Shown: one piece after another, positions 1 through 64,000 of the stretch
Position numbering within the stretch: position 1 is the stretch's first letter
How the letters are laid out: each line of letters opens with the position of its first letter
NCBI RefSeq assembly: GCF_000150275.1
Contig: NW_002060944.1
Span: 6,051,102-6,115,101 of the forward strand
Origin: Trichoplax adhaerens
Taxonomy: Eukaryota; Animalia; Placozoa
Length of the DNA: 64,000 nt
Direction: 5' to 3'
Notes under the pieces: generated by a model
Databases searched by the model: none
What the model was told of the DNA's origin: nothing
What the model saw: the letters and a program-made list of their open reading frames with translations, nothing else
Made by a program: the position numbers and the translations under genes

Positions 1-2051
1 ATATCGATTAGGTAATTAATTCATCAATCAGAATCAACTATCAACAGACAGGCTCAAGCTTGCTAGGCATAAGCACGAACGATAGTCTTTCCAACCGTTG
101 CACAGATTTGATTCCACACTACTCTGCAATTTTTAGCAATAGATATAGTGCAATTATCAATAAAGTCTAATAATCAATATATCATTCCTGTTTGACTACA
201 ACTATGGTCCATGGGCGTCGTTGATTCATTTGGTTTGTCATATCGCATTGTAGTATTGGAAATCAATGGCGATGTCAATTCTTTTGCAACCATAGTACAG
301 TATATTGTATTGTGGAGCAGCACACCGCATTGTCAACTTGTAGTAATTTTTGCACCTATTCTCGCCATGTTATTGTCGGATTCTATAGTATCTTAACGCT
401 AAATTTCAACCCATAAAATCAATATCCATCGATTCATCATTATTAAATGAAATAATCACTAAAAATATTGGTAACAGGTTGACGTGATGAATAGGATGTC
501 CTAAAACTTTCATTTTTTTTAATTTACGATAATTATCTTATCCTTGATGACGTAAAAGCACGCCTCATCAATTGAAAAATTGTTTTTGTATATGGCACCC
601 GAGAGTAGGTTTTATTTAGAATCACTACCATTGGTAAATTGCTGTAGATGTATAGCATTATCCCTTACAATTCATGACTGACATCCACTTAGAATAACTG
701 TAATTATAACCATAAATTAGTGAATACTACTTTGTTGTCTAACGACGATATTTGTTATTTAATTATTGACCGTTGATTAAATGGTTCTATCAAAAATAGT
801 TTTGCCCAATGTAAACAAATAATTCTATCAGTACATCGGTAGATCGCAGATACAACTATCCTTATTTTCAAACACTATATTATTGAATTCAATGGATTTG
901 TTATTTACTAGATCCACAATATCGCTAATTGAAGATGTCATAAATTTAACCTCCAAGTAATCAATTGATATTTTCCAAATGGAGAGAAAATTCAATTTTC
1001 GATAGCACTCTTAACTTAATCATAGTCTTTACTTTGATCGCGAGAGTAATCTAAATGAATAATTTTAGCATGCATACAAGAATCATAATTCAGCCTATAG
1101 GGGTTACAGCAAGTGCTGAAAATGATTTCCTACTTGACTGTACAGTTAATTTTTCTCAACAACCGCAGCTTCCGTTTTACTTTCCTTTATTTATTTCTAT
1201 TTCATTGATAAATTTACTTTATTTTGTTACATGCGGTTACAAGCTATGAATACAGTCGAGAATTATAGTTACTGTATAATCACATCGATGAATTACTCTA
1301 TGATAGCGTTGTATTTGATCAGACACCATAGTCGCTTCTCATGTTGTAGTCGCATTTGTATACCGTATTGTATGTACACATTAGTGTACTGTATATTCAC
1401 GCATGACATGGAATATCTTCAGCCATATCAAATTATTCAATCCAAATACGCTAAAATGGGATTTAAAAGTAATTGAGGAGACGAAAAAGGATTAATCAAA
1501 TCGCTGCACACGATAGCTGTCACAATTTAAGTATTGGTTTGTCATTGTAGTATGTAAAATAGCTTGCAGGCCATTTTTACTAACTGTAAATAAAAATAAA
1601 ACAATATTGAATGAAGATGAAAAGGATTAGACTCATTTCTGTATAAGATAGTTAATTCACATTTTCGAATAGCTATAGTCAGCATAAGTTGAATGTTGAC
1701 TTGCCATTACGCAAAATAGGTTGTCAGTCACTTTTTCCGATAATTATAATCATTCAGTAACAATATCGCTAGCCAAAAGAGATCACTATCCCTTTCATTA
1801 CAGTAAAAATAGGTTCTAATGCAATTGGAACGGTAACTTGGCATCATCCATGTATGAAAACTTATTTGCTAAAAACGTCCTTGCGTTGTAGTGTATTTAT
1901 TTTAACATTTCAATTTGAAGCCTGTGTAATATTTGGATCGTAACACTTTCATCCTACGGCTTTAATGGAATGGAATTATTCATCAAGTAATTAAATTTAC
2001 TACTTTTATATTTTATATTAATCAAATTTAAATATAACATAAACGAATTAG

Positions 2052-4420
2052 GTCGTCATGGCTCAATCCTTAATTCATATAAGTTCTTGAGTTCCGAACT
2101 CCCTATAAGGTTGGCGCATATTATGAAGGAATTGCGTTATTTGCCTGTTGGATTATTAGATATGCCGTCGGTGCAAAGAGTTGATAATTGGTAATTAAAT
2201 AAAAAAAGTTTCAATCATTGTTTCACGTGATTTAGAATTGTTGAGGTTTTACTTGTTAAGCAACTTAATCAACTTAACTATAGCTACAGTAGGGTTCAAT
2301 ATGATACCTACTCGTACAGAATTAGCTGATATGCAGAATGTAATCCTTGTGTGTGGTATCAATGATGAGTACATGTTATTTTTTATAGGTACGCAACTAG
2401 TTTAATCGAGTTAATCGATTTTAGAGACCAGCACAAAGGTAAATCCTGTGAAGTGACTGCTAAGAATTTTACGAATTTGGTAGCAAACATCAGACAGCGC
2501 CATAATAGCGTAGTAGAAACAATGGCGCAGGTAAATATCTCTACGTATACTGTAAACATATATCTAATTTTTTTCTTAATTGATTTTTACTATGACGGTT
2601 ACAGTTTACTGCATTAAGGAAATGTATAACAATCGCTTACTTTAGGGCATTATAGAATTGAAGCTTGCTAAGAAAGACTATAATTTAGATCAACATCGTT
2701 TACAATATTTTTTAGGTAAGTTTATTATACTCTGATCATTTTTTTGTATTGTTTTGTCGTCTCCTTGTACTTACGAGCTTTAATAGTAAATTTCCATAAT
2801 ATCCTTATATTGTAGATCGCTTCTATACCAACAGAATGAGTATTAGATTATTAATTACGCAACACAACATGCTATTCGGTGAAGAGAATGCAGAAAAAAA
2901 GCATATTGGCTGCATTGATCCGTCTTGTAATTTATCAGAAATTGTTGCAAGTAATATTTTGTTACAAATTATCCAATCAGACTATTTTAATAATTGAACG
3001 TATAGCTCGTTTATAAATCTAATAAGTATTGACTATTTGATTATTTTAAAATTGCAGGTGCAGTTAATAATGCTAGCGAATTATGCGATCAATATTATAT
3101 GGTTGTTCCACCAGTTGATATTAACGAAGCTAACGGTAATTAATTATAAATTATTGGCTAGTATTTTTTAAAGTGCATCATGCAGATTTCCATAAGTACG
3201 GATCACCAGCTCTATCGGTATCATTAACGCGCATAACCATACTATGAAAATCAAATATTTTCTTACTCTGTATATAGCCGTAGAACCTGGTAGTGGTGTT
3301 GATATATGTTACATTCCATCTCATTTGCATTACATGGTGTTTGAACTATTAAAGGTTTGAAATATATTAACGATTTTTTTACGTCTACTCTCACGTGTAA
3401 AAGTATGAGCGAATTCTAAAGGCTGCACTATCTTATATATTTGCGTAGAATTCTATGAGAGCAGTAGTTGAAAATCATCAAAATAATCTCAACTTACCTC
3501 CAATTCAAGTTACTATCACCAAAGGCGAAGAAGACATTCTTATTAGGGTACTGTAGTGCTTAAAATTGAGTAATTAAGTTTGTAATTGTTTGATATGCCA
3601 ATACTCCATTAACTATAGTACTACCGGGATGGGATATGCGGACTTTATTTATGCTAAAAATTCAAATTTTTTCTTTAGATCTGTGATAGAGGAGGGGGTA
3701 TCCCAATCTCAAAATTAGAAGACATTTACAGTTACATGTACTCAACCGCACCTCAAGTAAGACTTGAATAGTTCAGTAGTCTGATAATTAATTATACTGT
3801 ATAATCAAAATAAATACTCAAATACTGCTGCATTAATCTTAAATTAGCCGCCATCACTGGATTTGGTTGCAAGGTCAGAAACAGTAACGCCGCTTGTAAG
3901 TTTGTTAATAACATGAACCACAATTAGATAATAAAATTGATGCTCTTCTGCAATCCCTAACCAATTTAATTTGCTAAGTATTCAAATAATAAACTATCGT
4001 TTGTTTACTTATGGTATGTCCTTTAACTCGCTTAATTTAGGCTGGCTTTGGTGTTGGCCTGCCATTATCTCGCTTGTATGCTAGGTATTTAAACGGAGAT
4101 TTAAAGCTTTCCCCCTTGGAGGGTTATGGTATGGATGCATATATTTATCTAAAGGTACTAATTATTTCTCTAACAAATGATTGTCAATCTACTGTAAAAT
4201 CTAATCGGTATAGAATCTACGCATGTAGGACATTTCAGATAATATTCAGAAATTGATGATATCATATTTATAAAGTCAATTTAATTTGCAGCGATTTTCT
4301 GTGAAAGCCAATGAAGTTCTACCGGTATTTGGCGAAGCAGCATCTCAGCAATATCGTGTTAGAGGATTGAGTGGAGACTGGACCGCATCAGCGAGTAATC
4401 GCAAAGACAAAAGTGGATAA
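2052..4420 (+). CDS. PDK: Mitochondrial pyruvate dehydrogenase kinase, at least 11 exons. The first exon is upstream, possibly ending at the phase-compatible donor at position 11.
   Basis: Spliced exons read [17 protein letters not shown]...[65 protein letters not shown] (N box), ICDRGGGIP (G1), [16 protein letters not shown] (G2) and a C-terminal DW motif. Stop TAA at 4418-4420. Confidence 0.95.
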
Positions 4421-4948
4421 TCTTGAGAATCGTTAACTGCGTATAATCATCATCAATTTGGATGGTATAGTTAATATCATATGCAATTATTGTTCATGCT
4501 GATAGCACACATTTTTGGGACTCGAAGGCTAATATTTTGATACACAGATTGAAAAAATGGCGCATATATAATAATTACGTAATAAATCTGCCATATTTGA
4601 TATATCAAACAAGGAAATGATTACATAATCTGATCACAGAAGCAGTAATTAATTAATTAATCATCGCATATACTTGATATTTAATTTATAATTTAAAACA
4701 ATTTTCAAAAATGACACATTATCAATCGGCAGACTTGTATTTAAATTTTTATGTTATTAGCTGCTATAAATATCTGACTATTTTGTCATATTAAATTCCT
4801 GATGAGTTCGCTAACATTGATTATTGCAATCTCTAGAGAATAGAGCGAAGGTGTATCTTTTAAAGGAGGTTATAAATTTGATATTTTTGAATTTTATTTA
4901 TATTACAATACTTTGAAATGCGGTGTTAAATAAGCTTCCTATGACTTT

Positions 4949-7676
4949 TTACGGCCTCGTTAAAATTTCGACGCCTTGTGAAGTGATAAGAACCGTATGT
5001 TCGCATTGTGCACTTCTGAAATAAAAATGTAATCGATCAGAGGAAAAATTTCGGACTTGTGACTTGTATATTACATCTAATTCAAGATTTCTTTTCAGCG
5101 CGTAGTAATACTGTATAAATCCTTATGAATGCAAGATTAATGAAATGCGAACATGTACATAAATCATCCTTTTAGCGGAAGTCGTTTAAAATCAACAATA
5201 CCTTTTATTGTCTGTTGATATTGCAGTCCATCCGTCTTCAAGAATTTCTGCGTCAGGTGTTCCTTCACAAATGACCGGCTCTAGTATGACCATCAACGCA
5301 ACTTGTTAAATAGCACATAAATACATTGATGGTATCAAATGTAAAGAGTAGTCTACTATTTTTTGGAAACCTATTGTAAAGGTCATTCCAGGTCGCATAT
5401 GTCCCATTTGCCAATTACCTACGAACAGAGTGAATGGAAAAAAAGTAATTTAAGTAAAAAGTTAGATTTATCATAGTAACTGCTAATTACGTTAGATTTA
5501 ATTACAAATTAGTAAAACGTACGATAATGATAGATATGAGGGGGTCCATGAAAATATGATCCAATTCCATGGCCAAGAAACATTTTATTCACAGTAAAGC
5601 CGGCCGCACGCGCCAAGTTGCTGATAAAAGTTTTACCGTAAAAACAACATTTATACATTTATAGAACGGACATTAATAACATGCAATCTGACCTAATCGT
5701 TTTGCCAATATTGCGGAAGGGTACATTCGGCCCACAAATATCAATTGCTTGTTGAAGGCAAAGTTTGGCAGTTTCAACGAGTTGTTGGCCTGTTTCATCT
5801 ACGTTGCCTAATAAAAATGTATCAGAGGTATCGCCGTGATAACCATTATAATAGACCTATGTGATTAAAAGGAACAATAAAAGTTATTCAACTATTAGAA
5901 TTTATTAATACTAGAGTAAGTTGCTATTGTAAAAATTTGATATTATACTACTAGCAGAAAGCAGTCAGGAGTTATAGAAATTGATGTTATGATCGTGACT
6001 TACAGAAATATCAACGTTGATGATGTCTCCATCTTCCAGTGGACGGCTAAATGAGCGAAAAGAGGATTACATACAATGAATAAGCAATATTGAAATGGAT
6101 ATAGTTTTATAGATGTAATTTTATAATTTTTCTTATCTATAAACGTATCGTATGTACGAAGGATATTTTATGAGGCTACACTGTCTACCGTTAGTAACTT
6201 TTATAGATATTTGAATAGTTGGTAGAGTTTAACAGCAATACAATATCAAATGTTTGATCGAATATGATCATCTGTATTAACCTAACCTATCGGGAATTCC
6301 ATGACAAGCAACGTTGTTGACTGAAGTGCATACTGATTTTGGGTAACCATTGTAGTTGAGAGGTGATGGATAAGCACCATGTTGGATTATGTTATCGTGA
6401 ACGAACTGATCAATATCTTCGGTTGTCATCCCAACCTAAAATTGTAGTGTAAAGATCGAAATCAGGCAATATTTATTGTTTACGTTTTTGTACATAGTAC
6501 AGTATACTCGTTGTTGTATACAGTATTTATCGCATCATCAATTAATAAACAGAATTAATGGCAAGGTGGATAACGTTGTATTATACTTTACATCTCAATT
6601 AGCGTCGGACTTAATGCATATGCGTACGAATGTTTTATTTTGATAATTTACGTTTCTTAGGTAGATATTCAAATCGCAGTGAAGTTGGTGTTGGCAATAA
6701 TTAATCATTGTAATGCCATATTTACAGTCTATGTCGATATACAGTAAACGTGAATATTCATTATATGCGCGTGCATGGATTATCAAGGGCTGAAATTTTC
6801 TATGAGCTAATATTGATGCTCTAAACTAAAATTATATTGCCATGTCGTTTTTCAGTGTACCTTAATGTAGTTTTTAACAGAATCTAAAATTCGGTATGCC
6901 AATTGACAAGATCTCTTCATGGCGTCAATCTGGTCTTCATTTTTAATTTCAATAGTGATAGGTGACGGAGGGACTACGCCTGTTAAAGCGTATGGAGGCA
7001 ACGGTATACCTTGTGGGACAGGCTGAGCTGGAGATACTTGTTTAGGTTGTACCAAACTAAATGAAGACCAAGATCTATACGAATACAAGGAATAGACGTG
7101 GTTGTATTTTGTCACTAATTATAATTATAATTATAATTGAATGGTTACATAGCAGTGCTTTAAGTTAAGAGCTAGTTGTACCTAAAAATCTGCCTATATC
7201 GGCTGGAGAATAGCATAGATGGCGAATAGTAATTGCCTATTCGTAGCTTTCCTAAAAAAATCAATAGTTTCAATTGCATTTCTTGAACTGTTTGCATACG
7301 TACGTATCTCTGTCTAGCTCTGGACAACTGGCTGCGTTGTACAGTCGATAGCGTATTCTGCATCATTCAATTCAATTAATGATACTTGATAATACGAATA
7401 ATCTGCACTTATGCCTATGCTAGTTTAGTTATGTGCATAGTATTATGGTTAATTATTGGTTATGGTTGTGTTTTACAGGTCCGAAATCTGATCCACTAGA
7501 TTGCATCAGGTTGCATTTATCCTTGTATTGACAATCGTTATTACGCGTATGGGTCATATCGGTTATTTGCACGAGCAATGATCAACTTGCTGTTGCATTG
7601 ATCTGCTCTGTCTCTAACCTGCCATTTTAAGCATACGGCAACAAGTTGTCAGCCTATTGATTCCTTGTAAAACCAT
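4949..7676 (-). CDS. METAP1D: Mitochondrial methionine aminopeptidase 1D, multi-exon
   Basis: Exons give a basic presequence ([25 protein letters not shown]...RYRQIFR), [68 protein letters not shown] and [11 protein letters not shown]. All five metal ligands are present. The start at 7676 is inferred from phase-compatible splicing. Confidence 0.93.
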
Positions 7677-8003
7677 TCTACCGCATCCAAATTTACGACA
7701 GTATCTAGTATGTGTCAATAGGGTAGTCGATGTAGATCAAATAGCTGGCGAAATTGGATGCTAACATTAAATTGCAAGTTGAAACGATCAGGATGAGTTC
7801 CAACGAGCTGCAAGAGGTCCAGCTAACGACACTTTGAGCTAGCGTCAGTCAGCAAGTGTCGCAGGTCAAAATGAGAAGGCGGACTGTTCTTTTGCTATTT
7901 TGTTGGGTTATTTGACTGTCTCGGAAGACTGGAACCGTACACCATACTATGATCAACTTCGATACCGATGTACAGAAGTACAGACTAGGCAAGTGGTCAT
8001 CCT

Positions 8004-8700
8004 ACAGTACATATTTTCGACGAGGGTTATACAGTACAGTACAGTACTGTACAGTATAAGGGTTCATTGACTATCCCTAGCACCTACAGTACAGTACAGT
8101 ATAAGGGTTCATTGAATACTGTATCCCTAGCACCTACAGTACCGTGTACAATATTGTACTGTAGTTATTACGGCAAGATTTTTGGTACAGTGTACTGTAC
8201 AGTTTACAGTACAGCGATGTGCATTGAATTAGATCCCTTCCATTTTCTCTATAGTTCAAGCTGTTCAAAAGGAAATTTCTTATATGCAGTACTGTTGAGA
8301 AAATTGAAGGGATCTAATTCAATGCACACCACTGTACACTAAAAAAATCTGAAGTACAGTACTGTACTTCGGATTTTTTTATTTTACTGTCCTTCAGATA
8401 AGATTTAAGATTGAGAAGTCGGCCAGAAGTACAGTACAGTACTGTACTGTACAATACTTGATGGTCTAGTACAGACGTCAGGACCACTAGACAGGATCGA
8501 TTCAGTACTGTAGCGTCCTTACGTACAGTTTCGTAGATGATAGACAGACAGACTCTCTCATTGTACATTTATAGGGTACACACCAGTACCAGAAAAAGAA
8601 GAGGGACAGCAGCAAGACGGACATGATGATAGCTCCGGCTGTACAGTGTACAGTGTACAGTACCGTCGTGGACAGTACAGTGGACAGTACTGTAAAAGTC
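8004..8700. repeat. Dense cluster of TACAGTA/TACTGTA (ACAGT pentamer) units, including a ~45-bp tandem duplication (8051-8142) and a 42-bp near-perfect palindrome (8340-8381)
   Basis: Read directly, e.g. tacagtacagtacagtactgtacagta at ~8030-8056, and taaaaaaatctgaagtacagt|actgtacttcggattttttta with one T:G mismatch. Confidence 0.85.
8212..8334. mobile_element. 123-bp MITE with Tc1/mariner-type terminal inverted repeats and TA target-site duplication
   Basis: Left TIR CAGCGATGTGCATTGAATTAGATCCCTTCCATTTTCTC versus reverse complement of the right TIR CAGTGGTGTGCATTGAATTAGATCCCTTCAATTTTCTC (35/38 identical). TA at 8210-8211 and 8335-8336. Confidence 0.8.
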
Positions 8701-8741
8701 ACGGGTTGCTGGTAGAGTTCCTCGAAAGCTTGTTGTGATCG

Positions 8742-8813
8742 TCACATGATGTTTGCGTCATTTTAACATCACATGCTGCGCCTGTTGAAGTGTTGATGAA
8801 CGTCATCATGTGA
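8742..8813 (+). promoter_or_regulatory. Cluster of three CATGTG E-boxes (two full M-boxes, TCATGTGA) upstream of V-ATPase subunit a; putative MiT/TFE sites
   Basis: TCACATGA 8742-8749, TCACATGC 8769-8776 and TCATGTGA 8806-8813, about 380-450 bp upstream of ATG 9190. Confidence 0.6.
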
Positions 8814-9189
8814 ACAGATTCCATACGGAAAACCCACTCTCCAACCTGGTCTATAGTAACAGTATGGGCGACACCAGAATCGGTGTTGTTCATCAGCCAA
8901 GTTAATCAGTGAATTTAATGAAGCCGTCATGGCCACTCCATTGTACTGTACTGTACTATCGACTGAACCGTACCGTACCGTACCGGTCTAAAGTACAGTA
9001 CAAGACAGCAATAAATTATTATTCTGTTACTTCACTCAGACCATCCAGATATTTTTTTAATTTTCACTGGCGGTGCACCAAGCTTTTGCATTGCCTCTTA
9101 GCACAAATTAACCAGTTTTTCCTCACATTGGAGATTATTCTTTTGATGACATACCCATTACTTTAAGGGAAAGACTTGGATTCATCAAG

Positions 9190-12100
9190 ATGGTTTCGTT
9201 ATTTCGTTCGGAAGAGATGACGCTCGCTCAGCTCTTTTTACAGTCCGATTCTGCTTATGCTTGTGTTCGAGAATTGGGAGAATTGGTAAGAATTTTTTTG
9301 TTGGCCACTGCTGTTCAAAAGACAATCTAGTAGTCTCATAGTTGAGAGAGATATTCTACAATGTTGTAATGACCATCAGTTTGCCTACTTTCCAATCCAT
9401 ATTTCAACATGGATTCCTATTGCTGCTATCCGATATGTCAGAGTAGAGAGTACAATTGGGTCGTACAATACAGGACAGCGGCAAAAGTGCACATCCACTT
9501 CCAAACAAATTTCTCATTGAAAACTTGACTTTACTCGATATATATACAGTAGACACCACTCATGTCAATCCTACCGCTTTCTTGATTTTCCCTTTTTAGT
9601 CTTGATTTCTTTTTTTTCGTTTGCAATACTTTCAGTTCTATTGAAAATGATCGATAGCAATAGTCAGTCAATGGCGGTTGGCCTGCTAACTATCTTGTCG
9701 ATAATTAATAATATACAGTACTGTATATATATATATATGTATACTGTACAATGTACATGGGATCGCCATTTCCATAACAACTTATGCAAAGGATGAAGTC
9801 ATGGTGCAAGTTCTGTAGGCTCTACTTCTCGCGACAAGTACTGTATACTTAAAGGTTAATAAAGTAAATCAATCAGTAGTATGACAATGTCTTAACGAGT
9901 AGTAACTTGACTTGCTGGAGAACAACTCCGAAACGAACAGGCCAAAAAATCATGTACTTTTACAGAATACAATATCGGATGGCGACAACATCGCTAATCC
10001 TGCACAAGTAGTTTTTTACTCTCATCAACAGTAAAATGTATCGGTCTTGGGCGCAAAAATAGATTCATAACTACACTACAAAGTGGCTAATCTATCATAC
10101 CTTGTAGCGAGGCTATACTAAAGTATCGACATTTCTGTCTTTAAACAACCAAAGATTACTGTAAATTGTTAACTAATTTTGACCAGCTTTATTAATCAAG
10201 TGCTACTAATTAGCATACTAATAATGGGCTTTTTCTTAACCATTCTTTTAGGGCAAGGTGCTATTTCGTGATGTAAGTTGATTAACTAGCGTTAATTATT
10301 ATTCTTAAATACTCAGCAGATGAACTGTGTTCATTGAAACGTCAATTTATAAAAAATATGTTTTTACAACTGGATTTAATAATCCAAAGTGAAATAAATT
10401 AACTCATACGATGATAACATTGTGCTTTTTTTGATCTTACACAGCTGAATCCTGATGTTAATGCTTTTCAAAGAAAATTTGTCTCGGAAGTAAGACGATG
10501 TGATGAGCTGGAACGAAAACTTCGTAAGTAGCGCTTATGTTACATCGTCATAGTTTAGAAGAAACAGTGTCTAGTTTCACTGTACAGTATTGTTTAAAAT
10601 GCATACACTACGCTCTGTACCTGTTGTACTAATAGAATCCTGTAGAAGAAGCAAGTACTTGAAGAGAAATTTCCCATTTGTTATTACCTAGAACTATGTA
10701 TGCCCTTGATTATTATTTTAATTTCATGTCCAACAATTACGATTGTCAAAGGTTTTCTTAAAGCTGAAATGGAAAAGGAATCCATTCCCATTAAAACGGT
10801 GGAGACTGACTACACTGCTCCATTGCCAAGAGAAATGATCGATTTAGAGGTCAACAAATGGTCTTTTAGTAACCGACAAAAATTTATGCAACAAATACTT
10901 TGATCGATATGATAGATAGTATTAACCGATAGATTATAATTATAAGTACAGTACATTGTAATCCTGTACAACCTTAGAATCGTGATAAAAATACAGTACT
11001 ATAATTTAACGAATACACGTTATCGCTGTACATTGTGTACAATAGATATGTTATCCAAATTCTTAAAGCTTTAAAGATGATAATATTGATTATTACATAA
11101 ATATGTATAAACATTTTAGGCTAGATTGGATCATTTTGAGACTGATATTAGGGAAATCAATAAGCATCAGATGGCTTTGAAAAAAAATCTACTTGATTTG
11201 ATCGAGTTTAGAGCTATTTTGTCAAAAGCAAGCCATTTCTTCATCGAGGTAAATTAACGCAAGACTTTATTTTTACAAATTTTTAGTTTATGGTAGATTT
11301 TTAACAATACAATAAGATCAGTTTCGACCAATGGAATTGCTCCTATAAAAAAAGTTGTCGCTTTTATCTGAAAGCAATCATGAATTATTGATGGATATCA
11401 TCCATTATTTGATAATATTTTTCTATACCATAGGCAGAAGATGCTGTATTTCATCAAGCACAAGAAGTAGTACCCGATGAAGGAAGCAAATCTCTTTTAA
11501 TTGAAGATGGAATGCCAGAAAAATCGATTCAGTCATCACGACCAATGAGGTTAGAAATCGCATTATAGCGATTCATTCTGTAGAATTTTCTATCGTCCAA
11601 TACTAATTATACAATTGTTGTTCTTCAACAAATTTCATAGCTTCTTATCTGGTGTAATTAACCGAGATCATCTCGCCGCGTTTGAACGAGTTATTTGGCG
11701 GACTTCTCGTGGTAACGCTTTCTTTCGCCATGTAGAAATCGAGACACCGTTAGAAGATCCCAAAACGGTTATTATAATTATTGCATATACAGTATTGAAA
11801 AAGTATTGAAGTAATTAAAGTACTTAGCTAGTAATGGTATACTGTACAGTACGTACGAGTATAAATATATATATATATATATATATACAGTATATTGACA
11901 TATATATATATACTTCAAGTCATGAGATATTCTTATAACCTCTAAACAATAAAATTCAGGGTGATATGATTAGCAAGTGTGCTTTCATGATATTTCTACA
12001 AGGCAATCACTTAAGATCACGTATGATGAAAATCTGTGAAGGGTATGTACCATTTTGTTTGGTTCATTTTAGTCCCTACGTCACTTGTGGCACTAATAAA

Positions 12101-15100
12101 AGTAACTTGTATTAAGATACAGAGCTAGCGATACATGATATGCTTGCTATAACCTAATAGTCTAAACACATTACGTTGAAAGATTTTCCGCAACGGTTTA
12201 TCCGTGTTCTGATAATGCTGAGGTAAGACGCGATGCCTACGCGCAAGTAGAAACTAGAATACAAGATCTAAAATCGGTAAGAAAACGACGTTGAAAACAA
12301 AATTTACAGATTTATTAGATAGAACTTTATTACGAAGGACGTGTTGTTTATTCTCCTATTTAGGTTATAAATGAGACGGAGGATCATCGCTATCGCGTCT
12401 TAAATGGAACGTCAAATGATCTTGTCATGTGGATGATTCAGGTATTAGATATTCATCTTGATGCAATCACGAAATTCGTTATCCTAACAAGGTATATACC
12501 TTTACAATCGAATCAGACGAAAAAGATGAAAGCAATTTACCACACCTTAAATATGTTCAACGTTGATATTACCCAAAAATGTTTAATTGCTGAGTGTTGG
12601 TGCCCTGTACAAGAACTGGATAATATTCAGTGTGCGTTGAAACGCGGAACTGTAAGTATAAGTAAACGTGACCAACAAGATAAAAATTGTTGGCTTCACC
12701 TGAAATTAACAACGCCAATTTTTTTCATTGGTATTAACGACTAATGTACTACTGTCTTACCTCCAGGACTTGAGTGGATCGTCAGTACCTTCAATATTAA
12801 ATCGTATGATAACGAAACTTGAACCCCCTACGTATTACCAATTAAATAAGTTCACATCTGCTTTCCAAAATATTGTTGATGCTTACGGTGTAGCAACCTA
12901 TAGAGAAGCTAATCCAGGTAACAACTGAAGCTAAAGTGTTTTATGTACCCCTTTGATAAATATCTTGAAAATGTAGACATAAACTTTTTGATATGAGAAA
13001 CTAACTAGATAGTTTTATTTTAGCTTTATTTACCGTCATTACATTTCCATTCCTATTTGCGGTGATGTTTGGCGATTCTGGCCACGGATTGTTAATGTTT
13101 TTATTCGGATTATGGTTGGTACTCAACGAAAAGAAATTCACTCGGCAAAAGAATATGGGAGAGGTGCTATATTTGAACTAGAGGCAATTTAGATAGATAT
13201 TTTTCTTTCTTATCTGACATGCTGCCACCTTGTGCGACAGATTTTTAATACCATCTTTGGTGGAAGATACGTTGTACTGTTGATGGGTATATTTGCAGTC
13301 TATACCGGACTTATATACAATGACTGTTTCTCGCTTTCGTTCAATATTTTTGGTACCAGTTGGACTTTTCCAAATATTAGGTAATAGTATTTATAATTTT
13401 TATGTTAACTGTTGCATTTCTACTTATATTAACTTGTTTTATATCTACCAATATTAATTTTATTCTTTAAATCATTCCAATGCAGTGAGGGTTTTCTCCA
13501 TGATCATCCTACTTATCAACTGGATCCGAATGTTTCGTTTCCTGGTGGTCCTTATGTATTTGGAATAGATCCAGTAGGTTTTAGTTGGTGCATTATTCGT
13601 AGCCAGCTAAATTATCTTATGTGTAACATATATGGTAATATTTTCCTTTTCCCCAGATTTGGCAGACTGCAATCAATAAGCTTACATTCTTAAATTCTTA
13701 TAAAATGAAGTTATCAGTCATATTTGGTGTATTCCAGATGCTTTTTGGTGTGATTTTAAGTCTTTATAACAGCTTGTAAGAAAGAATTTATATTTCCTAT
13801 TAAAATAGTATTTGCAAATCTACTTATTGTACTAGCATCAATGTAACTATTGATAAACTACGTTGCAGGTATTTCAAGAAATATAGCAACATATTTTGTG
13901 AATTTATTCCTCAAGTATGTAAATTTTGATCATATTATTTCGTAAACATCGCCTTGTTCGTGCAATTGATACGTTATCATTGGTTTATTGGACTAGGTAT
14001 TATTTTTGAATGCTCTTTTCGGATATCTTGTTGCACTAATTTTTTATAAATGGATAGTTGTTGACGTACGAACAGAACCGGTAAGTTTCTATCTTCAGAT
14101 CCATCGCCAGTAGAATTAACTAATTTTCCACATTTATTCAATAATTTTATGCTACATATGTTTCAACATTAAATCTGATTTATGTATTATAAAATATGTA
14201 GTCAATTATTAAATCTTAAATTGATATACCGTATTTTGTTGCAACTCTAATAGCAACCTAGGTTATTGATTCTGATGATCAACATGTTTATAAAATTCGC
14301 GCAAAAGCTTCAACCCAGTGAGATTTTATATCATGGACAGGTATAGCAGTATAGTATGTTATAAGCTAAAGGAAAAGCAGTATTTATTAGCTCACAGAAA
14401 AGACTAATGAATTATTTCTATTCTTGATAGGAAACTGTTAATTTAGTTTTAGTTGTGGTAGCAGTTCTTTGTGTACCGTGGATGCTTCTCATAAAGCCAT
14501 TTTATTTAAGATGGAAACATAAGAGAAAATTGCGTAGCTACAGGCCGGTATGTTGTTGACTTTGTGATGTATTCAATTTACCTTGTAATGATGGTTCTTT
14601 AACTTCCTCTCTTCATATATGTGAGTTTAGATAACAATTGTATGTAACAGATACAGAAATGGGATTGAAACTAACATGCCATAATGATTATATTTCAGAA
14701 AACGAGGAAAGGCGGTAATGTTTACGTACAACTATCTGATGACGATGGCATGAATGATGAGTATACCACTTATCACAATGATGAAAGTCAACTATCTGAG
14801 AATTCATATGACGAAGAGGAAGAGGTATTAAACAGAAATTTTTGTACACTTATGTTGTTATCATCAAGATAACTAAGAGAGCACTGCCCAAATGATTCAA
14901 ATTAATAATTATTTTTAGTTTGACTTTGGCAACATTATGGTCCTACAAGCAATTCATACAATCGAATTTTGCTTGGGATGTATCTCTAACACGGCGTCGT
15001 ACCTACGATTGTGGGCATTGAGTTTAGCACATGCAGGTAACTTAACCTACGTAGCTCTTTTAGCACAATACTTTTCTATCGTGACGTACGTAAATTGCTT

Positions 15101-15497
15101 AAAGTCAAAACATTTCTTGATTTGCTTATTATTTACTGTTTTAGAGTTGTCCGAAGTACTTTGGAATATGGTCCTTCACATTGGTTTATCTTTCAAGGGT
15201 TATGTTGGTTCTCTGTTGATTTTTGCTACTTTCTGTGGTTGGGCTGGCTTAACTATCGCAATTTTGCTCGTAATGGAGGGATTATCAGCTTTCTTACACG
15301 CTTTGCGACTTCACTGGTAAAGTCATAACTATGCCTATAGTGTTGTGTATGTAGACTGAGGAAAATCTTAAATCAATTTATTTCGAAATAGGGTCGAGTT
15401 TCAGAACAAATTTTATTCTGGTGAAGGGTATCTTTTCGACCCTTTCTCTTTCGAAAAAATGCTTAAAGAGGATGAAGATTTAGAAGATATACTATAA
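9190..15497 (+). CDS. ATP6V0A1: V-type proton ATPase V0 subunit a (116 kDa), more than 20 exons including a 21-nt micro-exon at 10252-10272
   Basis: [18 protein letters not shown]..., [102 protein letters not shown] (essential Arg), [23 protein letters not shown]. Stop at 15495-15497. The paralogue number is only the closest label. Confidence 0.96.
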
Positions 15498-16828
15498 ATA
15501 TGGAGTAACTTAATCAATTTGATTGCTGTATTGTGACGTTCAATGTTTGTTTCACAATATAAACTCTTTCATTAATGTGTAAAAATGGTTCATGCTTGAA
15601 ATTGATATAACTATAAAATAGAATCATTTATGATAAAAATTGTGAAAGTTTTGAGTTAGTTTTGAATTAATATCGGTAATTAAGCGTAAGAAGAAATTAT
15701 GAAATAAATTGATGACGTCATTATTCTATATACGTATCTTTAGATCATTCTACGTGGCAAAATTCTCTTGTTGGGTTATTGAGAGTAAATTAATACAGTA
15801 CGATATAATCAATTAGTTGATTGAATATTAAGAGTTGAATAGTAACGTGTTAATTCACCGTTGGCTGAGGCTATAGTTAGATGATATGGTCCTGTTTCTA
15901 AAATTAGACTGCATAGTATGGTGATTACAAATTTAGAATACATGTATACGAATGTATTGCTCGTGAGCTACGGTAACGAAAGGAGGATTATAGGTGTACA
16001 CTGTACTGTATATATACCGTAGAAGCCATTTTACTATTTCAGTTGCGAAGGCACGATTAGAGCTGTTGTAAACAATTGACAATTAGTTGATACTGAATAT
16101 GCGTAAAATTCATTACGATCGTAATCTCATTTCAACTGCAATCACCGTTCCTACCATATCTTGACATAATTAATGAAACAAGAATCAACGCCTGTGTTAA
16201 CATTTTCTTTATTAAGCACATCTATCTATATTCACGTAATACATCAAATAAAGTATATTCCGCGCCGTCTTATTACAGTTCTGTGAGAATTTACGGAATA
16301 GCTTACACAATGTACACTGTACATCGCTGCAGCATTGCAATGACTACCGGTAGCTCGAACGCATGCAGCAACTAATCTGTTAATTATTTAATTTTTTAGA
16401 ATATTATAATAATGACAAGAAATAGTTATCTAAAGTCATAACATGGTCACTAAAACGTATATGTTTTTCAACTTGTATATTGTAGAATAAATGTATTGAT
16501 ATTGATTTTACATGCTTTACAAACCAAGAAAAGTCAACGATGATAATATATAATTGAGAGTTATCATTACATATGTTCAATGGCTGCTGTAAAGATTTGT
16601 TAACTTAAAACTAAATTAAATACCGATGAGCTCTTTAAAAGACAGAATTTTGAATGTAATTACTGCATAAGAAATTATATTCAAGTTATTATCAGTTATA
16701 AAACATGTAAATGCATTAGATAGATAGGATACGTTAATACAAAAGCTATTGCAATTTTAATACTATCATCGAGACTAAGTCGCTAGCTACAAGAAATTCA
16801 TACAATTAGTACAATAACACAGCATTTA

Positions 16829-18934
16829 TCATCGACTACTATCGATACAAAAGTTTACATGGTGTTCAAATGCATCGTAACCGTTCACTATGGGGAATTC
16901 ACTGCTACAAACAGGGCAGACGTAATTATCGCTGTGCGATTGGCGGTCATCACTAGGTGGCTGCGGAGTTGTACTTGTTGGTGGTGGATATGTGAATGTG
17001 AATTCACCAGTACTTTGTCCTGGACGAGACGTAGGTTGTGGCGGAGGAGGATGTGAGGATGGAGCGGGATTTCTAAGTGCGGCTGGCTGCGTCTCATAAT
17101 TGTTTTGCCAACCTGTTGTAAATTCAGATGACAAATTAGGGGTGTTACGAGGAGCATTACGGTTAGTGCCATAAATGTCTGTGCCCATGCTAGCAGGTGC
17201 ATAAAAACTTTCTGAGTAGACGTTACTGGTAATAGCTGGATTATTTGCTATATTTCCACTTGTAGCAATAGCAGTTGTAATTAGATGTGTCCCATCAGTG
17301 CTTGATTGTTCTGTTGTATTTGATGCAACTCTTTCGTTACCTTGGTTTTCGCTTGATGACGATGTCGATATTGTCGGTTGGGTTTTACTGACTGGTATTT
17401 TATCCATCTTTTCCACAAGTATTCTCATCTGCAGTTGCATAACCTGTAAACATTCATGATCCTTTTTCCTTTCCTCCGATTCCGCATTTTTTAACTGAAG
17501 GATTTGATCTTTAGCTGAATCTAATTGTCTTGTTAAATTGAGGATATCGTCTTTTAATTGGCTGTTTTCATTTTGTAATTCCTTTTGTTTTTCGAGGGAA
17601 GCATTTTTTCCCTGCAACTGCTGATTTAACTGATTAACCCTGGAAAGAAGATCTTCTGTAACACGTTTACGTGCTGTTAAATTTTCTAAGCAAACGTTAA
17701 CAGCACGCCGTGCTTTTTCGCTGTGCATAGCCTGAATATCATTCTCTCGTAGGATGTCAAATAATTGCGGGCAACCATCGGAAATGTAATTGATTAAGGG
17801 CCAAATAAGTTCTAGTTTAGCATTGATTACGCCATGAGTTACTTGTTGATTTGGCCTAGGGTAAGAGCTAGCATTATCATTGACAGAAGTTTTGGATGAA
17901 GAGATAGTATCTAAATTAGAAGTAATAAGATGTTGCAATTTTTGATCGTCCAATTTATCATTACGCATTTTATTAAGCTGCTCCATTGGCATGCTTGTAG
18001 AGACCTTCTTCGTATTGATATTGGGCAAATTTGAATTGTTTAAGGAATGAGAAGGCGTAAGCCTTCTATCCTGGCTGAAAGTATCGGCTTTGCCAACCAA
18101 TGTCGATGTCGTCGTGGCGACTTCTGCCTGACCATTATGGTTGGATTGGTCTAGTTTCGAGTTGTTATTGGAAGTTGGTGCATTATCATGTTGTATCTGG
18201 CCTACTGAAGGCATGGTATATGGATGTACTTGTCCGTTATTAGTCCGTTTCACAAGTTCTGGAGTAGTAGATCGAGAGCTATTGGTAGATTGCGTCGCCT
18301 GCGATTGTTGAACGTGAACGGGTGTTCGACTGTTTGAAGAAGAGTCTTTCTGTTGGATATTGAGTGGGTTAGAATTGGTGCCTTGGCCAGGCTGATTTGG
18401 AGTGGAAGAATTGGTTGGTTGCGTTGTATTATTGACAGAAATTATTCCTTGCATGTTAACGTTATTATTACTACTATTGGTCATGAGTGGAACGTTACTA
18501 TTACTGGTGGTCGTACTACGTTGAAGGTCGACAAAGAGCATGGATTCACTTTCAGTGACATTGGCAGGAACAGTAGGAGAAATTTTAAATTGGCGACTTC
18601 TACCTCGAACCAGTGTTCCTTTTGATATATAACATAGCTGATATTCATCCTCCACATCTTTGGGCAGAGTACTGGCTGGAAAGAGTAAAGTATGATCATC
18701 TTGATTATTGGAAGCTCGAATCCAATGAAATCCTAAATACTCTCTCAGTGATCTCCATCCGATCTTATAAAGACCAACCCAATCATCTGCCGATGGTGTA
18801 TCATGGCCACGATGGCGATACTGGCAGACAATATCTTCACCCGGTACATAACAAGCTCTTACACCTGTAAATTCGACCTCTTCTGTATCCGCTAATTGTC
18901 TTGCAGATGATCCAAGCGACATTCCAGAAAACAT
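16829..18934 (-). CDS. TAX1BP1: SKICH domain, coiled-coil and C-terminal ubiquitin-binding zinc finger protein (TAX1BP1/CALCOCO2/NDP52 family autophagy receptor), single coding exon
   Basis: 701-aa ORF. SKICH motifs DWVGLYKIGWRSLREY...LLFPASTLPK...YQLCYI...RGRSRQF, a post-SKICH ESESMLFV, a heptad-rich region at about aa 410-515, and C-terminal CPVC...FEHHVNFC. Confidence 0.88.
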   Translation of the reverse strand: MFSGMSLGSSARQLADTEEVEFTGVRACYVPGEDIVCQYRHRGHDTPSADDWVGLYKIGWRSLREYLGFHWIRASNNQDDHTLLFPASTLPKDVEDEYQLCYISKGTLVRGRSRQFKISPTVPANVTESESMLFVDLQRSTTTSNSNVPLMTNSSNNNVNMQGIISVNNTTQPTNSSTPNQPGQGTNSNPLNIQQKDSSSNSRTPVHVQQSQATQSTNSSRSTTPELVKRTNNGQVHPYTMPSVGQIQHDNAPTSNNNSKLDQSNHNGQAEVATTTSTLVGKADTFSQDRRLTPSHSLNNSNLPNINTKKVSTSMPMEQLNKMRNDKLDDQKLQHLITSNLDTISSSKTSVNDNASSYPRPNQQVTHGVINAKLELIWPLINYISDGCPQLFDILRENDIQAMHSEKARRAVNVCLENLTARKRVTEDLLSRVNQLNQQLQGKNASLEKQKELQNENSQLKDDILNLTRQLDSAKDQILQLKNAESEERKKDHECLQVMQLQMRILVEKMDKIPVSKTQPTISTSSSSENQGNERVASNTTEQSSTDGTHLITTAIATSGNIANNPAITSNVYSESFYAPASMGTDIYGTNRNAPRNTPNLSSEFTTGWQNNYETQPAALRNPAPSSHPPPPQPTSRPGQSTGEFTFTYPPPTSTTPQPPSDDRQSHSDNYVCPVCSSEFPIVNGYDAFEHHVNFCIDSSR

Positions 18935-21900
18935 GGTTACAGCTCGCTGTTCGTTCTTCTTTTTTCTCCCTTGTTAATTAATTTCGATCGTTATCTAATT
19001 AATGGCTACAGGTCGATCACTCTAGCCTAGTAATAATCGCCAAGCTGAAGCGAGATAAAATAAGGAGAGAGAATCAATTGCACTTCACACCCTTCAAGTT
19101 AAATTTGGCAATAGCACTGTGCGCACTTTCCAGTCTAATAGCTTCAAAATAAATAACAACAACGCCGTTAGGGGTTCAATTTAAGGCAATTCTTGCTCAA
19201 GCCAACACGATTTTGCGTTTAACCGTGTGGTCTAAAAGGTCTCTAGTCGACAGTATCTGTCCGGTAATGGTGTTGTTACCACAGTACTGTACCCATACGG
19301 TAGTATCACCCCCGGTTGACAGGATGCCATAGGATGGTTCTCGGTGATACTCGAATCCTTATTTGGGACGCTGTGTACAGTACCGGGTAAAAAACATTAC
19401 GTCATGATGATCCGATTGGCTACTCAAAACGATTACTGACAACATTGTTTATATTAGGAAAGGAACTATTGACCAGCAGTAGAAGACGAATTAATAATGG
19501 TTTGACAACAAGAGAAATGGCCAGACATGGAAGATTCTCGTATTACTTTTGATAATAGAATTCCTTTCCTGTTTATTGATAGTCTAAAAGCAGTATAATA
19601 TGGAGAGGGATATGCATTTGACGGATTTGCAGGTATCAATCACTGGAATAAAACCCTCTCCAGTAAAAGATACTCGTTCGATGCTCAGTCTTGAGGATAA
19701 CATTACTTTTCCTATTTGATACCCATACTACTCATTTTATAAATAAATAAGCGATCCCGGTATGCCACAGAGATTGATTAGTAATTGGTTAACGCCAATA
19801 ACATGTTTAGCTTAAATCATCATCCTACAGCTATTTTTAGGATCATCAATTCTGATAACAAGTCCCTTTAAATCACTTCGTAGTGAATATGGATAAATTT
19901 AGATATGACGTTGCTATCGTACAGTAGTATGCTCGTCTTAGCTTTACGATTGTAGAAGAAAAGCTCTGTTGTACTGTACATGACAAAGGTAGAAGAAAGC
20001 TTGATTTCATGCAGAAAAGGTTTTGCACGATTGACAGGTATACAGTAATTAGAGCGATATTAGAGAGAAATGGACTCATGATAGATAGCCTGTGAACACT
20101 TACTCGTATACTTTATAAAGTAGATATTGGTATTGTACCCTTTCACGGTGCTGTCTGATTATTTCATTACTCTATACAGTATATACCTTACTTGGACCGT
20201 GATATATATATATACAGTATACCATACTGTTTTGGAAGGGACTAATCCCTGGACTGGTAGATATGGGCATTGAATATTGACATCATATTCAATTTTTTAA
20301 TTTTCGATTATGAGCAGTTTTTATAACGGCTACTATCATTATAGAGCTCGTTATCAATCATTTTTCCAAACTGAATCACACTACTGTTTCAAATTCAAAT
20401 ATTAATTTGCGTTATCAGTGTATAAAGCAATCATCGATCTTGTCAAACAGTCTACATGGACTACTGGACATATCGGTGCATATAAAAGTCCATGACTACA
20501 CAGTATCAGTAATCACAAGTCAGTGCAGCTAAATAATCAAAACGTAGTGTTTTTTTTATTATTACAACCCAAATTTTCGACGCTAAATAGGTAGCTAAGT
20601 TAATTATTTCTAAACGCTGGGCTATCAAGGATAGGCTAAAAGTTTCAAACCGTAGGAATGAGTAAAGTAATTATAAGTCTAGACAATTTTGATCAGGGTT
20701 GTTATTTTAAAAGGTAAAGGGCCTAGGGAAAATAGCAAGATTCCGCGATGGGGTAGGGGAAAAAATCTTTCCTCTTGAAGGATATCTCTAATACGATTGG
20801 TATTTAGCGTGTATTCATTGTAAGTGGTCGAGAAACATAACCAATGTCGTAGTATGTGGATTAAAACGGTTCGAAATTGTCACTAAGAATCGTGCAAAAT
20901 TTCGTTATTATGGGCGTTACTCCTTGTTAACTGGACTTAAGTTAAAGTAGTAGTCAGTATCAGTACAGTATTCAAACAGATATCCAATGCTCTCTGTCAT
21001 ACTATATACTCCATGCAGTCAAGGACTACTAGAAAAAAAAGGAATCCTTTTTCTAGTCTGCCAAATCAATATCATAGATCATATCACGTCACGATTTAAG
21101 AAATTATAAATAATTCCCTATAAATAAAGATCTCTGCTTCATAACTAGTACATTAAATTACGACCAGCACAATATTGTCAGCGTAGGGTCATTTGTGGTC
21201 AGGCAACGACAGCTTGACCCATAGAGATCGAAGAAAATCATGTTCTTCTCTATAATCTATAAGTCAAGCTGTTCCATGGGCCTACTCGATGTAATTTCTA
21301 GTTCATCGTAGTCCATGGCTGTTTACCATCATCATGGCGCACAGTGAGTACCAGGGATATTTTAACACGAAAAATGATGTCATAGTTTTAATTAATTGAT
21401 TCATCTAATACTATTACAGTAGTATCGCATTCAACGTTTGAAGACGGCGGACAGATGAAGGACGCATGTAGACGATTGTACAATACAACTGGACCACAGA
21501 AATCGACTACAGTACAGCAGTAAGTTAGTTTCTACTAAAGGAATCGACTTTTCATTGACAAAAATGCCAGGCCAATCTTTTTACTGTTCATTTTACTATA
21601 ACTGAAGACTAGAACCGTACAACCTACTGTAGCTAACCCACTTGGAGGCTACTTTTTCATTTATGATATTGAAAAATCGTTTCCTATCCCCCTCTCTCTT
21701 CTAATCGTGTCGAAGTTGCTGACCTTATCAAGCTGAGTGGCCGAGTGTACAGTGTACAGTCCACGATACTGTACACATTCTCATACTGTACACTGTACAG
21801 TACACCAATGTCAAATCGCCAAAACAGGACACTCACTACTAGACTAACTCCTGTTCTTGTACGCAAGCACAAGCCTCAAAACCTCATTACAAGTAAACGT

Positions 21901-22002
21901 TGCACTACGATCTGCGATCCCTTTTTCAAGGCTTGAGCAATAGTTGAAAATAATAATCGTGGTAATCGATCCACTTGCACTCTCTTGAATAGTAAAAAAG
22001 AA

Positions 22003-25000
22003 ATGGCTGCTGCTAATTTATTAGCTACACTGACTGCTCCATCGGAGATCAACAGTCTAAGTTTCTCACCCGTACGTAACTTATTAGCTATTGCTTATGG
22101 GAATAAAACAGTTGGCATTTACGATGTCAATGGCAAGGAGATCGGAGAAAATCCCATCTCTCCCTTAATTGGCCATACCTATGCGGTCAATACATGTTGT
22201 TTTTCATCCTTTGGTACCATGTTAGCGTCGGGCGCTACAGATTATGCCGTCTGTTTATGGGATATTAAATCGGGTGGTAATATCGCTTCATTTGAAAATC
22301 ATACCAATGCCATACGTAAAGTGGTCTTTTCACCCAATTCCTCCTTGTTAGCATCAGCATCAGGCGATCAAACCATCAAAGTTTGGGAAATGTCACGAAG
22401 AAAATTACTACGATCATTACAAGGCCATGATACAACCGTTAATACGTGTTGTTTTACACCGGATAGTAATTATATTGTATCAGGTGCATTTGATGGCCAT
22501 ATTAAATTATGGCAAGCCTCCTCTGGCCGTTGTTTACAGACTGAGTTTGATTGCCACGATTTAGGCGTTAATGATTGCCAGTTCTCTCCTACTTTTGGAT
22601 CAGCATCTGAAGGTAACTTAGACACCAATAACCTGGAACAACAGGATCAACTCGGTACAGCATAAAATTAGCTATAGTTTAGTCGCTATCTACACATACA
22701 CTTCAATTCCAGTTGCTATCATAACACGACCATTTTTGTCGATACAGACAACATCCGATAGCAGTAGAAATCCTAAAAACATGTACAGTGCGGCGGTACA
22801 ATAATTGCCCAATCATTAATTTATATTGATTAACGGATCGACCAACTTGATACGCCCATATTACTCTAAATTGATTATACTACTTTATACCCGTTTATTA
22901 ATGGCATAATCTTCTTTTTAGTACAGTACAACAAAGTACTACAGTACCGGAAAAAAATGACACAACGTTGTTGTTCGTCCTAACCCTAAATACGAAGCAT
23001 AGTAATTGTGTGATGGCCATCGTCAATGAATTCATTCTCATATAAATGAAAGTTGGCAAATATGCCTACGATAGACGAATAGATTGCTCGATGATCCATC
23101 AATCAATCAAATACAATACAGTATACTACTCACTGTGTACTACGGCATATCCAAGTAGATTACATATATAGAAATTCGACTTAAAGAGCAGCTAGAAAGT
23201 GTAGTAAAATTTCTATTCATCAACGATACATTAAATCCTACGTACTCTAAACTATCTTATATTATATTCCATTTTAAGAGCCATAATACGTAATCAATAT
23301 ACTCTTGACAAACAATTGCGTTATATTATTGATGGATTCGTGTTTGTTTTGATTTAATGATGGAATAGCAGCCAGTATTACAAGATCAATCTCTTTAATA
23401 GTAACTTGAAGTTGTCTACCATTCTTATTCATTAAATAAAAACAGCATTATATATGTCCTGATTACCCCTATACAGCTCCACAGATATATTGTACATCTG
23501 GCAATAAAATATAATTAAATGCACTGTATTATTGATCAAAACATGTGATATAAGTACTATTGTAAGAGAATGTACAGTAGTATTGTATATATATTATTAC
23601 GCCATCAATATGACATGTTCGTATTATGTATACTGTATATCAATGATAGAATGGTTATACCAAGACTGCTATATATACGCATTTCATTTTCTTGGTTAAA
23701 AGATTAACTTGCTACAATATTGCTTACAATATTTAAAAGACTGCAAGAAAAATTGTTAGGTACAAAATCTTACCTGTATTCGGATATTTTCTCCTATATT
23801 TCTATTAGCTTATCAAGAAAACCTCAAGACAATAAATGGAACCATTCACTATCTTCTAGCGACTTGCGGTTCTGACATGTTTGTAAAACTATGGGATGTT
23901 TATATAGACCGGCAAGGTAACTGATGTTATTGTAATAATATTAAAGTTATGTTGTATGACTTCACCAATTCAAGATTATATAATCGCTACGATTTTACTG
24001 CCTAGAATTTTGGCAACATTAACTTTCTATAGCCGATATGTACTTTAGAATGTTACATATCTTACAAGAAAGGAATGATACCCTATCTCAAAATAAATAA
24101 TAACAAACTATCATTTTATTTACGTCCTATGTTCTTACAGCTGATACTTATAATATCACTAAAAGGGGCGACTTATCCGGTCATCAGGTATGATATCTGA
24201 TTTGATACTTAGGAATAAACTAAAAATTGAATCAGCTTTGTTTATGTTTTTTAATATAGTGTCAGAATTAGTTTCTCTAGGATATATTGATATATCTGTT
24301 ATAGTTTAAGATAATTAATTAAAGATTTTCTTAGATTGCTTTTAAAAAGTTTTCTGTTATGTATACATTATGGATACAAGTATAATAAATTTTTAACAAT
24401 TATTCTAACTTTATTTGAAATCTTAGCTTCATGTAACGATTTTATAAATTTTTCTACATCATCACTTAGTCAACAGTCTGGTGCGCCATATTTTCTCCAA
24501 ATGGTAAATTATTGGCATCAGGGTTAGTATTTTCATAAAACTGTATATTGGCAACTTGGACAAAAATCTTGGTATAATTTTATATTAAAGTAGTAAACAA
24601 TATTAATTGATACAGAACCTTCTAATGCAATTTTTTTACTATAGATCCGGAGATAGATCGGTCATTATTTGGAATCCGGTAAGAAAATCATCCATGATTA
24701 GCGACTATATGTAAATGGCTAATTTACAATTTGTGGATATTTCCGATTAAATTTCAAATGTTTACAGTATTGCTATTTTTATCAAGAAAGTAGTAGTTAA
24801 TCCATCTATCAACTTTTATTGCTACGCTTATGTTTTTCCTTCCATCTACATTAACATAATTATAAAATGTATTGTCAGAGGAGTATGATATGTCATTCTG
24901 TACTGTATAACCACCTAACTAATCAAAGTCTCGTAAACTGATATAACTTTAGCTCCATGGTGAAGCTCTACAGAAATTAACCGCACATACTAGGTAAAGA

Positions 25001-26038
25001 TTTCCTTTACTATCATATATACGTACATCGGCACTATTTACAGATACGTGTATTTCAATCACATTTAAAATATCACTATCGCAATCGTATAATTCACAAT
25101 AATACAATTTCTTTAGTTTTGTTACCTCCTGTGCATTCTCTATGGATAATTCTATCCTTGTAACTGGTTCGAACGATCGAACCCTCAAAATTTGGCAGAT
25201 AAATATACATCAAGGTAACGATATATGGTCAAGCTTAATAGAAAAAAATGCTTTAAATTGCCTTCTTAATTGTTAAAGAAAGAGCCTAAATTCAGTCTTT
25301 ACTTCTTTAAGAATCAAATTCTATACGAAGTCAACAAGCAAATGATGGAAAGTCGAAAGCAATCGCCTCGGTATGTTGCTGCTTCTGTGGAACATGTTAC
25401 GATAATCTGGGTACTAAATTAGTTCTGATCATGTAATTTTTCAGTTACAAGCCATGACCCTTGACGACACTTGCAATTGGCTAAAAACAATCGGAATGGA
25501 AAGATATGAAAAACAATTCCGCCATCATCAAATCAGTGGGTCTATTTTACCAACACTAACATCAATTTCCCTTATGCGCGATCTCAGTATTGAACCTCTC
25601 GGACATCGTAATCAAATTCTAAGAGCAATTCAAGAATTAAAGGATCGCTTAGGTTACTATCTGGGCTGCCTAGACTTTTATACAGCACATATAATTAATT
25701 TAATCTAAATTTTTCTCTATCCAGATAATTCAATTCCTGATGAATTCCTTTGCCCTATTTCCAGAGAAGTGATGACAGATCCTGTGGTTGCATCAGGTTG
25801 TATTAAATCAGTTGATATAATAGCTACTACAGTATCATAGATTATTAATGGCAACTCATGTTAACCCTTTACCATAGACGGTTACTCGTATCAGAGGCAA
25901 GCTATCGAATCTTGGCTGAATGGAGGTAATCGTTTAACAAGCCCAATGACTAATGCTCCACTGAATGCATCTCTTTTAATTCCTAACAAAACTCTAAAAT
26001 CTCTTATTCAAAAATATCTTGACGGTGATAGAAGTTAA
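22003..26038 (+). CDS. WDSUB1: WD repeat, SAM and U-box domain protein, 11 exons
   Basis: WD40 repeats (GHTYAVNTCCFS...VCLWD; GHDTTVNTCCFT...IKLW), SAM exon (TCNWLKTIGMERYEKQFRHHQISG...LGHRNQILRAI) and U-box ([35 protein letters not shown]...TSPMTN). Exon phases are compatible. Stop at 26036-26038. Confidence 0.95.
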
Positions 26039-27053
26039 TATAACTTCAATTTAAACCGTAGTAATTGAATTAAAGTTTTCGAAAAACTAATTAAAATTTA
26101 AGAAAATGTACTTTTCCTATAATGTACATTGCTTATTCTATGCCATATCACCACTGGAATTATGGTTATTATAATTATAGCTAAAGAAAGTATTGACTTT
26201 CTCAGTTTACTGGTAAAACTTAATTGAATAGTGCACCTTTCGCGTGTATTATATGTACTGCACCGCGTGTGTATTATCGAACTCTTGATGACAACCTATG
26301 TGTATGACGCATAAGAAGCTAACAAAGTCCTCATAAGTACTGATACAAAAAGACATTTGAACTTATTCGTAAATTTAATCGCATATAATAGACTGTGCAC
26401 TAAGCATAGCTTTGCTTGTCTTAAAGTATTTCTGAAAATGAATATCTCCCTACATACGTAACGTTAAATAGATATATGGCATAACGTAATGTAATCCTCT
26501 GTTACTATTAATGGCATTGTTAGGGAAATGCATTTATAACGAGTTGTTTATAACGATATCGATGGTTTTTAATCAAATCGCAAATATCTGATTTGTAATG
26601 ATTATTTTAAATATTCGTAATTGTTAGAAATTATTTTACATTTAAGAGATACTGGATTATTTAGTGCATATATTACGCTCATGCTATCATAGGTATTAAA
26701 GCTACTACCTAGGCGATGTACAAACTACTAGTCTAACTTGTGTTATATAATTTGTGTATTTCACGGCACTATTAGATATTCATAGTAACATGAGCAATAA
26801 AAAGTTACATTTTATTAACGATACATCTGTACTTTCAAATAGATTTCATGCCACAATATTATCAGGTTGCAACTAATATGTAGATCTTTACAATTCTTTA
26901 AAAATATTTAAATAAAGTTTAATTCTAGACAAATTTAGATTATGCGTTTTTTCTCAACTTTGGAAACAAATAAAACAGCACAATATAAAAAGATTCATTC
27001 TTAATTATTCAGCTCTTAATACCTTCTTAGTACTATAGTGTATTATGGACGGC

Positions 27054-29525
27054 TTATAATGGAGCTTGATGCATGTATTGCTCAACAACGCTTTTCAATG
27101 TAGAAATTACTCCTCTTGGATCCTGACTTTTTATGATAGCACTTCCCGATACTATCATATTTGCGCCAGCCTTTTAATAGTATTCATTAATTGTTATTAA
27201 AACAGGTAAGGTATGCAGACAGCGAAATTAGTACAAATCGAAATGCTTATCATTCCGTAACCGATATTAGTTGTTCGTAGTCATAAGTCATACCTTAGCG
27301 GATTGATCTATATTGGAAGGGGAGACGCCGCCATCAACACCAATATTTAAAGTTTTAAACTTAGACCTTAGGAAAGCTACCTAATATTACAGGAGCAGTT
27401 GAAGTAGTGTAAGTACACAGTAATTAATACTTAGTACGGCTTTTAAAACGATATTTTTCATATTTACCTTTGACATCATGTCACTCATAAATTTCTGACC
27501 ACCGAATCCGGGCTCAACAGTCATAACAAGGATCATATTAGCGTGATCAATATAGGGCAAAATCGTTTCAACAGGAGTCTTAGGTTTGATAGCGATTCCA
27601 ACCTATAACATAACCGTAATTTATAGTAAATATTAATAGGTTAGTTTAGGCTACAGCCGTAACATTCAGTCAGTTACTAATACGAAATCAGCAGAACAGC
27701 ACTTTAGTATTAGTAAATTAAGATTACATTAAACTTTATACGTAAAATACAAATAATCTATTTTATTTTCTTATCATTTACAGTATTAACTACGTATATA
27801 GATATCTTGTAACACATATTTGCAAATATGCGACAAGTATACGAGCAAGATGTCAAGTTAGTTAATACGCTTACGCTCTATCGACTTTAACAGAAAATGC
27901 TTACAAAAGAATGCAAACAAATCGTAACTGTCCGTAGTAACTTTGCATGTGATGTATACAATACACACCTAAATTTACTATAACTTTAGTGAGAGAATAT
28001 TTACTATAGTTCCTTTTAAAGTTATATTAATCTTTATCTATTTATTGAATATCCAATTTTAAAATAAATGAGTCATAATTATATGTATCAATATATATTT
28101 CGAATTAAGATCCACTAGACAGTGATACCCTTACCTTCATTCCAGTTTTTTTGATAGAATCAATAAGTTCTAGAGGATTATCTGAGATTCATTTTCAATA
28201 GGGTATAAAATAGATGAAGTTAGCGTAGTTATAGAAATATAACGATAACAAATGAAGATTTATGAATGTTGTGTCGTTATACAAAACTGAGGTTACTGTA
28301 GATACGATAATTAACAAAGTAATTTAAGGTTCAAGTATCAAACCTGTAGCTTCAATATGAAAGGTATATTGCTGAACACCAGCATCAGCCATGGGTTTAA
28401 CCCACTACAAATATAATATAGCGAATGAAAATTGTATATCTATTTTGAGGGGTATCATTAAAATGTACGTTGATTTATCTAGATTAAATTTCTTCGGATT
28501 AGATATTACGTACAGAAAAATTGTCCTACGTATTTAAAAGGTAAGCTACCATCTAGTCTACAACAGTTTACCTTTTCTGGATTAGCAACCATCATATGGA
28601 CATCTGTAACATGAGATTGACATAAGTCGTATGATTAGTTGCCATTTATGCTGCCATTAATTGATACTACTAGAGGTGTACTATATTATCTTTATACTGA
28701 TAGCTAATTGATTGAAATTCGGTTTATGATACTTACCAAAGAAACTTTCGACTTTCGATCTCAGGCATTCTACAACTGGATGACCAAAAGTCAAATTGGG
28801 TACGAAATGACTACAATAAGAAAGTATCATGCTTATATATCACATTAAACAATTTAAAAAGATGCAATCTCTATCGGAGACATCCAATCAGTACGGCATT
28901 AGTATAGACCAAAGTCAGCCAAAGTATACTCACAGTAAATACTTTAGTCAATGCAGCAGCGTTCTGATGATGCATTACTATGGTCTACCTTAAACTTTAT
29001 TTACAGTCAGCAATCAAGCTCAAGCTTTCCAGCTCAAGTTCTCGCAAGTAGACTCTCCAACTCTTTTACTTACGAACTGCATTATCATTTGTTTTGATTC
29101 AATTTATTTACAGCATCACAAATACAAGTACGGTAGGTATCGAATACTACTGTATCATTTGTCCATTTGTTAACCTACCAGATCTCACTAATTCGATAGC
29201 AAAACCAAAATGAAGTAAAGTATAGTACAATGTTCAAGTGCCTTATCCAGTCAATTACTCATACTGTATATAATATAATCATCGCTCGATATTAACGATT
29301 TAAATCAAAGCATACTCTATAACATGGCATCAATCTTTCCCTATTATGATCAACAATATAGACAAGGAATTAATCTTCTTTGCGTTGGTCTTACCCATCC
29401 ATGACATCAAGATGTAAATAGTCCGCTCCACATTCTACAAGTTTCTTAGCTTCATTAGCTAATACAGACAAATCGGAATTCAGTATAGAAGGGCCAATCA
29501 TTGCCGATAAGTGTGTCTGTGCCAT
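27054..29525 (-). CDS. RPE: Ribulose-phosphate 3-epimerase, 8 exons
   Basis: [10 protein letters not shown]...[67 protein letters not shown] and [12 protein letters not shown]. Stop at 27054-27056. Confidence 0.96.
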
Positions 29526-31699
29526 GATTTGATTACTATAAGATGCTAATCTTGGAATAGATTGGATGGTGAATAAAGGAGAGGAAGGATTATTTCTGCA
29601 GCAGGCAGCCAGTTGGCGGTAAGCTCTGAACATTGAGTGTAATATGGTTGGCAGGTACTCAGGTAGTCTCAGAAGTCCCTGGTTGGTATGGTGGATTACG
29701 GGTATATCCACATCCTCATTCATAAGTCCTGGCACAATAGTACAGTATGAGTAATGTCTTTTAGCTGAAGATTCATATATCGTAACGGACAGTCCCATTA
29801 CCAGACTATCGTGGCTGCAGTACGAATATGATCGAAACTGGAAAAGGAGTTAATGGTTTCCAAAGTTCCTGTTGAAGGCATCCACATACCTTTTAAACAA
29901 TTCTGTATAGTAGAGAGTAAGCAACTACTACAATGGCCATTATCATTAATAACTGACACTGAGTATATTGATTGCAATTTTGCTGAATTGATTGAAAGAG
30001 AACTGCAACCAGCGAAGAGGCAGACCGCGCAGCAACCTCGACCTCAACTTTTACTGTAGTACAGGCACATAAGTAGGTGCATCGTTTTACCGGCTACTAA
30101 TCGATGCATATTCATATGTAATTGTGAGGTATAGTCCCCCAAATAGATCTTGTTATCATTGGCAGAAGATCTACTGATCAATACCAGGGACTTTTAAGTT
30201 TTAATTAAGAGAAAACCTTATCGATACAGACTCTTGGATAGTTGTGTAGTTGCAACGTGTAAAACTCGCAATCATTATTACGCATAGATCATATTCGTAG
30301 AGTAGATCCTATTGTTGCTAGCTCTTACTAGAAGAACTACCGATCAATGCACACTCTGATATGATTATAGAACATAACCCAAACCAGATCACGTTTATTA
30401 ATATACTGTACAGTGTACAGTATATGCATACACGAATATAAACCTACAAATAGTAGACCTTCCTGTCACTACAGCGATAGATAATCCTTGGTAGAATAAC
30501 GAACTCATGTGATAAAGTAAAGTTAATAAGAAATTACAGTACTAGCTATACCAAAAATTGTCTTGATGCACATCATAACATATAATATGGCATTTAATAA
30601 AGAAAATACGGTATTGGGATAGGGCAAAAGACTTTCATTTTTGGAGGAATTAGGCTCTATATTTATATTAATTGCTAATAAAATTACTCAGAAGTTAATC
30701 TAATATTTAGATTATGGCAATGATTTAAATTTTGCAACATCAACCATTACAATTAGTACATTGTATCCTGACTAACTAGCCGAAAAGATCATAAATCATG
30801 ATAATTCCTATTGATTAACCCTATTTATATAGTAGATCTGAATAATTTTAAGAATGAGTACCATTTGCTAGTGAATACCTTCATGATAAGTTTATTGCGG
30901 GAGGCATCAATGTTGAATACACTTATAATTAATTAATTATATCACAGAAAATGATATTTCAGTGAGACAGAAATTAAATGATCAGTTCGACTTGCGACAA
31001 ATGGAATAACTTGAGTAATAATTACCGAAAATGGCTACAGTATTTTTCAGGCATTTATAATTCAAAAAAGAATAGCCTTTACATAATAAAATATATTGAT
31101 CACAAATTTCTTAGCAGAATACAATATTCACTTTAAAGTATAAATTTTTTTCTATATACATCGAAATAAATTTCCTCATAATTACAATTATACAGATGAT
31201 ATATATATATATACATACGAGTATGCATTGTATATACATTCGTGCCCATCCGGAGATTGTTAGAAAAAGGAAATGTTACTCATGTACCGTATACATATTT
31301 GGCAACAACAGCACATTACAGTACCTAATATCCAGTATAAAAAGCTCAGTAAATTACGGACTACAGTTATTATCTAGGCTCTAAAAGAACATCCGTATCA
31401 GCATAGGACTCATGTAGTGCAATATACTAATGTACTGTTCTGTTTATTTCTACCGCAGAACAAATATCGACTTTACAAATTATGACAATATGGCATAATC
31501 ACGAGCTTTCACGGTATTTTTATATAGAATAATAATATACAAAACTTTCATTAATTTACAACGCAACTGCTAAAGAGCAACTCGCTTGCAATTACTGCTA
31601 TCACGTAACAAATTATGAATCAGTAGTTGTACGATGAAATACACTTTAAAAATCATCGCCTGATATATTGTAAGGCTTCAATGGACATTGCCCAAATAA

Positions 31700-33297
31700 C
31701 TATATTGACTTCTTTCCAGATGTTTCTTTTAGCTTAGTTGCAACTTTCATCCATAGCTCATCGTGATAGTTTGAATTCAAATAGCAATCCATTTCACCGT
31801 CTAGCACCTATAATTTAATCCCATAAGCAATCTTAGAGCGATCTTTTATAAATTTTAATTCATCTCTGATACGACATACCAGCACTGACGAGCAACCATG
31901 ATAAAGTTGGTTTTCACCATTACCTAACCAGGACTCGTAACATTCGTGTATATCATTCAAGTAATCCTATCCGTTTCGATCAAATTTAAGTTGGTAGAGA
32001 AAATATTAGGTAATTGAATATATTTCATTCTTTCCAGACGATAAAATTCAGTTATCCTTACCAGAGAAACAGTTTCTTCCTCTTTTCGTCCTCTTGCCTT
32101 CAACCTACTATAGCATACCTCAGGAGTAGCTCTAAGGTAAACTATTTTTCAATATCAAAGATATAATTTAGACTTGGGTTAGGGCCTAAAAGCAAATCAA
32201 AAATCTTCAATCTCCAATATCCCCTTATTTATGTAGCTTTTCCTTACCAATCAAATCTAATTTGGGTTTACAATTTTGCATTAGGAAATCGAACCACTCT
32301 ACATAACACTTGTATTCCATGTTGTTCAGTAGTCCGCTACAAAATGTTTTCATTACATATGTGTTACATCCATGACAATTTAATCGATTTACAGTAATAA
32401 CGACTCACCTTTTATATAAATTTTCAACAAAGCAGTAGCGAGCGCTATAGGCGGAGCGTTCCAGTACGCAGAAAGGTACTTGCTAACAATTAGGAATTAC
32501 TTATTAGGAGGATGCATGAATTTTTCTTGGTAACAATCTGCGTATTTTAGCATTTACTAACCTGCTTGGCATTATGGACATCCATCATAGTCAAGAGCAC
32601 ATAATTTTGAAACAGATATCCCCATCGAGCAGGATCTTCATACATTTTATGCTTAAAAATATGAATACATATACACAATTAACGTAAATATTTATTAATG
32701 GCAACAACGAAATAATGAATATTAAATCTTTTTCCAATATTATTACCGACAAATATGATATTTAAATTTAAGTAATGTCATCAGAAATATCTTACAATTA
32801 AATTATCTCCTCCAAGATCTTGCCATTTCTCTAGAGGTTCCGCTAAAACCTAGAGTTCATAGTTGAGAGTGAGCTTCACTATTTGTATTACATGTTTGGA
32901 AAGAGCTCATTCATATGGATATAATAGTAACTATAGAAACTACTTCACTATAATTAAATTATTTAAATACCTCAACTTGAGGGTTACTCTCCAACCGTTT
33001 CAAAAAGGTGGATTTCCCACTAGCAATATTTCCTTCTACAGCAATCTGTTATATGATTTAAACATGTGGTTATTATATATAATCTTGGGATCTGACCTAG
33101 GTTGAAACATTGTGGACTGCAGTAATGCTGTAGCACTTTTAATTAAATAAAAACTGAACGGTAATGTAATAAAATATTACCTTGAACTTTCTACCTTCGC
33201 TGCTGCTAGGTCGCTTTATGGGTTCTGTATTGGTATAATTATTAGAAACGTCAGCGAGTGGCTCTCTTTTGCTTCTAACCAACATTTTGGCATTCAT
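31700..33297 (-). CDS. TK2: Deoxynucleoside kinase, TK2/Drosophila dNK-like, at least 9 exons. A further upstream exon near 34858-34868 is possible.
   Basis: [13 protein letters not shown] (P-loop), [42 protein letters not shown] (ERS motif; the SARY..FVENL pattern is TK2/dNK type) and [22 protein letters not shown] (lid). Stop at 31700-31702. Confidence 0.9.
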
Positions 33298-35104
33298 ATG
33301 ATTATGATGAATTTGATAGTTGGTTTGCAAAACCAGTGAGCGTTTGAAGATTTTCAATCTAGATAGAATAAGGAATGAATTACTGCATACCATCACAGTA
33401 ATGTCGATGCAATTTTACATTCCAATTGACATGGATAACGTAATAAGGTTATAAGAATATTTCGGTTATACGGTGATCGAAATTTATGATGTGATTTTTT
33501 TAATTATTTGTTCGCCATTCTATAATACTATCGAAGTAGTAACGTATCGTACTGCTGTTCCTACGGTAGTAATAGAATATTTTACATGGAGATACAAGAG
33601 TATTAATGATTTATTGGCACATGGGTACACCGTACACGTACGTAGGCGCTATTGCAAAAATTTAAATTCCTTTCGTCAAATGTTTATTTGACTTTGCACC
33701 GATCAACTTTAAGAAAATGGAGCATCAGCGTCATTTAACGTGACTATACTGCTGGACACATGTTGCAATCGTCAAAACTCATGACACCTCAAAAAAGGCA
33801 GCTGGGAACCAATCATAGACTATAAGGTGTAATTTTCAACTGCTGAATACTAGTTTACCGTATTGTGCATGCTGCGCATAGCTGCAAGTCGAATGGTAAA
33901 TAAACGACTCTATTTTCTTGACCTTCAATTTTATACATGTAGGAATTCGATTAGGATTTGATCTAGTTTCATTCTATACCATAATCTGCTTGTAACTTTA
34001 AAAAAAGCTAAGCTTGATACGATTTTTAAAATCACAAACTACTCCCCTTTGGATGATACGAGAATTATTTACTGAATATTCACGTTGAAATTGCTGTACT
34101 ATTTGCATATTCTAGCTAATTTATACATGCTAGGAAGGCAGTTTACTGTAGGGATATCGCCGGTATTTCGGGCGGCTTACATAGCTGCTATTGAGAGAAA
34201 AAACTGAAATACAGCTCCATGTTTTTGTTCACAGATCCAAGTAGCACTATTATCATCTATTTCTACTTTCAGTTATCCCATACCTTAGACTAGCACTTTT
34301 GTCTATACTGTGCATACATGTTACCAGTCTGTCAATTCTGCTCACTAAAACAAGTCGATTGACTTTGGCGGTTGATTTCATTTAGCAAGAGCTCAACCCA
34401 AATTGCCTTTACGATATTTCTCGTCTCATTTTTACTTCTCTACTACACTAATCCAATCTGTTATAGATCACTCTAGCTAAAAATAAATTTATTTTACCCT
34501 ACTCTATAGCCAAGAACACTTATCCATGGGCAAAATCAACATCGCCTAGCTAAACATACCTTAGAGAGCAAAGGCGGTAAAACGCCAAGATTCACTTTTT
34601 TTTTTTTCACTTTGCAATCAATGACCAATACAACCAGTTCTTGACGGTTGTAAATTGAATTTTTCCTTGCGAAAGGAGGAATAGCATAGACCCAAACACT
34701 GCTTTTCAGGTGAAAATTTTCTAATTTACCTGACTAAAATAGCAGAAAGAGCTGAAATAATATCCTAAGAAATGGAGAGAAAATTTTTTCTTGACTGGAC
34801 ATTCATTGAAAGGCAATTACAGTAAACTGACAGTCAGCCTATTAAAAGAGTATTTACATTTCACTCATGGGAGCGAACTTGTATAGACATGTATGAGAAG
34901 ATTGGGGGCAGTCGATGTTTATTTTTAGAAGAGGGAGGACTATGGACTGTCGTTGGTTGATACTGTAGCCTGTAATGTGTTGTGGTGAATTGGATAGTAC
35001 AGTGTCGGATACTAGACGAGTGAACAACGTGCCATTGTTTTAATCTTAGTACTGTAGTGAAATACTTCAAAGGTACTCTACAATTCATATTAGTAACTAT
35101 AGGG

Positions 35105-35270
35105 CACGTGACACATCCATATCCTACAATACTATGTATTCTAATTTAGCTCATTGGAATTGGCGCTGCTTGAAAAAGATCCAGTTTAAATTTCGCGCCT
35201 CTTTGAACTGCACATGCTCAAAAATCGATCCGATTGAGTCGACTCCAACCATCGTGGTTACCTTGGAAAC
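35105..35270. promoter_or_regulatory. Putative divergent promoter between the TK2-like gene and the annexin, with E-box, E2F sites, CHR element and RFX X-box
   Basis: CACGTG 35105-35110; TTGGCGC 35160-35166; TTTCGCGC 35191-35198 followed by TTTGAA 35202-35207; GTTACCTTGGAAAC 35257-35270. Confidence 0.5.
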
Positions 35271-35548
35271 CTAGACATCGCTTTTCAGCAAACTTAATCC
35301 AATTTTTACAAGCTTACTATTCATTCACTGTGAACAGTTATTACTATGGATATTTGCAACTTGGAGACGGGCACATGGATGAAAGTGGCAAATGTATAGA
35401 TTAGACTAGGCCACTACTTGTGTATCGATAGCCATACTGGTAACATCTACTCTTCTTACTGATCCGGTTTAAAGGGATTTACCTCCCACTCCAGACATTT
35501 ACATTAGCATCTAAGTATAGCACGTCGGATGAAAAACTACCATCAAAT

Positions 35549-38500
35549 ATGGAAAGTGCAAAGGTAATGTGAAGAGATAATTTGAAATCGCTCGAAATCA
35601 TTTTAACTTGAACTCTGTCTGCTGCTTTGGCGTATTTTTTAAAATACAACTAACGACAAAACGTATAAAAAATAGGCTTTACAAATAATATAGGATGAAT
35701 CCCCTGCCATTATTGACAATAGGGATAGCATATGCAAATATTGTAGAAAGACTGTAGTAATGATTTACTAGAGATTTCCGTTTATTTAAGTTGCTTATTA
35801 GTAAAATGATCTTCTATCTAATTCGTAAGATATCGTATCAATATCCGCTAAAAGTACTGATAATTTATATAATGGATATTATTGCATAATTAGAAAGAAC
35901 ATGTACACTTGTACAGTATAGTATATTATCATTCGATTGCTTAACTTGAACATCCAACAGAAAAGAGTGAAAAGAAGTTACAATTGGATCAGATCATTTG
36001 TGCATTTAATCATGATTACGCTTAATCACGACTTTCTTGTTTATTAATACTATAATTTTAATAAATTCAAAGCCATAGGTTAGTCACTACTTTATCGTAT
36101 TTAGTTGGAAGACTACACGATTAAGTCAAATATAATTCAATCATCTTAATCTTGTTATATTATATATTAATTAGAATTTAAAAATTAGTATCCTTCAATA
36201 GAATCATAATTGAATTACCAACATTGCAAATAGTTATAATATAGAAAGATATTCAGCAATACAGCATTTGTTACTGAGCTGAATCTCGGTCAATAAGCAG
36301 GTCGATCATTCATAATAATGCTACAAACTTTTGCGTTGAGATTAGAATTTAAGATTATAAACTAATATCATGTGTTAAATGTCAACAATTTCAAAGAACT
36401 GTAACATAATTAAATTAAAGCTATTTGAATTAAACATTCGAATATTTCACCTGTTTATTGATAAAGTTAGAGGAAGATCGATAAAAAAATTTTTTATACT
36501 TACTAACAGTACCCTGCGAAAGACTTTGAAGGATTCGATCCGGAGAGCGATTGTGAGAGATTACATCGAGCTATGGATGGGCTAGGTAATAGACACTACA
36601 CTATCTGCTCTTATAAATGTCCTTTGCTTGAATAGTTGCATGATCTAGATTTTAAATTTATCACTAAAGATCTTCTCGATAAGCTCAGTTATTATATCAA
36701 ATTTATTGCTTATCTTTTATAAATTTTTCTACCTTAGGTACAGATGAAGACACCTTGACCGGTATCTTGTCTGCTCGTTCAAACTCTCAACGCCAAGTAT
36801 TACGTGAAACGTATCTAAAAATGTTCGCCAAAGTACGAATGATCCATTTTTTCGAATTCACTTAAATGGCATCACAATTGAAATAACTTCATGATATATG
36901 TTACAAGTGAGAGTAATCACGGTCCTGTAATTACCACAACTTACTTAATCATCTGATATTATCTTAGGATTTAATTGAACACCTGAGTTCAGAAACTTCT
37001 GGAAGCTTTCGTAAACTACTTTGCGGATTGATGATAGAATCAGCATCTTATGATGCAAAATTGTTACACGATGCGATGGATGTACGTAAAATCATATCAA
37101 TGCATAACAACACGAAAAAATATATCTTTAAATGGACCTTTAACTTTAGGGACCTGGAACAGATGAATCTTTATTATTGGAAGTATTATGCACTCGATCA
37201 AATAGTGTACGTATTGTATTGTTAGTAACTAGATATCAATTTACTTGATATTACTACAATTGTAAAACCATTCCCGATCATCACTATTTGGCAATAATTC
37301 CTAAACATTTTAATAACTATATTTATACGTATACATTTAAATAGTTTTGCACAGCATATGATACTATCGATTTATTAGTAATACTGAATGACCGAGTCAT
37401 CAATGCATCATGGCCCAAAACTATCATTTAAATCGATTTTAATTCTATTTATCGATAGAGTAAAAGAAATACCTCATCTTTACGTCTACTCTATTAATAA
37501 TAATACATTTATGATATTTCTCTCATAAAAATCTAGGAAATCCAAGCCTTAAAAATCGCTTATAAACAAGGTTAGATTGTTTCGAGTACCGTATATATTA
37601 ACTTACAATATTACTCTGTTTGCTTCAATAATCCATATCTACCATAACCTAGACTAATATAATAATTCATGTCCCATTTACCTACCCAGAATACGGAGTT
37701 CAGCTATCCGATGCTATCATAGAAGAGACATCTGGCCATTTTAAGCAACTTTTACTGCTCTTAATTAAGGTAGAAATTTGTATTGTCAAAAAAATTTACA
37801 GTCAGATAATTTCATAATATTGCATGTTACTAGGCAACACGAGATGAAACTGATAATGTCAGTATATCAATGGCGAGAAGAGATGCTGATAGCTTATATA
37901 TCGTAAGTAAATAAAACATCCCAACTTAGTATACAATCACATTTGTATCTATTACATACTGAAACTATCAATTAACTTGCATAGGCTGGTGAATTAACTT
38001 GGGGTACTGACGAATCGACATTTACTGAAATTATTGGTACACGTAACTTTAGGCAATTACGACTGATATTCGATGAATATATCAAAGTAAGATACTTAAT
38101 ATTAAAAGTAAAACCATAATGAGTGATATAACATACAAATGATACTATTGGTATGGAATACTTATTACTGTACTATGCAATATCTCCAAGCTACGATATT
38201 TTTACTATTTCCTAATGACTTCCAACGGTATGTATGCACAACAAATTTAGACTGCACAAATGAAAATTGAGAAATCACTACAACGAGAAATGTCAGGCGA
38301 TCTCTTACAGGGATTGCTAACTCTTGGTATGTAATTCACATATTTTTTCTTCAAACTCTTCCTAAAGATAACCCCTACATCAATCATCTACGCTCTACAT
38401 ACATTTATTTCAAATATACCTAATTGTAACGTTAAAATATATTTAGTTCAAGTTGCTCGCGATCGTGGCGAATACTTCGCTGAAAAGATCAAGGCTGCAA

Positions 38501-38767
38501 CAGGCGTTTTAGCAAACAATGACGATGAATTAATAAGGATTGCCGTATCGCAAGCAGAGGTAAGCAACTTATTCCAGAATAATGTTTAAGTTCAGAAAAT
38601 ACTATGCAATCACTTCTATAATGATTTTGCTATTATTCCAGGTTGATACCGGCAGGATTGCTGCTGCTTTCGAAAGAAAATTTGGAGTTACTTTAATTAA
38701 TCATCTATCCAAGGCCCTATCTGGAGAATACAAAAATTTAATGTTGGCTGTACTTTCTGGTTCTTAA
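35549..38767 (+). CDS. Annexin with four repeats and a short N-terminus, about 13 exons
   Basis: MESAK|[29 protein letters not shown]...[63 protein letters not shown] and [13 protein letters not shown]. Stop at 38765-38767. Subfamily not assignable by eye. Confidence 0.93.
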
Positions 38768-40490
38768 TTTCTTAAGACCACATACGGGGTTGTCTGATGA
38801 AATATTTAAATACCGATAAGAACTAAAGTTATACGAAGGAAGCCCCTAACTTTTAAGTATTACTTCTAGAACCTCCGTAGGAATTAATATTTTGTTTTAA
38901 GTCCTTTGATACATTGTTGAGCTACAAGATAATCACGAAAATTATTGTATAACTTCATTATCATTATCATATTTATAATTTTTTTGGAGGGGGGCGCAAA
39001 TGGACCGTGAAATGTAATACAGAATGTTTCTGCTGCAGATATTTGTTGGAAATTCACATTAAGATCCTCGATCACGATTAACGCGATACAATATTCATGT
39101 AACGTAGCTGATTCAGTTATGCAATAATTTATACATTTGGGCTATATGTCGATTCCAATCAACCTTAAAAAAATTTCATTTAGCCATACAACATCAGTGC
39201 TTCTTGTATATTTGATGTTATACTGGTCTGAACTGGGTTAAAAGATGAACAATTGTTATGATAATCCAATTTCGAATTTAAAGATCTATTTAGACTGGGT
39301 AACTTATGCCTATTAGTACTAGAATTACCCTTTTTCTTTAAATCCAAATGTATAATTAAAGTATTACTTAAGATCCATTTACTCATTGTGGTCCATTGTT
39401 TATTTATTTGATATACTTGTTTAGTGCTATGCCTAGCTATACTTACGTGATAATTCAGTTCTTAATAAATAATGTAATATCTTAACTCTAACTCTTATGA
39501 CTCGGTGCATTTTCCAATATAAAACATTTTTGTCTAGATGATTATACCATTATTGCTATTTCAGATTAAGTATGTATGTAATTTTAATATACTGTAGTGT
39601 ATTTTCGCTATATTTGACATGGTCTGCACGAAATCACTTAGAATTAGATAGAAAATATGATCTTTAATCAATTATTATTAAGAATTGGGTAAAATCAAAT
39701 TTTAGGTGATTAATGTGACCTTTAAGAGAGAAACTTCATGACTTATTTATTAGACTTTAGCTTAGTAATCACAATACTGTATACCGTAGATAACGAGTAG
39801 TCCAAGAGAGCACGCATTATGCAGGTAAGAATAATAATTAGTTAATTGGAGAACTACAAATCAATTTCTCTACTGTTACAAAGTACTAATAATTAAGATT
39901 ATACTGTATGTTTAATTTCTAAAATAAATTATTCTCAACAGTCCACTAATGTCATAATTTGATCCAATCTGCATCGTAACTAATTTATCAAGATAACTTA
40001 TAAATGACAAATAGTAAGCTAGTGTAATATTTTATTGGTGTTAAGATGTTTAAGAGGGACAAAGAGGCATCGATCTACGATACTAACCAATAAGTTCATA
40101 TTCGTAGCAGATTTAATCGTCTACATACCTATACTGCATTTTGATTTATTCCACTTTTAATAGCTATATATCCCAAATCAGCAGTATTATGTATACAAAC
40201 GGTGCAATAAAAACTCATTATTATTTTATTTAATGATAATAAACTATACAACATATTACAATTTGAATAGGTAAATATTCTATATAAATAGTGAGTTACA
40301 TGAAAATCATGCAACAACAATTTTTATTCGTTTAATTTAGTGACAATAAATATTAAGGGTCATCGTGGCCATTATGTTGTATATCAGCTTTATTACATTT
40401 TCAATACGTTTAATCTAATATCGACAGTAGTATATAAGCAAATGATGAATAATAATTTCGTAATCTACAATATCAATTGATAATACTAAT

Positions 40491-43400
40491 TTATTTTCTC
40501 TTAGCATTGATTCGATTAACGCAAACAAGTATATCATCCAATTGATTCTGTACTATTGTATACCTTCGATGAAGCTGTTGTTGTGATAAAGCGCAAGGGT
40601 GATCTGAATGATCGGTGGTTTTGAAACTTTTTTTACCGACTAGAGATTTAAATCTTTCCTTCATGTAATCAGCCATTTCCAAATCTTGATTAATTTGGTT
40701 ACAGCAAGATTTCACTTTTTCGAATGATTTTATAATTAATGTTAAAAACATATTAATTAAAACCCAAGATACTAAGAAGGTATAACAGAAGAAATACAAG
40801 GGTGATACATCACGCAATGATGAATACATAATTTTAGCATAGAAACGGCCAATCATCATGTTGAATTGGCTTTCTAATGTTTTTATAAATGTATTATAAC
40901 TATTAATTGTTCTACCATAAATCAAATAAGCAAATTGAGCAAACGTTAAGAATATCACAGTAAAGACAACTAAAAACATGAGAATTTCCTTAGCAGCACT
41001 TCGTAATGTTATGGATAATATAGCAATGGTACGATTAAAACGCAGTAATCGTATTAATTTTATAGTACCGAAAAAGATTAAAAATGCAAATAAATGAATA
41101 TATAGATTATCCCATGTCGCGACGTAATGAAAATTAATAAAATGACGACTTTGACTGCGACATTGAGCTAATGCATTTCTAGTCACTTGTAATCGGAAGA
41201 AATAAATACTGACGGCGGCAACAGCCAAAGAGATGATGGTAAATTCAATAATATTCCAAAACCCGCTAAAATAGCGTAATGACAAACGCTTTAATTTACT
41301 TAATTCTCGATAGATATAATAGGCAATAAATGAGACAAATATAATTTCACACACAATCACTAACATGCCAGCTGAGTAATGATCACGAAATAAGCGAATT
41401 GTCTGAATTTCTACAAATGGCATAATGCCACCTGTTGCTGGAAATTCCGCTAATAAGGTTACTACAGAGAATAGATTAACTTGCGCATTAAATATTGTAA
41501 ATTCGATAAGGATTGCTCTAGTTTGATGATCAATCCAACCTTGTTGTTGCAATTGATTTAATGTTAGCTGACTTTGGCTTTCATTACGGCTTAGCTCAAC
41601 AACATAACCACCACCATAATAGATATGATATTGGCCCCAATATGGATATGAACCAGTCATGGAGGACGTTTGAAAATGCCATGGATTTTGTTGAGGACTA
41701 TGGCTAATGGATTTCCAACCCACAGTATAATTATTTCTATTTTCAGAACCATAGAAGTAGGATCCAGCACATTTGAGGATAGTGTTGTTAAAAACTGGAT
41801 TAATTAGACAATTATCTACAATAGTTGGAATTGAAAGCATTCTCAATTATATATGATACAATATAATAAATCAGGTCTTCAAGCATTCATAGCAATTTTG
41901 AAATTATAGCATCATGCGGAAAAAGATCAGCTACAGTTTATCAGGTTATTTTATTCACCTGATTTAAAGTGCGAATAAATAATTTAATGATTTTGGAATT
42001 TTCTTATAAACTAGATATAAATCTTATACTGTAATTGGCAGTTTACTGCAGGTACGTTATTCAATTGTTTTTACACAAATAAGGGTTATGTAATACATTT
42101 TAATGATCTTAATTATTACTAATGATTGTATTTGAGTTCAAAATAAAATAGGTACAATACTTAAAATTCTAAGATGGTTTTACCTCCTGTATTCATTCTT
42201 AACATCCGTACTCTTGCAACACCTACAAGGTAAGATTGTCTATTAGCTAAGAAACCCTGTAGATTCGATGACTGCCCGTTGTACCAAGTTCCAACATATA
42301 ACCCAGGCAAGAAGACTTGATTAGTCCACCTCCAAAATTCGTTAATTGTGGCAATCTATGAAATATTGTTTAAGAATGCAATATAGGGTCGGTCTATCTG
42401 GTAATGAATGAGAAATAATGATCTTTAATAGCTATATTTTTAGGATAGAATACCGACTTACTTTAGCAAATCCTTTCAGTGGCGATCCAATTTTTGAAGT
42501 ATTAGAATTATAATAACCGTTAGCGAAAATGTCATTGAGCGATTTAGTTTGATAATAAGCATTGGAATCACGATTTCCATAACAAATTAAAATTGTAACA
42601 GTAAGAAAAACTACATAGCCTAAAATTTCTCGAAAGATTGATTGCATTTTTCGTTGCTTGAGTCTTAAGCTTCTTGCCGCATTGACTTTGGATACCTCAA
42701 GAGGTAGAAACTTAGATGATGTATATCGCTGAGCATCAGGATGAATATCTTTAACATTAATAGCAGTAGACATTGTATCATCCATGTTATCTTCCATTTT
42801 ATTAATATCGACACCAAGATCAGGTCGGCGAACTATTAAAGCAAATATAAATGCTACTACAACGACTTTTATCGGTTGTAATATCAAAATAGATTGCAAG
42901 ATGGAAATTGTCAGCGATGCTAACCATTGTAAACATAATTCTGATCCAAATGAGAGCCCATAGAATAATGTAAAAGCAGTTCCAACGCCGCAAGATATAA
43001 CGATCAATCCCCAACCTAGATAGAGACACCACCAGGGCAAAGAAATATCTAATTTGAAACAGCCTTTTTCTTCAGAATCGTCGAAAGATTGCAGCTTATT
43101 ACACGACTGATCCGATTGTTCACCGGTTCTACAGCGAATTAATTTCACTTTCGTGGATTCTTTTCTCACTATAGGACGTGCGGGTTTATTTTGTTGCTCT
43201 AGATGATTGCTATTTCCTTGTTTAGTTGGCTTTGGACGACTTAATCGAAAAAATTGGACCATCATAAATGAAGGCAAAAAAACGATAGCGCCAGATATTA
43301 AACCTCGAACTAAACCATCCCAAGTAATAATCTTTCCAATAAAAATAGTACCAGCACTATCTTGTGTTTCAATATCATTTCGATAGAACATGGCATTAGT

Positions 43401-46400
43401 TAACATAGAAAGTAATAAGATTGCAAAACAACATCCAACACGTTGGAGTCGTGTAAAATGGCTTTTAACTGGTCTAGTTACAATGGATAGCCATATATGA
43501 TTATCACTTAAACTGATGGCTGCTTTAGACATAAATGATTGCATGAAATCACGTAATTCCTCAGTAGTAGCTGGATATAGCGTACGATCAATGAGACCAT
43601 CTTCGGCATCGACAGCTAGCCATTTATTGCATATAAAACAATATTGTTCATTAGTTTGCAAATCTTTAATGATAATACGGCTTAAAAACCAGGACGGAGA
43701 TAGACCAGAATTATCATGATAGAGTCGAATATAATTAATAGATCCTAGGTCTTGAGAACATGTTAATATCATGGTATCAATATCTCTTGTTTGTAAAAGT
43801 GGCCGATTAAAGTCTTTCAGTAATCGTGGACTTGTGTCTTGATTTTCTCCTGATATAATTAAAGATACATTGGCTGTGGTGCCAGAGCCAACACGAAGGC
43901 CAGTAAATACTGTAATCTCATAGTGATATAAATCGTCGGGTCGATTGTCAATCAGGACAGTGTTACTGAACTAGAAATGAAATAATATAGCATTAGTATA
44001 ATATCGGAAATTCTTTATGATATTATATATTGTACTTCTACTTTAGTCATGGATGATATTATACGATAGACACATTAATAAGTAGTTAGTAGCTATATTG
44101 GTATCAAATATGGTGGACTATCCAGTTTTTAATCCATATACTAACGATTTAAATCATAATCCCTGTATAACTATTGATTCAACCTTCCAATAGACTAGCC
44201 GAGGTACAAGTACATTGAAAGTGTAGCTAAACTTGAATCAATGATAGTATTTTAACCCACAATTAATACATCGAATTAGTACGATTAACTTACTTTAACT
44301 GCATTCTTCTTATCTTGACGCCATGCCCATACACTAATTACGATAAAAATTACATATAGGCATGCTAATACAATAATTATATAAGGGTTGTTATGAATAT
44401 TGGCAAACCAATGTTGGATTTTAGTAAAGTCCAATATATTCGGTGTTACATCAAATCGACCGGCAAAAAACGTTAAATGATTGCATTGGCAATAAATACC
44501 ATCATTGTGGTTTGAATTGCTAATCATTTTACAGCCTGAGCTTGACCATTCCGATGTTGTGTGATTCCAAAAACGACAACCAAGGTCATAAAATGCCAGG
44601 GAATAGTTTGCGAAATAAAAATTACGACTAGATTTATTTCCATAAAGTAGAGGTATTTGATATTGTAACTCTAGAACATAACGACCAGGCTGGAATGAAT
44701 TACTGGAGATTAAGTTATAGGCTATGGACGTGTGAATATTATGGACGGAATAATTAGCAATAACATGAGTAATGTTAGTTGAAGTAATCGATTGGACTAT
44801 TGCTTGAAGAGGTTGATCAGTTTGGATGATAAAACCTCGAACGTCGCTAATGGACAAGATATCGAAATAGTGTTTGGGATTTTGGCAACGGTATGCGCTA
44901 CATTGAACATAGAATCGCGTTGCTTGATGAATTGTCCTGTTCGCAATTGCTTCAGTATCCGAGTAGGTTTGAGGTAATTGGATATTAATAGGATGTTGAA
45001 GATTCTTAACTGAAATTTCACTACCATTATCAAATGTTAACGATAAACCATTGATATCATTGGCGATATTAGCAGAACTAGAGACGTAGGTATACGGATT
45101 TTTGAGAGTTGACCACTAGATTCATAAAAAGCCGAGTACCGCAATCAGTTGATTATTAATAAATAGATCTACTGCGGCAGTGTTCTGGAGCTAAGATATC
45201 ATCTGCTTTAATTCTGTTAATACTAAAATTTTTAATTATAGTAACTTACGGTGAAAGGCTAATATTTACTAGATACAAGTAAACTAAGATACAAAAATTC
45301 TGACTATATCCTATTGCAGATATATTATAACTAGGATGGAAAGATGTATACATATATATATATATATACTTGTAAATATATATTGCCAAAGTTGGTCGAT
45401 ATAGCATAGAAAGAATTGCAAAAAAGAACTGGAATCGATATAATTAGATTTAATCGTATAAGCAACGATGGCCTTACTCTATAATCAACAAAGATCGGAT
45501 CTCCGTTAGATTGAATCATGTTGCCAATATTCGGAATTAAAAACTCTGCTTTAGGTAGTTTAAAAGTGCTAAGTTGAGGTTCACCAATTTCTTGTGGCAA
45601 CTCATGATAGGTATGCCGACTTAACGTGACATTAATGGCATCTGATGTGATGGTAGACGGAATTTCACCGGGAACTTTGTTCATCAACATGACCGTACAA
45701 CTACTATGAATTGCCAAGACCGACTAGAAAACAGGAAAAATATTGTTGCTAATAAGCTAATCTCCAATCAAGTTAACGCATTTATTGTACGGATAACTAA
45801 TAAGATCCTATCGTTTCAAATTTATTAATTAGGTAGCTAGTGCAAAAGTTCATTAAGATATACAGTATACCAGATACGTTATGTATGTACTAAATAACAA
45901 ATTTCCGCAATCAACTACCGTCATTATTATAATTATGCAGCTTATATATTCTCGATATAAGGTAAAATGTATACTTTTGCATTTGATTAGGCAATCAGCC
46001 GTTAAATAGAGTATAGAAAGTTTTAGTAGGTTGTACGCTAAGTGATCTTACCCTGCTAATTATATCGGACATTTTTGATGCAGTAGGTGATGTAGTGGGT
46101 TGGTTTATTCCTGCACTTTGCTGCATGTACTTAGCGGCGGCAATAATATTATTTGCGACCTTTACAATGCCTGATGAAACATGATTGATTGCATCCAATT
46201 AATATTAGCACTCTGATTTCTTCTAAACACAGCCAACACTTTACCTTTAGCTGTTGATTTTAGCAATGCATCATCAGCTCCATTTTGGCCTTCAAAATTT
46301 AAAATAGCTGTCATATGTTGAAGTGAAGTACTGATCATTCCCTAATCGTAGAAATAAAAATGATGGCTCAAAATGCAACACAGCTTAAAGGTGCTTAAAG

Positions 46401-49400
46401 ACATATATGTACTTTCTAAAGAAATTAAGATCTATAATGGATGTTACTCTACTTAAGCGACGTCATCCATAAAATTTTAAGGCGTTAATATAAGTATTTA
46501 TTTAAAGACACTGTCACTTTGTCGTAGATAAGGGGACAAAAATTATGGTATGCAGTAAACATCAAAAAGTCAACGTTGATCGTTTCTCTATTGTTTACTT
46601 GAGTCATATCAGCGAGTTCTTGTTTTACTTCTGTGATTGGTAAAATAGCATCTACAGTCTGCTTCAATAATGGCAATGTCTGTATCATGTTGTTGGTGAG
46701 AACATCGTTGACCAAAAGGGCTCTTATCTATATCACAGCAAAAGATATTCATATCTGATTGCAACTGAAACTGAACCAAAGGAATATTATATACGAATAT
46801 GTCCAGAGTATATCTATTGTACAGTATATAGACATGATATATTTACCTCATTTCTATACTAATATACATGATAAGTGTATAATAAGGAAGAGGTATACAG
46901 GAGATAAATTTAATTTTAGACTATTACTTACTATTGTTCGTTTTTGTCCGTCTTCTGATCCCACTGTAGAATCTAAAATGTTCATAAATGTAAGAGGTGA
47001 GTCTTTAATAAATAAAATACTTAAATACAATTATTAGTTAAATAGAGTATAATAAGTATTTCACGGTAAAGTGTAAATATTATAGCACAGAATCTTCCTA
47101 TGCATGCTCTAGCAGTATACTTTGCACGATATTACGATAGTATCCATTAATAAATCTGAGAATAGCTATAAAGCTTTCAAATATATTATATATAATTCCC
47201 TATGTATAGGTATATATAATTCCCTATATATAGGTATATATAATTACGATGGTTAGTCAAATAGGACATAATGGGTATCTTATGCTAAAACGTAAATATT
47301 ATAACACAATTTCTTCTCATGCATACTCTAGCAGTGCACTTTCCACGACACTATGGCTGTATTGATTAATAAATTGTTATATAATTTTCAAATATATCAT
47401 ATACAATTACCAGTAAGAATTATTTTACACCCACACATTAATATACCTTTACTGGATAAGCGATTGAGTATTGAAGCTGATATTCCAATAGCCAGGTTGG
47501 CTTCTTGTAATTTCCCTTGATCGATAAACTGGCGTAAGACTGATATATTTCCCTTAGTAAAATTATTTACCATCGACAATTCCTCTTCCGACGTATAGTT
47601 GGAAAATGGACGAACCTATATAATTGTTAGTCCAATCGTGAAGAATTACATAGCAGATCATGTGTAAATTTAAAGTAAGTTGATGCTATGATGAGAATAA
47701 TATGATATTTTAAAAATGGGTAAACCTATCATTAGCGGCTCAATCACGATGAATATTACATTGTAGATTACGCGTATATTCAAAGTGAATGTTATGGTGG
47801 GAATAGTATTTCTTTATACTGTAATCCGTATGATATGTAATTAGCAATCTAATCATTCATAAACGATATGCAATCTGTAAATTTAATTTATGTAAATTAT
47901 CGCTATAATTGATGTAATTTCAACTATAGGATAAAAATGAGATGATTACGATTTACGGAGTATGGTAAAAAATATATTTATAAGATACTACTACCCAATA
48001 ATAATTGACGGTACGATAAGATCTGCATTTACTATCGAATAGAGTTACAATAAGAGTTCTGGTCTAAAGACCATCTAGTACAACTACTGTGATGTAATAA
48101 ATGATATAGCAATTGATTAGAGGATATATAATTTATAAATCTATAAAAGATGGAAATTTATATGGATATAAAAGAACATTATTGGAATTTGGATTGTCAG
48201 AAATTGCATCAATATATTTAAGTTGAGATATATTTTAGTGAAGTAAGCTACTACAGTCCACTAATCTATTGCGCTAACAGTATTTAATTGAATATATACT
48301 GAAAAATATTAGAAGATAAAGGTTACCGTACTTCATTGATACACAACAATTACGATAAGGTTCTCAAAATAAACTATCGTAATTCATCGGCTAATTACGG
48401 TAGTGCGGTTACGGTATATCGATTGAAAATAAATTTCAAGAAAAAAATTGATTCATCGATCTATTTTCATTACAGAGTGTAATTGAATATCGAATTACTA
48501 TAGCATTTTCATATTTGTTGACTCAATGTTGTATGAGAAGAATAGAAATTCATTGCCTTACCGTTATCAAAATTGGAATTTTAACAGAAGCCCCCAAACC
48601 ATCAGTCGCGATCACTTCCATAGGTAATTTATAGCCATTTGATTCTTGGCCTGCTGGTAATATTAGTGAAACCTTTGGCACCGGACTATAGTAAACTTCC
48701 ATCTCATTATTCACCGTGCTTGCACTTGGTATGCGAAATTGGTAACTTAAAGGCTGATCATCATCACTAAAATCATAGCATCGAATAGAGTACATAGTTT
48801 TCAATGTTATACCATCAGATGGCTCAACGTGGCAAGTGCCTGGTTTCGGCGGTGGGTTAATACTAATATTATAGTAAGAATAACTAACAGAGCCATTTAA
48901 TCTGCTGACAGCAAGTTGAATGGTATATTCGGTCTTGTTGAGAAAAGTATTGGAAAGAAAGGTAATATATTCCTTATTATTGCCGGTAGATGAAATAGTA
49001 TTCCATTTAAGTGTCGTATTGAGAAGAGACCAAGAATAAGTTAAATTATCACATCGACCTTTACATCGACCTTCTAAAATGAATGAGTCGGATGGATTAA
49101 CTTTGTTCATGCAATTTCGCTTACATCTATAGATGATGATAATGAATGAATAAAATAAGGAGAAAATTTTTTGAAATGAGCATACCGATTAATATATCAT
49201 GACGGAAGCAAATGAATAGTCGATTAGAAATCGATTAGGCTAACATCAATACGAGTATTCTACTACAAACTTACATTATTTCGATGTTAGGAGGATCATG
49301 CAAGGTGATATAGACTAATTGGGCTCCTACACTTTCTCGTACATCTTTTTTAATGATAACTTGAAATAAATAAGTGGAATTACTAACAAGAATTGACGGA

Positions 49401-52400
49401 GGTATGTATAAGATCGGTTGCTGAGCTTGCTGGCTTGTTAAATTTAAACATGAGTGAACTGTTGTTCTTAATTGTGATTGATGATTAATGATTTGACATG
49501 TCCAATAATAAGTTATATTGCCATAATTGTTTTTGACATCATCGGGATCGCATGATCGACTAGCATCCATAATTATACTTTGGTTGAATCCAACAGTTCG
49601 GTAGTTGCCACCAATGATATGAGCAACAAGAGGATTATTCCTAAAGGAAAGATAGGCTCCGACATCATCGGTAAATGATTTATTATGAGAAGTTACCCTT
49701 AGGTATATTTTATAATTGTAGGCAGAAGAGATTATCCTATTAGGTACGATGAGAATGGATGTATTTGTTAAAATAGTAGGTGGAAATTGCAGTGGAGGAC
49801 TTTCTATGGCATCACCGTCAATTAATTTATAAGGAGTAAGAGTCCAATTGAAATAGACACCACCAGTTAAATTACATCTAACAGTTAAATTACTGCTAAG
49901 TAGGATATAACGACTGATGGAAAAGACTTTTGGTCTCGATTTCGTTCTTCCACCGCTAAAAGTAAAGCTAACACTTAATGGAGAACATTTTCGAACGCGA
50001 ACGCGTTGGAAAATAGTATAATTTGTGACAAGATTAATAGCTTGTATCCGTAAATTGTAGGATTTTACTTTATAATAGATATGATTAAAAATCATGACAT
50101 AGGTAGAATTGAGTTGGAATTCGAATCTAGAAGACTTGTTGGCGATTTTTGGAACCGTTGAAGCTAGGACTGCCTCCGACCCATTTCTCGTTATAGCCGG
50201 TGTGCCATCTTGAGGATCCCAGACAATGGCAGAAGAGTTTCCGATTTGCTTAAGAAAAACAAAAACTTCTAACGGTTCCCCAACCGTAATTCGATACGAA
50301 GGAGCGTAAACAAATAAAATTTGTATTGGATAATATAAGACTAGCTGACTAGAACCAATGGCCCAGCTATAAGTGTTTGATGCATTAACTGTTATATTAG
50401 CCACTCCACTTGCATTATAGATGTAAATAATTTCAATCGACGATTTGTTCGTCGTACTAGGTACTGTAGTTTCATTTTCAACTTTTAAAGTTTGATTATT
50501 GTTGCCTGTATCTATTCCAGAGACAGATAGGACTGTGCCTTGGGCCCCGAGATTGTAGCTGTAATTTGTTGGTGAACCATATTCGGTGGAAATAATAATT
50601 GCTAAAGTCTGGTTAACTGCAAAATAGTTTAGATCCGATCCATTACCTACTTGATGAGTTGCATTATCATAGACTTGAATAGTTACACCTTCGATGTCTT
50701 CCTTAACTTCAATATCAGCAATCGATATCGATGAACTGTTGCTGTTATAAGCAGTGATATTAATAGTTTGTACTCCAGCGGTCGAGTAATTATAAGTAAA
50801 AGGTCCAATAATGGATGGTTCAACGACAACAGCCCGAATAAGGTAATGATCTTGATAAGATGAGACATTGGTAGAATCAAAAGCTGATCCAATATCCGTT
50901 TGGGAATTAGGACTAAAGTAGACTGTGGTAGAAAATTCATCATGAACGACTGTAATTTCTCCACTATCTGAGCCAGAATATGCGATACCAATAAAATCTC
51001 CTTCTTGAACTGCAAGAGGAGTGATGTGTGGCTCACTTAAAACAGCTCGACCAGTGTTATAAATGAACCCTTCTGTTTGGCCGACAAGAATAGCCATGGA
51101 TAGATCAAATGGATTGGAATAATTCGAGGCATTACAATCGGTTTGATTATAGCAGTTTCCAGAGGAAAAGCAATAGCTAATGTTGCGATGAAAGTTTTCA
51201 CATAAGGGCGGCTGACAATGATCAGAGCGAGAAATGCAACGGCCGAGAAGATGACAGTAGATTCCATCAGGGCAACTGGGTCTCCATACCTGAATTATCG
51301 TTGAAAACAACTTATTTAGGTCCATATTTTACAATTGCATTGTGATCTAGGGCTAATCTGAATAAACGAGAGGGAACTGAAACTACTCGTATTAGGACAA
51401 CAAGAATCGAGATAGCTAGCTATAGTGTGGCTATACAAAATGCTGCTATTTTTCTATTTATGGTTACAATTCGCATTTCAAATTTATAATCTAAAGCCCT
51501 TAATAACATACAAATTAAAATTGGGACACCTATATTAAAATTGAGCGTCTATTACAGAAATATAGAGAAATTACAATCTAAAGCTCTTAGTAACATACAA
51601 ATTAAAAAATGGGATGCCTATATTAAATCGAAAGTCAATGATAGGAATGTAAAGAAGTTATAAATAGCTAGATATCGATATATTGCACATAATTTACTAT
51701 CTGTTTAAACTTGGGAATATAATTGCTAACCTGAAATTGAATCTTTCCGGTTTGTTTAAAACTTCCTTCCCAATGATGGATGTAACCACTGCGTTTAATG
51801 ACATAATGTGGAAAGAGCAGCGTAGCTTCATCAGGGTCATCTCGTATACCTAATATTGGTGCTGTTTGAACTGCTGCAATTTCTCCAAGGTAAGTATGCC
51901 TGCAATCTTTGGATATGAAACATTACAGAAATAGATTGAGCATGTGAAGTATGTGAAGGTAGAATTTTAAAGTGATTGATTGTCGTAGGAATAGATCAAG
52001 TTTAATAAATAGATTATGAGCTATTAACAACTAAAAGGATAAAGGAACTTTCCAAATTTGCAGAAGTTTAGTTCACTATTCTTACAACTATAAGAATTTA
52101 GCTTTTATAAATCTATGTTGAGTGTATATCATGTATTCTTTGCGCCCTGTTGTAGCATTTCAAAGCAATATACTCATTCCTTTTAACAAAACACGTAGTT
52201 TTTCAGGAGATCACCAGGTGCATTAGAGCTGATCTTCACTTACCAACATAATACATATCAATTCTTACCTAAAATAGGAAATTCAATACTATTTCCATCT
52301 CCAAATGACACAATAACGTTCATCTCATTGCCCGAAGAAACTATCGCTTTACACCAGAAGAGTTGATTTTTACGAACGTCAATTGGACATTGAGTATCGG

Positions 52401-54059
52401 TAATAACAACGGGCGCATGAAGATGATAATGTCTTACTGCTTGTAGATTACGAGTCAGATTATTATGAAATGTAGCCGTAAATTTTATTGGACCAATGCC
52501 GGTGTAAAGATGATTTATTTGTAAAAATGGAGTAATAGATGGAGTAATCCAGCCATCACCATAATCGGCCTTTAAAGTAGCTGCTAGGCCAGGATTAGCG
52601 TAGTAAATGCTGGAGAATTGAAAGGTAAGACTAGATGCTGTCATGATATTAGTTTGAAGGGGCTGATCAATTTCTAATTGACGAAGGTATCCATCTGTAC
52701 TGTACATAGTTGCATAATTGATTCCACCACACGATAAACTCTGGTTTCCTAAGCAGAAATCGGTACATCGACCGATATATGTTGGACTTTTTGGCACTAA
52801 CATTATTGTTGATGAGCAATAGCATATAGGTTGCGATGCGACAACTTGTAGTGCTGCATACGGGCAACTAATCTTAGCACAGAGTTGTGCACATAGGATC
52901 GGTGTTAGCGTTGAAATGTTATAATTTCCAGGGTTTTTGTAGAAGAAATCTTGACTAGGAGTATTGCTGTAGCAGCCATATTCACTATAACCAGAAACTA
53001 ATACAATGAAAACGAAAATTAGTTGTAACACTTATTAGTTAATATATTCCATAATGTAATCCTTGCGGCGTGTAATTTTACTAACTAAAGATTGTCAGCG
53101 TTTGGATTTCTCCATCAAATACAGTATAAACTATGAAGGTACTTTAATGACGATTATGCAGATCAATTCGCCACGGAATACATATGAGTACCGTACACGT
53201 AAGCAATGACTATCTGATGAAAATGAAAAATCGTGAATATTACAATACTGTATGCATCTACATAGCTATTTAATCTATCTCCATAAGATAACGTAATACA
53301 AGTTCAAGTTTGGTTTTTAAATCAAACACGAGAAAGATTTCGGAAGAAGCTCGATAATTATTGTAGTAGTATATGTATATTTCAAATACTATATGATAAG
53401 GATCCATACACGTGTATGCTTGCTATACTTAACATCATACGCGTATAAATAAGCGCAGCCAGAATAAAGTATAATAACAGCAATGGATGGGCGTTAACGA
53501 GAAAGGAAATTCGAGTTTGATATTGTAATTCAGGCAAGAAGAGATATTAAATAAGCTGCTATTAGATATATAATTATTCGCATACTCATATTCATAAGAC
53601 AGATATAAACTATATCCCCATATTTACGCTATACTTTAATGATACATTACCATGTACTAGCAGGAAGAATAATTATTGTCTATGGCTGAGAGATTAAGTA
53701 ATAGAAAATACAATATAAAATGTTTATGATTTGCGATACAAGTTATTTCTGCGAAGCTTTTATTATATATTATCAAACTGCTTAAAGATTAGCGACTAAT
53801 TCCACCTATATGCGTAGTAACTTTGAAGTGATTAAGTTTAAACAAATTTAACTTAAACGAATTAACTTGAGCATAATCATATCGATGTCGATGTATTTCA
53901 ATAGTATTAAGTTCCATACAGTTTGCTATACAATATTTTATTAAAATTTAAAAATTGGATAATAAATTGCCATGCAATGAATATCAGATGGGATTTACCT
54001 AGTCTACTAATGGCATAGAACGCTAAAAATGAAGACAGAACCAAAATGATTCTTGCCAT
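40491..54059 (-). CDS. PKD1: Polycystin-1-like protein: signal peptide, WSC, PKD repeats, Cys-rich segment, REJ, GAIN/GPS, PLAT, 11-TM polycystin region and coiled-coil tail; about 15 exons
   Basis: Exon 1 (54059-53999) MARIILVLSSFLAFYAISRL splices in phase to the WSC exon (YGCY...CAQLC...CYCS...CGG). REJ: IIGGNYRTV...MDASRSCDPD. GPS: CRFWN...WSSSGC...CQCNHLTFF. PLAT: YEITVFTG...HDNSGLSPSWFL. Then FTRLQRVGCCF, YYGGGYVVEL and WIDHQTRAILIEFT. All junctions checked by hand stay in frame. Confidence 0.92.
47073..47395. repeat. Degenerate ~220-bp tandem duplication in a PKD1-like intron, with a nested ~24-bp TATAATTCCCTAT repeat
   Basis: gtaaatattatagcacag...tctagcagtatactttgcacga (~47073) recurs as gtaaatattataacacaa...tctagcagtgcactttccacga (~47292). 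Confidence 0.7.
51483..51628. repeat. Two-copy intronic tandem duplication, period about 89 bp
   Basis: aatctaaagcccttaataacatacaaattaaaattgggacacctatattaaa versus aatctaaagctcttagtaacatacaaattaaaaaatgggatgcctatattaaa. Confidence 0.75.
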
Positions 54060-56586
54060 GATGTCAATACTTTCTGCTATGAATTACAAAATGAACGCTA
54101 ACTTAGAGGAGAGAGTCTTCGCGATATAGAACGGACAATTTCTATCACTTGAAGGAGATAACTGTTTTTCTTTCTTCTAGAGTTATGCTACTAATGATTA
54201 GTCTTTAGGAAAGATTAGCTTCCGTTGGAATTTAAGGCTGGATTACTTAAAACTTTCGAACTTTGTATAGACTTATAAATAGTTAATCATCCTATTATAT
54301 TTTACGACAGGTGCTTAGATTACTAAATTATTAAATATTGACCAACATGGGATTTAATAAAAGCAGAAAATTGCATGAATCCCGTTAGAGCTAAATAAAT
54401 TATTCGTTAAATGCATCACGAATCTTTTTCTCTATTTAGCATCTTACTATTCAATACCGATAAAAAATTTAACTATTCAGTCAAAGTATCACTAGAAATT
54501 GAAATTCAACGCTACAATATTACAGTCTCCGTAGGGAAATTTAACTGTTTTTTTGTGTTTGATTTCCTAGTTACAAAGTAGCACGTAGACAATTTCAATA
54601 AATAATAAAAGAATGATAGATTAATTAATAATTAGTTAATTAATAGAACCCTTAGCCGCAACTTATTTAGCATGATATAAAAGAGAGTTCCATTTGAATA
54701 TCTATTTATTCCAAGGATATATCATGAAGGGTACCCGTAAATTTTTTAGTTAGTTTACTAATTCTATTCTTTATTTTAATTAAATTGACGAATTTTAATA
54801 GCTATTACCAGGCTTTTAAATTAATCAACTAGCCGTAAAATATAGGATTGTATGATTGTAATTTTAGCTATAGATGCCTTGCTGCTTTAATCAACAATTT
54901 ATATTATAAATTCTAGTAGAGCTCATTTTTGTCTAGATATATCCCTAGTTATGATTAGTGTAATATTTTAATCAAGCAATCTACAGTATATTCTTATAAT
55001 ATGACATATTAATTTAGACTAAAATAATATTAATGATTAAATTTAATTATTTCCAATTTTTGACGTAGGCTATCACATAATCGGGTAGGCTCAATACGAT
55101 ATTATCTACCGCTAATACTTTTAATGGTAATGTGTTCGACTAGGATAGAGCCAGTTGAATTATATTACACCGGCATTTACGTATCTTCAGCGTCGTAGTA
55201 CCAATTTTTGAAGATTTTCCTGATTTAATTGCATTACTCGCAAATATTTTATAAATTATATTTACCCGGCTAGTACATATTAGTATATGATTGTTACGTA
55301 TTATTTTCAAGTTTTGAGGTAGAATATAACATATATCGATAGTACCATTCTCTCGCTAACATTTTGATATTAATTTGAACTGGATAGGCCACACAAATGT
55401 TATATCTTATAATTTGTACGTACCTATGTACAGGATTATCGCTATTTCTAGTCTTTTTTATATACGCTGGTAAAAATAGTAGTATGATATTTTGACTGCA
55501 TATGTTTTAATATCAATCAAATGAGATAGATTAGTGAAGATATATTACGTTAGCCTACTAGATATGCCCTTCTGGTATATTCTTGTGAATTCAATTAAGT
55601 TGATAGAATGAGTCTACTGCAGCTTGTTCAGTATCAACCACATAAATCATAAATATGAGTGTAGGTCGTACGGGATGAAGCTAGCTAAATCACCCTAAAC
55701 AGATCTATCTGTAAATTCGATAAATTTTAATATCTATTTTATTCCGGAGGATTTGATTAAAAATGTATCTGAAATAAGAATAAGTGGCTAATGGATATTT
55801 AACTGCTTACGATATAAATTTAATTTCAAAAGAACTAAAGAGCATATTGGTAAAATACCCGCTTATGTATGAGCTTGAAATTCTAAATAGCAGCTATATA
55901 CAAGTATATCAGCGCCATTTTTTTTACATTACGCAATATGTAATAACTCGAAGATAATATTTAATCAGCTCATTACGGATGAATGGGCAATTATATATTA
56001 CACTGCGACTAGATGTATCACAATTAAAAGGTATAATAGACCAACTCTTTCATTTCTTCGCTGTATCATTACTTAATGATGGTAATAGCTTCTCCATAAT
56101 TTGATAATAGTATAGAAAAAACAGATAAATCGCTAGTATGAGTACAATACTGTAATTAATCTAGTTAATGGATTACAGGTGATACTACAGTTTAACTTGC
56201 ATAAATCAATTCGAAATCATAGTAAAATGTTTATTTATTCAAGTCTCATGATCACATTCATCGTAATGATATACTGTTCAATCCTAATACTGTATAATAG
56301 TTGTTATTTTAGGGATATATAGAACTTCTTTATATTTAGTGCAATGATAAGTAGAACATTACTAATGACTTATACTCGTATGACTAGCGTCACATATAAT
56401 CCAATAGTTTACAGGTATCAAAGTATAAATTGTTATCATGATATCATTTCCAGCATCAATATTAGGAACTGTCTCAGTTACGAATTGTAAGTAAAGCCTT
56501 AAGCCACAATATCTAGGAGATCAAAATAGTGGATAGTATTACTACTCACGGTAATTGTATCACGTTATACTCCTTTATTGATCAAT

Positions 56587-57760
56587 ATGGCGGAAAAAGC
56601 TGCTATCTTATTCGTTAAACCTACAGAAGAAATCTTGTTTAAAGGTAGTATTACAAACATGATTATGTTATAAAATATTGCATCATTACTTTTTCTTGTT
56701 GCGTATGATCACTCCTTTAAAATTGATTTTCAAATCGATATACCATTTCGCCTATTTTACTAGGGAACTATAACACTACCCTAACCGCCTATATAATATT
56801 ACGAAATCAGGTTGATGAATCTGTCTGTTTTAAAATTAAAACGACAGCCTCTCCTTTTTACTGTGCTCAACCTAACCTTGGCATTGTTAAAGCCAGAAGC
56901 TATGTCGTTATTGAAGGTATGTTCTATTTTACTCAGCAGTAAATAATAATTCCTTCTGTAACACATCTTATAAGTGTTTTTGCGTTAATGTGCCTATTTT
57001 TGGATAATTTTATTAATGAAATTTACTATATATGATTGAAAGAACTGTCTCTATGTGTTAGTTTACCAATAAATATCAGAGTTTTATGATCTTTTTAGCT
57101 TAACTTCTATGACACGTTCGTACTCCTATGCAAATAATCTCGGTTAAATATCTAGCGTTAGAATGTAGTATATTATAAACTATCACAGAAATCCTCGATT
57201 AATAGTTACTAACGTTAGAGATATGAATAATGTGAAGTTTGATAGCGATCCAAATGATACCGTAATAAATGGATAGCAATTAATTTTAATAACTGACTGA
57301 AAGCAAATTTTAACAATTAAAGTAATGAATCTTTAGATTAATTTACTATTTGCGGTCTTTAAATGAAACGAGATTTTAATATTACTGTATAGTACAAGCA
57401 AGACCATTCAAATGTACTGCCATGAATTTTAAAGATCACCTATTTCTTGTTCAAGCGATCGTCATGAAAAAAGATGACGGAGATTTTATACAAGCGGTAA
57501 GATATTCATTTAAAGATAAATTTTAGAAAAGTAGATAGAATTTACTTCTAAGAATCACGATGGCAAATATAATGTGCATAGGAGTGAATTAGTGCTGAAA
57601 TTTGAACTATCAGAATAAGAAAATTGATCTTGTTTAAGGCAATAATTGAAATTAATCGATAACATTTATTTATTAGTGGCAAAGTATTGGAAATCCTGCC
57701 GAAATTATGAACCATAGATTAAGCTGTAGATTTGAATTTACGCCCATTGCTGAGAGTTAG
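56587..57760 (+). CDS. VAP-family MSP-domain protein, 4 exons, 132 aa, apparently lacking coiled coil and transmembrane anchor
   Basis: Exons 56587-56644, 56764-56916, 57393-57496 and 57677-57760 splice to MAEKAAILFVKPTEEILFKGNYNTTLTAYIILRNQVDESVCFKIKTTASPFYCAQPNLGIVKARSYVVIEVQARPFKCTAMNFKDHLFLVQAIVMKKDDGDFIQAWQSIGNPAEIMNHRLSCRFEFTPIAES*. VAP signature FK(I/V)KTT..YC..PN is present. Confidence 0.85.
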
Positions 57761-59339
57761 AGCAATGATTAAGGTATTAGAAACGTATCATGCATAACTC
57801 CCTATAATTTATGCCAAATACCACTTCATATTTTAATCCTCATTATTGGCATAGTTTTTGGTACTATGGAATTGCAAGTAGTTTTGTGTACTACAGCAAT
57901 GGAGACTTTTAATATTTGATATGGAACTTACCGTCTTCGTTATATTACCAGGATAATCCATCCACTTTTTCATATAATTATCCTATAGACTTTTGCCAAC
58001 TTATATGAGTAGTATTGCAGCTGACTTTATAGAACTTGGCTAAAAGTAACAGTTTTCTGTACTACTAAAGTAAAATACAGTAAATGATTTATCAATTCGT
58101 ACCTGTAGTAAACAGTAATATCATCGCTATTTGATCTATGTGTGCTATACTTTGATATCCTGTGTTACCTAAACTCTAAAGTTAGGACATTATATCAGTA
58201 ATTCAATTTAACAATGCAATCGTGCTGCGTGCTAAAAGAGAATATTTGCATCGATTTTTTTAAGTCTTAAAATAGGATCGCAACAAAGAGCATTCGACTT
58301 CATAATTTTTAATTGTAACGATCAAAAGCTTATACTATATAATTAAAACACCTACATATAAACGGATGAAAGTTATTTATTTATAGTTTAGCTATTAACT
58401 CTTTGTTGTTTAAGAGTTTTTGATACTGATAGCTTCTTTTAGTAGCTTACTAACATATTATATGCCTCTATACATTTGAACCAAGCTGGGCTATTAATAA
58501 ATTACAACTAAATGTGCGAGTATAAGAATTTATATTGTCATGCTATATACCATTGCCAAGATAAATGAAACCAAATTTCTCTTACCAGCGAATCAAAAAA
58601 TCAATTTGAACTTGTTTGTTATTATACCGGTATAGTTTTAAATATCAATACCTTAGTCATTGTGGGCAGATTGTTCTAAGTCAGTAATGTTGATGCATTT
58701 GAGGTGAAATATTAATCGTACATCTGTAATGGTAGCAAATGAAATCTGTAACACTTAGCTGCATGATATTTTATGCGCTACGATTTCACCAGTGAATAAT
58801 TGAATAACTAGTTTACATAAAATTTTGCCTACCTTGCTTTGTTCAATGGTTAATTTTGTATTGGTTATGAGTATATACCTTAAGTTATCGATATGGATAT
58901 TGTTTAATTCTTGACAGTTTTAATGTTCATATACAATATCATTCGAAAACATTAACATTTCAACAAACTGATTCTCTAATGATTACTAGCGTAATATGCG
59001 AAATATATTATTAGAGGAGACTTCAAATTGACATTACTGTAGCCAATAGAAATAGATTTATTAGTATTGAAATTATATGTTACAGTCTAACTCTCTGTCA
59101 CTACCACTAGATAAAATCATTACTGCTATTACCGTAGTAATATCTATATTTACACAATACAGTATACATATTTTATCAGTGTATGTATTCACTACAAGTA
59201 GATTGAGAAGCAACAGGTAAGGGATGAGATCAATTCTAAATCTATATTATTGTTACCAGTAAAATTCCTATTTGCAATATTTAATATACGGTATACGTGT
59301 TGAAATTTAACAGTCTAATACCGCCACTGTAACTAAGAT

Positions 59340-60180
59340 GATGTGTGACTACGCAATCCTCGTTTGCTCACTATCGCCAAAATATTACTGGCTATACCGT
59401 ATAGAAGATTAATTCCAATCCATAGTACGCATATAATAATAATCCATATTATCGCTACGAACGCCATAATTTATCATTTTTATTGAAAGCAATAGTAAAA
59501 TAACTATAGTAATGTGTAAGTTACGTATCTATAATTTGTTCTGCTGACTATCTCCAGAATAATGTACGCTATATCTTGTAGAAGATTAAATCCGAGTATA
59601 ATTCATAGTAACTATTATTATTATCACTACTAGCTATACAACTTGTTAGTTTATTGAGAAGGAACAGTATAAAAACTCTAGCGATATACTTTTCATGTGT
59701 CTACAACCCGTATTGCTGATCATCGCCTGAAAATATGCGCTATATCTTGTAGCAGATTAATTTGAGCGCAGTTCAGAGTATTATAACCCATATTGTCGTT
59801 GCTAACTGTGCAATTTATCATTTTATTGAAAGAAACAGTAATAAAAACTATTACAATATATGTGCTACGTTTCTATAATTCTCATTGCTCACCATTTCTA
59901 GAATAGTATAGGCTGTATCCTGTAAGAGATTAAATTCGAATATAATTTATAGTAACCTATTATTATCACTACTAGTTATATAACTTGCTAGTTTATTGGA
60001 AAGACTAGTACCGTATAACAACTCTAGTGATGTACAGTACATCTATATTATATATCTACGGTCTGTAGTGCTGATTATCGGTATGCGCTACTTCTTGTAG
60101 TAGATTAATTCGAATACAGTTCGTAGCATAATAACCAAATTATTATTACCAGCGGTACAACTTATTATTTATTAAAAATT
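59340..60180. repeat. Degenerate tandem array of about five 171-177-bp units with alternating A/B (~345-bp) higher-order structure
   Basis: A GCTATATCTTGTAGAAGATTAA-like anchor occurs at 59391, 59568, 59739, 59912 and 60087. Alternate units share longer matches, e.g. tattattatcactactag at ~59617 and ~59959. Confidence 0.8.
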
Positions 60181-60496
60181 GAATTCATTAGTTAGGTCAT
60201 GATAATTCTATCTGTTATAGAGTATAGTATTATTATGTCATGGTAACTGCGACTTTTTGTTAGCTTTATCAGAGTTGCTTGTTCTTATTGCTCATTACTA
60301 ATTGTTGTATTATATCTAGATAGCTGCAAGCTTGTAATACCTTATATACTGTACTCTTGTATAGACTAAATCGTCATGGATATAGAGACAATATTGTACC
60401 TAAATAGTTTGCTGTGTGTATTTTAATGATTGTTTTGGGCCGCAGTTCTCTGCCCTAATTGTCATCATAATGTATATAGAATTGAATAGCCTTCTA

Positions 60497-60510
60497 GTCG
60501 CTATAGCAAC
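60497..60510 (+). promoter_or_regulatory. RFX X-box upstream of the doublecortin-like kinase
   Basis: GTCGCTATAGCAAC fits GTHNYY-AT-RRNAAC exactly. It is about 1.2 kb upstream of ATG 61717, with a probable 5'UTR acceptor at 61625. Confidence 0.5.
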
Positions 60511-61716
60511 AGCCAACAGTAAACTCAAAGATACATTGACTAATAAGAATTACAAATTAGAATTGGCATAATACATGAAAAATGCTAATTCTATTCTAAC
60601 TATCATCGCCTTGTACTATCTATACACTACTTGCTAAATAGTAACCTAGTGAAAAGGCAATAGCTTGTGTATCTTTGTTGAATCTGCCTATCTAATTTAC
60701 ATTAGCTGAATACTACCCTAGAGATTATTACTGTAATACAATCGACCAGAGAAGATAAAATTTCCTCTAAGATTGTAGGAAGACTACCGGTTTATATGTT
60801 AATTTCCAGTTTAGATAGCTTTTTGGCCGACAGAGTAGTCTTGTAGGAAATATTAATCATACATTAATATTTACTTACCGTTCTTGTAGTTCCCTAAAGC
60901 CCAATGAATTGCTGTTAAAATTTTATGCACACAAAGCAAAATCCATTGGCTTGATAACCAATTTATTAGAGGCAAAGCAGTGGAACCAGGAGCTAAACGA
61001 TTATACTTGGATACTTTTGATAACTGACTTATTTTTGAATCGCTCTTGGACTCTGTTGCTTACGATTAGCTCAAGGTTGCTTTCTAAGTAAAGTTGCGCT
61101 GTGGTTGGTCGTCATTTTGCTTGGAGACTTCTCAACACTGCTTGTATTAGATACTATCTAAACATCTGCAAGAATTGATCTAACTAAATTGATGCTTTCC
61201 TATTACCAACTGCTACTGTGGTAAAAAACTTTAATAAGGTGGTATATCATTCTAATCCTTTTTGAGGCTAGCAATTCGACACATTACTTGCCCGTGATAA
61301 AATTTTCTTTGCGCTCGATTAGGACTTTGGCTACGGCTTTCTTGTTAGCCTTCGCATTTTTATATTGATTATCTAGTATTTTTGCAAGAATTGTTCAAGA
61401 TCAATTGATACTTGATCGAATTTTCTAGTAAAGTAACGCGATTGCCTTCTAATCCAGCTGGTTAAATTTATTTTTTCCATCTAAAAGTAATCAACTTGTA
61501 ATACCGTTACTGGCGCCGGATAATTCCGTTATCCTATTTCTTAAGAGGCTTTCAGAGTAGGATCAGTATCAAACTCCAGTATAGTTCAAAAGGTGTTATT
61601 ATTATCAATCTGTAATTTATTACAGGTTTAAAACGACCCAGACTTGACATTTATTCTGCCATATATCAATCTAAAAACCATCAATCGGTCATTGCTATTG
61701 AATTGTTTAATTAATT

Positions 61717-63797
61717 ATGGAGTTTCAACAACGAACTGTTATGCCTTATAGAGATAATGAAAGGCGCACTGTTAAAGTTAAATTTTATAAAAATGGGGAT
61801 CAATACTTTCAAGGACTACCAATGAATATTTCAATCAATCGATATCGTAGTATGGAGGCATTACTCAATGAATTAACACGCTCTATTTCCTTACCTCGCG
61901 GTGTTCGCTATGTGATGACGCCCGATAATGGCAAGAAAATACAAAGCGTCCATGAATTACAAGACGGCAAAGCTTACATCTGTTCCAGTTTCAATTCGTT
62001 AAGTAAAATAGAATATGGTAAAGCTGCTCGACCTGCCTGGCGTCCAAATACTAAACTAGCACCATTAGGTGCAAAACCAGTTGNNNNNNNNNNNNNNNNN
62101 NNNNNNNNNNNNNNNNNNNNNNNNNNNNNNNNNNNNNNNNNNNNNNNNNNNNNNNNNNNNNNNNNNNNNNNNNNNNNNNNNNNNNNNNNNNNNNNNNNNN
62201 NNNNNNNNNNNNNNNNNNNNNNNNNNNNNNNNNNNNNNNNNNNNNNNNNNNNNNNNNNNNNNNNNNNNNNNNNNNNNNNNNNNNNNNNNNNNNNNNNNNN
62301 NNNNNNNNNNNNNNNNNNNNNNNNNNNNNNNTATATACAACAAATGGCAAGGCGCTACGCGAGTTGTCGGAAATGTTGGGATCAGATAAGATTTTCATTG
62401 CTGTTGGATCAGAAGGTTTAAAAATGTCTGATCTTGAAGAAATTATGGAAGAAGTTCGTAATTTGCCTGGAAATAATGGCTCTATTTCTCATGGTGCATC
62501 TAGTTTTGGTAATAAAAAACCAATTTTAAAACCAATAGGCCAGGAAAAAAACAATCCTCAATCTCATCAACCTGTAAAAACCGATGATTCAACTAAAAGA
62601 GCCTCAAGAAATCGAGTAGCAGATACCGCTGACATATCAAGAGTTTCCAATGCCAACGATTTAACTAAATCCTCAAATAACAAATTAGCTGATACTACAC
62701 AGAAATCAAGAGCTTCAAGTGATACACTTTCTGAAAAAATGCCATTAACAAATCAAAATATTGAGAAGGATACTTATGAAAACGAAAAGGATATTGATGA
62801 AAGTGAGAAGAATGAAGATCAAGTTGACAAACAAGCATCAAACGACGATATCTTTAGTCCCGTCAAGGATACGGTTACAGATGGCGATGTTGATACACAC
62901 TCTGAAAAAATGCCATTAACAAATCAAAATATTGAGAAGGATATTGATGAAAACGAAAAGGATTTTAACGAAAGCGAAAAGGATATTGATGAAAGTGAGA
63001 AGAATGAAGATAGAGTTGACAAGCAAGCATCAAACGACGATATCTTTAGTCATGTCAAGGATACGGTTACAGATGGTGATGTTTTCGATGCTACTGCAGA
63101 TATAGAAAAGGAGGAAGAAAGCAAATCGAACAAAGATAATCTAGATCGATCTTCTATCCATGGCGAAGATAATCACGAGCGATCCTCTGTCCACAACGAA
63201 GATAATGGAATAAATTTAAATCAAGAAAAAGCGGGCGATAACGAGGAAAAGGAAGACACAAACAACGTTAAAGATCCTGCTACGCCTGTAAAACTGGGGG
63301 ATACGTTTATAAATAAAGTCAATAATGAAAATATTAATAAATCTGCTGGTAGAAATACCCCTGAAAATAATGAACCTTTACCTAATCGAGAGGGAACTTA
63401 TGAAGATTATTATGTCAAAGGGAATATAATTGGGGATGGTAATTTTGCTGAAGTGTTTCACTGCGTTGAGCAAGATACATTGGTAGAATATGCCTTGAAA
63501 TTAGTCCATAAAAGCAAAATCAAAGGCAAGGAAAGCATGATCCAAGATGAGATTAACATCATGAAAAAATGTCGTCATAAAAATATTATACGATTGATTG
63601 AAGTATTCGACACTCAGATAGAGATCCAATTAGTTATGGAACTAGTAAAAGGTGGTGATTTATTCGATCTTATCTCCGATGTTTCAAAATTTACCGAATT
63701 TGAAGCTAGTGGATTAATTGGAGATTTGGCGGCTGCTCTGCAGTACCTCCATAAACGAAGCATTATTCATCGCGATCTAAAACCAGAAAATTTATTA
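61717..63797 (+). CDS. DCLK3: Doublecortin-like Ser/Thr kinase (two DCX domains, acidic linker, CaMK-type kinase), DCLK3-like. Interrupted by an assembly gap and 3'-incomplete.
   Basis: DCX1: VKFYKNGDQYFQG...RYRSMEALLNELTRSISLPRGVRYVMTPDNG. After the gap, the DCX2 tail YTTNGKALRELSEMLGSDKIFIAVGSE. Kinase: IIGDGNFAEV...YALKLVHKSKIKGKE...GGDLFD...IHRDLKPENLL, then donor GTAAG at 63798. Family is secure; paralogue is less so. Confidence 0.85.
62084..62331. other. Assembly gap (run of N) within the DCLK gene
   Basis: Run of n characters in the sequence. Confidence 0.99.
62721..63083 (+). repeat. In-frame coding tandem duplication (171 bp + 192 bp) in the DCLK linker, with 21-bp EKDxxE(N/S) sub-repeats
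   Basis: DT(L/H)SEKMPLTNQNIEKD...VDKQASNDDIFS(P/H)VKDTVTDGDV occurs twice, near-identical at DNA level. Confidence 0.92.
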
Positions 63798-64000
63798 GTA
63801 AGTTGTGGTAATTCAACTGATTCTACTTGGATATGATAATTTGTGACAATCTGTTTGGCTGCTTAATTATTCGATAAGTTTATCCTCATCAATGCATGCT
63901 ACTCAATAAAATTCTGTTCGTTAGTATTTGATAGACTTGTAGGATATAGGATGTTGCTCTATTCGATTTATTGCGAAAATTATTGTTAGTTACATCTATT

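Follow-up and report, generated by a model that had tools for sequence, protein, structure and literature searches.

By what process does the ACAGT repeat of Trichoplax arise? No other short repeat is as abundant in the genome. It marks housekeeping promoters, and it has been unexplained since 2010, when ACAGT was reported to make up 78% of pentanucleotide repeats, with 54% of its occurrences in the 1 kb preceding a gene (Wang et al. 2010, PMC2871265). This published gene-associated excess is the one that a first-pass annotation of the present locus had referred to when it proposed that the units are accumulated excision footprints of Tc1/mariner-type elements. Transposable elements were put at 0.13% of the Trichoplax genome, with none active (PMC2871265).

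We examined a window of 64,000 nucleotides from T. adhaerens (H1), whose positions are used below and which contains an assembly gap of 248 N at 62084-62331. One protein of 701 aa encoded here falls into the same 90%-identity cluster as a near-identical protein annotated in Trichoplax sp. H2, in agreement with the assignment to T. adhaerens. Counts refer to this window, to a 264-kb sample made up of the window and 200 kb from another scaffold, or to the whole assembly of 105.6 Mb in 1,414 contigs. From these data we conclude with high confidence that the ACAGT repeat consists of discrete, TA-anchored and randomly oriented 5-bp insertions produced by a process other than slippage.

Form, orientation and TA anchoring of the units

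The CAG, CTG, CCG and CGG forms differ solely in the centre base of TACNGTA, and W and S are used here for units with A/T and C/G at the centre, respectively. TACAGTA was found 61 times and TACTGTA 55 times in the 64-kb window, with approximately 7 expected for each, and TACCGTA and TACGGTA were also present (n = 16 and n = 8). Unit density was approximately 2 per kb, which, extrapolated from the 264 kb, corresponds to approximately 200,000 units per genome. It was noted that most arrays in this sample were single units (449 of 511), and that C or G centres accounted for 13% of units.

The published reading treats the repeat as an ordinary (ACAGT)n microsatellite acting as a promoter element, with slippage making the units, point mutation changing their centres, and selection for a transcription-factor or chromatin function maintaining them. 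Its promoter association and GO enrichment (PMC2871265) agree with this reading, as does the identification of repeating ACGG and ACAGT as Trichoplax motifs predicting Hi-C features (preprint 10.1101/2024.11.14.623548). The arrangement of the units themselves is difficult to reconcile with it. As had been described from the sequence by eye, TA-separated CAG and CTG units occur in mixed orientation, for example at 8030-8056, where the centres read A, A, A, T, A. Genome-wide, two-unit words occurred 6,323 to 18,630 times, compared to 8 to 21 times for the same words reversed. Adjacent pairs comprised 18,630 of the AA and TT types, 7,220 AT and 6,323 TA, giving 18,630 pairs of the same orientation against 13,543 opposite (57.9% same, 42% opposite). 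Pure runs made up 1,214 of the 4,976 four-unit windows (24%), which is twice the random expectation and a point for slippage, whereas 76% were mixed. Across the 264 kb, A and T centres were nearly equal (284:243), and genome-wide their order was nearly random, as the footprint proposal had predicted for CAG and CTG.

We then considered point mutation as the source of this mixing, and rejected it. A/T transversions comprised only 41 of the 333 SNPs between H1 and its close relative H2, and transitions would have given C or G centres, which are far rarer than flipped ones; point mutation therefore cannot mix the arrays. Pure slippage was likewise rejected by the orientation test and by the indel test described below.

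The S-centred units followed a different pattern. Three-unit S-centred windows were rare genome-wide (n = 52), and 41 of the 50 windows listed were pure (82%). The CCG/CGG arrays thus behave as slippage would have them behave, which favours the microsatellite reading for this minority. The first-pass annotation had counted TACCGTA and TACGGTA among the footprint variants; their presence was borne out, and their status as independent footprints was rejected on the rarity and purity of these arrays. The 7-base variants it had listed, TACAGTGTA and TACACTGTA, were both recovered, with 15 of each in 264 kb and each enriched 6-fold. Such equal numbers are, by our own inference, what a 5-nt stagger on CAGTG ends would yield.

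The strongest regularity was the tie to TA. Among maximal periodic runs of exactly 7 bases, we found 185 of TACWGTA, compared to 6 of ACWGTAC and 7 of GTACWGT, and the flank pair TA_CWG_TA occurred 527 times in 264 kb, with every other flank pair around CWG occurring at most 90 times. Array starts and ends were locked to TA, or to GTA/TAC, and the arbitrary-phase boundaries expected of slippage were not encountered; this phase-locking, together with the predominance of single units, counts against the microsatellite reading. Unit flanks showed a symmetric TG-TA-CA preference, which may reflect a target preference or decayed neighbouring units.

Units also arise at a distance from one another. 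We counted 224 units with no other unit within 100 bp, compared to 42 +/- 7 for 13 control words matched in composition, and the ratio was still 4-5 under stricter isolation. Because isolated units are approximately five times as frequent as control words, seeding needs no local template. Array sizes were compared with a simulation in which the units of 26 hot zones were collapsed and the same number re-inserted at random TA sites, with each scar adding one TA target. The observed distribution of 103/27/15/3/2/1 was close to the simulated 126/30/9/2.5/0.8/0.3; the hot zones were defined by the units themselves, which makes the agreement a test of consistency and not a proof. The small excess of long arrays and the 58% of same-orientation pairs correspond to approximately 16% of adjacencies having come from copying.

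A separate word was noted in the 264 kb (the window and L032-L051). The palindrome TACGCGTA occurred 21 times, compared to 2.8 expected, and was the most enriched 8-mer outside the ACWGT family; ACGCGTAT was enriched too. TACGCGTA may represent a further promoter word or a further TA-bounded unit.

Unit gains at a divergent promoter

The densest units of the window lie between two divergently transcribed genes, whose positions were taken from H2 gene calls mapped onto the window. The features of this promoter and of the other unit-bearing regions are as follows, unstranded unless a strand is given.

About 7366 (minus strand) and 9190: flanks of the divergent promoter, namely the start of a Peptidase_M24 gene and the ATG of the V-ATPase subunit a gene
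8003-8694: TACWGTA cluster of 23 W-centred units in the divergent promoter
8030-8056: five-unit array; H2 has two units here and one at a neighbouring TA
8040-8142, plus strand: 45-bp repeat in two copies, the remnant of a tandem duplication of about 525 bp that is kept whole in H2
8117-8123: isolated TA that carries a TACTGTA unit in H1, but in neither the H2 orthologue nor the paralogous copy of the 45-bp repeat
8212-8334, plus strand: Tc1/mariner-type MITE of 123 bp with ends CAGCG... and ...CACTG, flanked by TA at 8210-8211 and 8335-8336
8337-8356, plus strand: 20-bp TA-bounded insert adjoining the right-hand TA of the MITE, an inverted copy of the downstream arm
8428-8457: array with centres A, A, T, T and then a decayed unit; the H2 sequence differs by 12 bp (a 5-bp unit and a 7-bp unit)
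8640-8661: array of the 7-bp variant (TA+CAGTG)
8942-9000: small second cluster, with a pure ACCGT run at 8967-8985 and a centre-base flip between H1 and H2 at 8949
10947-10953: intronic unit; H2 has an additional unit of opposite orientation at its left-hand TA
19283-21805: sparser units (n = 14, 4.6 per kb) in the divergent promoter of a SKICH-domain gene and a WD40 gene, with an H1-specific unit at 21508
23485-23495: TA without a unit in H1 and TACTGTA in H2, gained at 23487, with no TA-microhomology template nearby

Unit density was 14.3 per kb in the first divergent promoter (7366-9190) and 4.6 per kb in the second. It was approximately 2 per kb in introns, 0-1.5 in 3' intergenic DNA and 0.16 in long coding ORFs, with approximately 0.27 per kb expected by chance; units were depleted 14-fold in the long coding ORFs. 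The clustering near gene starts and the rarity in coding DNA that had been claimed for the motif are thus evident in these densities, and the other clusters named by the annotation were present.

H1 was aligned over 46.3 kb with Trichoplax sp. H2 (GCA_003344405.1), using the orthologue of the window (L052) and a second locus (L053); the two genomes diverge at 0.65-0.78% of sites. An excess of 5-bp indels had been predicted for such an alignment, and 8 of the 19 indels of 3-30 bp took the form TA+(CWGTA)n, with n from one to three. Only two of the eight are compatible with tandem duplication, and with one centre flip they are the events that the microsatellite reading accommodates; the other six uphold the earlier statement that slippage alone explains the arrays poorly, and neither the arrays nor these indels show head-to-tail identical units as the rule. 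All eight unit indels lay in the first locus and none in the second (24.7 kb), and so the process is focal.

Several gains could be polarised. At 8117 a bare TA is found both in H2 and in the paralogous 45-bp copy, which makes the unit there a 5-bp gain in H1 that involved no tandem duplication. At 8353, with the second H2 copy as outgroup, it was H2 that gained a unit, opposite in orientation to its neighbour. The net step was 5 bp at 8117, 8353, 10945 and 23487; the gains within a MITE copy amounted to +10 and +20 bp. Gains away from identical units had also been predicted, and they were found at 8117 in H1, at 23487 and 10945 in H2, and at TA sites within the MITE copy. Insertion of 5 bp at bare TA sites is a further point against the microsatellite reading.

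The insertions inside the MITE were recognised through the duplication that H2 retains. H2 carries 481 extra bp after 8084, comprising a second, diverged copy of the MITE region and approximately 200 bp of unique sequence. The two H2 copies differ by approximately 9 substitutions and 5 indels, and every indel is a multiple of five. Two of these differences fall at TA sites within the MITE, one of 10 bp with centres A, T and one of 20 bp with centres A, T, T, A, and since approximately 30 aligned arms of the MITE family lack them, they are insertions. Unit-like inserts were found at the same TA in three other MITE copies. The H2 tandem copy could be two alleles joined by the assembly; unit insertion inside the MITE is demonstrated either way.

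Unit number differed between H1 and H2 at at least six places within 700 bp. Such high polymorphism argues against tight positional constraint, and thereby against the selected promoter element of the microsatellite reading. Taking the orientation, boundary and indel evidence together with the points in its favour, we regard that reading as very improbable. Four public read sets were also inspected over 6400-12399, where the assembled contigs were broken at every array and all listed indels were of 1-2 bp; a contig of organism B covering 8064-8393, with 11 extra letters, was consistent with the H2 assembly indels. A 29-bp H1/H2 indel at 8811-8839, in the same promoter, is unrelated to the pentamer units.

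Two gains next to the MITE have the appearance of copying. The 20-bp insert at 8337-8356, absent from the second H2 copy, creates a 40-nt palindrome at 8341-8380, and an H2-specific gain of 15 bp (T, A, T) at the right-hand TA of the MITE repeats the pattern of a block 18 bp downstream. Both look like products of templated repair synthesis. They raise an alternative in which no transposon takes part: double-strand breaks in promoters would be repaired by microhomology-primed templated synthesis of a polymerase-theta-like kind, which would copy a nearby TA-bounded unit either directly or, by snap-back, inverted, so that units multiply locally and orientation becomes mixed. The gain at 8117 is the inverse of an array 13 bp upstream, as snap-back predicts, gains are focal and mostly close to existing units, and an active transposon was not found in the searches reported below. 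Self-copying of this kind would, however, account neither for the link of breaks and joins to TA (185 runs in that phase against 6-7 in the others) nor for the origin of a first unit, given that units isolated by 100-200 bp are 4-5 times as common as control words. The gain at 23487 had no template to draw on. Templated repair usually gives varied insert lengths, whereas exact multiples of 5 dominate here, and the simulated array sizes fit random choice of TA with no extra pull toward existing units. We therefore consider the repair alternative unlikely as the general source of the units, if less so than the microsatellite. Both of these copy-like events sit exactly at the position at which a transposase would cut the MITE end, which fits a hybrid of transposase breaks and templated copying but does not prove it.

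A distant placozoan provided a separate observation. On a Logan contig (SRR30664516, L054:30-60), a TA-TCG-TA run of three units in TA phase lies upstream of the SKICH-gene orthologue. In this small sample of 18.8 kb, TCG was the most enriched TA-N3-TA word and TACWGTA occurred at chance frequency; the contigs, largely coding sequence, have diverged too far for promoters to be compared.

CAG-ended MITEs and the search for a transposase

We sought elements of the kind that could leave such scars. The first-pass annotation had described a TA-flanked, CAGTG-ended MITE inside the cluster. The element and its flanking TA were confirmed, as was the right-hand CAGTG end; the left end reads CAGCG in H1 and CAGTG in H2. 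Its family comprises approximately 12 loci with 75-90% identity, in forms of approximately 130 bp and 300 bp, has a consensus end of TA followed by CAGTGGTGTGC, and is small and old. In a scan of the 264 kb, CAG was the commonest end among TA-flanked inverted repeats. A second family was represented by one element outside the window.

L039:8871-9047 (8869-9049 with TA): MITE of 177 bp ending in CAGTA, with terminal inverted repeats that match perfectly over 36 bp and a duplicated TA

This second MITE is inserted at a TA inside a unit array, and its perfect repeats suggest, as far as the sequence can tell, that it is young. MITE ends adjoined a unit in 8 of 17 cases, compared to 3.4% of TA sites bounding a unit (p = 3e-8). 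CAG-ended elements that duplicate TA, which the footprint proposal had predicted, therefore do reside within the arrays, in two families.

A satellite at L015:1130-1800 (G000:C1412:704876-705534) consists of monomers of approximately 75 bp derived from one MITE arm and carries 0-3 TGTAC units, all in one orientation, where the monomers join. The one-orientation units of this MITE-derived satellite are of the kind that the microsatellite reading would expect.

Domain searches of the genome with DDE_3 and PF01359 detected no active donor element or transposase. The mariner-type domain PF01359 had zero matches in the genome, and the single DDE_3 match was an intact, single-copy Tc1/IS630-like ORF of 358 aa with HTH_28 and DDE_3 domains (TRIADDRAFT_57505; L031:895-1971, G000:C1409:3537595-3538671). 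H2 encodes the identical protein, the two genes differing by two synonymous changes, and the protein has 565 relatives in the protein library. Alanine replaces the first catalytic Asp, where 15 aligned relatives have Asp (Gly or Lys in two), the DNAPCHS motif is lost, and CAG inverted repeats are lacking. The Tc1 transposase with CAGTG termini that the annotation had proposed to look for was thus not found in these searches, the lone DDE_3 ORF having neither the first catalytic Asp nor the repeats. As an active enzyme TRIADDRAFT_57505 was rejected, being single-copy, with the first catalytic Asp replaced and no solved relative by sequence. From its sequence it resembles a stationary transposase, probably inactive or domesticated.

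Three pogo-like DDE_1 matches were noted at G000:C1396:1272742-1273251, C1373:146174-146725 and C1411:7363514-7363975. Their open frames extend over 550, 419 and 426 aa without stops, and they are candidate enzymes for TA-specific elements.

The 46-kb H1-H2 alignment was also inspected for intermediate states. It contained no TA with an element in one allele and a scar in the other, and no transposon insertion polymorphism. The window MITE occupies one and the same site, fixed, in both genomes, and both lineages gained units after their split (0.65% divergence). The non-canonical scars expected of excision (TACGTA, TACTA, TAGTA and TACATA) were barely enriched, at 0.75- to 1.3-fold (TACGTA 1.3-fold, TACTA 1.25-fold, TACATA 0.75-fold), and the both-overhang scar TACAGCTGTA was found 0 times in 264 kb.

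Proposed excision scars and known systems

Excision by Tc1/mariner-type elements is the best available mechanism for the units: it alone would give the target, the length, the three bases and the A/T ambiguity together, and suitable elements lie in the arrays. We would nonetheless give it only about an even chance. Under this mechanism, each unit would be a separate event that converts TA to TA-CWG-TA and adds 5 bp. Its source would be the excision of an element with CAG...CTG ends, inserted at TA and cut with a 3-nt stagger; the CAG overhangs would pair with a central A:A mismatch, which repair would resolve at random to A or T. Such elements would favour open promoter DNA, each scar would supply a new TA target, and repeat visits to zones of a few hundred bp would build mixed arrays without slippage. 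Slippage or short templated copying would add a minority of approximately 16%, and the pure CCG/CGG runs would derive from mutated units. We infer that a transposase made the breaks, and that the units owe their distribution to promoter targeting and not to selection.

Measured against these results, the footprint hypothesis of the first-pass annotation holds for the TA anchoring, the 5-bp step, the orientation and the MITEs. It fails for the CCG/CGG units, and neither the active donor nor the paired element and scar alleles were found; approximately 16% of adjacencies are attributed to copying.

A more specific form of the excision mechanism is a tentative proposal that we think somewhat unlikely as a whole. 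Here a cut-and-paste system would have been active after the H1/H2 split, with short CAG-ended MITEs mobilised by transposase genes that stay in place and have no inverted repeats themselves, and it would have left of the order of 10^5 scars in placozoan promoters that now form the dominant 'microsatellite' and possibly a promoter or 3D-genome motif. If this were true, the repeat would be a fossil trace from which transposon hopping could be quantified, in an animal considered almost free of mobile DNA. If the units are excision scars at all, a genome deemed nearly free of active transposons preserves dense traces of cut-and-paste activity that is past and perhaps also current. It would also follow that 'microsatellites' can form without slippage, and that transposon targeting could have produced the promoter motifs now being linked to chromatin loops in placozoans, either as by-products or as products that were co-opted.

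The microsatellite of Wang et al. (2010) is the same feature in the same genome, with the same promoter association. That paper treats ACAGT as a tandem repeat and possible transcription-factor site, and the mixed orientation, TA anchoring, predominance of single units and insertion origin are absent from it. A literature search found no paper linking the ACAGT repeat to transposon excision.

In the available text of Kim et al. 2025 (PMC12221973), a loop-anchor motif of promoter hubs is tied to 'Mutator' inverted repeats annotated with EDTA. As described there, the motif resembles the units in being short, restricted to promoters, linked to the ends of DNA transposons and found at placozoan housekeeping-gene promoters. 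Those elements were classed by EDTA, an automatic structural pipeline, and the comparison with the present units is one of descriptions only. Inverted pentamer arrays or MITE ends might be what EDTA classed as 'Mutator'.

The MITEs resemble Stowaway-like and other Tc1/mariner MITEs, since the 123-bp and 177-bp elements both have a TA duplication, terminal inverted repeats and no coding capacity. They differ in their very low copy numbers, and the window family is diverged and carries unit insertions within its own arms.

The closest parallel is found in the footprints of Sleeping Beauty (SB) and other Tc1 elements. The canonical SB scars are TACAGTA and TACTGTA, which arise when the cut is staggered by 3 nt and the centre base is repaired ambiguously (bioRxiv 10.1101/659086). 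Known scars are sporadic and single and lie beside active elements, whereas the Trichoplax units are stacked in arrays concentrated at promoters, where the active element was not found. In other respects the two are alike: the sequence is identical, TA lies on both sides, 5 bp are added, the bases are those of CAG/CTG ends with A or T about equally frequent at the centre, and CAG-ended elements with TA duplications are present here in the same DNA.
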